From: Lepidodermella squamata
Taxonomy: Eukaryota > Animalia > Gastrotricha
Assembly (NCBI GenBank): GCA_047495785.1
Contig: JBLDXI010000017.1
Span: 2,418,001 to 2,482,000, forward strand
DNA: 64,000 bases
Direction: 5' to 3'
Shown here: piece after piece, positions 1 through 64,000 of the stretch
Numbering within the stretch: the first letter of the stretch is position 1
Layout of the letters: each line of letters starts with the position of its first letter
The notes under the pieces: model-generated
What the model was told of the DNA's origin: nothing
The model's input: only the letters and a program-made list of their open reading frames with translations
The model's database searches: none
Made by a program: the position numbers and the translations under genes

Positions 1-600
1 GGTAAACTTCCTGCAATCGTTGGAAGCATTAGATGTCATTAAATCAATTTCTTGACCATTGATTGTGCGGCGCGTGCAATCGTGGAAAAGCCTCATTAGA
101 GTCACATAACCGGGATGGTCAGCTAAATACATGTTCAGCAAGGAATAAACTGTCGACTCTAGGAAAAATGCGTCATTAAAAGCTGACAGGCCGACACCTT
201 CGACCTTGTACCAACAAGGCTGGCCTCGGCGGGTGTTAGAGCCATCCATGATATCATCGGCCACTAGAAAACTAGCTTGCAAAAACTCGACACACCATCC
301 TAGGACCACGGCGCGCATAAAATCTTCTCCAGAGGGGAAGGGCTTCACAAAACTCCGATAAGCTTCAACAACCAATAGCCCTCGAATCTTCTTGCCATTT
401 GAAACATTGTACTCCAAAACTTTATGAAATCGATCAAAAACACCTGTACATCTCAGCTCAAGGATTTCATTTTCGGTGCGATCCTCATGAACACTCGCAG
501 ATATTAGCGTAGGTAGGCAGCGATCAAACACTTCCAAAACACTTTTAGAGCTAGCAACCTTCGAAATCTCGAGCAGTAGTTTGCACTTTTGCAACGACAT
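1..600 (-). CDS. FDPS: Farnesyl pyrophosphate synthase, 5' part (runs off the window start)
   Basis: Manual minus-strand translation from ATG 600 gives ...YNVSNGKKIRG...GWCVEFLQASFLVADDIMDGSNTRRGQPCWY...AFNDAFFLE...GQEIDL. It contains the first aspartate-rich motif DDIMD of trans-prenyltransferases. Confidence 0.93.
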   Translation of the reverse strand, partial: MSLQKCKLLLEISKVASSKSVLEVFDRCLPTLISASVHEDRTENEILELRCTGVFDRFHKVLEYNVSNGKKIRGLLVVEAYRSFVKPFPSGEDFMRAVVLGWCVEFLQASFLVADDIMDGSNTRRGQPCWYKVEGVGLSAFNDAFFLESTVYSLLNMYLADHPGYVTLMRLFHDCTRRTINGQEIDLMTSNASNDCRKFT

Positions 601-2104
601 TTCGCAAATATAAATAATTTGTTTTTCTACAACAAAAATAAAATGTGTCTTTTTCAGAAAATGAACTCTCAACAAGCTGCGTTGACAAGCCGCAATTCGC
701 AAACTGTGGGTTGATAGTTGCTGCTCGGTTATGTGGACATCAGGCATTTGCTAAATTTTGCTGCGAATCGTGTTTCAAAGCTGGACAACTACGGCAAAAA
801 CTGCTGTCTTGAACAATCAAGGTGTCAAATATGTAGATGAATATGGCCATCATTCCATTGATCAAAAATCACTTAAATTTGCTTGTAAACATGTTATTTA
901 TGTAATATTGCAAAGGTTGTGCAGATAATTTGAACTGGGAAAACAGAAAAAGGAGATAAAGCTAGTCGTCGCTCTTCGATCAAGACTCGCTTGTGGTCAG
1001 TGAGCTCTAAATCGAAGGCGAACGAAAATCGCTATGATGTAATATAAATGTATGCCTAAAAGATTTGCGGCAAAAGCTGGATTCAAAGCAGACATCTAAT
1101 GAGGTTTATTATAATTATCACTATGACTTGATTCGTTTGTAATAATTTTTATACATTTAAATGCACTACTCTCCCTTCTCAACAGTGCTGGTGATGAAAT
1201 GTGCTTGTACAGAATACTGCATGATCGAAACAATAAAAGACCACACTCTCATGTATGGCTGTTTTGTCTATAATACAATGCTATCAACGCGGTTTACAGT
1301 TCAAATGCGACATCAGAGTTATGAGGTACTATTACACAAATTTGACAAATACTACAACATACTAATACACAACATCAGCCGTGCCTAAAACCGCCGTGCC
1401 TGATCTTGAAAGTATTGCAATATAAGAGATAGCTGACAGCTTTGAAGAAATGAAAAGACGGACTAAATCAGATGAACGCGGCTGTAAGACGGACGGCCAA
1501 GTGTGAGCTTAAGACTTGAGGTAAACTTGGCATGCATTCTAAAATTGTTGGCAATTTGAAGCGGTCTGGGACCAATATTTACTCCGCATAGCTTCATTTC
1601 TATTATTACACTTAAACTTCAGTCGTAAAAGAGGCGGTATCGATCAAAACTTTAGTAGATTAAATTAAATTACGAGATAGTTTCAAAGGCTCAACTTATA
1701 GGGTGACAAGTGACAAGACTTGAAGAGTTTTACAGCGCTTTGTATCGCTAATCTCACGTTTCTCGATTGCTATGGGCTATGGCTGCCTATCTAGATCCTA
1801 CATCTTTTTAGAAAATGCTATCTGTTCATTGTAAGTTCATTAAAGATACAATTAGAAAGTAACATCAAGATTTAGTATTGAAGATCGAGAGACAGTTTTC
1901 GAAATCGTCTGACCGGTTACGAGACAAACCCAGTTTTTTGGAGCACTGGGAGAACCTTGATTTCTACAAATAAAACGTCGAACAAGCGCTTTAACCAGCG
2001 ACTAGCGTAGCTGAAAGGGAAAGGAATTGAAACGGCAACAATTCGTCAGCGGAATCCCCACGCTCGTAAAAAAAATAAGCCATCTCTCAGGATTTCGTGG
2101 AATT

Positions 2105-2114
2105 GTCACGTGAC
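2105..2114. promoter_or_regulatory. Palindromic E-box/CLEAR-type motif GTCACGTGAC
   Basis: Perfect 10-bp palindrome about 110 bp upstream of the small ORF at 2224. Function is inferred only. Confidence 0.35.
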
Positions 2115-2223
2115 GCGAAACCGTCAGCTGTTTATATCTCACATAATTTTCAACAATAATGTTAAATTAAATTGATTAATTTGAGATATTGTTTTTACAA
2201 TTATCTTATGTTTTGATTTATAA

Positions 2224-2424
2224 ATGGCGTCCTTAGTTGCCTGTGACATGCGCTTATTGGTGTTTGCCAGTGTCACCTCAGATCGAACATTCCTCATCCG
2301 CGGCTCGAAAGCATGGAGTCAGACCGATCCCTTCATTGGTAAGCTCACTAGCTCGAAAGCCTGCCGCAAAGACGCCTACTTGCAGCAATTCTTCATCGAG
2401 CAGGCGTCTGTATGGACCAAATAG
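2224..2424 (+). CDS. Possible small ORF (66 aa), unknown
   Basis: ATG-initiated, GC-richer than its AT-rich flanks, AATAAA just after the stop. No family recognised. Confidence 0.3.
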   Translation: MASLVACDMRLLVFASVTSDRTFLIRGSKAWSQTDPFIGKLTSSKACRKDAYLQQFFIEQASVWTK

Positions 2425-3129
2425 AAAATAAATGATATAAATAGAGCTATGATTCATAGCTCTATTTATATCATTTATTTTCGTATTCTATTGTGCCACT
2501 CTGCGCCTAACACCGAATTATCGGTGACAGGTCTAACTTATCAACCCAAGCCCAAGTTAAATCACCAGAATTGGTGTCAGGGTCTACCATCCATCTATAC
2601 ATTGTCGTGTATGCCGTGTTTTCTAAATCTATTAATTGTAGCTGGAACACCGGTTTTTCGGCCCGCTCACGCAATCGGCGTCCCTAACCATCTCTCTCTC
2701 TCATCTGTGTCTGGTTAATGAGAAGGATGGCCCATGCCCCCGTGATAGTCAATCGGCCTCTTTCACATACAGCTGTGATAGCGCTTTTTGACCATTTATC
2801 TGCAGAAATACTGGTCTTTAATCTATGATGGAGACTGCAAATCCCTCACATTTAAGGAAAATCACTAATGCACTGCTAGAAATTCAGCGAGATTCAGTTG
2901 ATTCAGGAGCTGACTTGTGGCATATACTTACCTCTGCTCAGTTAATTACGAGTACGGCGTAGCGAAATCTGAATCATTTATAATAGGTCTGTTAAAGACC
3001 AAGGCGAAGTTGTTTTTATAGTACTGATTTTGCAAAAGAATCGGCACACCTTGCTGCATTTAGAAAACTTACAGATTTCATCCATACCCAGAGAGGAATT
3101 CCTTTCTCAACTACAAGGAGCCATTCACA

Positions 3130-4129
3130 ATGGATGACGACCTTGGTCTCATGCCAGAAACGGACCGGAAGGTATGCTCTTGTGAAATATCTAATATGTG
3201 ACTTGTAGCAATGCTATCAAGTAGGTATTGTTATTTTTGATTTACCATTCGTCATAATTTTACAGGCTGCGAAACAAGGACGCCGAGCTCAACCCGCATC
3301 GCAGAAAGCAGCAACTTCCAGGCAAAGTGAATACGATGGGTCAATTCTTGAGAAAAGCCAAGAAAGGCGGGCAAAGAAGCCAGACGAACAGCGAAAAACT
3401 ATGACTACTTCTCTGCTTGATGACAGTGATGAAGCAGCAGACGAAAAGCCTAAAAGAAGTTCGTTTATCTCTATGATTTTTATATTTCTATGCAACAAGT
3501 TTTAGGCGGCAAGCCGAAGTCCACTTGGGATGTGGATCCGAACGGCGAAAGAGGTGACGACGCTTACGATGATGAACGGCTAATGGCAAAAGGAAGAACT
3601 AAAGGAGGATCGGATGCGGATTCAGATGCTGATATCATGATCCCGGAGCTTGAGGATACCAAGGATGGAGGTGGCGGTGACAACGAAGGAGGCGTGATTT
3701 CGATGTCCCCTGGGTTTGCACTCATTGGCCCTTTTAAATTGATCGAAATATCGGTGTTTACTTACAGCGTTGTCACTAAGGTTGCAACATATCGTGAACT
3801 AGAGGATGACTTGATGAAACATCTCCCGTTCTTAACTTTGGTTTGATACGCTGCTTACCTCTTATTGGAATGCTAATATTTCGTTTTGCACAGGATCAAG
3901 AAGTTGACCTCAAGCCATTGACCAAATTTCTTATCCCCGAAGCTTTGACGGTCGAGGTGAGATTATGCGTAGGATTTTTTCATTTCATCAAGTTGTTGTC
4001 GTTTAGGCTGACGGTTCATGGGAATGGGATGCTCTTTATGCAGAAGTAGCTTCTGAGCTAATGAAGGAAATAGAAACCCTCCATTCACTGAACTTGGAAA
4101 CTGAGCTTCAAACTAACTCTGCTTTATAG
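3130..4129 (+). CDS. IFT43: Intraflagellar transport protein 43 (6 exons)
   Basis: Spliced product MDDDLGL...IMIPELED...[37 protein letters not shown]...WEWDALYAEVASEL matches the IFT43 C-terminal signature. GT-AG introns of about 50-95 nt. Confidence 0.9.
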
Positions 4130-4318
4130 CCTGTTACGCTGGTGTAATTTTACCGTTGTTAGGTTCGTGCAAAAACGTGTGTTTGTAATTGAGTCTCTTC
4201 ACAGTTTATTTGCTGAATATAAGAACATGTCCGAAAATATTCAAAGAAACATTGAAATAAAATAAATGCATAAGAATGACCGAATAATTTGGCGCCGTTT
4301 TTCCAATCAAGACAACTG

Positions 4319-5828
4319 TTAAACTTCGCCTTGAGAATAGGTCTGCCCGAATTTTTCGAAAACCGGAATCGGCGGTAATATCGTTCGAAAACCATCCTAG
4401 TTTGAAATAAAGGAAATGTTGATGAACTACGTTTGTCATTTGAATATTGCAAATTGCATACATTCATTCTTTTGCGTAAAGCAGCGCTCAACCCACTCTC
4501 ATCCCTGAAAGTTTCAGATCCATATTTGGGCTGGCGGAAATCGCTCCTTGTCCAGATCATAGGCTCATAATGTTTAGATGTTTTATAGAAGTAGAGGAAA
4601 TCGTTATCGTGTACACGACCCAGCCATTCCTCGAGTTCGAGGCGCTTTCTGGCAGCTTCCTCGGATTCAAAGTCAGTCTCAACTCGCAATGTTGGCTTGA
4701 ATGGGCGAGTTCGCTGCTTTATAACCGCTTCGGGCTCTCTGAATGGACCCTGCAAAGTTATTTACATTAGGAGTTAGTTAAATGGTGAATAAAGAAATAA
4801 AGGTACCTGTGGTTTGATTGGCGGAAGCTTAGGAAAGGCTGCCGGAGGAGGTTCATTGTAGCTTCGCCAAATTCTGTCCTCCCGCTTGACTTTCTTGAAA
4901 TCTAAAGCAGGCGGTTGACGTGGTCGCGTTCTTTGCAATAAGATTTCAGTCGGCATAGGTGCACTAATTTCCGATCATGATATAAAGCAATTATTCGATC
5001 TTGAAGATAGCTTACGGGAGAAAAGGGGAATTGTAAATGCCAAACTGAACTTCAGTGCTCAACAAGTAGTGATGCGACTCCGCCCAAGACAAATCCGCTT
5101 TCAACTTCTCTTCTTGGCCTCGTCTTTCGCCTTCCTGCCGTAAATTCTCAGCATAACCGGCCAATACTTTTCTGCATTTCAATATAAACAATGAGAACAA
5201 GAAATACAACTTTGGCGACTTACCTTATTTCCGAGTTAGTTTCATCCAGAGCTTTGAGGCGCATCTTCCGCTGGTAATAATCGGCGATATATTTCCGTGT
5301 GAAATACCCGCGCCAACAGGATTGTATCTGAAATATCATTTTTTGATAAGTACCATTTCATTACGTAAATATTATACCCTTGTAGCCTCCTTATTGAAAT
5401 ACTCCAAAGCCAGTTCCCGCACACGCTCCTGTAAAATATGCAAGTTTAGTACAAGGCTAGAAGTTGATAATCTTCTGATGTTACATTGAGCTTCCGCCGG
5501 AATCTCCTGCGACCAAGAAACCCTCTCCAGTATCGTTGAATAACAATCGCTTTTTCGTGCATTTCACTGAAAAGAAAAACGTCATATAGGTCACTGCTGC
5601 AAACATACGGCTGTTCTTACTGAAGCTTTTTCCTGGTACTGAAACCACGGAACCATGCTTTAACAGTATTAGTCGCATTGTATTCAGTAAGCCGATCGTT
5701 CTCGGCGAGACTGTATTAAAGAGGTTTATCAACAGTTTACGCCTCAGGACAAAAACTCACACTTCCTTTCGATAAATATCTTCAACGAGAGTTCCTATTT
5801 CACCCATTAAGGCGATTGCAGACACCAT
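4319..5828 (-). CDS. SPATA17: Spermatogenesis-associated protein 17 (IQ-motif axonemal protein), multi-exon
   Basis: Spliced frames give IQ motifs (IQRYWRGFLGRR, IQSCWRGYFTRK), HYLLSTEVQFGIYNSPF, GPFREP...PTLRV, and a C-terminal FRTILPPIPVFEKFGQTYSQGEV*. Confidence 0.88.
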
Positions 5829-6038
5829 CTTATAAGGCGAGAATACATAAAATTAACACCCTGAACGAGAAACGATGCAAAACTTGTCTATGATGCATTT
5901 AAGATACAAAATATAGCTATTTCTAAAATCCTAAATCTGCTGTTTATTAAATCATCATTGACATTGAGGAACAGGAACAAGTACGAGGTTCCAGCAACAT
6001 TTCTGCAACATTTCTGAAAGACTAGGAGACTTTGTAAT

Positions 6039-6333
6039 GTTACTAATAGAAACGAGAAATGCTATTTACGTGTTTCATGCTAATTGTTAATAAAGAGAAG
6101 ATATGTTGAAGATAAACCCTGCCTGGGGCAGATTGAGCCGGACTGAGGCTCGAAGAAGCGATTCGCTAACTACATACGGTTGATATTCCGCATTTTTCGT
6201 CTTCGCCTCTAACTTTAGATTAGAGATTGACAGCGTCGCTATAGAAACTCTTTTACAAAATGTTGCATATCGGGCAGTTTGAATGAATAAAATATTTTTT
6301 AACAAAATAAATTTTTGTTGTCTCCCTGGAAAC
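6039..6333. promoter_or_regulatory. Three X-box (RFX) motifs in the SPATA17/TTC29 bidirectional promoter
   Basis: GTTACTAATAGAAAC (6039-6053), GTCGCTATAGAAAC (6235-6248, exact GTHNYY-AT-RRNAAC) and GTCTCCCTGGAAAC (6320-6333), between two divergent ciliary genes. Confidence 0.65.
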
Positions 6334-6414
6334 GAAATCAGCGTCTATGCTGTGACCCATGCGGCGTCTGAGAAGATTTTAGCACTTGGTCGTTGGTCGG
6401 CTTACGCTAAAGAA

Positions 6415-7716
6415 ATGGCTTCCCGCAAGAATACTCTCATCCCCGCAGAAGATGGCAATAAGGGGCGAAAAGTCTATGGCAAAGGCAGTGCCGATAGCTA
6501 TGGGAAGACATTGATTAATCTGGAGGATTTCACCAAAAGCGAATGCCGGAAGAGGAAATATGCATTGAAACATCAAATTTGCTTGGATGTACTCGAGGGT
6601 GGATTTCACGAAACGTTCTCCGAGATGTTTCATTTGTTTTCTCTTCAGCAACATCTTCGAGAAGTTCACGGTGCAGATTCGGCGTTTTACTTGATTCCTT
6701 TGCTGGAAACACAAGCTGAGAAGCTATTGACGTTGAAAAACACGCTGGAAGAGAGCGAACTGTCTCATAGGCGGAAAGATTACCGGCGAGTTTATTTATG
6801 CAATGACAAGCTTGCAAATTACTTTTTGGCAACGGGAGATGGCTGGCTCACAGATTATTTCTTTGAGAAGGCTCTGGTTATTAGCGAGTCTTTGGCAAAT
6901 CTCGATGGCGGTCAATCTCAGGCCGAGGCTACATATCATGTCGCTCAATGCTACGAAAGGAAAGATGCGATGGCAACAGCTGTGGTGTACTACGAAAGCT
7001 TCTACCAGCAAACGTCAGAAAAAAGCTGGACTGATTCAGAGAGTAACCAACTTCTCAGTTTAGTCGCTGCAAAGTGTTTGGTGAAAGCGTACACTGCGCT
7101 AGCACAGGAGCAAAAAAACTCAGCGCACAGTCATTTGCAGAAAGCTTACGAAATTGCCAAGAAGAGCGGCGATAATGCTCTTATAGCAGATTCAAGCTAT
7201 CGCTTGGGACTGCAAATACTGTCAGATGATCGAGCACTGGCAAATATTGCGCTGAAATATTTCATCGAAGCCGCCGAGGCGAGCGATAAATTGAATGATA
7301 TAGATCGGAGGTGTTCGACTCAAAGAGTGCTGGCTCAATGCTATGATGTATTGGGTAATAAAGAAAAAAGCCTAAGAGCTTTGATGGTATTTCGAGAGCT
7401 GGCCGAAACTGCACAGAATCCTAGTAGTATCGCACTTGCCCATTTGGACTTCGGAGCTGCATGTAACAATGATGGCGACTATGGTAGAGCAGTCGCGTCT
7501 TTCACGAAAGCTTACACCACAGCTCTTACTGGAGGACAGCCGGCTCAGCTTGAAGTAGCCCGTGCATGGGTCGGAATCGCAATGGCTCATGATTACTTGT
7601 TGTCTTTTTCGCAACTATTAGCTGGACCAAAAATCACTCCGCGTGATTCAATTCAAGCGATGGCTAAGTGGAAAGCCACTCGAGTTGGACTAACAAAAGG
7701 GCCTTCGGTATCATGA
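6415..7716 (+). CDS. TTC29: Tetratricopeptide repeat protein 29 (intronless; likely start MASRKN at 6415)
   Basis: HQICLDVLEGGFHETFSEMF...LETQAEKL...WLTDYFFEKAL...AEATYHVAQCYE...YESFYQQT..KSWTD pattern plus TPR repeats. Confidence 0.85.
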   Translation: MASRKNTLIPAEDGNKGRKVYGKGSADSYGKTLINLEDFTKSECRKRKYALKHQICLDVLEGGFHETFSEMFHLFSLQQHLREVHGADSAFYLIPLLETQAEKLLTLKNTLEESELSHRRKDYRRVYLCNDKLANYFLATGDGWLTDYFFEKALVISESLANLDGGQSQAEATYHVAQCYERKDAMATAVVYYESFYQQTSEKSWTDSESNQLLSLVAAKCLVKAYTALAQEQKNSAHSHLQKAYEIAKKSGDNALIADSSYRLGLQILSDDRALANIALKYFIEAAEASDKLNDIDRRCSTQRVLAQCYDVLGNKEKSLRALMVFRELAETAQNPSSIALAHLDFGAACNNDGDYGRAVASFTKAYTTALTGGQPAQLEVARAWVGIAMAHDYLLSFSQLLAGPKITPRDSIQAMAKWKATRVGLTKGPSVS

Positions 7717-8077
7717 GCGAGTGATGAATAGGTTCACTCTTTAATTTCACGCTAGTGTATAGTGAAATAATTTTAAATCCACGCTCAAATGTTGCCGTCA
7801 CTTTTTACGAGATTTCGAGTTTCAATATATCGGAATATTGAACTTTCATTCATTTTTGCGGTATCAACCAAATCCCTTTAGCCGGCTGGCTTTGTTATTT
7901 CACTATGCGATAGCTTGAAACATGGGTGTAGTTTTTTTCCTTAAAAAAAGTTGAAACTAGTTTGATTGTGAAATGATGTCTTGCAGTTAGTTCTATGAAA
8001 TTTTAATAAACTCATTTTATTTTTTTTCATGATTTTTTTTTAATCTAGGATATTTTAATTTATTTTCCTGCATTCAA

Positions 8078-8428
8078 ATGAGTGACATCGAGGAAACCAT
8101 CAAGCGAATTCAGACACACAAGGGTGTCCAAGGATTGATCGTAGTGAACCAGGAGGGGATTCCTATTCGAACGACACTGGACAATTCAACGAGCGTTCAA
8201 TACTCAGGATTGCTCCACCAGCTGACTGCCAAAGCTCGGAGTGTCGTGCGAGACCTTGACCCGCAAAATGATCTGACATTTTTACGCATTCGCTCGAAAA
8301 AAGTTTGCAATGTTCGAGATTCCTGTACCATTTAATTCAAATGTATTGTTTTGCAGCACGAAATCATGGTAGCCCCGGAGCGTGATTATTTGCTAATAGT
8401 CATCCAAGCATACGATACGGATTATTGA
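8078..8428 (+). CDS. DYNLRB: Dynein light chain roadblock (intron 8303-8356)
   Basis: [35 protein letters not shown]...[15 protein letters not shown]|[17 protein letters not shown]. Confidence 0.97.
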
Positions 8429-8655
8429 TAGTTTAAATTGATAACTGTTGGCTAGTTCTAAAATGGGAAATGCATTGTCTATCTGCTATTGACCTGTTTA
8501 GTTTTTGGTTCTTTTCGCACATTCGCATTGTTCATAACTGATTGTTGAGAGTTCATAAAGTGTATAGCCTCTACCAATGCGTTTAATTAAACTTCTTCGA
8601 TGGAAAATCATCAATTTCCTGTGCTTGCCTCATATTAGGTTTTAATTTTACTTGA

Positions 8656-9791
8656 ATGGCGGCTAAGCAGCAGGTGGCCTTTTTATGTGGGATTCCTACC
8701 AAGCCTACAGATATACCTCATTTTGCTAAAGAGGGAGGGCGCTTGACTCGAAAAAAGCAGACAGATGCTCCTTACACCTCAGCAAGGTTTGTAACTCTCA
8801 AAACATGAAAACCTGACCTGATTTGAATTATTTCTTCTAGCATAAATACTTTCCGAGTGCTTGGCGAGCGCGCTGAGTTTGAGAAAGTTGGCGAATGGGA
8901 AAACAATCGAACCATTCCTCGCCCCCCGCCACCGGAAAAGATCAACGAACCCTTCGCACCAGTGCCATACCCTTTGAAGGAAACCGCGGTTCATCATATC
9001 CCTCATTCTCGTACTGCTGCTTTCATTCGAACAAACGTTCGTTTCATCAACAAGCCGGTTTGGTTTATCGAACCTGCTGTGGAGGACAGTTCTGCGGGAA
9101 GCTCGGCCATCGTGCCACACAAGCAACCGGAAAACTTGCCTAACGGCGGAAACCGGGATTTCTATTCAGCGTCTTACATAGGTCAAGCAGGGACAAATCC
9201 AAACGAGCCGATTGTCACAACCTACAAAGGAGATTACAACTCTTATGGTTCATTAAAACGCAACACCAGGCATGGAAGCAACTTTGAAATCACAACGCCA
9301 GCCCATGGAATAAGTAATTTAACCTACATTTTAATTCAGAGGTCATTTTAAATTTATTTCTTCTAGTTCCGGTGAATGAGATGAGGGAAAAAGATGGCAA
9401 GCAACGTGTTTGGGAGGAAAAGATGTCATATCGCCATGTTTATGACAGCAGAGCGAATCCAAATTATCCGTTTGGTTTAAAGGTAATTCTTATGACGATA
9501 GGCAGAATCCTGTAATAATGCGTTAATTCTTCTCAGAAACAAGGCGCCTTTGTCTGGGACCGAACCTTGCACGAAGTTCCTGTGCTACCGAATCTCCAAA
9601 ATCCCACACCTCAACCCGTTCGTCAGGTTGCGACTGCCACACCTAATCCGAACGCTATAACTCCAACGGCTGCGTGGCCGGCTTCCCAAAGTGCTCATCC
9701 CCAGCTAAAGCCTGTCCGGCATCCAAAGTTGTATTTTCTCGAGCCGAAAGATCCGGTGCCATCAATTGCAGCTTCTGTTAGAGAGCAGTAG
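8656..9791 (+). CDS. C2orf73/CIMIP6-like ciliary microtubule inner protein (4 exons)
   Basis: FIRTNVRFINKP...TTYKGDY...HGIVP...EKMSYRHVYDSRANPNYP...KKQGAFVW resembles the conserved C2orf73 blocks. Confidence 0.7.
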
Positions 9792-10089
9792 TACGAGCTA
9801 GTGTAGCGATTTGGAGGAAACTAACTTTAGCCCCTATTTTGTTGCAAATTTAGCCCTGTCTTCTATCTTTGAATATTTGTTACACCCACTTTCACTAGCA
9901 AACGTAATAACATTATTTATTTAATGTTATTTTTAGGCCAATTTTCGGCCACGCAATCAACAAATGTTATTCATACTGCTTTTGTTAAAATTATATCAAA
10001 AGGTGAAAATTCAAGTTTTCCACGCGAATCTCGAGTAAAAAATGATTAGTTTTTCTCTCTCGCTGTTACTTTTAGAACTTTACTTGAAA

Positions 10090-11885
10090 ATGTCGAGCTT
10101 TATTACAGCCGGCTTTTTAAGCGCCAAGTTTGAGGAAAATGAAGAAAACGAAGATCGCATGAGTAACCCGAACAATTCCGCTCGGTCCGATCCTGGCGAT
10201 CTTGCTTCATCTCGGATAAGTAGATCCGAACTGATGAACGAAAGCCGTGCTGTAAGTGCGCGCAATGATGGTGCAAATAGTGAATTTGACTCGAAAGCAG
10301 CTACTATAATATCAGACGACCGGCAGCTATCTACAGCTGCGTCGAAAACACCGCAATTTCCGCCTAATGGCACGACATGTGATTTGCTCAACGGCCTACT
10401 GTCGCTCGAAGTCAGCGAGCTGGGCTACCCCGATTACATGCTGATTCAGCGGCTGAGATGTCGGGCGCATTGTTTGCTCCTTCACGCTGTAGCTCATTCA
10501 GTCTACCTGGTCAACGTTTTAAATGCACTCAGGTTTGGGCTGACCGAAGTTCAAAGACTTGATTAATTCGTTTAATTTTGCTACAGGCTGAAAGCTCTTG
10601 ACATTCTGCATCCTGAAACTAAGTACACTCGCAAGATCACGGACGCAAAGTGAGCTGGAATTTTTTTGTTAATTAACCGGTTATTACGCCGCCGGTGTTG
10701 TAAATTGCAACAGACATCCGGATCCGGCTCGCATCGCCGTGATAGGCTGTGGCCGGCTTGGTCGGTTGATCATCAAATCGATGCTAACGTTTGGCATGAC
10801 TGAACATCACATGATTCGTGTTGGCACCAGGCACCCAGAAGAAAATGAGCTATTGATCCAAAAAGGTATTCAAATCTCTAACAACAACGCAATGGCAGTC
10901 AGTGATGCCGATATCGTGTTCGTCTGCGTTCCGCCTCACATGCATATCGACGTTCTGAAACAGTTGAATGACGCGGTGAATGAGTCAACAATCGTCGTAA
11001 CTTTCGTACCGCCTTTCACGGCCAAGAAATTGAGGTGTTATGCGCCGAAATTACATAATTTAATAAGGCCTGAATATGACTTGGAAGAGGCCGGGCCTGA
11101 ACAACATGCGGAGTGGAATTGTCAAATCCCGATACCAGACATTTTTGAACACAAAAGCTATGTTGAAATCACTTGCCCGTTGACTGGGCTACACGGTTCG
11201 ACCCAGCACACGGACAAAAGGCCGGCAATTACCCCTGCAAGGTGCGGGGAAAGGACCTTGGAAACGTTTTTCTACGCCATGTACAACCATTGTTGTAAAC
11301 TCGGGCTGAACTGGCAACAAACAATGGATTGTATTAATATTGTACTTTTCAATTCGAAATGCGACGCGGAAGATCATGCGGTGGAAAAATTTCTCGAAAT
11401 TCACGACGTTGTTCTCGGCGACATTTCAGCAACGGCGGATTTGGGTGATGCATTGTCTCGCCAGACCGTTTTGACCCGGTTGACGAGACACTCACCTTCC
11501 CCTTTACCGCTATCGGCACGGGATGGGAAAGCCCGATCGCCGTCGAGGTCTAGCAATCAGTTGAAATCACTTACGTCCATTGAGACGCAAATCGACAACC
11601 TTCTTCGAACGTAAGTTTCCCAGGCACGCTAATTGTGCACTTAAAAATTCACGCAATCACAAACACCGCTATATTCGCCCTAGGCAACAACCGATCCCTG
11701 TCGATTTAATTGACGTTTATGCGCTTAAATGGACGCCTTTGCGATCGGCGCTGTTTGAAGAGCCCGATGACGCCGTACAAACTAAGCGGCAGAGTGCGTT
11801 TCGTAAAGGTTACTGGGGTCAATTCAAGCGCTTTCAAGACTGGCGAAAATGGAACACAGCGCAGGACGTTTCATTCATTTTGTAA
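10090..11885 (+). CDS. NOXRED1: NADP-dependent oxidoreductase domain-containing protein 1 (PYCR-like Rossmann fold), multi-exon
   Basis: N-terminal LRCRAHCLLLHAVAH, then IAVIGCGRLG Rossmann motif, IRVGTRHPE and ADIVFVCVPP. The 3' exon structure is approximate. Confidence 0.75.
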
Positions 11886-12497
11886 AATCCTCGCACTCCA
11901 AAAAATACTATATTATTTAAAATGCATTCTTTTATCTACCTGCTGCCATTAAATACCAATCGATATGTGTTATTTTTTTCGCATCAAAAACGAACTACGA
12001 CAGACAGATAAAAAGGAAACGCGCTGTAATAAAAATCGTTTTTATTTTTATCTCCTTCGATTTTTTGTAATTCATCGGCACAAGGAAAATTTCGAATAAA
12101 ATTTCGCAAAGACAAACCACTTGTGGTTTCTTCCTCTCCTCCAAGTTTCTCAGGTAATTTGGTCGTAATAAAATGTTGTGATTTGCAAAAGGAACCGTGC
12201 TCAAGAACATATATATCGAAATGAAAATAAATAGAGGGTTTATAATGTTGACAAAAGTAGACACTTGCAAATAAGGGAAAAGCTGATTGAGACAACTTCT
12301 CGTTCTACTGAAATTCCGATAGCTTTGGAAGATGAGACAAATCTACGCATTACGGCTGGAACTTGTCCACGTTGTTTCGCTACACAACGAGATTTAGAAG
12401 AAAAGTTGGCATTTTTCCGATTCAATATATATATATAGAAAAAGAAACAAAAAATACAATAGATGCAATAAAACGATGATTATAGTTAAAGCAATGA

Positions 12498-13067
12498 TTA
12501 TTGTCCAGTATGAATGGTTTCGACGACGAAGCGAATGACCATGGTATAGATGCAGTCCATCGCGTCCGAGTAGCGATCGCCCAGCGTCTGCTTTATCGCA
12601 GCTAACACAGGCTGTTCGTAGTCTTTGATGAGGCCGGCTTCGTTGAACGGGCTTTCGATGTGTATTTGCTGAGCGTAGTCGATGATGCCCGAAACGTCAC
12701 TGTCAGCAGCTTTTTGCATGCACTCGTCAACAGCAGAGAACAACCGCATCGCCATCGTCTCGAATTCACCGCTGCCGATCTTGTCCGGCGACAACCCGAC
12801 TAGTGACGAGTAGTCCGAGTTTTTCCGCAGCATTCGAATCAAGGCGTCCAGCGCCGTTTGCTCGAGCTCGCGCCGCACGCATTTCCAAGACTGGCGCAAT
12901 TTAAAGGCCTGCAGGCGGCTGAGAGGCAGTCGGCTGTCGACAGCCGCCGACGGGTTGTTCTCCGAGTCCGACGACCCGCCGCCTCGCCCAGTTTCCGTAT
13001 CGCGCTGCTGCCCGCCGAAAATCTCCTTCGATTTGTTGCCAGACGGCAACGTTTCGCACGACGTCAT
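12498..13067 (-). CDS. Globin (globin X-like/neuroglobin-like), intronless, with N-terminal extension
   Basis: A-helix LPLSRLQAFKLRQSWK, putative F8 His in QQIH, G/H helices QPVLAAIKQTLGDRYSDAMDCIY. Confidence 0.8.
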   Translation of the reverse strand: MTSCETLPSGNKSKEIFGGQQRDTETGRGGGSSDSENNPSAAVDSRLPLSRLQAFKLRQSWKCVRRELEQTALDALIRMLRKNSDYSSLVGLSPDKIGSGEFETMAMRLFSAVDECMQKAADSDVSGIIDYAQQIHIESPFNEAGLIKDYEQPVLAAIKQTLGDRYSDAMDCIYTMVIRFVVETIHTGQ

Positions 13068-16000
13068 AATTATAGCCGCCGCAATTGAATTCGACGAAAT
13101 TCAAAACGAAATAATATTTAACGAATCTATGAAACAAATTTTGTTATTCTTGCTGAGGTCAATTCGAAAATAGTTCTCGAACGTGAATAACCACACGTCA
13201 ACTAGAGGATCAATTTTGCATTAATTTAAAAGAGGTGTTCCGGACTCAAAACAAGTGACATTTGGTCTGTGATTTAAGGGCAATAGATAGATAGCAGAGG
13301 CGAATAGCAGCAAATGGAACTGCTGAAAATGAGAAAATCCCTAGAGATAGTGTGTGCAGTGTATATACGAGGTTTCAGATTTCTCTATTTCTTCGTCGCC
13401 CCTGTGCGACGAGCAGTGTCAATTCTGACAAGGATCGTGCCACGTCTGAATTCCCTATAGCCTATAAGCACATGCGTCATTAAAAGCGAACCTTTTTCCT
13501 TGCATGTATAATCTTCGATCTCGACTACACACATGCATGAGGAGAGTAAAAAAACACGATGCCTAGTCAATTCGTGCTCGCCTGTGCGAAAATCAATAAA
13601 TCAGATGGTGATTTTCTGCGTTGAATAAATATTAAAAATACTGAATGTAAAAAAGTGTGAATAATTCATGCCACCAGAGTGCCAAAACTACAACCAAAGT
13701 GTGAAACAACAAAAATCCGCACGAATAGGAAAACACAACCTCATCCGAGAATGATAGAAAAAACTACACAGCTAATAAATTTTTTTAGATATGTAAAAAC
13801 GCAGTGCGAAAAGTGAGTATACAGGCGCCAATTAATCGATTTCCTTTAACAGCGCGCAACAGTAGCCACTCGGCGATCTAGGGTGCACAATGACGTGTCG
13901 CATTAATATCAAGTGGCCGCTTGAAAAATATCGACATGGATACCGGATGACACACCGCGAGCCTGAAATAAACCGTTGCTGTGCGATGCCGATGCGTGAC
14001 TAATGTGTTTTGAAAGGCCTTCAAGATTTGCGCAATCGATTCATACAGTGGAATGACGCCAATGGGACGATAATAACAGATTTGAGGGCCCTCAAGACAG
14101 TTGCCAAAATTACAAAATAGACAAAAAAGCTTGAGATAAGGAGAAATTGTAGATATTCAGACGGGATTTTCGCATGTACCAGTTTCTATTAAAAGTAAAC
14201 GCTTTTTTGCCGCACTCGTTACCCGCTGCGTGGGCCTTTTGCGTAACTCAGAATTCTAGCAACTTGAAGTTGCCAATATTTTATAGCCGATATATCAGCA
14301 AATAATCATTAAACAGCACGCAAACAAAAAAATTGCCGCAATAACAAGCGGATGTGAAACAAATAATCGGCAGAATTACGCGATGAGTGGGCGCAAGCAA
14401 GAAGGCAAAACCAGCTGGGCCCTCGCGAAAATCCAGATGCCAGGCGTATTAGTCGAATTAATCATACTTATAGCCAAAAAATCATGTTCCTAAAATAAGA
14501 CACGTAAGAAATCCTAAATGAGGCTATGCGGCAGTTTACTACACTTTAATAGACGGCTAGGGCACATTTTAGGCAACGCAGTTTAATAAAATTTATGAGG
14601 CGGATGTTTCTACCTTTGAAACGCAACACTATTCAATATAATTAAATTTCGAGGGTTTCAGCGTATCACAGACGCTTGCGAACTCGGAAACTTTACTAGC
14701 ATCGTGTTAAATATTCGCCACTTCTTAAAATCACTAATATATTTTTTAATTACGCATAAAGGTAGAGGGCACGAGGCTGGGAAAAGGAAATCTCGCCTTG
14801 TACTTGCGTCTCAGGACGATGCCACTCATCTGCCTACAATGTCGAGGAGGGTAAGATGTGATGAATAATATGACGAAAAGCAGCTCGAGTGAACTTGATT
14901 CGGCCTAATAAATTTATTAATCAAATTTCGCAAAAACCCATATATTCACGTATGGCAGATAAATGAGTGACGTATAAGATTCGATCAAAGTTGGCATCAG
15001 CCGATATAGACACCGGGGGAGGGGGCGCCTACACTGCATGCGAAATGACAAAAATGGCGTTAGCGATTTTTTTTTCATCAGAAAGAAAGCGTCACATGCG
15101 TCGAATCAATTTTTTGTCTATCGCGGAAGAGGTATCGCGGGATAATGGAATTACTGATGGTTCCCAAATGAGGGCGCGGCATATCCGCAAGAGATAATGG
15201 GCGAAACTGATTTTTTTCTACGAGCCAACTCTCCAAAGATAGCGCTATTGCAAATTTAACTTGAATGAAAAGCAACTGCGGCCCTATGATAAGGAAATGA
15301 GACGCAGCTAATGAAAATGGCGGTGATCAAACGACCATCCATTAATTCGCCGCTCCGGAGTGTATAAAAGAGTTTCGATATATATCGCAGCTTTTTTTAT
15401 ACATTTTCGGTGGCGGAACGGGACGATATAATTTGCGTGAAAATTTGTTCAGCGCGCTTTTATGGGTCTATTTTTGTGGCGGAGCGCATTGGCGTAATGG
15501 GGGTAGCCTGCCTGTACTAATAGTCAGCAAAGCAAATTTCGCTTTCACATAATAGAGGAGCGCGACGTGATACGTATCACAACAACGTGCTGGCTAGTCA
15601 AATAAAAATCGATAGCGTGATGAAATAATGAAGTCTTCATGCGATATATTATGATATGAAAGCATGCGAATGGCAATAATAACAATAACATTATAGTATA
15701 TTATTTACGACTTTCATATTATTCAAACCTCGGCTGTATGCCGAGTATGAAGTGATGATTGACTGAACACATCGTATATTTCAAAATCAGACGCCTATAG
15801 TCCGGATTACACGGTTTCTTTATTTGTGCCGAATATAGATTAGGCCTTTCCTGTTCTTTTGGATGAAGACGGAACAATGAGAAAGGGGACAAGAAAATTA
15901 CATTCGGCTGCTGACGTTCGATTCTAATGAAATGCGACGCTGAAATTGAGCCGCTTCACCATTGTCTTGTTAGGTGTTGAAAAATGTAGAACCGCCGCTA

Positions 16001-16572
16001 GACACATTTCGAATCGATCGCTAATTTTTAAAATGTCTCAGCGTCTTTCTATTGCTCTCAAAAGACCAGAAATAATTATGCGCGCGCAGTGACAGCTATA
16101 GCGCGGGTGAAAGATTAGCTGATCGAAAAAAACGACAACTTTACGATCATAAAAAATATCCCCGAGCGGTCTTAATCTCTATTTTTTTCCTGTCAAGGCG
16201 CATTTTATAGGAAAGATTCACTATTAGTTGCTGAAAACAAGTAGAATTTTAATCAACCAATTCTTTCTTTCATTAAAGGGGCAGAATAAATTGGCTTCGA
16301 GCGTCATCCAGGACACAAAATAGGATCAAATCCTAATATACTGGACGCTTTAAACCAGGAAAATTGAAAGAATGCTGGACCAGTGCCATACCAGCGTTGT
16401 TTACGGCCTGTTGGGAAAGGAACACATTGCTAATTCTCAGTATCCGGAGACAGGAAAGTGCGAAAAATGGCTAAAATAAAGATGTTGGGACACCAGTCTC
16501 ATGCAGGAAATTACCACGCTACTACATCGTGTGATTGAATATAATTGAAACTCTTTTTATACCCGCGTGATT

Positions 16573-18332
16573 TTATTTTCCAATGCAAAAAGTGCGAAAA
16601 ATTTGGTCCAAAACATCTTCGGTGGTTATTTCCCCCGTCAACTTGCCTAGCTCGCGTACAGCGAGGCGAAGATGCTCGGCGCCAATCACGGCGTCCGTCT
16701 CGCTCTGATTAACAAATAATCGCAAAAAATCAACGGCTGTCTTTAAATGATGCCATTGTCGCAGGCCGCTGATCAGCGGCGCCTCGCCGGCATCGTGGGC
16801 CGGGTTGCCACATAGCTGCGCTGCGGCGCCAGTGATCGAACTGAGAAACGAGCCAAATTGGAAACGAGTCAAACAAGACATGGTGCATACTACGCACTCG
16901 CGTCTAGACCCGGGTAAAATTAATTTCGTGCCTGTCAAACATATTAATCACGTGAGAAAAGTGGGTCGGCTAATCTTGGGCTCAGTCCAAAGGAAAAAAA
17001 TAATCAAAACGAACCATTAGGAAAACGCGATCTCGCCTCCTCCGGTACAAGATCTATTTTGTTGAATACAATGACGATAGGCGATGACGATCGGGATAAG
17101 TCTGCAAAATCCTTATCCTCCGCGGTCAAAACATTGCGAATTATTGATTCGAGGAAATCAGGACGTTCCAGACTGGAGGGGTCAGTTCTCAGATAGTCGC
17201 AGGCATCTAACATGAAAACTAGCAAATCAGCCTCTTTGGCTCGTATTTTCGACCGTTCAACCCCGATTCGCTCGATAGGATCCGTACTTTCGGATCGAAG
17301 TCCAGCAGTGTCAACCAAAACAATCTTGAAATCATAAAATTAGAAAATTCAATTTTCGAAAAAAATATTTTAGAAATACAGGAAAGCCGCCGATATCGAC
17401 TGGCCGTTCGATTGCATCTCTAGTCGTACCCGCAACCGGTGAAACAATAGATACGTCATCATCGCGGCACCTTGAAATGAATAATTGAAATTTTGAAAGC
17501 AATAAGAAGGTTCAAATTACAAAGCGTTCATTAGGCTGGATTTTCCTGCGTTCGGAGGTCCTATTATGGCGACACTAAGGCCCTCCCGAAGCCGCTGGCC
17601 CCGCCTGGCATCGTCCATTCTCGCCCGTATACTGCCGATCAAGTTGCCCATATCAGACCGGGCTTTCTCCATGACTCCTTCTTCGATTTCATCTGAATCT
17701 GAAAAGTCGATCCAAGCCTCGACAGAAGCAAGGGCTGATAGAATTGATTTCCGCCACGAAGCGTATAGCTCTATTCTTTCTTGTGTCCTGTCGATTTGAC
17801 CTACGGCAAGGGCGTGTTGGGCCTCAGTTTCAGCTGCAATCAAGTCTGATACTGCTTCCACACCTCCCAAATCAATTTTTCCTAAAGATCTCAAGACAAT
17901 AAATCAAATAAAACGCGTGTATTGAAAGAAACCGTTATTGAAACTGCGCCGCATGAATTCACCCGGTTCAGCCATCCTGTAATTAGTTAGACCGGCCAAA
18001 GCGGTGAAAAGCGATTTGACAACAGCCGGGCCGCCGTGAACATGAAACTCGACCACGTCTTCCCCGGTGAACGAATTCGGGCGCGGAAACCACAGCACCA
18101 GCCCTCGATCAATCAAATGGCCTGATTTAGCGTCAACTAGGCGACGAAAATACGCATATCTCGATTTGGGTTGGTATTCAGGTGAAAACCCGGCAATATT
18201 TTTTAGAGCTTCTTTAGCCGACGGCCCCGAAATTCGGACAACTGCAACGCCACTCGCGCCTCGTCCTGACGAAAGCGCATAAATCGTATGCAAATTTCGT
18301 TTGAAGCTGTTAAATGGAAATTTAATGCTCAT
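16573..18332 (-). CDS. GTPBP3: Mitochondrial tRNA modification GTPase (MnmE/MSS1), 5 exons
   Basis: TIYALSSG, SFTGEDVVEFHVHGG, GPPNAGKSS, GTTRD, DTAGLR, NKID and C-terminal FCIGK. Confidence 0.96.
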
Positions 18333-18395
18333 TTCTACCCGAACAAAAAAACGAAATTATTTAACAAAATCACAATATTTTTATTTGGAAAGCTA

Positions 18396-19420
18396 TCAGT
18401 TTAATTTTGTCCATTTTTCACTAATTGCCCACAAGCGTTTACAATCTTCGTCATTCTGAGCGGCCAAGCTCGGCTCTTTCTCCTTGCAGTCTCTGTAAAA
18501 AAAAAGCAAGAAATAAATTAATTATAGCGACACTGATAATTTACTCACGCATAATATTTGCCCGAAACATCTTTCACTTCAGGACTTAGCGCGCAATAGA
18601 GGACTGTTTGGGCTCCTTGCAAAGGCGATTTCAGGAATATCCACAGAAACGGGCCGAGGGTGTAATTGGAGAAGTTTGACTTGCCGAAACTCATGTGACG
18701 ACCAATGTTAGTCCAAACAATACCGGGATGAGTCGCGTAAGTCGTAACGCCAGTTCCTTCCCAACGTTTGGCGAGCTCTCGAGTAAACATGACATTAGCT
18801 AATTTACTCATGCAATAAGCGAAAGCCGGGTCATAACCCTTAGCACTGTTCAGGTCATCGAATTTCATCTCGCCGCGTTCGTGGGCGACGCTTGACACGG
18901 TGACAACTCGACTTGGAGCGGAATCCTTCAATTTATCACCCAGGAGATTAGTCAACAAAAAGTGACCGAAATGATTGACACCCATTTGCATTTCCAAGCC
19001 GTCGTCAGTATACGATTTAGGACACCGCATCACCCCGGCGTTGTTCACCAAAATGTCGAGCCGGGAATTTTGGTCGTTGAATTCTGACGCGAATTTACGA
19101 ACTGAGTCGAAAGAAGCTAAATTGAGGTGTTTAACGTGAACGTTTTTGTTCAGAGTTGCCTGCACGATATCTCTTCGGGCTTCTTCGGCTTTTTCCACAT
19201 CACGACACGCCATGATAACTTTGGCGCCTCGCTTCGCAAAATCCCGCGCCACTTCATAGCCGATTCCGCTGTTCGCCCCGGTAACAACAACTGTTCTCCC
19301 GACTAAAGACACCTTTTCTTCAAACTTGGCACCTCCAACGTAGGATTTAATCAAAACCGACGCCCCTCCTATAGTTCCGGCCAAACTAAGCCAGAAGACA
19401 CGACGTGAAACGCGAACCAT
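18396..19420 (-). CDS. RDH13: Retinol dehydrogenase 13-like short-chain dehydrogenase (2 exons)
   Basis: TGANSGIG, NNAG, YCMSK catalytic motif. Final exon DCKEKEPSLAAQNDEDCKRLWAISEKW. Confidence 0.85.
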
Positions 19421-20045
19421 TTTTTCTAACCCGATCTAAAAGACAAGAAAAATTAAACCGTCTTGATTCACATTTTATTCATGAATGTTTTTAATAAGAA
19501 CTGTTCACAACTCATGAATCGTGATTGTGCGCATTTTTAACAACATAAGGCCATAACGATCAAGGGCTTGTTGATTAGAAGTATGTATAACAACGTACTA
19601 GAATAGCACTTTGGAGATACAGGGAAGCATGCGATGATCTACTGTTTTGACTAGTCTTTATATGTTGTCGAAAAGCTACAGGGCAAGTAAGAGTAGAAAC
19701 ATCATTCGCAATGGCGAGTTCACGAACGAGGCAAAATGAGCTACATGGCTGTCACGAAACAAGTTAGTAAAAGCAATCAAAACAAGTCGTCGAGTGAAGC
19801 AGTATATTTCAGGTCAAGTTATAAGAAAAAAGCAGGAATAAATGATGCAAACTTCATCGTTTACCGGTAGAATATAGGTACTTACAGTGCGCAAGAGTTT
19901 CGCAGAAAAGAACGCAAGATGAAATCAAAGCGAGGTGTGTCTCATGATGCAAAATATAACGAATAAGAAATGATTTCCACTGCGATATGTTCCAATAAAG
20001 ATTGAGGCGTTAACAATACTTTGAGATTCATTGCGTTTCGTTAAA

Positions 20046-20321
20046 TCAGGATGGCCCTGTAACAAGGAGAGCCGAGCGCACGGAGCCCCAAATGTTAGCC
20101 AGTTGCACTGGAAGGAAGATGTACGATGTGTACGCACTTAGAGAAAAAATACTCAGCAACGTGACATCTGGAAATTTTGCAAAAATTAATTTAGGCGTGA
20201 AACGAGAAAAACTTGACTTACTGAAAATCAGTTGCTCCCAGGGCTCCAACATGTATATCGATGTGAACATCGTCCATTGGAAATACAGATTCGCCAAAAA
20301 TCGGAAAGGTGAAACAGCCAT
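20046..20321 (-). CDS. SPTSS: Serine palmitoyltransferase small subunit, copy 1 (intron 20168-20221)
   Basis: YFQWTMFTSIYMLEPWEQLIFN...SAYTSYIFLP signature. Confidence 0.9.
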   Translation of the reverse strand: MAVSPFRFLANLYFQWTMFTSIYMLEPWEQLIFSKSSFSRFTPKLIFAKFPDVTLLSIFSLSAYTSYIFLPVQLANIWGSVRSALLVTGPS

Positions 20322-21132
20322 GGCAATGCCGGAAAATCACAACAAAAATCGTATTCCTAGATAAAATCGGTAAAAATTGAAATAAACACTCGATGAAAAT
20401 TTCATTTTGATTCGTATATATTAAGTAAAATCAGATCTTCATGTTTTGATGTTCATCATAAACTTTAGAGGGCCTAAAATAAAATCTTATAATAGCGTTC
20501 TATAACGTCTTCGTCATATTGCAATTTTGATTTCGTTGATCGCTATGTCGTATAAAACAGTCATAATTTGCCAATAAAGCATTTATGCTCCGCAATTAGC
20601 ATGTCAAATGAAACTAGAGCGAAAATCGCTAAAATGCCGACAAAATATGCGGCTTTGATTGATAAAAAAAAACGCATAGTACGACGCTGATAAAATGGGA
20701 TATCACACAACACAAAACACTGGGAACATCTCAACACAACCCACAACCATTTTGACGCAAATTCACCGCGGTGTGTTATCAAAAATCTTCTCGAATTAGT
20801 TTGTCTTCGTTATGAGTATTCATGTGTAGTGTGTGAGACCAATATAGTATTTCAATCGAGATTGTAGTGCAGCAGTTCAAGGGTGTCAGCAAACGGGGCG
20901 AAAAAAAACAGCGAAAACAAATCGCAGTCATTACACAACCAGCATGATTATCAAGGAGGTACCAGCAGAGTAAAATGGAAATAAACAAAATCAGAATATA
21001 GCGAGTCAGATCACATGATGATGTCACAATTCGATTGTTTCGATAAATGAGCGCGTTTTTTGAATGGTTCAAGCAGCCTCCAGTGTTGTTATGAGAAGAA
21101 ATTTTCTTGAAAGTGGCGCTCCATGCTCATGT

Positions 21133-21347
21133 TCAGTGGAGATACAAATAGCCGACGTAGGAACCGAGTGATATCACAGCCACTAGAGCCGAATCTATTG
21201 CACAATGCACGTAGCTCAAATATCAACACATTTCCCAATCAACTTACTAAAAACTGCTTGTTCCCAGGGTTCCAGCATGTAAATCGATGTTAAAAGAGTC
21301 CATTGGAGGTATGCTTCTTGAACGATGGATGGCAGCTTGAAGCCCAT
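21133..21347 (-). CDS. SPTSS: Serine palmitoyltransferase small subunit, copy 2 (intron 21195-21247; absent from ORF track)
   Basis: MGFKLPSIVQEAYLQWTLLTSIYMLEPWEQAVFNSALVAVISLGSYVGYLYLH*, with the intron at the same position as copy 1. Confidence 0.85.
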
Positions 21348-21560
21348 TCTGTGTCAACAATCACGTAAAATGTCTAAAATAAAAATTAGGCGATTAGTTA
21401 ACATCATCCGTATAACTTTATGACCAGAACTTTAACCAAAAAAATTTACATGCATAATGTCAGATTTCCCCAACCACTGAACTTCAAATATCACGATACG
21501 AAAATATTGCACTGAGTAGCAATGATGACTGCAACGTTTGATTATAAAATAAATATCGTT

Positions 21561-22922
21561 TCAGAATAACCATGCAGTTCTTTCGAAACCTTGTGCTAAC
21601 GTACAAAGTATTCTAACAACATCTTGTGGTGACGCAGATCGAAAAATATGACAGATAAAATCGTCACTGGAAGACATACGGCAAATGTAGCCAAAAATAT
21701 TTGAGTGACCAGAACTGCTGTTGCTTTGAGATCCTCTTCCGCAACATGGAATATCAACGAAGTGTACATCTGAGAGTAAACATTCTGGCAGTGAAACCTC
21801 CGAAGAGCGAGGAATGACGTGAATGAGAGTTTCATTCATCTGCATTATGCATGCTAAACCTTCCTTATGGCTGAAGTCATCACTGAGGATTTGCGTCAGA
21901 GAAGTCTTAGCACGATTTCTGCCAAGATTTTTCGATGAAAGATATTTAACATTGTAACAAGAGAATTCACCCGACACGTAAGCAGGAGAAACTTCTGTTT
22001 CCCAATCAGGAAGAACCGCTTCAACAGGTATGTCTATTTCATTCGGTTTTAAAGAAGAATTCACTGGTTCTTTACGATTCAATTGTCGAAGACTTTCTTT
22101 CGCATAATTGCCCCGCATTAAAAATGACTCTATGACTTGACAAATGCCGTTTTTGCCGCGATACTTTAACAGTTTCATTCTAAGGGGCTCTCGCTGAGCT
22201 TTGCTAAAATATTTGTCAATTATTTGGTCCGAGACGTCACGAATGGGCTGCTCGTATATTTCGTCAATCAGATCACCGATATCTATTTCCTGGTTAAGGA
22301 TACAGTCTTCATACTTTCTTCCAACAAACAGAAACTTGCTGATGCGTTCTACACCGAAACCATATCGATCAGCGGGTATTGCTTCAATACATTTCACTTC
22401 GGGTATTTCCCATGAAAAGTCCAGCAAGCTTGCGTTACTGAGATCTAGTTTGAACTTTATGGAGCTCAACGAAAGCGCTGCCGAACAGAAAACGTCAAAT
22501 GCGATGTCGTCACGCAGTACGCTGCCAGAAGGGCAAAGCATGCGATCAAAATTTTCCGAGGGTTTTAGTCTGCTGATTAGACCCCCAAAGCGCCCACTGG
22601 ACAACAGCGATCGAAAAAACAATCGCACTCTACCGATATCGGAACGGACTTTCTTGCAGGTATATAAGTTTTCGTACATGAGCTTGTAGGTTGTAAGATC
22701 TGAGGATAAATTTCGAACTCCAACAAGGTTTCGAACAATATCTAAAAATAGCACATAGCTTCTGGAGGTCGGCTTGCAGCCAATCAGGAGATTTTCGATG
22801 CTGTGGCATAGTTTTTCTAGTCGCAGGTCTTGATCCGAAATGATAACCGGTTTATCCAGCAAAATAAACTCCCGGATGTCGGATTTCAAAGCCTTCATAT
22901 CGGCTGCGAACTGAGTTTCCAT
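21561..22922 (-). CDS. RUN + degenerate PDZ + PTB domain protein (intronless)
   Basis: LEKLCHSIENLL and SDIGRVRLFFRSLL (RUN), GFGV...IDIGDLIDEI (PDZ-like), YNVKYL...IFGYI...FICHIFRS (PTB). Confidence 0.7.
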   Translation of the reverse strand: METQFAADMKALKSDIREFILLDKPVIISDQDLRLEKLCHSIENLLIGCKPTSRSYVLFLDIVRNLVGVRNLSSDLTTYKLMYENLYTCKKVRSDIGRVRLFFRSLLSSGRFGGLISRLKPSENFDRMLCPSGSVLRDDIAFDVFCSAALSLSSIKFKLDLSNASLLDFSWEIPEVKCIEAIPADRYGFGVERISKFLFVGRKYEDCILNQEIDIGDLIDEIYEQPIRDVSDQIIDKYFSKAQREPLRMKLLKYRGKNGICQVIESFLMRGNYAKESLRQLNRKEPVNSSLKPNEIDIPVEAVLPDWETEVSPAYVSGEFSCYNVKYLSSKNLGRNRAKTSLTQILSDDFSHKEGLACIMQMNETLIHVIPRSSEVSLPECLLSDVHFVDIPCCGRGSQSNSSSGHSNIFGYICRMSSSDDFICHIFRSASPQDVVRILCTLAQGFERTAWLF

Positions 22923-23739
22923 CAGACATTAGGTAATTCAAGTAAGAAAGCTCTACCTATACATATTGAAAGTTATTTGAGAAGCGAGTTTCGAAGAAAG
23001 AGAACACAAAATCCAAGTATCTCGAATTTGGGACGATACACAGAGGATCAATCACGAACCGATAAGAGATAACTAAGCCGGTTTCAATATATTGAAGTCT
23101 CAATGTACAGATTTAATAGAAGAGAGAACCCCAAAACGCAGTTCGTAATTGCGTAATTGCATCCAGGGATTGGGGATTGGTATCGCTTTTGTGTAAGCTA
23201 GGATCTGGGATCGTACTCCCTTCCTCACTTATGGAGTCAAATAATGATATTCTAATGAGAAGTTAACATAAACAGATATCGTATTTAGAAAAGTATCAAA
23301 TATAGAAATGCATTAATTCATCGGCGTTCATCGGGCGTTCGCTGCTGTCTTAACTTTCAAGTGGAGGGCCACTCCACTCCAGAAAACTACATCAACTTTG
23401 ACCTCGGATCGTGCAATGAATTGAGAAGAAAGGAAACAACAAAAAAGCACAATATACGGGTTTATGCGCGCGGAGACGGTGCGAACCCCGATCTCCGCTC
23501 CTCCCAAGATCTCTCGACTCTTCGATCATCGCGCGCTTAAAAGTCCATTGATGAATAAGCGCGCCATAACAAATAATATGTGAAAAACAAATATTGCAAA
23601 ATTTTTAATACAAATTTGCTTGAAAAATCAAAGTGAACATAGAAAACTGAATTTATTTTATTAATAAATTACTCATTTTGCCGCATTTCTATATTTTTCT
23701 TTGGATTTTTGGCAAAATCGCGAAATTTGCGTAAAGTGG

Positions 23740-24300
23740 CTCGGCACACCGATCTAAAGTCTCGAACAATGATGTACGACAGAATCATTGGGTCGAAATT
23801 CAACTGCTGCGACGCCGTCATCGATCAAGGCTGCAAGACCCAGCTGGATCGACTTCAAAACGCACAAAACAAAGCCGTTCGTGCCGTTCTGACGTGCCCG
23901 CTGACGAAGCTCTCCTGCGATTACGATGGGCGAATCTGCACGGCAAACGACCGGTCCACCTGGCTACAACCATGTGAAAGTGCAGCAGTGATCCCGAGAG
24001 CACCAAGGCACTCTCGTCGTTAGTCAAGCCGATGAACCAACAGCATGACACTCGAGGCGCCGCCACCCATCCGCCACCGGGTAGTACGTCAAGCCACCAT
24101 GCTAGCTCGCCACAGGCCAGCGCTCGTTTCCATCCAAGGCCATCCAGTGGTGGAACCAGCTGCCAGCGAAGATCAGGCTGTTTGCTTCTTCAAAGGCGTG
24201 CTGACAAGCCACGCTCGACTAAGTGAACCGGCCAAACACGACGCCATCATCAAGGCGAAGGGCGAGCGAAAAAAGAAGGAACCGAACGCCTCTCTTCAGC
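23740..24300 (+). mobile_element. Decayed non-LTR retrotransposon fragment (region C-terminal to RT)
   Basis: NCCDAVIDQGCKTQLDRLQNAQNKAVRAVL resembles the YCxxVW...L..LQ.VQN.A.R.I motif that follows LINE RT domains. Broken by stops and frameshifts; GC-rich island. Confidence 0.55.
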
Positions 24301-24835
24301 CTCAGGTACTCCAAAGCCGCCTTCGTGTACAACTACGTGCCGAACTAAATGATTTTTGCTTAAATTCTATTTTTACAAGCCTAGATTTAACCAAATTGTA
24401 TTTGTTATGACGAACGATTTACCTCGACTGAGCCTGCGTCAGGCCTGGCGTTCAAGCTCTAGTAGGTTCAGCAATGTCTGTTTTCGTACACCTTTTCGAA
24501 TTCCGTTTACATAATTTTTCACTTTTTTAACGAGATCGTAAACACAACTTTTTCATTTATCCATTCCGACCAAGTTTAATCCCAGACTGATGGTTAAATT
24601 CTGCAACTGTGAATGTTGGAATTTGTCAGATTGTCAGACCCCGTATCCCAGTAAATTTTGCGAACCATTTAAAACTTAGGTTTTACAGAGATGATTTTAT
24701 TTCATTTTATTCAAGGGTTTATTGAGCGAGAGTTTAGGATTAGTAGCAGTTCAAGCTGATGTAAACAACAGGAAATACTTCCGCACGCAATGAATAACAT
24801 TATACCAATACTTGGCAGATTAAGGGGTATTAGTT

Positions 24836-26376
24836 TTATGGAACTTTGTATATCAGTGTGTGACCTTGCTGGTGAGCTGCCGGCGGGTTCAACCTATTGA
24901 CAGGTGAATCGTCGCTTTTGTTCATCCTCGGCTGCTGAAGCTGATTGTTGGCATTTGGTGACGCTTTCGTCATTTTCGCTGCAGCTTGTGCTGCTATAAC
25001 AGCAGCCGTCCGCATGCTGGACATATCAGATGACGAAGGCTTGTGGCTGTTACCGTTAGCAGGGTTGTTATTACTGCTAGCTGCCAATTGCCGATGTCCC
25101 GAGTAAGTTGTTTCGTTTGCGAGTAATCGCCTGGCACGATAGTTCTCATAGTGAACATCGGTTGTTCGATCCTTCAAATCCTGCATATGCGTGCTCACCA
25201 ACATTTCTCGCATTGACGCGAAGTCACAATGCCGAGGGTTATCAACTGTGGAAAAATAATAGGTATCAAAAGCTAATGTTTTGGAAAATACACTTTCTTA
25301 CTTTCAATAATTCCCCAAGGATACGCACGGGCGCGCATTTTGCGGCCATTGACTTCTACAGTAGTATTGCCCCCGATTACGGCGAAAGGAACCATTTCTT
25401 GGAGCTCACGATTCCATCGCTTGGTTGAATCGTCCGTTTCATCCGGATCGAGCGGATGCCCAGAGAAATCATATATTTCAATTTGATTTGCGGCTATGTC
25501 TCTTTTGACTTTTTCTTTCAATCGCATCAACTCGGCTGAAGTCAGAGTGTCTGCTTTGGCGATGACGGGAATTATATTGACCAAATCTTGCATGTGCTTC
25601 ATAAATTCAATATCGAGTTTATGAAGGCCGTAGCCGTTCGGAGGAATGAAATAGATACAAGAGTGAACTCTGTTATCTTGAATATTGCGCCGATTCACCG
25701 AGCTTTCGGCTTGGAAATAACTTTCGTATTGCTGTTCGATGAAATCTCGTATATGTTTCCATCTACAAAATGTATTTACATTTTCAACAAAAATGAGAGC
25801 GCAAAATTACGATTCTGTGTTGTTCATGGCATCTCCGAATCCTGGAGTATCAACCACGGTTAGGCGCAGTTTTATATTGCATTCCTCGATTTCCACATTG
25901 CGCTTCTCGATTTGAACGGTGCGTTTTATCAAATCTTCAAAAGAAAAATGTCAAAAGCCACAAAAACAATTATGATTTTTCAATAAACCTGATGCCATTG
26001 GAACTGATCGATCTTTATATAAATCTTGAATGAACATGGTGTTGATGAACGTGCTTTTACCCAAACCACTTTCGCCTGCAAAATGTTGAAATATACCCAT
26101 CAGTGTACGATTTCTCAAAGATGAACTCACCAGCTACAAGAAGCGTAAAATCAAATCCTTTCCTGATAATTTTGCGCTGAATTTGATCCGGAACGCTGCT
26201 GAAGCCGATGACGTCGGTCTGACGATAAGAGGGCTGTATTAATGTTTTTTCAATTACAGATATTTTCTCTTGGTGTAAAAACTCACGTCAGTAGATAGCA
26301 CAGACGACGTCGAGATTGAACCAATTCTTTGCGGCGAGTTTGCTGGCAGGTAGCTAGAAAGCTTGCTGCTTGACAT
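24836..26376 (-). CDS. Septin (SEPT2-group-like), 6 exons
   Basis: [48 protein letters not shown]. Low-complexity tail. Confidence 0.93.
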
Positions 26377-26851
26377 TTTCGGGCCTTAGGTATCAGTTTG
26401 ATGGTACAAGGTTGCCAAAATATATCAAAGTTTATTACGCGACAGATACCCTATTGTAGGCGTGTGAGAGCTTGTAATAGTGTTGTTATTTACATCTACG
26501 TTAGATGAAATGATACGCTGTCCGCATGCAGCTTGCGCATAATTATGGAACTCGGCGTTGAATAACCGGCAGTAAATTTATTCCGGTGTTGCTGGTTGCT
26601 AACTCAACCTTGCAGTGCACAGGAAAACACCGTGCTATGCCGGAGAGGCTCCAAAAATTTGCCGATATTAGTGAGGTGTCTCATTCTGCTATGCCTTATA
26701 AACTCTCTCAAGTATTAAAATTTTCGAATTTATTTCAATATTTAAAAACAAAAAGCCGAACCGGGCTCATTACGAAATGTCATCACAATTTGTAAACCGG
26801 GTGTCAAATATATAGATATATGTGTATTAAAAAATATAAATAATTTCGGTA

Positions 26852-29800
26852 TTATTTTTGACTGTTTTGCGCTTGTTGTAGGCCGTAGTAGATGCCGCCC
26901 TTGGCCATGAGCTCAGCATGAGTGCCTTGCTCAGCGACAACGCCGTGCTCTAATACCAGGATTTTGTCGGCGTTTTGAATCGTCGACAACCTGTGGGCAA
27001 TCGTCAAACTTGTTCGGCCCATAGAGGCGGCATCGAGCGCTTCCTGTACTATCCTCTCACTTTCAGTGTCCAAAGCCGAAGTCGCCTCGTCGAGCAACAA
27101 AATCGCAGGATTTCGCACTAACGCTCTGTAAAAATAGAATAAAATGTAAATCCACCTTAATGTTATCGAATTCGATCTTCCTACCTAGCAATAGCGATAC
27201 GCTGCTTCTGGCCACCGCTGAGCTGCGCGCCCCTTTCGCCAACTGGTGTTTCCAGGCCATTGGGCAACTTTTCCATGAAACCGACCACATTCGCCTGCCG
27301 GCAAGCTTTTGCGATCTGGTCAGCCGTTGGCTTGTCAGTGGGTATCTTTGAGCCGTATGCAATGTTATCGCCAACACTGAGCGCGAAAAGGGTCGGTTCC
27401 TGCGAAACGAGGCCGATGTTGCTGCGAACTAAGCGGATGTTCGATTTCTTGATATCAACGCCATCAATCAAAACAGATCCGGCTTCTGGGTCGTACAGGC
27501 GTTGAACCAGTTGCATAATGGTCGATTTTCCGCCGCCACTCGGCCCGCAAAGGGCAACTCGTTGACCGGGTTCAACAGTGAAAGACAGGCCTTTCAGAAC
27601 CTGAATGCCAGGGCGAGTCGGGTAGCTGAACTCGACGTCCTTGAACTCGATACGGCCCATGGATGGCTTGGAGAGAAGCGCCTTTCTGTTCTCAAGATCT
27701 TTAGCAGCAAGCGATTCGCCATCAACTGGATCCTCCTTATCAATTTGAACATCGTAGTTGAGAATGCTCAACAACTTCCTGGCGGATTTGCGCGCTTTGT
27801 CTTCGTCAGGGATAGCTTGGTTTGTTCTGCCGATAGCCATGCCGGAAAACGTGATGAGGACGTAGACTTTGAAGACGTTGCTGAATGTCGTCATTTCTTG
27901 CTGCATCAACCATGAACCGAGGCTGAAAGTGATAGCCCCAGACCAAAGAATTGACGATAGCGTGAAGTTGATCAGCGGTGCTCCGGCGATGCCCTTCTTG
28001 ATCGCTGTCACTTTGACAGAGTGGTACAGTTGCGAAAAGCGCTCAAGAAAGTGCGGCTCGGCGCACAGAGCCATAACAGTTCTCTGTAATTAAAATTGAG
28101 ACAATGATTTTTGTTAAAAATTGGAAATTTCAATTAATACTCACCATGTTGCTGATAGCGTCCATAGCCGTAGAAGTAGAGGTTGCAGATCCGCCGTTCG
28201 CCTGAGCTCCCTCGACGATCAGTTTGGTAAAGACAATCGACGATACAATAATTAGAGGCATTAGGCCAAGAAGGGCAAGCGAAACTCGCCACTCGACAAC
28301 CAGGGAGTAAATAACAGCAATGCCAATGATAACAAATGCTGTGACATTCGTGTTGAGGCGGATTCCTGAGATCTATTTTCGGAAAAGGGTAAGTTATAGA
28401 TGTAAGGTACTGATGTTTTCAACTTACGCCTTGGATATCGATGCAATCAGTTGCCAAAACGGTGGTCAGAGCAGATGGTTGGTTTTCTTGGCGATCTAGC
28501 CACGCGGGATCCATGCGAAGAATTTTGCCCAAAACTCGACATCTCATACGCTCGGTAAGACGCTCGCCGATAACGCCAAAGATCCAGTGCTCCACGGACT
28601 TGACAATTGCGTGAAAAGCTCCAAGGCCGATGATGATGCCGATTAACATGCCAAAAGTGCTTTGATTATCACCGGGGCAGAATGAACCCATAAACTCAGA
28701 AATTACGATGGAAAAAGCCGGTTGAACGGCGCCGCCGACAGCGGCTAAAATCAAGCAAATCGCAGTATATGCAAGCTCGGGCCGACCCCACGTGAAGATG
28801 ACCTGCTTCATTAGAGCGAAATTGCTCATTTTACTAGGGTCAACTTTAGCTGCACCGGCTTCGGTAGATTCGACACCTTGCTCAACATCGTTCTCTACTT
28901 TCATGTGACCGCTACGAGACGAAGCTCGGGTCGATTTGCGGTTCGATTTTCTATTGCTTTGACGGCTGCTGGACGTGTGTTTGAGTGTGCTCTCCTCAGC
29001 ATCGGCCGAAACATCGAGAACAACACGATCAACATCAACTTCATCCTCATCTTCATCCTCATCAGGCTCTCCCTGCTGTGTCTTGACCAAACGATAATAC
29101 AAGCCATCTTCTTTTTGCATCAACGTCGCGTGGTTGCCAAGCTCCGCTACAACACCGCCGTCAATGACTGCGATAAGATCGGCATTCTGAATTGTAGACA
29201 AGCGATGAGCGATGACCAGGGTTGTTCGACCCACCCTAGCCTTGTCCAGGGCTTGTTGGACGACCTTTTCACTAGCAGTATCCAAGGCGCTGGTTGCCTC
29301 GTCAAGAACCAAGATTTTCGGGTTGGAAACAAGAGCTCGAGCAATGGCAATACGCTGCTTCTGACCACCAGAAAGCTGAGCGCCCCTCTCGCCAACCATA
29401 GTGTCGTAGCCATTGGGCAAGAGCGAGATGAAATTATGGGCATTCGCCAGCTTTGCAGCTTCGATAATTTGATCATCGGAGACGACTTCTTGATCGATCG
29501 CGCCTAGTCTAATGTTTTCGCGTAGGCTCAGATTGAAGAGAACGGGTTCCTGGCTGACAAGGCCGATCTGGCGACGTAGCCAGCGAAGGTTCAGGTCTTT
29601 AATGTCCATGCCATCAAGAGTGACTTTGCCGCCAATGGCATCGTAGTATCGCATGAGCATTTGAACTGTAGTCGACTTGCCGCAGCCTGACGGACCAACC
29701 AAGGCCACAGTCATGCCGCGATCTATCTTCAAATTCAGAGCCTTCAAGATCTGCTTATCCGGACGCGATGGGTAGGAGAAAGCGACGTTTTCGAACGAAA

Positions 29801-31176
29801 TGTTTCCCGTCACGCTTGAGGGCTTATGGCCGCGGTCTGAGAAGTTATCAATTGCTGATTCCTCATCGATAACCGAGAGAACATCGCTAGCAGCTGCGAG
29901 CGCTTGGGCGATAACTTCGAAGGTGGGAGATGCGTTCGCGAGGCCAGCAGTTGCAATCATCATTGAGAATAGGATTTGCATGATGTTACCACCTGCTTGA
30001 GCAACGTCGGGGCTAGAAATGGCGAATTTAAAATGTTGAAGTCCAGAAAAGCTCTAGGTATAACTTACTGATTGCCCCACCAGAAAGCTAATCCAGCCAT
30101 TGAGTTCATGATGAGACTGATAATGCCTTGGCAGACTCCGCTCGAAACCGTTTTGATCATGCCCATGCGGCGCGAGGTGGCTAAATGTCCTTTATAGCGG
30201 CCAACCTCGTATTCTTGGCGGTTGAAGGACAAAACCGTTCTGACACTTGTGATGACCTCATTCGCAATCGATCCAGCTTCGGAATACGCCAACGACTGCT
30301 TCACCGAGTACGTGCGAACTAGTTTAATCATGACGAACGAGACGATGAACATGAAAGGAACCAGTGAGAAAATGACGATCGACACTTTCCAATCAGTCAC
30401 AAAGGCCAGGATGTAACCACTGATCGTTGTGCCAATCCAGGCGAGAGCCATAGATACAGTACTGGACATTCCATCTTCCATCTTGCGAACTTGCCTATAC
30501 GCGAATCAGAACAAATGTCAACCTAAGATATAGGAGCTTTAAAAATAACTTACTCGAATAGCAGGTGGTTTAGCGATCCGGTTTTGTGATCATCAAACCA
30601 TGCGGTGTTTTTGCTGAGGATAGCTTTGAAAAGTCTGTTGCGTAGACGGTGAGTTTGTCGCTGGCATGAGATTGTCCAAAGGGAAGAGTGAATAATGCCC
30701 GCCAGGTACATGCCAAGGCCAATGAGTGCGTACCAGCCGCAGAGAGGTCCGACTACGTCGAACAACGGCTTGCCCTTAAGCAGCGATTGGTCATAGCGAT
30801 TGACTTTATCAGCGACGTAGTCTGTCGAATTCGGGACGGCGATAGTTGACGAGTTTGTCGAATTGGCTAAATCGTGTTTCAGATTGGTCCAGCAGGGTGA
30901 GTAGACGATCATAGCATTCAAAATTTGGCTGTAATAAATCAGAGCAGCCGGAAGAGCGGCGCCCTGACCAAGGGCTAGTAATCCGCCGATAAGCATCATG
31001 CAAACATCCCAAAAATCTGCATAGCGAAGCATCTGTAAATAGCTATATTTCCGCGTGGGCTTCTCCTCTTTAGTCGATCCATTATCGTCGCCAGGCTTCG
31101 CCGACCCTAGTTCTAGAACAGTATCGTAGGGTGGAGGCTCAGCCGAGGAGGTATTCGGCAAATCTTTAGGAGCCAT
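26852..31176 (-). CDS. ABCB1: ABCB1/P-glycoprotein full transporter (6 exons)
   Basis: TMD-NBD-TMD-NBD architecture. Walker [10 protein letters not shown] and [22 protein letters not shown] twice, LDEATSALD twice. Confidence 0.95.
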
Positions 31177-31262
31177 TAAAGTAGTGCGTGAGTAGTTTGT
31201 AGTTGTATCAGAAGTTTTAGTGAGTAAAAAATGATCTTTTCCTCAGGGATGAAATTCAGCTT

Positions 31263-31436
31263 CTTATATAGCCCGGCAAGAAGTCCAGCGGTATAGTTCA
31301 GATTTTTGTCCGCACGACAATTTTATTCTGTCTTCTCATTCCCTCGTGTTTTCCTGCCGTCTTCGCATAAGGCCATAACTAACGGACTCGGTTTGAACTT
31401 TTCTACACAGCCGGCCGTTGATGAGTTGGCAAAAAA
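31263..31436. promoter_or_regulatory. ABCB1 promoter: TATA box (CTATATAAG on minus, 31263-31271) and ARE-like ATGAGTTGGCAAAAAA (31421-31436)
   Basis: Motif matches by eye to TATA and to TGA(C/G)nnnGCA with an A-rich flank. Confidence 0.4.
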
Positions 31437-31954
31437 CTGTGTTACTGAATAGAATTGCTCTTCAAAGCCTACACACGTTTTTTACACACGTGAAAAGATA
31501 TGACCGATGAAAGGAGACAAACACCCTTAAGCTCATCAGAGCAAAAAACGTTGCTTCCAATTTTCGTGTTTGATTCTTAGTCTGGACAGACCTTTTGAAC
31601 TACAGCAATTATTCGATGCACCTCATGGCAGACAAAATATGATCTTTAGCTAAGAATTTCCAGAATATAACCGGTGAAACTTCGAACTTTTAATGGTCTT
31701 GTTGTTGTCATAGTACTTTCGCTTTTCATGCTTGGCACGGGTGCCAATATTTTTAGTCTCTTTTATGAGCGTCATCAGAGCAAAAAGGCTTAGGTCAATT
31801 CTTTTCTTGGGGAAAAAATAACGTGCCATTTTTTACACTTTATTTTTAGAACTTCAAAACGTAGTAGTAATATATGTGGAAATAAAAAATAACCAACAAC
31901 CAATTAAACACACTCCATCATAACTGGTTCAATAGATTTTTCAAATTGGCCTAT

Positions 31955-34546
31955 TCACCGGGCGACTAAAAATTTGTACCGCACCAGGCCTTGACGGTCG
32001 ATTACCTCGAACTCGGCCTTTTTGAAAGTGAGTTCGCTCAACTGCAGATTCACGCCGCTTGGTTCCTCTTGTTCCGCGCCATCTGACTCGCCGCCGTTGC
32101 TCATTTGAAGATCGCGAAGCGGGTTCGGAAACGTGACAATTCGTTCATAACTACGCCAATCCAGTTCCATTGGTTTCAGCAGACCCACCTTTGGCTCGAC
32201 CTGAATCTCATGAGCTAAGATTCTAACAGACAACTTTTCTTGAAGAAGGTTCGTTCCAGCCGGAAGTTGCGGCTCAAAGTGGACAGTGCTGGAAATTTTA
32301 GCTAACACGACCGGTTTCGAATTTCCAGTTGTCTTTTTACGGTTGAACAATTTCGACAAGGCACTAAGGATTCCGTTCGATCTCGGCTTACGGTTGGCGA
32401 TCAAAGACCCGCGGCACTTCAGAACTGCAATGTTGTTGTCTGGGCCGGTGACGCCAACAATATAGACCTCTTCAATCGGCAGTTGCACGTCGACGTATTC
32501 GGATAAAAAGCTGGCCGGGAATCTTTCAATCATGCGAGGGACAACGTCGCGGACTTGAGACTTCACCATATCCGCAACATATTCGTACGTTAGATCGATT
32601 TGCACACCAGCCTCCTCAATGCCACGCTCGGCTGATGCTCTGAACGACGTAACGGTCAGGTTCGCGTTGAAAGGCATGGTATTAGCCTCGATAACCGAAG
32701 TCAGCTGCAAATCCCCTATAGACCAGCCGGCGGGTTTAGGCTCAGGGCTCGATGTTTCCTCGACCTCTTCCGGCGCGTTATCTGAGGGGATAGCCCCACG
32801 TCGTTGGAAGACAATTTTCGCCAAATTTTTCACTCCGCTTGTCATTTGGCCGATCAAAGTCGATCCTAACTGGCTAAGATCAGCGCGAAGTCTAATGTCT
32901 CGAAGGGTGAACATGAGCTTATTACGCCAACTGAAATATAAGCGAGACATCGGCATATCAACCTTGAGGCTAGAAAGTCGCTCAAGCAGTCCAGTTACAG
33001 AATCCGGGTAATCCTTTGCGGTTGACTGGGTCGAACCGATAGTCCAGTATTGACCCTCACCCGGGGTCACATTCACAGCAATACCACTAACCTTAGCCTC
33101 GATTACGTGAAGCCACTTGAACGTAAATTTCGCCGAGTTCGGCGTGACGGAGGCGAGTTTTTTGTTGACGAAAACAAGCTCTGGCATCTGTGGCATGTAG
33201 AATCCGTTAATTGCAGCCTGGAAGGGCGACTTGGTCAATGCTGATTTGAAGAAACCTTTCGACTGGTACTGGCACGAGCAACCATCGATAGAGCCACTTG
33301 TATCGGTCTGGAGACGGATCATCGTCTTTGTTTCCTGATCGTATTGTATCTTGATACCGGGCAGGCGGACCGAGTTCATCGAACAAATGAAATGGCCAAA
33401 TTTAGCATTTTCCAGCCGCAGTTGTTCGATCTGGGCGTTTTGCAGCGGTTGAGCTTCGAACTCGACCAGAGATTCGAAAATCGAGGGTACAGTGATTGTC
33501 GCCCGTAAAGCGGGCGTGACAATCTTCGGGGCAGCAATCTGGCTATTCCTCAAGTAGAGAATTGTAAGCGATGGAAGGACAAGGCTGCCAGACATTTTCT
33601 CAGGCGTATCGTGCTTGATCGCCAGTTTCTCCAGGGCGACAAACTCGTTAGGTGGAATAGACAGCTCCATGCTGAAGCCGTTGCCAATATCGTTTAAAAC
33701 AAAGGTCCTCGCTCGCGTTAGTGCCTCAATTCTATCGATATACATATGCTGCAACAGAAGCAAAGGCTCACGCTCTGGACGCCGGCTAATAACGGGTTTT
33801 GTACGATCCCTAACGGCAGGCGCAACAGTTGAGGATTCCGAGCCCCACAGCCCTGAAATCCAAGAAGTCGCGATTGTCCCGAAACTGAACGGGAAAGCTA
33901 AATGAGAATGCGAGATTTTCGCACTCGGGCATCGGGATGTCGACGTATTGCCGGTAGGACGGTCACATCTCGCAAAGGTCAAGATTCGATCGATCGGTTG
34001 TTCGGCATACGTTGAATACTTCGCACGAACAGGCGGCTTCAAATTTAGGGTAGCTGTCGAAAAATCCGGTATAATGTGTAAAACGTTTGGCTCTCCCAAT
34101 TCCTGCATCTCAGCGACTACTTTCAACTGCTCCAATGTCAGCAGGGTGGCGTTTTCGTCAAAGTTCAACGTCAAGGCTTTGTAATTCGGCCCGACAAGTG
34201 TTTCGTTTTCGAACGGAAGGATGACAGACCGAATAGGATGCTCTAGAGTCATTCTGAAATCCTTAATTTCAAGACTTTGAACTGACCGTAGAAATTCTTC
34301 GGTGTTTTCAATCGTGCTGTTTTTCGGTTTAGCTGAAACTAGGGACGCAACATAGGCCACGTCCATCGGCTTGTTGAAGACTGTCAAGTAGAGTGATCGT
34401 GGTACATCGACAAATGACGAGTAGGGATACTTATCGACAATGAAGATTGACGGATCATCTAAGACCGTGTATTGCCTCTTAGATGAGGCGATACTGCAGC
34501 CTACAGCAAGGATTAAGCTTAAGCGGAAAAAACCCGTAGTCGCCAT
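31955..34546 (-). CDS. Uncharacterised 863-aa secreted protein, intronless
   Basis: 2.6-kb uninterrupted ORF with a signal-peptide-like N-terminus (MATTGFFRLSLILAVGCSIASS). No recognisable family. Confidence 0.8.
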   Translation of the reverse strand: MATTGFFRLSLILAVGCSIASSKRQYTVLDDPSIFIVDKYPYSSFVDVPRSLYLTVFNKPMDVAYVASLVSAKPKNSTIENTEEFLRSVQSLEIKDFRMTLEHPIRSVILPFENETLVGPNYKALTLNFDENATLLTLEQLKVVAEMQELGEPNVLHIIPDFSTATLNLKPPVRAKYSTYAEQPIDRILTFARCDRPTGNTSTSRCPSAKISHSHLAFPFSFGTIATSWISGLWGSESSTVAPAVRDRTKPVISRRPEREPLLLLQHMYIDRIEALTRARTFVLNDIGNGFSMELSIPPNEFVALEKLAIKHDTPEKMSGSLVLPSLTILYLRNSQIAAPKIVTPALRATITVPSIFESLVEFEAQPLQNAQIEQLRLENAKFGHFICSMNSVRLPGIKIQYDQETKTMIRLQTDTSGSIDGCSCQYQSKGFFKSALTKSPFQAAINGFYMPQMPELVFVNKKLASVTPNSAKFTFKWLHVIEAKVSGIAVNVTPGEGQYWTIGSTQSTAKDYPDSVTGLLERLSSLKVDMPMSRLYFSWRNKLMFTLRDIRLRADLSQLGSTLIGQMTSGVKNLAKIVFQRRGAIPSDNAPEEVEETSSPEPKPAGWSIGDLQLTSVIEANTMPFNANLTVTSFRASAERGIEEAGVQIDLTYEYVADMVKSQVRDVVPRMIERFPASFLSEYVDVQLPIEEVYIVGVTGPDNNIAVLKCRGSLIANRKPRSNGILSALSKLFNRKKTTGNSKPVVLAKISSTVHFEPQLPAGTNLLQEKLSVRILAHEIQVEPKVGLLKPMELDWRSYERIVTFPNPLRDLQMSNGGESDGAEQEEPSGVNLQLSELTFKKAEFEVIDRQGLVRYKFLVAR

Positions 34547-34899
34547 TTTTTGAGCTACTTTCCCACAGAATGATGCTATCTAAATTTTATACCGCTCATT
34601 TTTTTCACACCACTTCCTTTCCCGTGCACTAATTAGCATTGCGAGTTGGCATGCCGTTTGGTATGTTGTATTATTTATTTCGACTGACTCACTACCATCA
34701 GCGACCTCTGCGATAACGTTTCACCTGAGAGTCACGCCTCTCAATCCGATGAAGCTAAACAAACGATCACGCCGCAATAACGCGCAAAACAAACTTGAAT
34801 TTTAATTAAACACACCTGGCGTGTTGACTTTTAATCAGCGGAATAAAATCCGAGCTGCTCTGCAAAAAAATTCGAAAAAAATAATCGCAATACAAAAAA

Positions 34900-36171
34900 A
34901 TGATTGCATTGTTAGTTGCCTCTCTACTATTAGATGGCAGCTATGGGGCCTTATCCTCAAGTTGGTCACGTGCGGCCAACTGCCCCTCAGGTCTTGGGAA
35001 AAGTTCAGACGCCTCAGGAAACGTAATTTCGAGCCCCAAAACCCTAATCGAATGCCTGTACCCTGACATGCCTCTTGAAACACCGGTAAATACGAAGCCG
35101 AACTGGCCTGTTGAGAAATTGGTGACATTATGTGGCGATTTCGCGCCCGATCTGACCGCCCCGCCCAACAATGGCGAGGCTAACGGTCTGACAGCAGCTT
35201 TTGCTGTCGACAGGATGGCTGAGTTCGACAATGTCGCCGAAACGTTGTCTGTAGTTGGCATGTTTCATCTGCAGTGGAAAGTCACGACTTGCGATGCTAT
35301 TGTGAACAAGACCGATAAAATTGCAATGGAGCGTGTTTTCATGCGAACAACTGACGCGACATGGCTGCCGAGTTACCTATTCACATCGAGTTCGACAGAC
35401 ATTTTCATGCGGAGTGAAACTTTCGGAAATGAAGTGATTGCGACGATATCAAAAGACGCGAATGTCGCAACTTCAACAGTTGCATTTTACTGGACGAAAC
35501 GAGGCTTCTTCGAAACTGACTGCAGTCCGACTGATCTCGCGAAATTTCCGTTCGATAAACAATCCTGCAACATAACATTCGCCCTTCAAAATTCTCAGCA
35601 GCAGGTGTTTTTCAAGGACGTCCAGGTCGCATGCCCGTCTGATGACGCAGCTGAGTGGTATTTTGGGGGATGTAGCTTCGTTTTGGAGTCGACTAAGCTG
35701 CAGGGTGTTGGCGTCAGTCAGGTCACTTTTCAACTGCAGATGACCCGAAAACCGGTCTACTACCTTATGCACCTGGCTTTACCTAGCGCGACCCTATCCC
35801 TGTTAGAATGTGCCACTTTCTTCATCCCACCTAAAGCGCTGGATAGGCCGATTTTCGCAGTCACGATCCTGCTGGCTCTGACTGTAGCACAGGGTGGTGT
35901 GTTGGAAGATGTCCCGAAGACCTCGCAAACCATCCTCCTGAGTCGCTACATCCAGTTTCTGGCCTGGTTTGCTGCCGCTGTTACGATGTACGAGCTATTC
36001 ACGACATTCATGAGTCACGTCAGCGGCGGTAAAAAGGCGAATAAGGTGGTTGTGAACGCGAAATGCGCTACTTTGACTCTGATTCAAGTTCTCGATTTAA
36101 TCGGCGCTCTCGTCGCAACTCTGATCTACGTGGCAATTCACGGTTATGTTGCTGGATACGCTCTCTCGTAA
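34900..36171 (+). CDS. Divergent Cys-loop ligand-gated ion channel subunit (nAChR-like, non-alpha), intronless
   Basis: Signal peptide, LQW, TWLP, Cys-loop CSPTDLAKFPFDKQSC, pre-M1 RKPVYY and four TM helices. Confidence 0.88.
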   Translation: MIALLVASLLLDGSYGALSSSWSRAANCPSGLGKSSDASGNVISSPKTLIECLYPDMPLETPVNTKPNWPVEKLVTLCGDFAPDLTAPPNNGEANGLTAAFAVDRMAEFDNVAETLSVVGMFHLQWKVTTCDAIVNKTDKIAMERVFMRTTDATWLPSYLFTSSSTDIFMRSETFGNEVIATISKDANVATSTVAFYWTKRGFFETDCSPTDLAKFPFDKQSCNITFALQNSQQQVFFKDVQVACPSDDAAEWYFGGCSFVLESTKLQGVGVSQVTFQLQMTRKPVYYLMHLALPSATLSLLECATFFIPPKALDRPIFAVTILLALTVAQGGVLEDVPKTSQTILLSRYIQFLAWFAAAVTMYELFTTFMSHVSGGKKANKVVVNAKCATLTLIQVLDLIGALVATLIYVAIHGYVAGYALS

Positions 36172-36354
36172 AATCGATAACGCAAAAATTCTCAAAAAGA
36201 CAAATCTCTCATTTTCAACGCACCTTTTATTTCTTCAAATATTTGCAGCATCGACAACAACATTAGTTATTTTTGTGAAAGCCTTCAACAACAGCACGCT
36301 CCATAAAAATATCTCATTTACTCGTATAATTTTGATTTAAAGCGTCTTTTCTTC

Positions 36355-39300
36355 TCAGCTAGTAAGTGGCATATGTACTCCGGCCTTCGCGAACGAACGG
36401 CGCAGTGAGCTTACCGACTCGTTCGCAGATTGTTTGTTTTTCTCCACTAAAATCCGGTTACCGCTAATAATAAAATTCGATATAATTCAAAATTGGATAT
36501 TAAATGAAAAAACAATACCTATCCAACACGAATTTGTTCTCGCTGAAGGTAGGCAGCAATAGGTGAAGGCGATGAGTTCGAACGAGTCGCTGACTAGCGA
36601 TTTCAGATGACTCAGCCAATTCTCCCAGCAGCTTCAGAATTTGCAAGTACTAAAAATAATCGTTATAATTTTTTTTCCAAAAAAATCGAAGGTATCAGAC
36701 CTCGGCTGGTGAGCTGCATAGAGGTGAATTCAACAGAGAAGTCAGCATCGGTATGATGCTGAAGCCATCGCGAGTCGTATTGACAGCGTCCAAATCTTTC
36801 ACTCCGGTCGCGGCGATATCCAAAAGCAGCGATCTTTGATACCGTGCGTTCTAAAATGACCGAAAATCGATGAAATATTGCAAGCTTTTTCAATTGTGGA
36901 ACATACATCCAATGTTGATGGGTAGTAGAAAGCAGTTGACAAGCTAGTCGGAACAGTCGGCTTCAAACTCGCGGCCAATTGCAGAGCAGTATTATCACGA
37001 ATATACGAATTTATCGGCTTCGCAAGTGAAGAAGCAGTTTCTGAAAAAAATCAGAAATTATTCCAAAAATCCGCCTTAAATTTCGTGAAAACCTACTATG
37101 GCCGAAGAGAATTCCAGGCAGCCGGGCTATTAAAGTTGCCATAGCTGGGGCAACTCTAGCATTTTGTTCAGGGATCGATTGACGGATCAAATCGAAAAAT
37201 TGAATCAGAGGTAGCGAAGGTTTAATTTGATGCCGAGCGTAGGCCTCAAAGCCAAACAAAGCAGCGTAGGCCAATGCGCGAAGGCGGTCATCTTTCAGTG
37301 ATAAAGCGGCCAGTAAAAACGCCAACACGTGAGATGAAACGAATTTCTGAACCGTAATTGGCCAATTGTGGAACGCAAAGGTTCGCACGAAAACTGGCAG
37401 TAAGAACGCGGGGTCGTAAATCGACGACCCTTGACTGGTTTTAACAGTAACCCCGCGTTCTATTTCGTACAAGCTACGATCGGTCGGCATGGACAACGCC
37501 GTTTGAAGCAGAATATTCGGTGACAAGCTTTCCAAGGTTGTGTCTGCGGTTAGCCGCATAGCTCCAGGCGAGAAGGCGGGCACAAATTGCTTCTTCGCGT
37601 TCTTTTTACCCCAGATACAAGGCTGGTAGGGTGGCCACAGAGCGCGATCCGGGTCTTGATTATCAAAGCAATTGTCAAAAGATGCCAAACAACTGAGAAT
37701 TAGCTGGTCGCGTTCTGATAAAGTGGCTGTGTAATTTGAGAGTAAAATCGGCACAACACCGCGCCATAGCGACGCGTAAGAACGCCATGATGGCCCGCGG
37801 AACCACAGAAGCGCATGAAGACACCTTAAAATCATGTTGCTGCGCTCGAGATTTTGCGGGTCGCTCAAATCTTCGACGTCAATCATTTTCAACAAGAAGT
37901 CGTGTGGATTTCCACCTTGAAACAAAAAATTTAGATCAAAGCAATTTACGAATTTCTAAGTTTACTTTCGTCGAAAATCAGTGATTCGGTAGTATCGATA
38001 ATTTGGCGAATGTCGTCATTCAAAATTTCTTCGGGGGCTGAAAACGCGCATTGAATGATTGCAGGCATGACATAGGCGTGAACCATCCATTTTTCAGAAC
38101 CTTCGAAGTTCGCGCATGATTCGACGAGCCAAGCAACAAATTTGACTTTGTGGCGCGTTTTCATTTGGGAGACATCAACGTTAGCACAAGCGTTGCTGAC
38201 ACATGCCATAGTTTGACTATTCACCCCGCTCCAGCTTAAAACTGATGATAGTATTGAGGTGAAGGAGTTGTGATAATCGGCGATCGGCAGTTTGATCGAT
38301 TTGAGGCAAGCAGTTACCGCCTTAACAGTAACAGCGCTTTCGACCTGTTCAGCTGAAGAAGCTGAAGCGATTAGGTTCAAAATTGCTAGAATTTCGCTCT
38401 CGCGGCACAGAGCCACATCCCCGTGATTGATAAAACTCAACAACTGACCGAGATTTGTCGTTTCACTAATTTGAACCCCCTCACCAACAGCCAAGCAGCG
38501 AACTCCGCTCAGAAACAGAGCATTGGCAACATTGGAACCCTGAGGTAAAACGGGCAACAAGGTCGCGACCAAATCAAACAAACGCTGTCGAGTTTTAGGC
38601 GTATTTTTGTCACCAAGTCGAGCCGACGTAGCAACGCATTCAGCGACGAATTTACAAACCCGAGTATAACTCGTTTTTCCATCATTTTTATCGTGCCAGT
38701 ATAGCACTAGTTTCTTCATAGATTTTAAGCAGGCCGACGTAAGTTGACTGCGAAGCGAGCTCAAATTCGATCGAGGTTGGGCAGCAATCAATTCATACAG
38801 CAAATCAGCGCCTTCCTCGAAGTATTGACTCGAAGCTTCTTCATCAAAAGCCAAATTGCCGGAGAACTCGACAAAAACCTTGTCGATTTCCTCGTCGCGT
38901 TGATTCAGTTCGTTGACGAAAATGCGCAATACTGCCGATTTTTTCGATAAATCACCACCGCGCTTGTCACGCTTCACGACCATTCGAGCCAAATCGGTGA
39001 TTTCGTCCGATTTGTGGCACAGTGACACGACAAGACTGATTGCAGTTAGAAAATCGTCAGTTTCGGGCAGGGTGTTCTTTTTAAGGAGGGTTTTAACAAA
39101 ACTCAGCGCAGTCTCGCCGTTGAATTTGCACAAACTGTCGTCAATTTTGACCGATAATTGCCGGCCTAGGCTGACGAAAGGGCTGTCCGGATGAAGACGA
39201 ATGTATCTACAGAGGGATTGGATAGCTGGGCCAAGAAGATGGCGAGATTCCGAGTGGCAAATGTTGGAAACTGAAATGAGCTCGCCGTTTTGTGGGCCTG

Positions 39301-41771
39301 CCAAAATTCTCAGAAAATGGCCGATATTTCTTTGGCGCTTCATCATCACACTCAAACAAGGTCCAATCGCCTGCGTTTTCGGCTTCTTTAGGCCAATATC
39401 TACCAGCCATTTCACGATTAGATAAGCCATGGTGTCATTTAGCGTAACGCTTCCACCAGCGAAAATCGAATCAACGAGTCTTTGCAGGTCGCCGATATCA
39501 CAACTACCGCCATTAACTTTGACCATAAACTCGGCTAAACCACCAAGATCTTCGGCTTCATTGTACTGTTCAGTCCATTCACTGCTTTTCGAAGAAATCA
39601 AATCTTTTAGAGCATGGATGGAAGCCGCAAAACTATTGCCGAAATTCAGCTTGTCATTTTGCAGATGTTTCAGAGCAGTTAACACCGGGTTTTGTTTACC
39701 AGATTTCGCCGAAGAGTTAAGGCCTTCGAACAGAGCGATCACAGCCTTGCAATAATCGGATTCAGTCAGCTGACTTCCGATCGTTGAAATACAAGCCGCA
39801 ACCTCGCCTTGAGCAGCTTTAACGCCAGACAAGCATATGAAAACCTGTAATTTTTATAAATTAATTGAAAAATCAGATTTAGAAAAGTCCTCCTTAAAAA
39901 AATACCTCGGCTAATGTCATAGCGTGTTGACCTGGCGCAGTAGCGCTTTCTTCTATAATCCATCTTAACAGTGAATCCTCGCTGGTAGACGCAGTTTTTG
40001 TCCAGTTTTTCGATAGCCCAATCGCCAGACAAAGCCTGGCAAGCGGCTTTCGGATTTTCCGAAACTCCTTTGACTTGGCAACAATTTGCAAATCATCAAT
40101 CAATTTTTCCAGGGCGAAAGACAGAACCAAGAGACCAGAAAATCTGCAGAAAGTAGTCAAGTACAGCAAACAGCTGTTAACTGCCGCGACGATTTGACGA
40201 CGCTCGGTGTCATTTGCAGAACTTCCTGGTTTTCTCAGCAAATCCGCCGCGGCGACAACGACATTGAAAACTTTATCCGGGTCGATGAAACTGCGCTTAA
40301 CGCGCCAGAAAAACAGGCGCATGACGTTGTCGTGGCTCAGCGAGGATTTCGCCGTGAAAACACTGACGCAGCGTTGAAGAAGCGCGGCTTGGAATGAAAT
40401 GGGAGCGGCAATCATTTCCCAGTGCTGCTTCGGGCCAATTTTGCACGCCATTCTCGCTTGATCGAGAAAATTTGGGGCTTGGGGTAGACTCAAAGATGTC
40501 AAAAGCGACAGCATAACCGCATTTGTTGACGGCGTGACCCTCGTCGGCAAATTTGCGATAACAGGAGGAAGTTGCGAGACAACAGCCGCATTCGCTAGCA
40601 TAATATCAGGCTGCTTTGCGTGATTTTTCAATTGATCGAAATATTGAGGAATCTGATCCGGTAAAGCCGATAAAATATCGACAAGAATCGACAGCATTCC
40701 ACCATTTTGTTGCGTTATTAGGAAGCTGATGATTTTAGTCGCGAGGATATTCGCATTTCCAGCCGACCCGGAGCCTTCCTTTAAAACAGTGGTGCCGAAT
40801 TTCGCATCGTAGAAAACAACTCCGAGCTTCGAATCGGTGAAAAGTCGTCGAATCAAAACTTGGAGAGTATCGGCCATTTCAGCTGCAGCCGGTAGAGTGA
40901 GTAATCGCAACAATTTTTCCACGTTGTCCTCATTGAACAGCTTCATTTTCGTGGTTTTGTTGATGCGAGGATTCTCAACCACCTTTTTCAACATGGTATC
41001 GACTAGCAGACTAGCAAGTCCGAAATCCTCCTCAACAATGGTTGAAATTTGCGCGAATAAAATGTCGAATAAATATCGACATTTTCCTGTTAAGGCGGAT
41101 GTGATAACTGAATCATTTTGCTCGTCGGCATGAAGCAGAATCGATAGAGCCAAATAGCCCATACAACTTCTAGCCATAGCGTATGTCGAAGCAACATGGT
41201 CAATGTTTTTCTTGAATAAATCCCAATTGAAGTTTGAGATTACGAGCGAGGCGGTTTGAGCACTTGACACCACAAGGGCAGTGAGCAATTTCAAGACAGC
41301 GTTGTAACCATTGGTCACATTGAGCAGGGCGCAGATCGATCTCATGTTGTCATGTGAGCAAATCGCCTGAGTGAATTTCGTCGCGGTTTCTTTATCCTCT
41401 TCACCGGCCAGGACGAGTAAAATCGCCTCAATTGCCTGGCAGGCAAGCATTTTCCGTTTCGGCGATTCAGAGACGGCAAGGAACCGTAGAATTCCGGAAA
41501 AGTCACTCGATTGCTGGCAATATTGTTGAACGACCAGCTTAGCAACCGGTGATTCCTGCAAGTGGGCCAGCCACTTCATTGCCGCAGCTGATGTATCGCG
41601 ATCAGACAGCATTTGCTTGAGCGCATCGCCGCAATCTGGCTCTTCGAAGATAGCTTTGGTCTTCTTTTTCGCAACTGCCTCATTCTCCTGCGGTTGATTA
41701 CTTTCTTCGTCGTAGTCTTCTGGAACGTTACTGGTATGTTCTCTCTTCCCGGGTTTTTTATCTGTTTCCAT
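36355..41771 (-). CDS. URB1: Nucleolar pre-ribosomal-associated protein 1 (URB1/Npa1), multi-exon
   Basis: N-terminal VVENPRINKTTKMKLFN (Npa1 domain), YTATLSERDQLIL, YDPAFLLP, LAALSLKDDRLRALAYAAL (NopRA1 region). Confidence 0.85.
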
Positions 41772-41883
41772 CTCAAAATAAATTCTACACACAAAAATCA
41801 CAAATTCTTCGAAGTTTTGGAAAGACAAAATTCTATTTATTACAATTCCACGAGTTTGAAAGAAGTTTCACAGGATTTTCGCT

Positions 41884-43238
41884 TTAATCATAGAGATCAC
41901 TATAAAGTTCAGACCCGATCCGAATGTATTCCTGCCGTTCGGATTCCGTCATTTTTCGAACCATCTCATCAGTCACGTCAGCGTACTGCATCAAAACGCC
42001 CTGAACGCTCACCATCGCCGAGTCGGCGGTAACAGCGGGCTGTTCCATCGGCTCAGCTTTTTCCTCCTTAACATCGACAAAATCGTCCGAGGCGTTCGAT
42101 TCAGTTTCTAGTTTTTCGTGTGATAGCAAGGTTCGAAGAACGTCAGCATTGTCTTCGTTCGAAGATTGTTTCGAGGTGGGAGATGGCTCGGAAAGCCATG
42201 GTTCGGGTTTCACGCCGAACAAATCTTCCTCCATCGCATTCGACCGGGCCCCACCGTACTCGGTGACTGGGTCCAGCTTAACACCAAACAAGGCCTCTAC
42301 ATCGTCCTGGGTAGGACTTTTAGGAGCCTGGTTCTGCTCAGCAACACTCTGCGTCATCCAAATCGGCTGTTCTCGCTTCGGTTTCACCGGCGCTGTGTCA
42401 GGTTTATGACCCGCCGGCAACACAGATACTCGAACTTCGTTGGTAATAGGAGCCTGGTTCGGCATTTTAACGACAATACTGTTATTTTTGAGATAAGCCT
42501 CCCTGGCCAGGGCAGACTGGTCGCGTTGTATAGGCGCATCAAGCATGTCCTGCCTCGCCTGTTCGCACTCTCGAAGTAGCTCGAACAACGGAGCTAGTTG
42601 CGTGTTGAACATTGTCATTAACTGACGCGCGTCGGGTTTGTTGTCGTCACCGGTCGTAACTTCGGTGACCTCAGATTTGCAAAATGTGCACAACAGCTTA
42701 CCAGTTGCCATGTCGAGTAAATGGCCGATTTCTAGGTCGGAATATAATTTTGTGCAGGTCGGACACTGGAAATTTGTTCTCCGGATAGAAGCGCGCTCCT
42801 CCTTATCTATTCGAACACGCATCTCGTCCAGCTTATATTTTACCACCGATAAAAAATTCGTGTAAGCGATTGAATAGTAATTTTGTCTCGTCTGTTTTCC
42901 TTCGTTATCAGTTTCGACTTTTAACCGCACTCGAATTAGAGATTCCTTTCGCAGATCGTTGAGTGCAGCTCTCAAAATTTTGCGATCAAAATGAAGCAGC
43001 TCGATCAGTTTATCTTCCTAAAAAAACCAGAAATTTTACAGTAAAAATCAAAATTTTCAAAACTAACTTTTATCAAAGGTCTATGGATGATCAAATCAAC
43101 AACTAAGTACGCTTCTTTGGAGTAAAATGTTTTCACGACGTGCCGAACTAAGAGCTTAAACACATCCGGAACAGCGATTTCAACGTCCCCATCGTCGGCT
43201 GATATCAAAGGGTCGTTAATGTCACCGTTTTTCGCCAT
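41884..43238 (-). CDS. GTF2E1: General transcription factor IIE alpha (2 exons)
   Basis: LVRHVVKTFY, NYYSIAYTNFLSVVKYKLDEMR, zinc ribbon CPTC...CTFC, C-terminal VSVQG...VRKMTESERQEY. Confidence 0.95.
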
Positions 43239-43441
43239 TGTTCAACAATTAAAAGTAATAACTAGAAAAATGAAAATTAATCAATCAGATGATTCATTCA
43301 GATTTAAAAGAAAAAGCAACGCGTATCATGCCGATAAAAACCAAAGTAACAAAATCGAGTTTTTCCCGTCGGTCCACAAGACTTGAACAACATGGCTTTG
43401 TCATATAAACAAACGAAAGCAGAAATAAGGTGTTTAAAATA

Positions 43442-46179
43442 TCAACGGCGCTTATTGTTGCTTTTTACAGCAGGTTTCGAAGCGGAACTTGTGGTCTCTT
43501 TCGAGGGGCCAGCTTGATCCCGATTCGCGGTGCTTCGAGTTCGGCGCATCGCTGTAGAGACAGGCTGAGCAGCCGGTGTGGCGAAAGCGGGCGAGTGGGC
43601 CGGGCTGGACGTTTCTGAAACCGGAATTAGAGGAACTCGACGGACAGTTCTGCCGCCGACATGTTGCTGCGAGGTCGCAGTTGACGTGGTTGTCGTGAAA
43701 GACTGCACCGAGGGAGTCGAAGCTAGTTGACTAGTTGTCGGCTCGTTATTTATCATAGATGAATCCGTCAGATTATTAACAGCAGCATCATCGAAATCCA
43801 GACGCTGTCGGATGGTCGAAGAATTCGCGCCAGGCAATGCAGAAGTATCCGGGAAGCTATTGAAAATCGACGCTTGCGACTCGCCAGGGGGCGTGCGAAG
43901 CTCTGGGAGAAAATCAAGAAAATTAAGGAGGATTTTTCATTTCAAATTAAATTTACTGCTAGCTGATCTGAGATCAAACGGGATCATCTGCTGTCGATTC
44001 GGGCTTTTATTGAAGAATACATCGTCAAAAGTGAACCCGTCCAGAGTTCCGACTTGATTATTCAGCTGTAAATTAGCCGCTGATGTACCTTGCTGCTGTT
44101 GCAAGTCATTGTGCTTATCCGGGCTTGAGTTGGTCGATGTTAACATAATCGGTTCAGAAGTTCCACCTGCCACCTGTTGTTGATTCGAATTTTCCTCATC
44201 AGCTGGTTGAATAATTAACCGGGTAGGGAAATTAGCAGTCAACTCTAGAGGCTGCTGGTCCATAATTTGATTTTTCTCAGGAGAGATTGTTTGCTGCTGC
44301 TGCTGCTGAATGAAACCTGGGACTTGGACCATGACAAAATTACCGTTGCCGGTGTCAACCAGGTAGTAAGACCCTGGCGCCGTGACATTGTTGTTGCCAA
44401 AAAGGACAGACAACGGAGCAGTTATGGGCGCTATAGGTATACTCGTCGCAGCGGTGGCACGAGGGGTCGGTCTATTACTACCGGTAAAACCCGGCATCTT
44501 TGGCACTAAAGGTGTCATCGAACGGAGCTTCTCCTCTACTAAAGGATCAAGCGGCTTGTTCGGGATGAAAGGTGGAGGCGATTCATAGTCTGGATCTTTG
44601 AATCTGTATTTTCGCACTCTTTGTACCCCATCCTTCGAGCCATGAGGTCGGCCTGGTCTCTTTTTTGGCTCCGGGTTCTCTCCTGGTAAAGAATTCCGAT
44701 TGCGAGACCTTTTCCGCGTCGGTTTTTTGTTGGAATCCTGAATCGTTTCAGGCTGTTTCTCCGGCTCAGAGCCCTCTACCTGCTGTGAGCTCTGAGGGTC
44801 TTGACGGGGAAGTGGAATAATCTCAAATGATGGAATTTCAGTGGGAACTTCTTCCCTTGCAGCAGAAAGGGTACGATCTAGATCAACGCATTCATCCCTC
44901 GGGAGTGGCGGTGGGGTGCTTGGCTCGGGCATTGGTGCCTCGGTAGCAGTCTCCATTAGATTTCCGATCTCATTCGCAATAGGAGCTTCTTGCTCACTCG
45001 AGGTACCTGCCACCTGGTTGTTTTCCACGAGACCTAGATTTTCAGACTGACAGTTCTCAGTCGGCAAGCCAAATGACGTCTGATCAGTAGGCATAACCGG
45101 GGCGTCATTGGAATTTGAGTCAAACGGAAGGCTGTTGTCATTTTGAAACAACGAACGAACGAATCGGTCGAAATTCGGGTCATGTTGGGTTTTCTGGATA
45201 ATCTGGCCAGCTTTCTCAGGCGATAAAATTGAATGCTAAAAACGAAGCAAATGAGTTCTATTTTCTTAATTATAAACAGCACTTACGTCTACTGGAACGT
45301 CATCTTTAGCAATAACTGAATTGATGTTATCCGCAAGAGCTCGTGCGAAATCGAAAATACTAGCGTCAAAATCGCCAATTTCGCCCAATAGATCGTTGTT
45401 ACTGACTGGAGCGACGTTCGGCTCTTCGACGTCAATCACAGGATTTTGAGCCACTGAGGCTACCGGAGTTCGCAGCGTAGGAGATTCAGGCTTCGATATC
45501 AGCTGGTTATCAGGTTTCGAGCCAAGCGATTGAGACGGACCCGGGTTATTACCGCCATACCGAAGTCTCGCTTGTACGGTTTTTCGAGAATTTGAGCTGC
45601 CAAACTTTTGCTCTGAAGCAGTTGGAGCCGGTAGAGAACCATGATCCGGGCTCTTCAGAACCTGCTGAGCTGCCACAGATGGCGGGCAGGATTGAGATGG
45701 ATCAGAAAATACTTGATTAGGTTGTTGCTGCTTAGGTAACTGGACCGCCGGAATAGGAGTTGTGCTCGTTGATGATAAAACCTGCCGAGCAACGCGGTAA
45801 ACTAAAAGAAATATTAATGCGTTTCTGGATAAGAGTTAGAACAACTAACCAGAACTTGCACTTTCAACTTGAGTCGCTGAGTTGGAGAAGGCCGGAGTTG
45901 AAGCCAGCCGAGATAGCAGGCAGTATTCCGCCAAAATATCAAGCAGACTCTTCCCGCCAATGTTCGTCGTGAATTTCAAGCCCCCGGCAAGAAGCGAAGC
46001 ATACTCCCTCAGATCATTACACTCGGATAGAAAGGAGTCATGAGACTTTTGACAACCAACTTCCGCCAAAAATCCTGTAAAATTGAATGTTATTCAATCC
46101 GCCGATTAGTGCGAGTACCCTATGACCTACCAAGGACTAGCCGCGCGACTTCCGACGGCAGGAAGGTTTCAATGGTCAT
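43442..46179 (-). CDS. NPAT: NPAT/Mxc-like histone locus body scaffold (LisH N-terminus, AT-hook, long low-complexity region), multi-exon
   Basis: Spliced N-terminus MTIETFLPSEVARLVLGFLAEVGCQKSHDSFLSECNDLREY...GKSLLDILAEY matches the NPAT LisH. AT-hook KKRPGRPHGSK. Confidence 0.8.
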
Positions 46180-46404
46180 TAGATTGCAGGGTCAGTGCAC
46201 CATATTTACAAAAAATAGCATCTCTAGGTGGTCGAAACGGCAAAAGATGATCAGGTTGAAACATGCTAGGCTAGTTTATTTTATCATTACTCCAATAAGC
46301 GAATAAAATATCATGCGAATGAGTATCACAGATGAAGCAATAAATAATAAAATTTGGCATTATTGATGTGGGGAATTATTATCACAGAGTGAGCAGTCGA
46401 TCGT

Positions 46405-48021
46405 TCACCAAAAACTAAGAACAACAGCAGCGCCTGGCTTCTCAGGCGATGCGACAACAAGTCGAACGAGTGAGCTCCAAACATGACTAATGAGTATAGG
46501 CTGGCGATGCAGGACATTCAGTTGTTTCCCGTCGCCACTTGAGTAGTCCCAGACAACGATTCGTTTTCGGTCGCTGGCGGATATCAGTTTTTGCGCGTCC
46601 ATCAAAATGCACCGGACGATGCCAACGTGATCGCCCACCATTCGACGCAGCAAGGCACATTTATCCAACGACCAAATACACACAGCTGAGTCGGATGCCC
46701 CAGATGCTGCGACATTCGTGGCAATGCAGCACGCGACACAATACTGAAACAGAGAACAAAGAAATAAATTCGAGATTCGAATTCAGGTGGCTTAAAAGTG
46801 AGATAATTCAAAATCAGACTGGGGCGGTATGGTAAAATCATACTTTTCATACTAAAAAGACCATTCATCAGGAAAATAAAGAATCCGCCTTAATATTATT
46901 CGTATACGTACCACTTCACTCGAACGCAAGTGACCGCGACCAGTAGCAGTGCACCTGGCCGTGTTGATATCCCAAAATCGAACCGAGCCATCAGCTGAAC
47001 CCGAAATCAGCCGCTTATCACTCGCGAAGCAACAGCAAGTTACAGCTTCATCGTGAAGTTGATTCGAGAACAAAACTTTGGTCACTTGATGATTTTGAGG
47101 TCGAGCACTCAGTCGCAGATTTGAAGTCGTAGTTTGACCAACGGCAATGTTACGCTGCGAGAACCGAATGACAGCCAATTTGCGATCCCACCCGCCAGAA
47201 GCGACAAGGTCGTTACCATATCCCACGAGACATTCAACTTCGTCTTCATGGACGTTGAGCCGTTCTATCAAAGCTTGTGATGTCAGACTCCAGAATTCAA
47301 TGGTACCAGATGCGGTTGCGATGACAATAACGTTGTTGAACAAAATCATCTTCGTTACTGGTTTCCCGACTTGCATCGCAGCTTGAAGCATGCCGAAGGT
47401 GGCGTCGAACGTTCGAATATGACCGTCAAGACTTGATGTGATGATAATCGGGTCAGCATCTGGGTCTTCATTCGGGTTGCCACTTGAGTGCATCAAAATG
47501 ACATGGCTAACTTGACCAGATTGGTTCGACAGCGTGTAAAGGAGTTGGGCTGAAACCAGGTCGTAAACATTCAGGGAACCATCTTCAGACCCGGTAACGA
47601 CCAATCGGTTGGAACAGCCAAGAGCCGTCACTTGCTGAGAATGACCTTTAAGTAGAGGACCGACAGCATATCGACCGGTCTGCCAGTTTCGATTGCAATG
47701 ATAGGCAAGGGCGAAAATCTTCTTGAATTTCGGGATATCACCTCGCTGAAAACAGGTTGGACTGAAGAATGGACTCAGGTGCGACGGAGTTGTTCCCAGC
47801 TCGAGCGGTGGTTCAGACTCCAGATAGCCGTATTTCTCACTGAAATCGTATCGCTTACATAGCAGCTTCCAAAACAAGTCATTATCGGTGAGGTTAAACC
47901 AGCTCTTGCAACACAAAGTCGAGCAGCAGAGAGTAGGAACGTCAATGTAGGCGGTCAGCACGCGAAAGCTCAGATCAGAAGGTAATGCAGACAGTAAATC
48001 AAATGAGGCTGCTTGTGGCAT
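46405..48021 (-). CDS. F-box/WD40 protein (intron 46744-46911)
   Basis: F-box LSALPSDLSFRVL...VPTLC...CKSW...LFWK. WD repeats GHSQQVTAL...VVTGSEDGSLNVYD and LISGSADGSVRFWD. Confidence 0.9.
46810..46876 (-). ncRNA. Box C/D snoRNA, SNORD31/snR67-like (F-box coding intron)
   Basis: CTGATGA...ATGA..ATGATTT-TACCATACCGCCCCAGT-CTGA. Guide complementary to 28S ACTGGGGCGGTA. D box 70 nt from 3' splice site. Confidence 0.85.
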
Positions 48022-48095
48022 TCCAGCTATCTGCAAGTAAAAACGCTCATTAATCAACTGTAAAAAAAATTGTCAAATTCCGCGAAAATTGAATG

Positions 48096-48159
48096 AATTT
48101 CAGTAGCAGAACTGGGAGTAGAATCATAGTTTTCATTAGCTGAATTTTCATCCTTTAGA
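48096..48159 (-). ncRNA. Box C/D snoRNA, SNORD38/snR61-like (degenerate C box)
   Basis: AGGATGA...ATGA..ATGATTC-TACTCCCAGTTCTGCTA-CTGA. Guide complementary to 28S AGCAGAACTGG. Confidence 0.75.
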
Positions 48160-48302
48160 CAAAGCACGAACTGGTTGTTAAAGCCAAATATACACACCTG
48201 TTATGGACACAGCATAATTCCAACACACCGATTGACCTGCAAGGCAGAATAAATTCAATTAGTTATTGATACTAATGGTTCGAATTTTGATAGAAAAGTA
48301 TT

Positions 48303-48368
48303 ATTTTCAGTAGCAGAACTGGGAGTATAATCAATGAAATCATGATTTGTTAAATGTCATCACGGATT
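48303..48368 (-). ncRNA. Box C/D snoRNA, SNORD38/snR61-like
   Basis: GTGATGA...ATGA..TTGATTA-TACTCCCAGTTCTGCTA-CTGA. Confidence 0.88.
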
Positions 48369-48539
48369 AAACCCATGAAGGATGTGAAATTCAGCTCACC
48401 TCAAGCACGAATGATAAGTAGCATCGCAGATTGCAGATCGCAGCGTCAATGATGACCTCGACTCGATCTGCAAAATAAATGAAGTCTTTGAATATTGAAT
48501 ACCATGAAACTGAATCAGAATACTGTCTCATTAATAATA

Positions 48540-48607
48540 AAAATCAGAGGCCTTTTTGTCAATCAAGAATTTTCTGAGAGAAGGGTTTGAAAGTATCATC
48601 ATCTAGA
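48540..48607 (-). ncRNA. Box C/D snoRNA, target not recognised
   Basis: ATGATGA-TACTTTCAAACCCTTCTCT-CAGA...TTGATTG-ACAAAAAGGCCT-CTGA. D box 76 nt from 3' splice site. Confidence 0.75.
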
Positions 48608-48758
48608 AGTTTAAATTTCTTAAAAAAAAGATGCCGTCATTTACCTTTCAAAAATGCTGTCGACGTTTTCAGTTACAGCTCGTTCAATAGCCTGCGCAAA
48701 AATAAGAGAAATTTAATGGTAGGATAAATTAAAAAAGATTTTAGGGAAAAAATTTCAA

Positions 48759-48840
48759 CATATCAGAGTTCAAATTGCCTCATGTATTTCAACTAGCTTA
48801 TCGAAATATAGGACTAACAGGAAACTTAACATCATATTAA
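48759..48840 (-). ncRNA. Box C/D snoRNA, target not recognised
   Basis: ATGATGT...TTCGATAAGCTAG-TTGA..ATGAGGC-AATTTGAACT-CTGA. D box 71 nt from 3' splice site. Confidence 0.65.
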
Positions 48841-48996
48841 GCCGAATCTCTATAATCATTTAAAAAACCAACCGTTCAAAAGCTGATGGCCCAAGTTGAC
48901 TCGCAACGCGCGGTATAGATAGCGTTGAAGCCTGCAATACAAAATAATACTTTGAAATTATGGGCGAAAATTGGGAAAATTATCATGCGATCGATA

Positions 48997-49062
48997 GGTT
49001 TCAGACTGGGGCGATATATTATAATCAATTTTATCATTTGGGGACATCAATCATCACTAGAA
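48997..49062 (-). ncRNA. Box C/D snoRNA, SNORD31-like D guide plus second D' guide; identical core to 50118-50183
   Basis: GTGATGA-TTGATGTCCCCAA-ATGA..TTGATTA-TAATATATCGCCCCAGT-CTGA. Confidence 0.85.
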
Positions 49063-49411
49063 TTTCGAATACTGAGAAGTAAAAAAAAATATTTCTCACC
49101 TCTTATGGAACCAAACTTGCTTGCTGGGTGATTCGTGTCTGCTTTAAATTAATTAAAATCTAAAAATTAGAAAGTAAAATGATTATAATGTTTTAAGACT
49201 TTATTGTCTGCTCAGTAAGACAAGATACACAAATAAGAACAAAACCGGACGCTATATTGTCACAAACATCGCAGTTGGTAACCGCAAGAAATTTTTAGAA
49301 CATTATTTACAAGTGCTCGAACTAACAGAAAAGGCCATGCGTGGTTTTGTTCCAAGTTTTTTTTTCGTTCAGTAGTAAAATCAAACCAGCGATGCCTAAT
49401 AGGCTTAATAA

Positions 49412-58144
<8,733 letters not shown>

Positions 58145-58623
58145 CTTAATGAACTAAGACATCCTATAAATCATGAATATAAAGCAATTCATAGAAAAAC
58201 TATCGATATCGATTAAAAACAAATAGCAAATAGAGAGAAGAGGAAGAAGCTAAGCCGATTACCGATTATGAAAGATGTTGTCAATCGAGCAGTTGGGTTC
58301 CCAAACCACCTCGTGCAATTCGCAACGAGGCGCGCGGCGAGGCTGATGAAATGGCGTGAGTTTTCCAATTTTTTCACAAATAATATTGCCTACTATCAGC
58401 TAAGGATTCTACAGAGTTATTAATACACAGCGTATATAATAATTATTTAGAGCGGGAAATTTCAAAAATTTGAAAAGCCAACATGCACACACGTGGTCTG
58501 AAGTTGTATGTACCGAACTGATGACAAAGTGTTGGATGTATCTACTGCTCCTATCTGATTGCTAATAATAGCCAGTGGTAGCCATTTTTAACCTTGATTG
58601 CAGACATTTTTGGCGAATGGCAA

Positions 58624-61600
58624 ATGACCTCGATTTATCGGCTAATCTGTGACTGGAAGAAGTTGAATGATGTAAACGAAAATCAAATTGTCGTAAAACA
58701 TCGTTCTGAAGTTTTGCTATCGAGTGAATTAGCCAAGTTCTCCGATGAATTGTGCTTGGTGATATCATCCATTCCGGATACTCTTGTTATTGGATTGTGT
58801 CTTCGCCCTTCTTTGGTGGTTCCTGTCGCTATTTTAGCAGCTTTAAAAGCAGAAAAGACATTTTGCTTTTTTGAGAGCATCGAAGTCGGACTCTCTATGC
58901 AAGATGATTGTTTGATATCTGTGTATTTGACCGATCAAATAGAAAGCTTACCAGAATCTTTATCTTTGGTTAATACAATTAAGATTGAGGGGAATGGCTT
59001 TCTTGTCGACATCCATGTTATGATTTGCAAAACTGGCCACTCAGCGCATCCCCATTCTGCTAGTATCGATATTTTGCAAGATGTTGTCTATGTTGCGTTT
59101 ACATCCGGCTCAACGGGGAAGCGCAAGCCTGTTTTTGTTACAAATGGGTCGATTGCTCCTAACATTAAGGATTTCATAAATATTTGGATGGTTACGCCGA
59201 ACGATTGTGTCGCTTTGCTGGCGCCTATGACATTCGATCCCAGCTTTGTTGATATATTTTGTTGCCTGGCGACAGGAGCAAAACTTTATATTGTCGACGA
59301 GAAAGACAAAGTTAACTCATCGGCCCTCTCCAAGTGTTTGTTTGAGGAAAACGTATCAATAGTTCAGATGACACCTTCACTTTTCGCCACGTTTTCGTCT
59401 CAAGATTTAGAGTTAATATTTGACTCATCTGCTTCAAAACTTCGCATTTTTGCGCTGGGTGGTGAAAAATTTCCGTTTCAATTGTCTAAAGATCTACCAA
59501 AACCTGTGCAAGATTGGCTTGTGAAGGGTAGTAATAAGCTGTATAACCTCTACGGGGTAACCGAAGTCTCATGCTGGTGCGCTTATACTGAGATCTCAGG
59601 CGATTCTATGAATAATTACGCGTTGCCAATATTTTTCACTTCAATGACTGATTCAAAATTGAGATACGTTCTTCCCGTTTCTGGCTTGAGTGGCAATAGA
59701 GGCAGAGAGATAGCCATATCCTCCGAGTTTCGCCACTGCTACGTGGGAAATGAAATATTTGAAAGTCGCCGATCAGAAGATTACGTGCGCCGAACCGGTG
59801 ATTTAGTTATTCCTCTATCGAATGAAACCTTTCGTATTATTGGGAGAACCGATGATGTTGTCAAGCGATTCGGCCAGAAAGTAAATTGCGCCATACTTGA
59901 AAATTGTGTCGCGAGTTACTTGAGAAATTATGTTAAGCGAGTTTTCGTGATAAAAAAATATTCTAATAATCGCGTCATGTTGAATATGTGTATATTCTGC
60001 GATGTGGATAATCCAGTGCCTCATTCCTCTCAAGAGCTGAAATTATTTATCAGAAAAAAGCTCGGACATCACTACGTTCCCGACCAAATATTGCTCACCA
60101 AGCGTGCGCTCCCTTTAAATAGACACGGTAAAATTTGCCGCGGTAAAGTTGATGCCTTTTTTGCTGAAGATGCCGCGTCGAATAATATCGATAACTCAAT
60201 TGACTTACTTCTATCGAATATTTGGTGGGAAATAACTGCGAAAAGACCTTCCTCGGAATCAATGTTTCTCAAAGACGGAGGAGATTCCATTGGTGTCATT
60301 AGAATATGTGAGCTCATCCGCCAAAGACTGCAAGGTGTTGCCTTGGAAAAGCTAGCGGATTTTCTCTTGACAAAGTCTTACCGTGATGTTCTGATTTATG
60401 TAAATGGAGGACATTATTCAGAGAAAATGAATGACGTGGAATTAACTGGCACATCCATGGCCACGTCATCAAACGTTGGGTTTGGAAATAGATTTGCTGT
60501 CGTATCGAGAGGCGGTCAGATTTACGGAAACATTTCCGCATGGAACTCGAGTATCAACTGCTGTGAAATCTCCCTTAAGTGGCAAAACTACCTTGAAAAA
60601 TGTGTCGACGGTTCGCCCGTGATAAAGCTGAATGAAAAGGAGCAGGTTGAAATTTTCATCGCTTCTCATTCTGGTCTGATTCGGTCACTAAATGTTGAAA
60701 ATGAGGCCTTGTGGGAATTCAGAATATCTGACCGAATCGAAGCATCAGTAGCTCTGTCGTCTTGTGGGAAATTTATAATTTTCGGATCATACGACAAATC
60801 AATCTACGTTGTTCAAGCTGAGACAGGGGAGATCAGATTTCGTGTGCCAACTGAAGATATTGTGAAATGTACACCGGCTGTTGACTATATGCATAACGGG
60901 CACTCTTACATCGGCTGCCATGGTGGTGTTTTGTACGTTATTGATGCGAATAGCGAAGTCGGCGTCGTTGGAAAAGCTGTTCTCAAAAGTGGAGCAATCT
61001 TCGCGTCACCGCTAATTGCCGATGATCTTCTCCTAGTGTGCACGTTACAGGTAAGATTTGAGAGATACAAATTGGGATTTAAAACAAATAATCTTTCATG
61101 TCGATAGGGAAAAGCGATATGTCTAGAAAAAATGTCACTGCGAACAGAATGGACTTTTGATGCAGCTAGTCCGATATTTTCAACACCGATAAAAACTGGA
61201 CAAACTACGGCTATTGTTGCAACAGTTAGCCGAGGCATTTTCGCACTAGATTTGAAGAACGGTTCCACGATATGGCATATTGATTCAATTGCTGACAACA
61301 TTTTCTCGCCATTGGTTGAAGCTTCTGAAAATTCTGTTATCGCAGCCACTCATTCTTCAGAAGGTGGTTCAGTAATTTGTATCGACTCGAGTTTGGGTCA
61401 CATCAGGTATTAATTATCAAGGATAGCTACGTTTTTTGTTGCTAATGTAAATTTTAAGGTGGAAAACAGCACTGCCAACTTCAGTAACCGGAGCGCCCAA
61501 TCCTACAGCGAATCAAATCTTCGTTTTTGACACAAAAGGGTCCTTACATGTCTTGAGATCGCAAGATGGCTCATTAATTCCTCTGGACTTTCACCTTCCA

Positions 61601-61696
61601 GGTGAAGTTTTCTCATCCCTTGTTATCTACAACAATCTTTTATTCGTTGGCTGTCGCGATGACCACTTGTACTGCTTAGAGCTAGGCTTTGAATAA
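58624..61696 (+). CDS. AASDH: Beta-alanine-activating enzyme (NRPS-like A-T-PQQ-repeat protein, ACSF4), 3 exons
   Basis: YVAFTSGSTGKRK, TFDPS, NLYGVTEVS, RTGD, thiolation GGDS, KCVDGSP and PQQ beta-propeller repeats ending GCRDDHLYCL. Confidence 0.92.
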
Positions 61697-61769
61697 TTTT
61701 ATTCTTAACTGTGCTGCTTTTGCATAGGTACCTGTTATTTTATTTTGATTGGTCGATCTCAAAGGCTAA

Positions 61770-63789
61770 ATGGGTGTCAAAGGTCTTTGGTGGTTTCTTG
61801 TCAACCACTGCGAGCAGGAGAACAGCAGCATTTTCCGCACCTTCGACCTCGTCGAGGAGGCTAAGAAAAGCAAGGATGGCCTTACACTCATTGTCGATTT
61901 CTACCCGTTTGAATACTGGATTATCAACCAAGTCAATCGCGACTATCTTTACGAAAAATCTGGAATAAATCCGTGGGTCATGATTAGTGGCGGAGAGTAT
62001 CAATATTTTGGCCATTATGCTGTCGAGTTGTACAAAACCCTGGCTGAAATCGGCATCAAGCTCGTCGTTGTAGCTAATGCGGGCCGCTGCACTTCAACCG
62101 GGCAAATGGAGTTCAAACACGCCCGCTGGCTTCAGACGGACATTCGTGATATGAACAAAGTCAATGAAATGCTGAACATGTTGGAAGAGCCTGAAGATTC
62201 CGATCTGCTGAAACCAGCTCGCGAGACCAAGTCACCGAATTTACTTCCGCTTGAAGTATTGGACCGTCTTCGCCATGCCGGTTGCGAAATTTTGTGCAGT
62301 TTAGATGGCGAAGCTGATCCTTACATGGCTAAACTACGCTGCGAGCGTCGCGCTTTCGCAATTTTGAGCAACGATTCGGATTATCTGCTGTTCGATAATT
62401 GCCAGTACATCAACCTGGACGAGCATTTCGATGTCAGCGGCCGTTTAGCTGCATACTTATCAGCAGGCCGAGAAAATGCGACGGGAAAGCTTGATCAATT
62501 GATGGTTAAATGCGTCTTCTCAAAAGACGTCTACGCTGCCCTTGATTTGCCGAACGTTGACGCTGCTTGCGATTTATCGTTTGTCCTAGGCAATGACGTG
62601 TCAAAACAATACCCAGACTTGTATAAACGGCTGAATTTGTTGCGATTCAGCGTTAAGGGAGTGGCTTCTCGTTTGATTAAATACGGTCCGCTGACTCGTA
62701 ATCCGATTTTCAGAGGTCTGTTCAACGATAAAGACATCAGGGAAGCTTACCGTTTGACACATGAGCTGTACAAAATGGAGCTGACGATGAATTCGGCCGA
62801 GGATGGCCAGGGCGACATGAGCGATGCTGACAAAACGGCTCGAAAAATCTTGAACGAAGCAGTTCAAAACTGCCGGGTAGCTGGGCAGTGTTTGCCGATG
62901 AGTCGCGGATTTTACTGGCAAGACGCGAAAGTTGTCGAGGCGAATGATGACCTATCATCACTGTACTCGTCTGAACAGGCGTGCTTACCGATCAGAATGG
63001 CTATCTACAAAATGTTGCTCAGTGATCAGAAGGATGAGATTAAAGAGTATCGCCCACTGCGGACCAGCCAAATCACAGAGTGCATGACCATTTCGATGAG
63101 CCATGCCGTCAGTGAAAATCGCATGTTGGCCGATCTACCGAAATTCCACCAGATCGCCGATTTGCCGCGCCAGGCTCGCCTCAACCTGTTCGATCGTATC
63201 GTCAATAATTGCTATCAGGTGAAATATTCAAGAATTTTAAGGAGGATTTTTCATAATTTTTTTATGTTGTGAAATGTTTGAATTTCGAATTTTATTCTAG
63301 GATCAGACCGACAAAACTCCGGCAGAGCGTATTTACGAGCGCTTTGACAGCTGGCCAATCGCATTCCGAGTCTACGTGTGCCGGCTGATCTGGCTCGCGA
63401 ACCAGGACAACAAAAACGTGCGTTTGACACGTTCTGAAATGGAGTCGATCATCGCTTCAATCTTTACTACCGCCCTACGCCCCGACGCCTCCGACCTCGG
63501 CATTGCTGCGGGATGCCGACCAACCCGCCGCTCCCTCACTGTTGGCACCTTTGTCCAGGTTGCCTATCGTTACGTGTACAACTTCCTCGCAAAAATGCTC
63601 ATTCTGGCTGAAGTTAGCGACGGATTGCCGCTCCCGTCAGCATTCTTCTCCGGCTCCCTGTTCACCGCTATGTTCTGCCGCCAGCAGGATGACAAGAGCG
63701 AAAGCGACGCCATGGCTCAGGTGCGGCGAGTGCGCAACGAGATTCTCGACAAGTATGCTCAAGTCGTCGACGCTGTCTTCGCCCATTGA
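61770..63789 (+). CDS. Asteroid/FAM120-like PIN (XPG-like) domain protein, 2 exons
   Basis: MGVKGL, LIVDF, GGEY, GEADPY, ILSNDSDYLLF and LGND motifs. Confidence 0.75.
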
Positions 63790-64000
63790 ATTTGCTCAAC
63801 CAATCCAGCTCTTTTCGCGATGATTCAGAAAAATATTCACAACGAGTACCTATTATAGTGGCTCTCTGTTCTGTTTTTGTTTATAATTTTCAAGAGAAGT
63901 GGCGATGGCTGATTATATGATATAATAATTATTTTCCGAGCTGTAAGCATGACTGTCCGGAATCACCTGTAATTATCAGATGAATTTATGAAATAAAATG

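What the first reader, a model, noticed from the sequence alone, without database searches (positions are those of the whole stretch)
48031..49160. GAS5/UHG-like non-coding snoRNA cassette fused as the 5' leader of an F-box/WD40 mRNA
Seen: between the PRP8 3' end and the F-box ATG are five tiny exons (39-68 nt) separated by five snoRNA introns. The joined exons hold only micro-uORFs (MLLIIRA*, MLCP*). The first exon is preceded by an acceptor-like AT-rich AG (about 49139-49158) with no obvious partner donor. Inference: a dedicated snoRNA-host module is spliced onto a protein-coding SCF adaptor mRNA, or released from a polycistronic PRP8 transcript. The uORFs could decouple F-box protein output from snoRNA output.
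Basis: partly seen in the sequence, partly recalled or inferred. Interest (0 to 1): 0.78.

Follow-up and report, generated by a model that had tools for sequence, protein, structure and literature searches.

The report
snoRNA-hosting leader of F-box gene
Five tiny non-coding exons, each followed by an intron that carries one guide RNA for ribosomal RNA methylation, lie in front of an F-box/WD40 gene and are probably spliced onto its message; the layout is real and conserved, but it is a known kind (like human RCC1/SNHG3).

Summary
On the minus strand there are five GT-AG micro-exons (42, 59, 47, 68 and 39 nt) and five introns of 163-181 nt between the PRP8 stop codon and the F-box ATG. Each intron carries one box C/D snoRNA.

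At least four of the five snoRNAs have box-adjacent guides complementary to this genome's own 28S rRNA. Two of these guides match those of SNORD31 and snR61/SNORD38.

A related species (F-box 60-62% identical) has the same layout: PRP8 stop, about 240 nt, then at least 8-10 snoRNA introns, then an acceptor 2 nt before the F-box ATG.

Splicing of the leader onto the F-box exon is inferred, not shown:
- Every micro-exon has a donor.
- The last snoRNA sits 69 nt before the F-box acceptor, as in every other intron here.
- No AATAAA lies between exon 1 and the ATG.
- ATG is depleted in the leader exons (3 observed, 11 expected) but not in a stand-alone host gene of the same genome.

No RNA reads could be obtained. 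The uORF "decoupling" idea is not supported. How exon 1 begins remains open: a spliced-leader acceptor, its own start site, or a donor in the PRP8 3'UTR. The scan has noted similar host genes elsewhere in this genome. This is a new member of a known kind, of modest interest.

The parts
49412..49414 (-). Stop codon of PRP8 (last coding exon; PROCT and JAB/MPN domains)
   Evidence: ORF 49412-50059; Pfam PROCT 1.1e-50
49305..49310 (-). Donor-like GTAAAT in the PRP8 3'UTR, 169 nt before the E1 acceptor. Candidate partner donor, unproven.
   Evidence: The relative has GTTACA at L007:6698, 166 nt before its acceptor-like site.
49200..49205 (-). AATAAA, probable PRP8 poly(A) signal. It is the only AATAAA between the PRP8 stop and the F-box ATG.
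49142..49143 (-). AG of the acceptor-like site before E1, 57 nt after the AATAAA
49100..49141 (-). Leader exon E1 (42 nt if it starts at the AG; the true 5' end is unknown)
49001..49057 (-). Box C/D snoRNA in intron 1 (intron 48932-49099). The D guide is SNORD31-type and predicts 28S G2945. The D' guide has 10 nt of complementarity to 28S 1248-1257.
   Evidence: An identical C-to-D copy lies in the last PRP8 intron, 50122-50177.
48873..48931 (-). Leader exon E2 (59 nt)
48763..48835 (-). Box C/D snoRNA in intron 2 (intron 48692-48872). A 16-nt element after the C box is conserved in the relative. The best pairing is 12 bp to 28S about 3256-3268. The target is uncertain.
48645..48691 (-). Leader exon E3 (47 nt)
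48544..48602 (-). Box C/D snoRNA in intron 3 (intron 48468-48644). The D' guide is conserved in the relative and predicts 28S A1741.
48400..48467 (-). Leader exon E4 (68 nt). Holds uORF1, 48424-48401 (MLLIIRA*).
48307..48363 (-). Box C/D snoRNA in intron 4 (intron 48237-48399). The D guide is snR61/SNORD38-type and predicts 28S A1369.
   Evidence: An 85% identical copy lies inside PRP8 at 51878-51939.
48198..48236 (-). Leader exon E5 (39 nt). Holds uORF2, 48215-48201 (MLCP*). It is in frame with the main ATG, and its stop codon ends 12 nt before that ATG in the spliced leader.
48100..48153 (-). Box C/D snoRNA in intron 5 (intron 48031-48197). A paralogue of the intron 4 snoRNA with the same D guide and a degenerate C box (GGATGAA). 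It ends 69 nt before the acceptor of the F-box coding exon.
46912..48030 (-). First coding exon of the F-box/WD40 gene (ATG at 48021)
   Evidence: F-box-like PF12937 27.5 bits against cut-off 24.3; WD40; FBXW7 1e-30; orthologue P0001
46814..46871 (-). Box C/D snoRNA in the coding intron (46744-46911). A second SNORD31-type D guide with 13 nt of complementarity to 28S 2940-2952.
   Evidence: Also present in the relative's coding intron.
46405..46743 (-). Second coding exon of the F-box/WD40 gene, including the stop codon. AATAAA follows at 46280-46275.

Best explanation
The stretch 48031-49141 (minus strand) is a conserved, non-coding, snoRNA-hosting 5' leader of the F-box/WD40 gene.

How it probably works:
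- RNA polymerase II transcribes the whole unit.
- Removal of each 163-181 nt intron releases one box C/D snoRNA. Each snoRNA sits 69-76 nt upstream of its 3' splice site.
- The snoRNAs guide 2'-O-methylation of 28S rRNA. Predicted sites in this genome's own numbering are G2945, A1369, A1741 and G1252.
- The five micro-exons are joined to the coding exon. The result is an mRNA with a 264-nt leader that is poor in ATG, from which the F-box/WD40 protein is translated by scanning.

The cassette grows and changes by local duplication of units made of an intron, its snoRNA and a micro-exon. It shares snoRNA paralogues with the introns of the neighbouring PRP8 gene and with the F-box coding intron.

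Shown: the exon-intron anatomy, the snoRNA features and rRNA complementarity, the conservation of the layout, the absence of a poly(A) signal, and the ATG depletion.

Inferred: that the junctions are used, and that the leader-bearing RNA is the translated F-box mRNA.

The start of E1 is unresolved. My rough odds are 50% a spliced-leader acceptor (with or without co-transcription with PRP8), 30% an own start site in the pyrimidine-rich stretch, and 15% cis-splicing from the 3'UTR donor at 49310.
For: 1. Anatomy. There are five GT-AG micro-exons. The only AATAAA between the PRP8 stop and the F-box ATG is PRP8's own, at 49205-49200. The one ATTAAA lies inside intron 2.

2. Spacing. The distance from D box to 3' splice site is 69, 71, 76, 70 and 69 nt in the leader introns and 70 nt in the coding intron. 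In the relative it is 69-83 nt. The last leader snoRNA keeps this spacing relative to the acceptor of the F-box coding exon in both species, 69 and 76 nt.

3. Conservation of layout. In the relative, L007 carries the PRP8 stop, a 236-nt gap, an acceptor-like site and six snoRNA introns. L002 carries four more snoRNA introns and an acceptor 2 nt before the F-box ATG. Its coding intron also holds a SNORD31-type snoRNA. No AATAAA occurs anywhere between the PRP8 stop and the F-box ATG there.

4. ATG depletion in leader exons, against dinucleotide-preserving shuffles:
- Window: 2 observed, 6.6 expected (P=0.007).
- Relative: 1 observed, 4.5 expected (P=0.027).
- Both together: 3 observed, 11.2 expected (P=0.001).
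- A stand-alone non-coding host gene 0.53 Mb away has 12 observed against 9.2 expected. Fisher P=0.017.

5. The snoRNAs are real.
- Guides next to the D or D' box match the genome's own 28S rRNA.
- The guide stretches align to the SNORD31 and snR61 consensus.
- The intron 1 snoRNA is 100% identical from C box to D box to a copy in the last PRP8 intron, while the flanks have diverged.
- No copies of these two snoRNA types were found elsewhere in the 121-Mb assembly.

6. The downstream ORF is a bona fide F-box-like plus WD40 protein that begins in this exon in both species.
Against: - There is no RNA evidence.
- The protein database holds no transcript-derived copy of this protein.
- The ATG statistic rests on 684 nt and a single control gene.
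- Earlier unchecked notes say this genome trans-splices a leader. If so, the acceptor at 48031 could also take a spliced leader, giving F-box mRNAs without the cassette.
- The relative's two contigs (L007, L002) are joined only by a repeated unit that is 87-90% identical. The exact number of introns there is therefore uncertain.
Confidence: 0.7

Rival explanations
1. E1-E5 form a stand-alone non-coding host gene (Uhg/GAS5 type). The F-box mRNA starts independently at the acceptor 48031, for example by receiving a spliced leader, so the two are neighbours in a gene cluster and not one mRNA. Both forms could also coexist, with cis- and trans-splicing competing at 48031.
For: - Stand-alone multi-intron non-coding host genes exist in this genome.
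- Earlier unchecked notes report leader trans-splicing at acceptors just upstream of start codons.
- The ATG lies only 9 nt after the acceptor here and 2 nt after it in the relative, as is typical of trans-spliced genes.
Against: - E5 ends in a good donor (CAG|GTGTGT), as does the last leader exon of the relative. No poly(A) signal follows either of them.
- The intron 5 snoRNA keeps the 69-nt spacing to acceptor 48031, which implies that this intron is spliced in cis.
- ATG is depleted in the leader exons but not in the stand-alone host gene.
Confidence: 0.15
2. The micro-exons are a 3' extension of PRP8. A donor in the PRP8 3'UTR (49310) is spliced to E1, so the cassette is a set of 3'UTR introns of PRP8 transcripts that skip the poly(A) site at about 49185. 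This would resemble the 3'UTR snoRNA introns of Drosophila mfl/Nop60B.
For: - The donor-like GTAAAT at 49310 is 169 nt before the E1 acceptor, the same length class as the snoRNA introns.
- The relative has GTTACA 166 nt before its acceptor-like site, inside the only similar-looking block of the two 3'UTRs.
- The relative has no AATAAA after the PRP8 stop.
- PRP8 introns carry paralogues of the leader snoRNAs.
- Precedent: mfl/dUhg6 (PMC1821038).
Against: - The 169-nt stretch has no credible snoRNA. It has a degenerate C box, and the 15 nt before its CTGA find no rRNA match.
- It contains PRP8's AATAAA.
- The chain still ends in the F-box coding exon, so this reading concerns only the 5' end of the unit.
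- The similarity of the 3'UTR block is weak.
Confidence: 0.1
3. Chance arrangement of GT/AG dinucleotides and C/D-like motifs in AT-rich intergenic DNA, with no function.
For: Rfam gathering thresholds are not reached by any unit.
Against: - The layout and the guides are conserved in a second species.
- rRNA complementarity sits exactly next to the D or D' boxes.
- A paralogue has an identical snoRNA core with diverged flanks.
- The spacing to the 3' splice site is fixed.
Confidence: 0.01

Closest known systems
Human RCC1/SNHG3 complex (SNORA73A/B, also called U17a/b)
   Same: A non-coding snoRNA host module shares its first exons with a protein-coding mRNA. The snoRNAs lie in introns between non-coding 5' exons, and the long RCC1 mRNAs carry those exons as a leader (PMC4647676; PMC10538263, citing Kiss and Filipowicz 1993).
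   Different: - There: two H/ACA snoRNAs, an annotated SNHG3 poly(A) site that gives a separate non-coding isoform, and a second downstream RCC1 promoter.
- Here: five box C/D snoRNAs (at least 8-10 in the relative) and no poly(A) signal inside the cassette.
- Here the cassette sits 57 nt behind the poly(A) signal of another snoRNA-hosting gene, PRP8.
Drosophila mfl/Nop60B with the former 'dUhg6'
   Same: A chain of non-coding exons with one snoRNA per intron was first taken for a separate non-coding host gene and then shown to belong to a protein-coding gene. The copies arose by duplication, and the position rule relative to the 3' splice site holds (PMC1821038).
   Different: There the cassette is in the 3'UTR and is reached through alternative poly(A) sites. 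Here it lies upstream of the coding sequence.
Non-coding snoRNA host genes (UHG/SNHG1, GAS5, Drosophila Uhg genes)
   Same: Tiny, poorly conserved exons. One snoRNA per intron. Conserved snoRNAs. Only micro-ORFs.
   Different: Those end in their own poly(A) site and encode no protein. Many are 5'TOP genes and targets of nonsense-mediated decay (PMC5238794; the 5'TOP point is from my own knowledge). Here the chain runs into a conserved protein-coding exon, and ATG is depleted.
Spliced-leader operons (nematodes, tunicates, flatworms and others)
   Same: Same-strand genes with a very short gap, and an acceptor-like site shortly after the upstream gene's poly(A) signal.
   Different: No leader-bearing read was seen here. 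The downstream unit would begin with non-coding snoRNA-host exons instead of a coding exon.

Membership tests
Box C/D snoRNA | C box (RUGAUGA) near the 5' end and D box (CUGA) near the 3' end, 50-90 nt apart | tested here: met
   All five leader units and the coding-intron unit span 54-73 nt from C box to D box. Intron 2 (ATGATGT) and intron 5 (GGATGAA) have variant C boxes.
Box C/D snoRNA | At least 10 nt of guide complementarity to rRNA directly upstream of the D or D' box, with the fifth-nucleotide rule | tested here: met
   Against this genome's own 28S:
- Intron 1 and coding-intron units: G2945.
- Introns 4 and 5: A1369.
- Intron 3: A1741.
- Intron 1 D' guide: G1252.
- Intron 2: only a 12-bp pairing next to no clear D' box, so inconclusive.

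Box C/D snoRNA | Reaches the Rfam gathering score of a named family | tested here: not met
   No hits at gathering score. Below threshold: SNORD31 20.2 bits against 40, snR61 20.6 against 45. The guide stretches align well. I therefore call them SNORD31-type and snR61/SNORD38-type by guide, not family members by score.
Box C/D snoRNA | Conserved across species, or across paralogues, more than the flanks | tested here: met
   Guides and boxes are shared with the relative. The intron 1 unit is identical to the copy in the last PRP8 intron while the flanks have diverged.
Box C/D snoRNA | A stable small RNA is expressed, and the target is methylated | not testable with these tools
No small-RNA or RiboMeth data were available.
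Non-coding snoRNA host gene (UHG/GAS5 type) | One snoRNA per intron, with short exons that are poorly conserved and lack an ORF | tested here: met
   Best exon-to-exon identities with the relative are 0.62-0.71, which is background level, against 0.79-0.82 for orthologous snoRNAs.
Non-coding snoRNA host gene (UHG/GAS5 type) | The spliced RNA ends in its own poly(A) site and carries no protein-coding exon | tested here: not met
   There is no AATAAA between E1 and the F-box ATG in either species. The last donor faces the acceptor of the coding exon. This is sequence evidence only.
Protein-coding host with snoRNAs in 5'UTR introns (RCC1/SNHG3 type) | Non-coding 5' exons are spliced to the coding exons in mature mRNA | not testable with these tools
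   Inferred from donor-acceptor continuity, spacing, conservation and ATG depletion. No reads were available.
Spliced-leader-resolved operon (PRP8 followed by the host/F-box unit) | Same strand, with a gap of tens of nt between the upstream poly(A) signal and a downstream acceptor | tested here: met
   The AATAAA ends at 49200 and the AG is at 49143-49142. The same-strand run PRP8, F-box, unknown gene, TFIIE-alpha, Npa1 is partly kept in the relative.
Spliced-leader-resolved operon (PRP8 followed by the host/F-box unit) | A non-genomic common leader is found on the downstream RNA at that acceptor | not testable with these tools
   Only earlier unchecked notes for other loci of this genome exist.
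F-box/WD40 substrate adaptor | N-terminal F-box followed by a WD40 propeller | tested here: met
   PF12937 at residues 11-56, 27.5 bits against cut-off 24.3. WD40 69.9 bits. Best solved natural relatives are FBXW7 (1e-30) and beta-TrCP (1e-22).

The most novel reading that the evidence does not exclude
PRP8, the micro-exon cassette and the F-box gene are made as one polycistronic primary transcript. It yields about 14 snoRNAs and two mRNAs, and it is resolved by pasting a spliced leader onto a non-coding snoRNA-host exon (E1). This would be a snoRNA-bearing operon unit in a phylum (probably Gastrotricha) for which I found no published record of trans-splicing. Cis- and trans-splicing could then compete at 48031 and set how much F-box mRNA is made per round of snoRNA production.
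Probability: 0.3. Interest if true: 0.55.

Novelty: new member of a known kind. Interest (0 to 1): 0.35.

Why it matters
- It shows how a compact animal genome packs its rRNA-modification guides. Within this assembly, SNORD31-type and snR61/SNORD38-type guides were detected only in this PRP8 / leader / F-box stretch.
- An F-box substrate adaptor would then be transcriptionally tied to snoRNA supply.
- The ATG-poor leader gives a simple sequence test for telling a "host leader of an mRNA" from a "stand-alone non-coding host gene".
- The mechanism itself (intronic snoRNAs, non-coding host exons shared with a coding mRNA) has been known since RCC1/U17 and mfl/dUhg6. The value is mainly for annotation and comparison.

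Tried and rejected
- Rfam at gathering score found nothing.
- The metagenome scan with the F-box alignment gave only a 22%-identical WD40 protein, which was useless.
- A sixth snoRNA in the PRP8 3'UTR (a CTGA at about 49216-49213, about 70 nt before the E1 acceptor, with a 4-bp stem) was considered and rejected. Its C box is degenerate and the stretch before its CTGA has no rRNA complementarity.
- Alignment of the PRP8-stop-to-E1 stretch between the two species is at background level.
- The uORFs as a regulatory device were rejected as unsupported. They are not conserved, and ATG is depleted.
- Kiss and Filipowicz 1993 is not held in the library. It is cited only through PMC10538263.
Exons were searched and analysed one by one by reference, and junctions were checked only as dinucleotide pairs.
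- No place was named as human-like by any tool.
Full report
**What is there.** All coordinates are on the minus strand.
- The PRP8 gene ends at 49412-49414. Its last ORF carries JAB/MPN and PROCT domains.
- Its only AATAAA lies at 49205-49200.
- An AT-rich acceptor-like site follows, with its AG at 49143-49142.
- Then come five micro-exons: E1 49141-49100 (42 nt), E2 48931-48873 (59), E3 48691-48645 (47), E4 48467-48400 (68) and E5 48236-48198 (39).
- They are separated by GT-AG introns of 168, 181, 177, 163 and 167 nt.
- The last acceptor, at 48032-48031, opens the first coding exon of a two-exon gene. The ATG is at 48021, exon A ends at 46912, the coding intron is 46911-46744, and exon B is 46743-46405.
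- The protein has an F-box-like domain above Pfam's cut-off and a WD40 propeller. FBXW7 and beta-TrCP are its best solved natural relatives.
MLLIIRA* starts at 48424 and MLCP* at 48215. Each lies inside one exon, there are no other ATGs, and none forms across a junction.

**The intronic RNAs are box C/D snoRNAs.**
- Rfam gives nothing at gathering score.
- A permissive scan of 47900-49300 returns almost only minus-strand C/D families on exactly these units. The guide stretches align to the SNORD31 consensus (intron 1) and the snR61/Z1/Z11 consensus (introns 4 and 5).
- I took 18S and 28S rRNA from this same assembly and looked for complementarity directly upstream of the D or D' boxes.
  - The intron 1 unit and the coding-intron unit pair with 28S around 2940-2952, predicting G2945.
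  - The intron 4 and intron 5 units pair with 1366-1376, predicting A1369.
  - The intron 3 unit pairs through its D' guide with 1737-1747, predicting A1741.
  - The intron 1 unit's D' guide pairs with 1248-1257.
  - Intron 2 has a 16-nt element conserved in the relative, but only a 12-bp pairing with 28S at about 3256-3268, so its target is uncertain.
- From my own knowledge, SNORD31 and snR61/SNORD38 guide conserved Gm and Am sites of the large-subunit rRNA. I did not map these positions to human or yeast numbering.
- The intron 1 unit is 100% identical from C box to D box to a copy in the last PRP8 intron (50122-50177), while the intron flanks have diverged. The intron 4 type has an 85% identical copy inside PRP8 at 51878-51939.
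- Neither type was found elsewhere in the 121-Mb assembly.
- PRP8 introns carry further C/D units that obey the same position rule.

**A related species has the same layout.**
- The only close relative of the F-box protein in the large protein collection is P0001 (60-62% identical), from ENA metagenome contigs.
- The closest PRP8 C-terminal fragment, P0005 (89% identical), comes from the same sample.
- L007 shows the PRP8 stop, a 236-nt gap, an acceptor-like site, then seven micro-exons (46-90 nt) with six introns of 175-204 nt. Each intron holds one C/D snoRNA.
- L002 shows four more such introns, and an acceptor 2 nt before the F-box ATG. Its coding intron also holds a SNORD31-type snoRNA.
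- The two contigs meet in a repeated two-intron unit that is 87-90% identical. The relative therefore has at least three copies of that unit, and its intron total (at least 8-10) is uncertain.
- snoRNA types are partly shared with the window (the intron 2 type, the intron 3 type, the snR61 type and the SNORD31 type) and partly different. Exon sequences are not alignable above background.

**Is the cassette joined to the F-box mRNA?** I could not see RNA. Four sequence arguments point to joining.
1. Every micro-exon in both species ends in a donor, including the last one. No AATAAA lies between E1 and the ATG in either species, while both have AATAAA 105-125 nt after the F-box stop.
2. The D box ends 69-76 nt before the 3' splice site in every leader intron of the window, and 69-83 nt in the relative. 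The last snoRNA keeps that distance to the acceptor of the coding exon (69 and 76 nt). This acceptor is therefore the one to which the snoRNA is positioned. The paper on Drosophila mfl discusses the same position rule, citing Hirose and co-workers (PMC1821038).
3. The acceptor-then-ATG arrangement and the start of the protein are conserved.
4. ATG is depleted in the leader exons. Against dinucleotide-preserving shuffles the counts are:

| Exons | ATG observed | ATG expected | P |
|---|---|---|---|
| Window leader | 2 | 6.6 | 0.007 |
| Relative leader | 1 | 4.5 | 0.027 |
| Both leaders | 3 | 11.2 | 0.001 |

The reverse-complement triplet CAT occurs 18 times in the two leaders counted with L002's duplicated exons, where ATG is also 3. 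As a control I re-annotated a stand-alone nine-intron non-coding host gene 0.53 Mb away. It has 12 ATG against 9.2 expected, and Fisher's test of leader against control gives P=0.017. TAG is depleted in both the leader exons and the control. That looks like avoidance of cryptic acceptors and is not specific to the leader. ATG depletion is what a scanned 5'UTR should show and what a pure non-coding host RNA need not show.

I put the fused reading at about 0.7.

**The uORF idea.** The two uORFs have no counterpart in the relative. Its single uATG lies at L007:7199, at the end of exon 2. The overall signal is avoidance of ATG. The literature does say that snoRNA host transcripts are often targets of nonsense-mediated decay, which uncouples host and snoRNA levels (PMC5238794). 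Nothing here shows that these uORFs do this.

**How the unit starts.** Three options remain open.
- The acceptor-like AG lies 57 nt after PRP8's AATAAA. Earlier notes of this scan, which are unchecked leads, report spliced-leader trans-splicing and operon-like clusters in this genome, probably that of the gastrotrich Lepidodermella squamata. I found no paper on trans-splicing in gastrotrichs. The same-strand run PRP8, F-box, unknown gene, TFIIE-alpha, Npa1 is kept in the relative as far as its contigs reach.
- The pyrimidine-rich stretch before E1 in both species could be a TOP-like start site.
- A donor-like GTAAAT at 49310 in the PRP8 3'UTR lies 169 nt before the acceptor. The relative has GTTACA 166 nt before its own. 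This length class equals that of the snoRNA introns, but the stretch holds no credible snoRNA. The relative also lacks any AATAAA after PRP8.

**Comparison with what is known.**
- The closest described case is human RCC1/SNHG3. The non-coding host gene and the long RCC1 mRNAs share a start site and first exons, and SNORA73A/B come from the introns between them (PMC4647676; PMC10538263, citing Kiss and Filipowicz 1993).
- Drosophila mfl/Nop60B is the mirror image. There a chain first annotated as the non-coding gene dUhg6 turned out to be 3'UTR exons of a coding gene (PMC1821038).
- The present locus differs in several ways. It carries more snoRNAs, of the C/D class. It has no internal poly(A) signal. 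It abuts another snoRNA-hosting gene, and it belongs to a different phylum.
- Earlier notes of this scan list several host genes in this genome, including leader-type ones. The arrangement therefore seems recurrent here.

**Verdict.** The feature is real and conserved. It is a new member of a known kind, of modest interest. The fused reading is probable but needs junction reads.

Noticed in passing
window 50122-50177 and 51878-51939 (minus strand), inside PRP8: PRP8 introns carry paralogues of the leader snoRNAs. One is an exact C-to-D copy of the intron 1 snoRNA. The other is an 85% identical copy of the intron 4 type. Neither type was found elsewhere in the assembly.
   Followed up: partly
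window 55664-55725, 54122-54177, 53225-53287, 50980-51034 (minus strand): Further box C/D units lie in PRP8 introns, with the D box 69-79 nt before the 3' splice site. This agrees with the other first-stage note that reports an array of 14 snoRNAs.
   Followed up: partly
L007:8098-8382 and L002:1-920: The relative's cassette contains at least three tandem copies, 87-90% identical, of a two-intron unit. The unit is micro-exon, A1741-type snoRNA intron, micro-exon, snR61-type snoRNA intron. The cassette therefore grows by local duplication.
   Followed up: partly
window 49295-49330 (minus strand) and L007:6685-6715: This is the only similar-looking block in the two PRP8 3'UTRs (AGCAC, then GT, then AAATAA). 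It could be a donor or a variant poly(A) signal. The relative has no AATAAA between the PRP8 stop and the F-box ATG.
   Followed up: partly
Leader exons of the window, L007 and L002, and control exons in L008: TAG, AGG and GTA are strongly under-represented in the leader micro-exons (TAG 2 observed against 12.7 expected). TAG is also rare in the control host gene (2). This is probably avoidance of cryptic splice sites in very short exons.
   Followed up: no
window 37946-57400 (minus strand); L001: A same-strand run PRP8, F-box/WD40, unknown protein, TFIIE-alpha, Npa1 has short gaps. From the F-box gene onward, the order is kept in the relative's contig L001. The arrangement looks like an operon.
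   Followed up: no
L008 (G000:C17:3015200-3018700), minus strand: The stand-alone nine-intron host gene uses a TTTAAAG acceptor at one internal intron. The unusual AAAG acceptor-like site before E1 is therefore within the range of cis acceptors in this genome.
   Followed up: no
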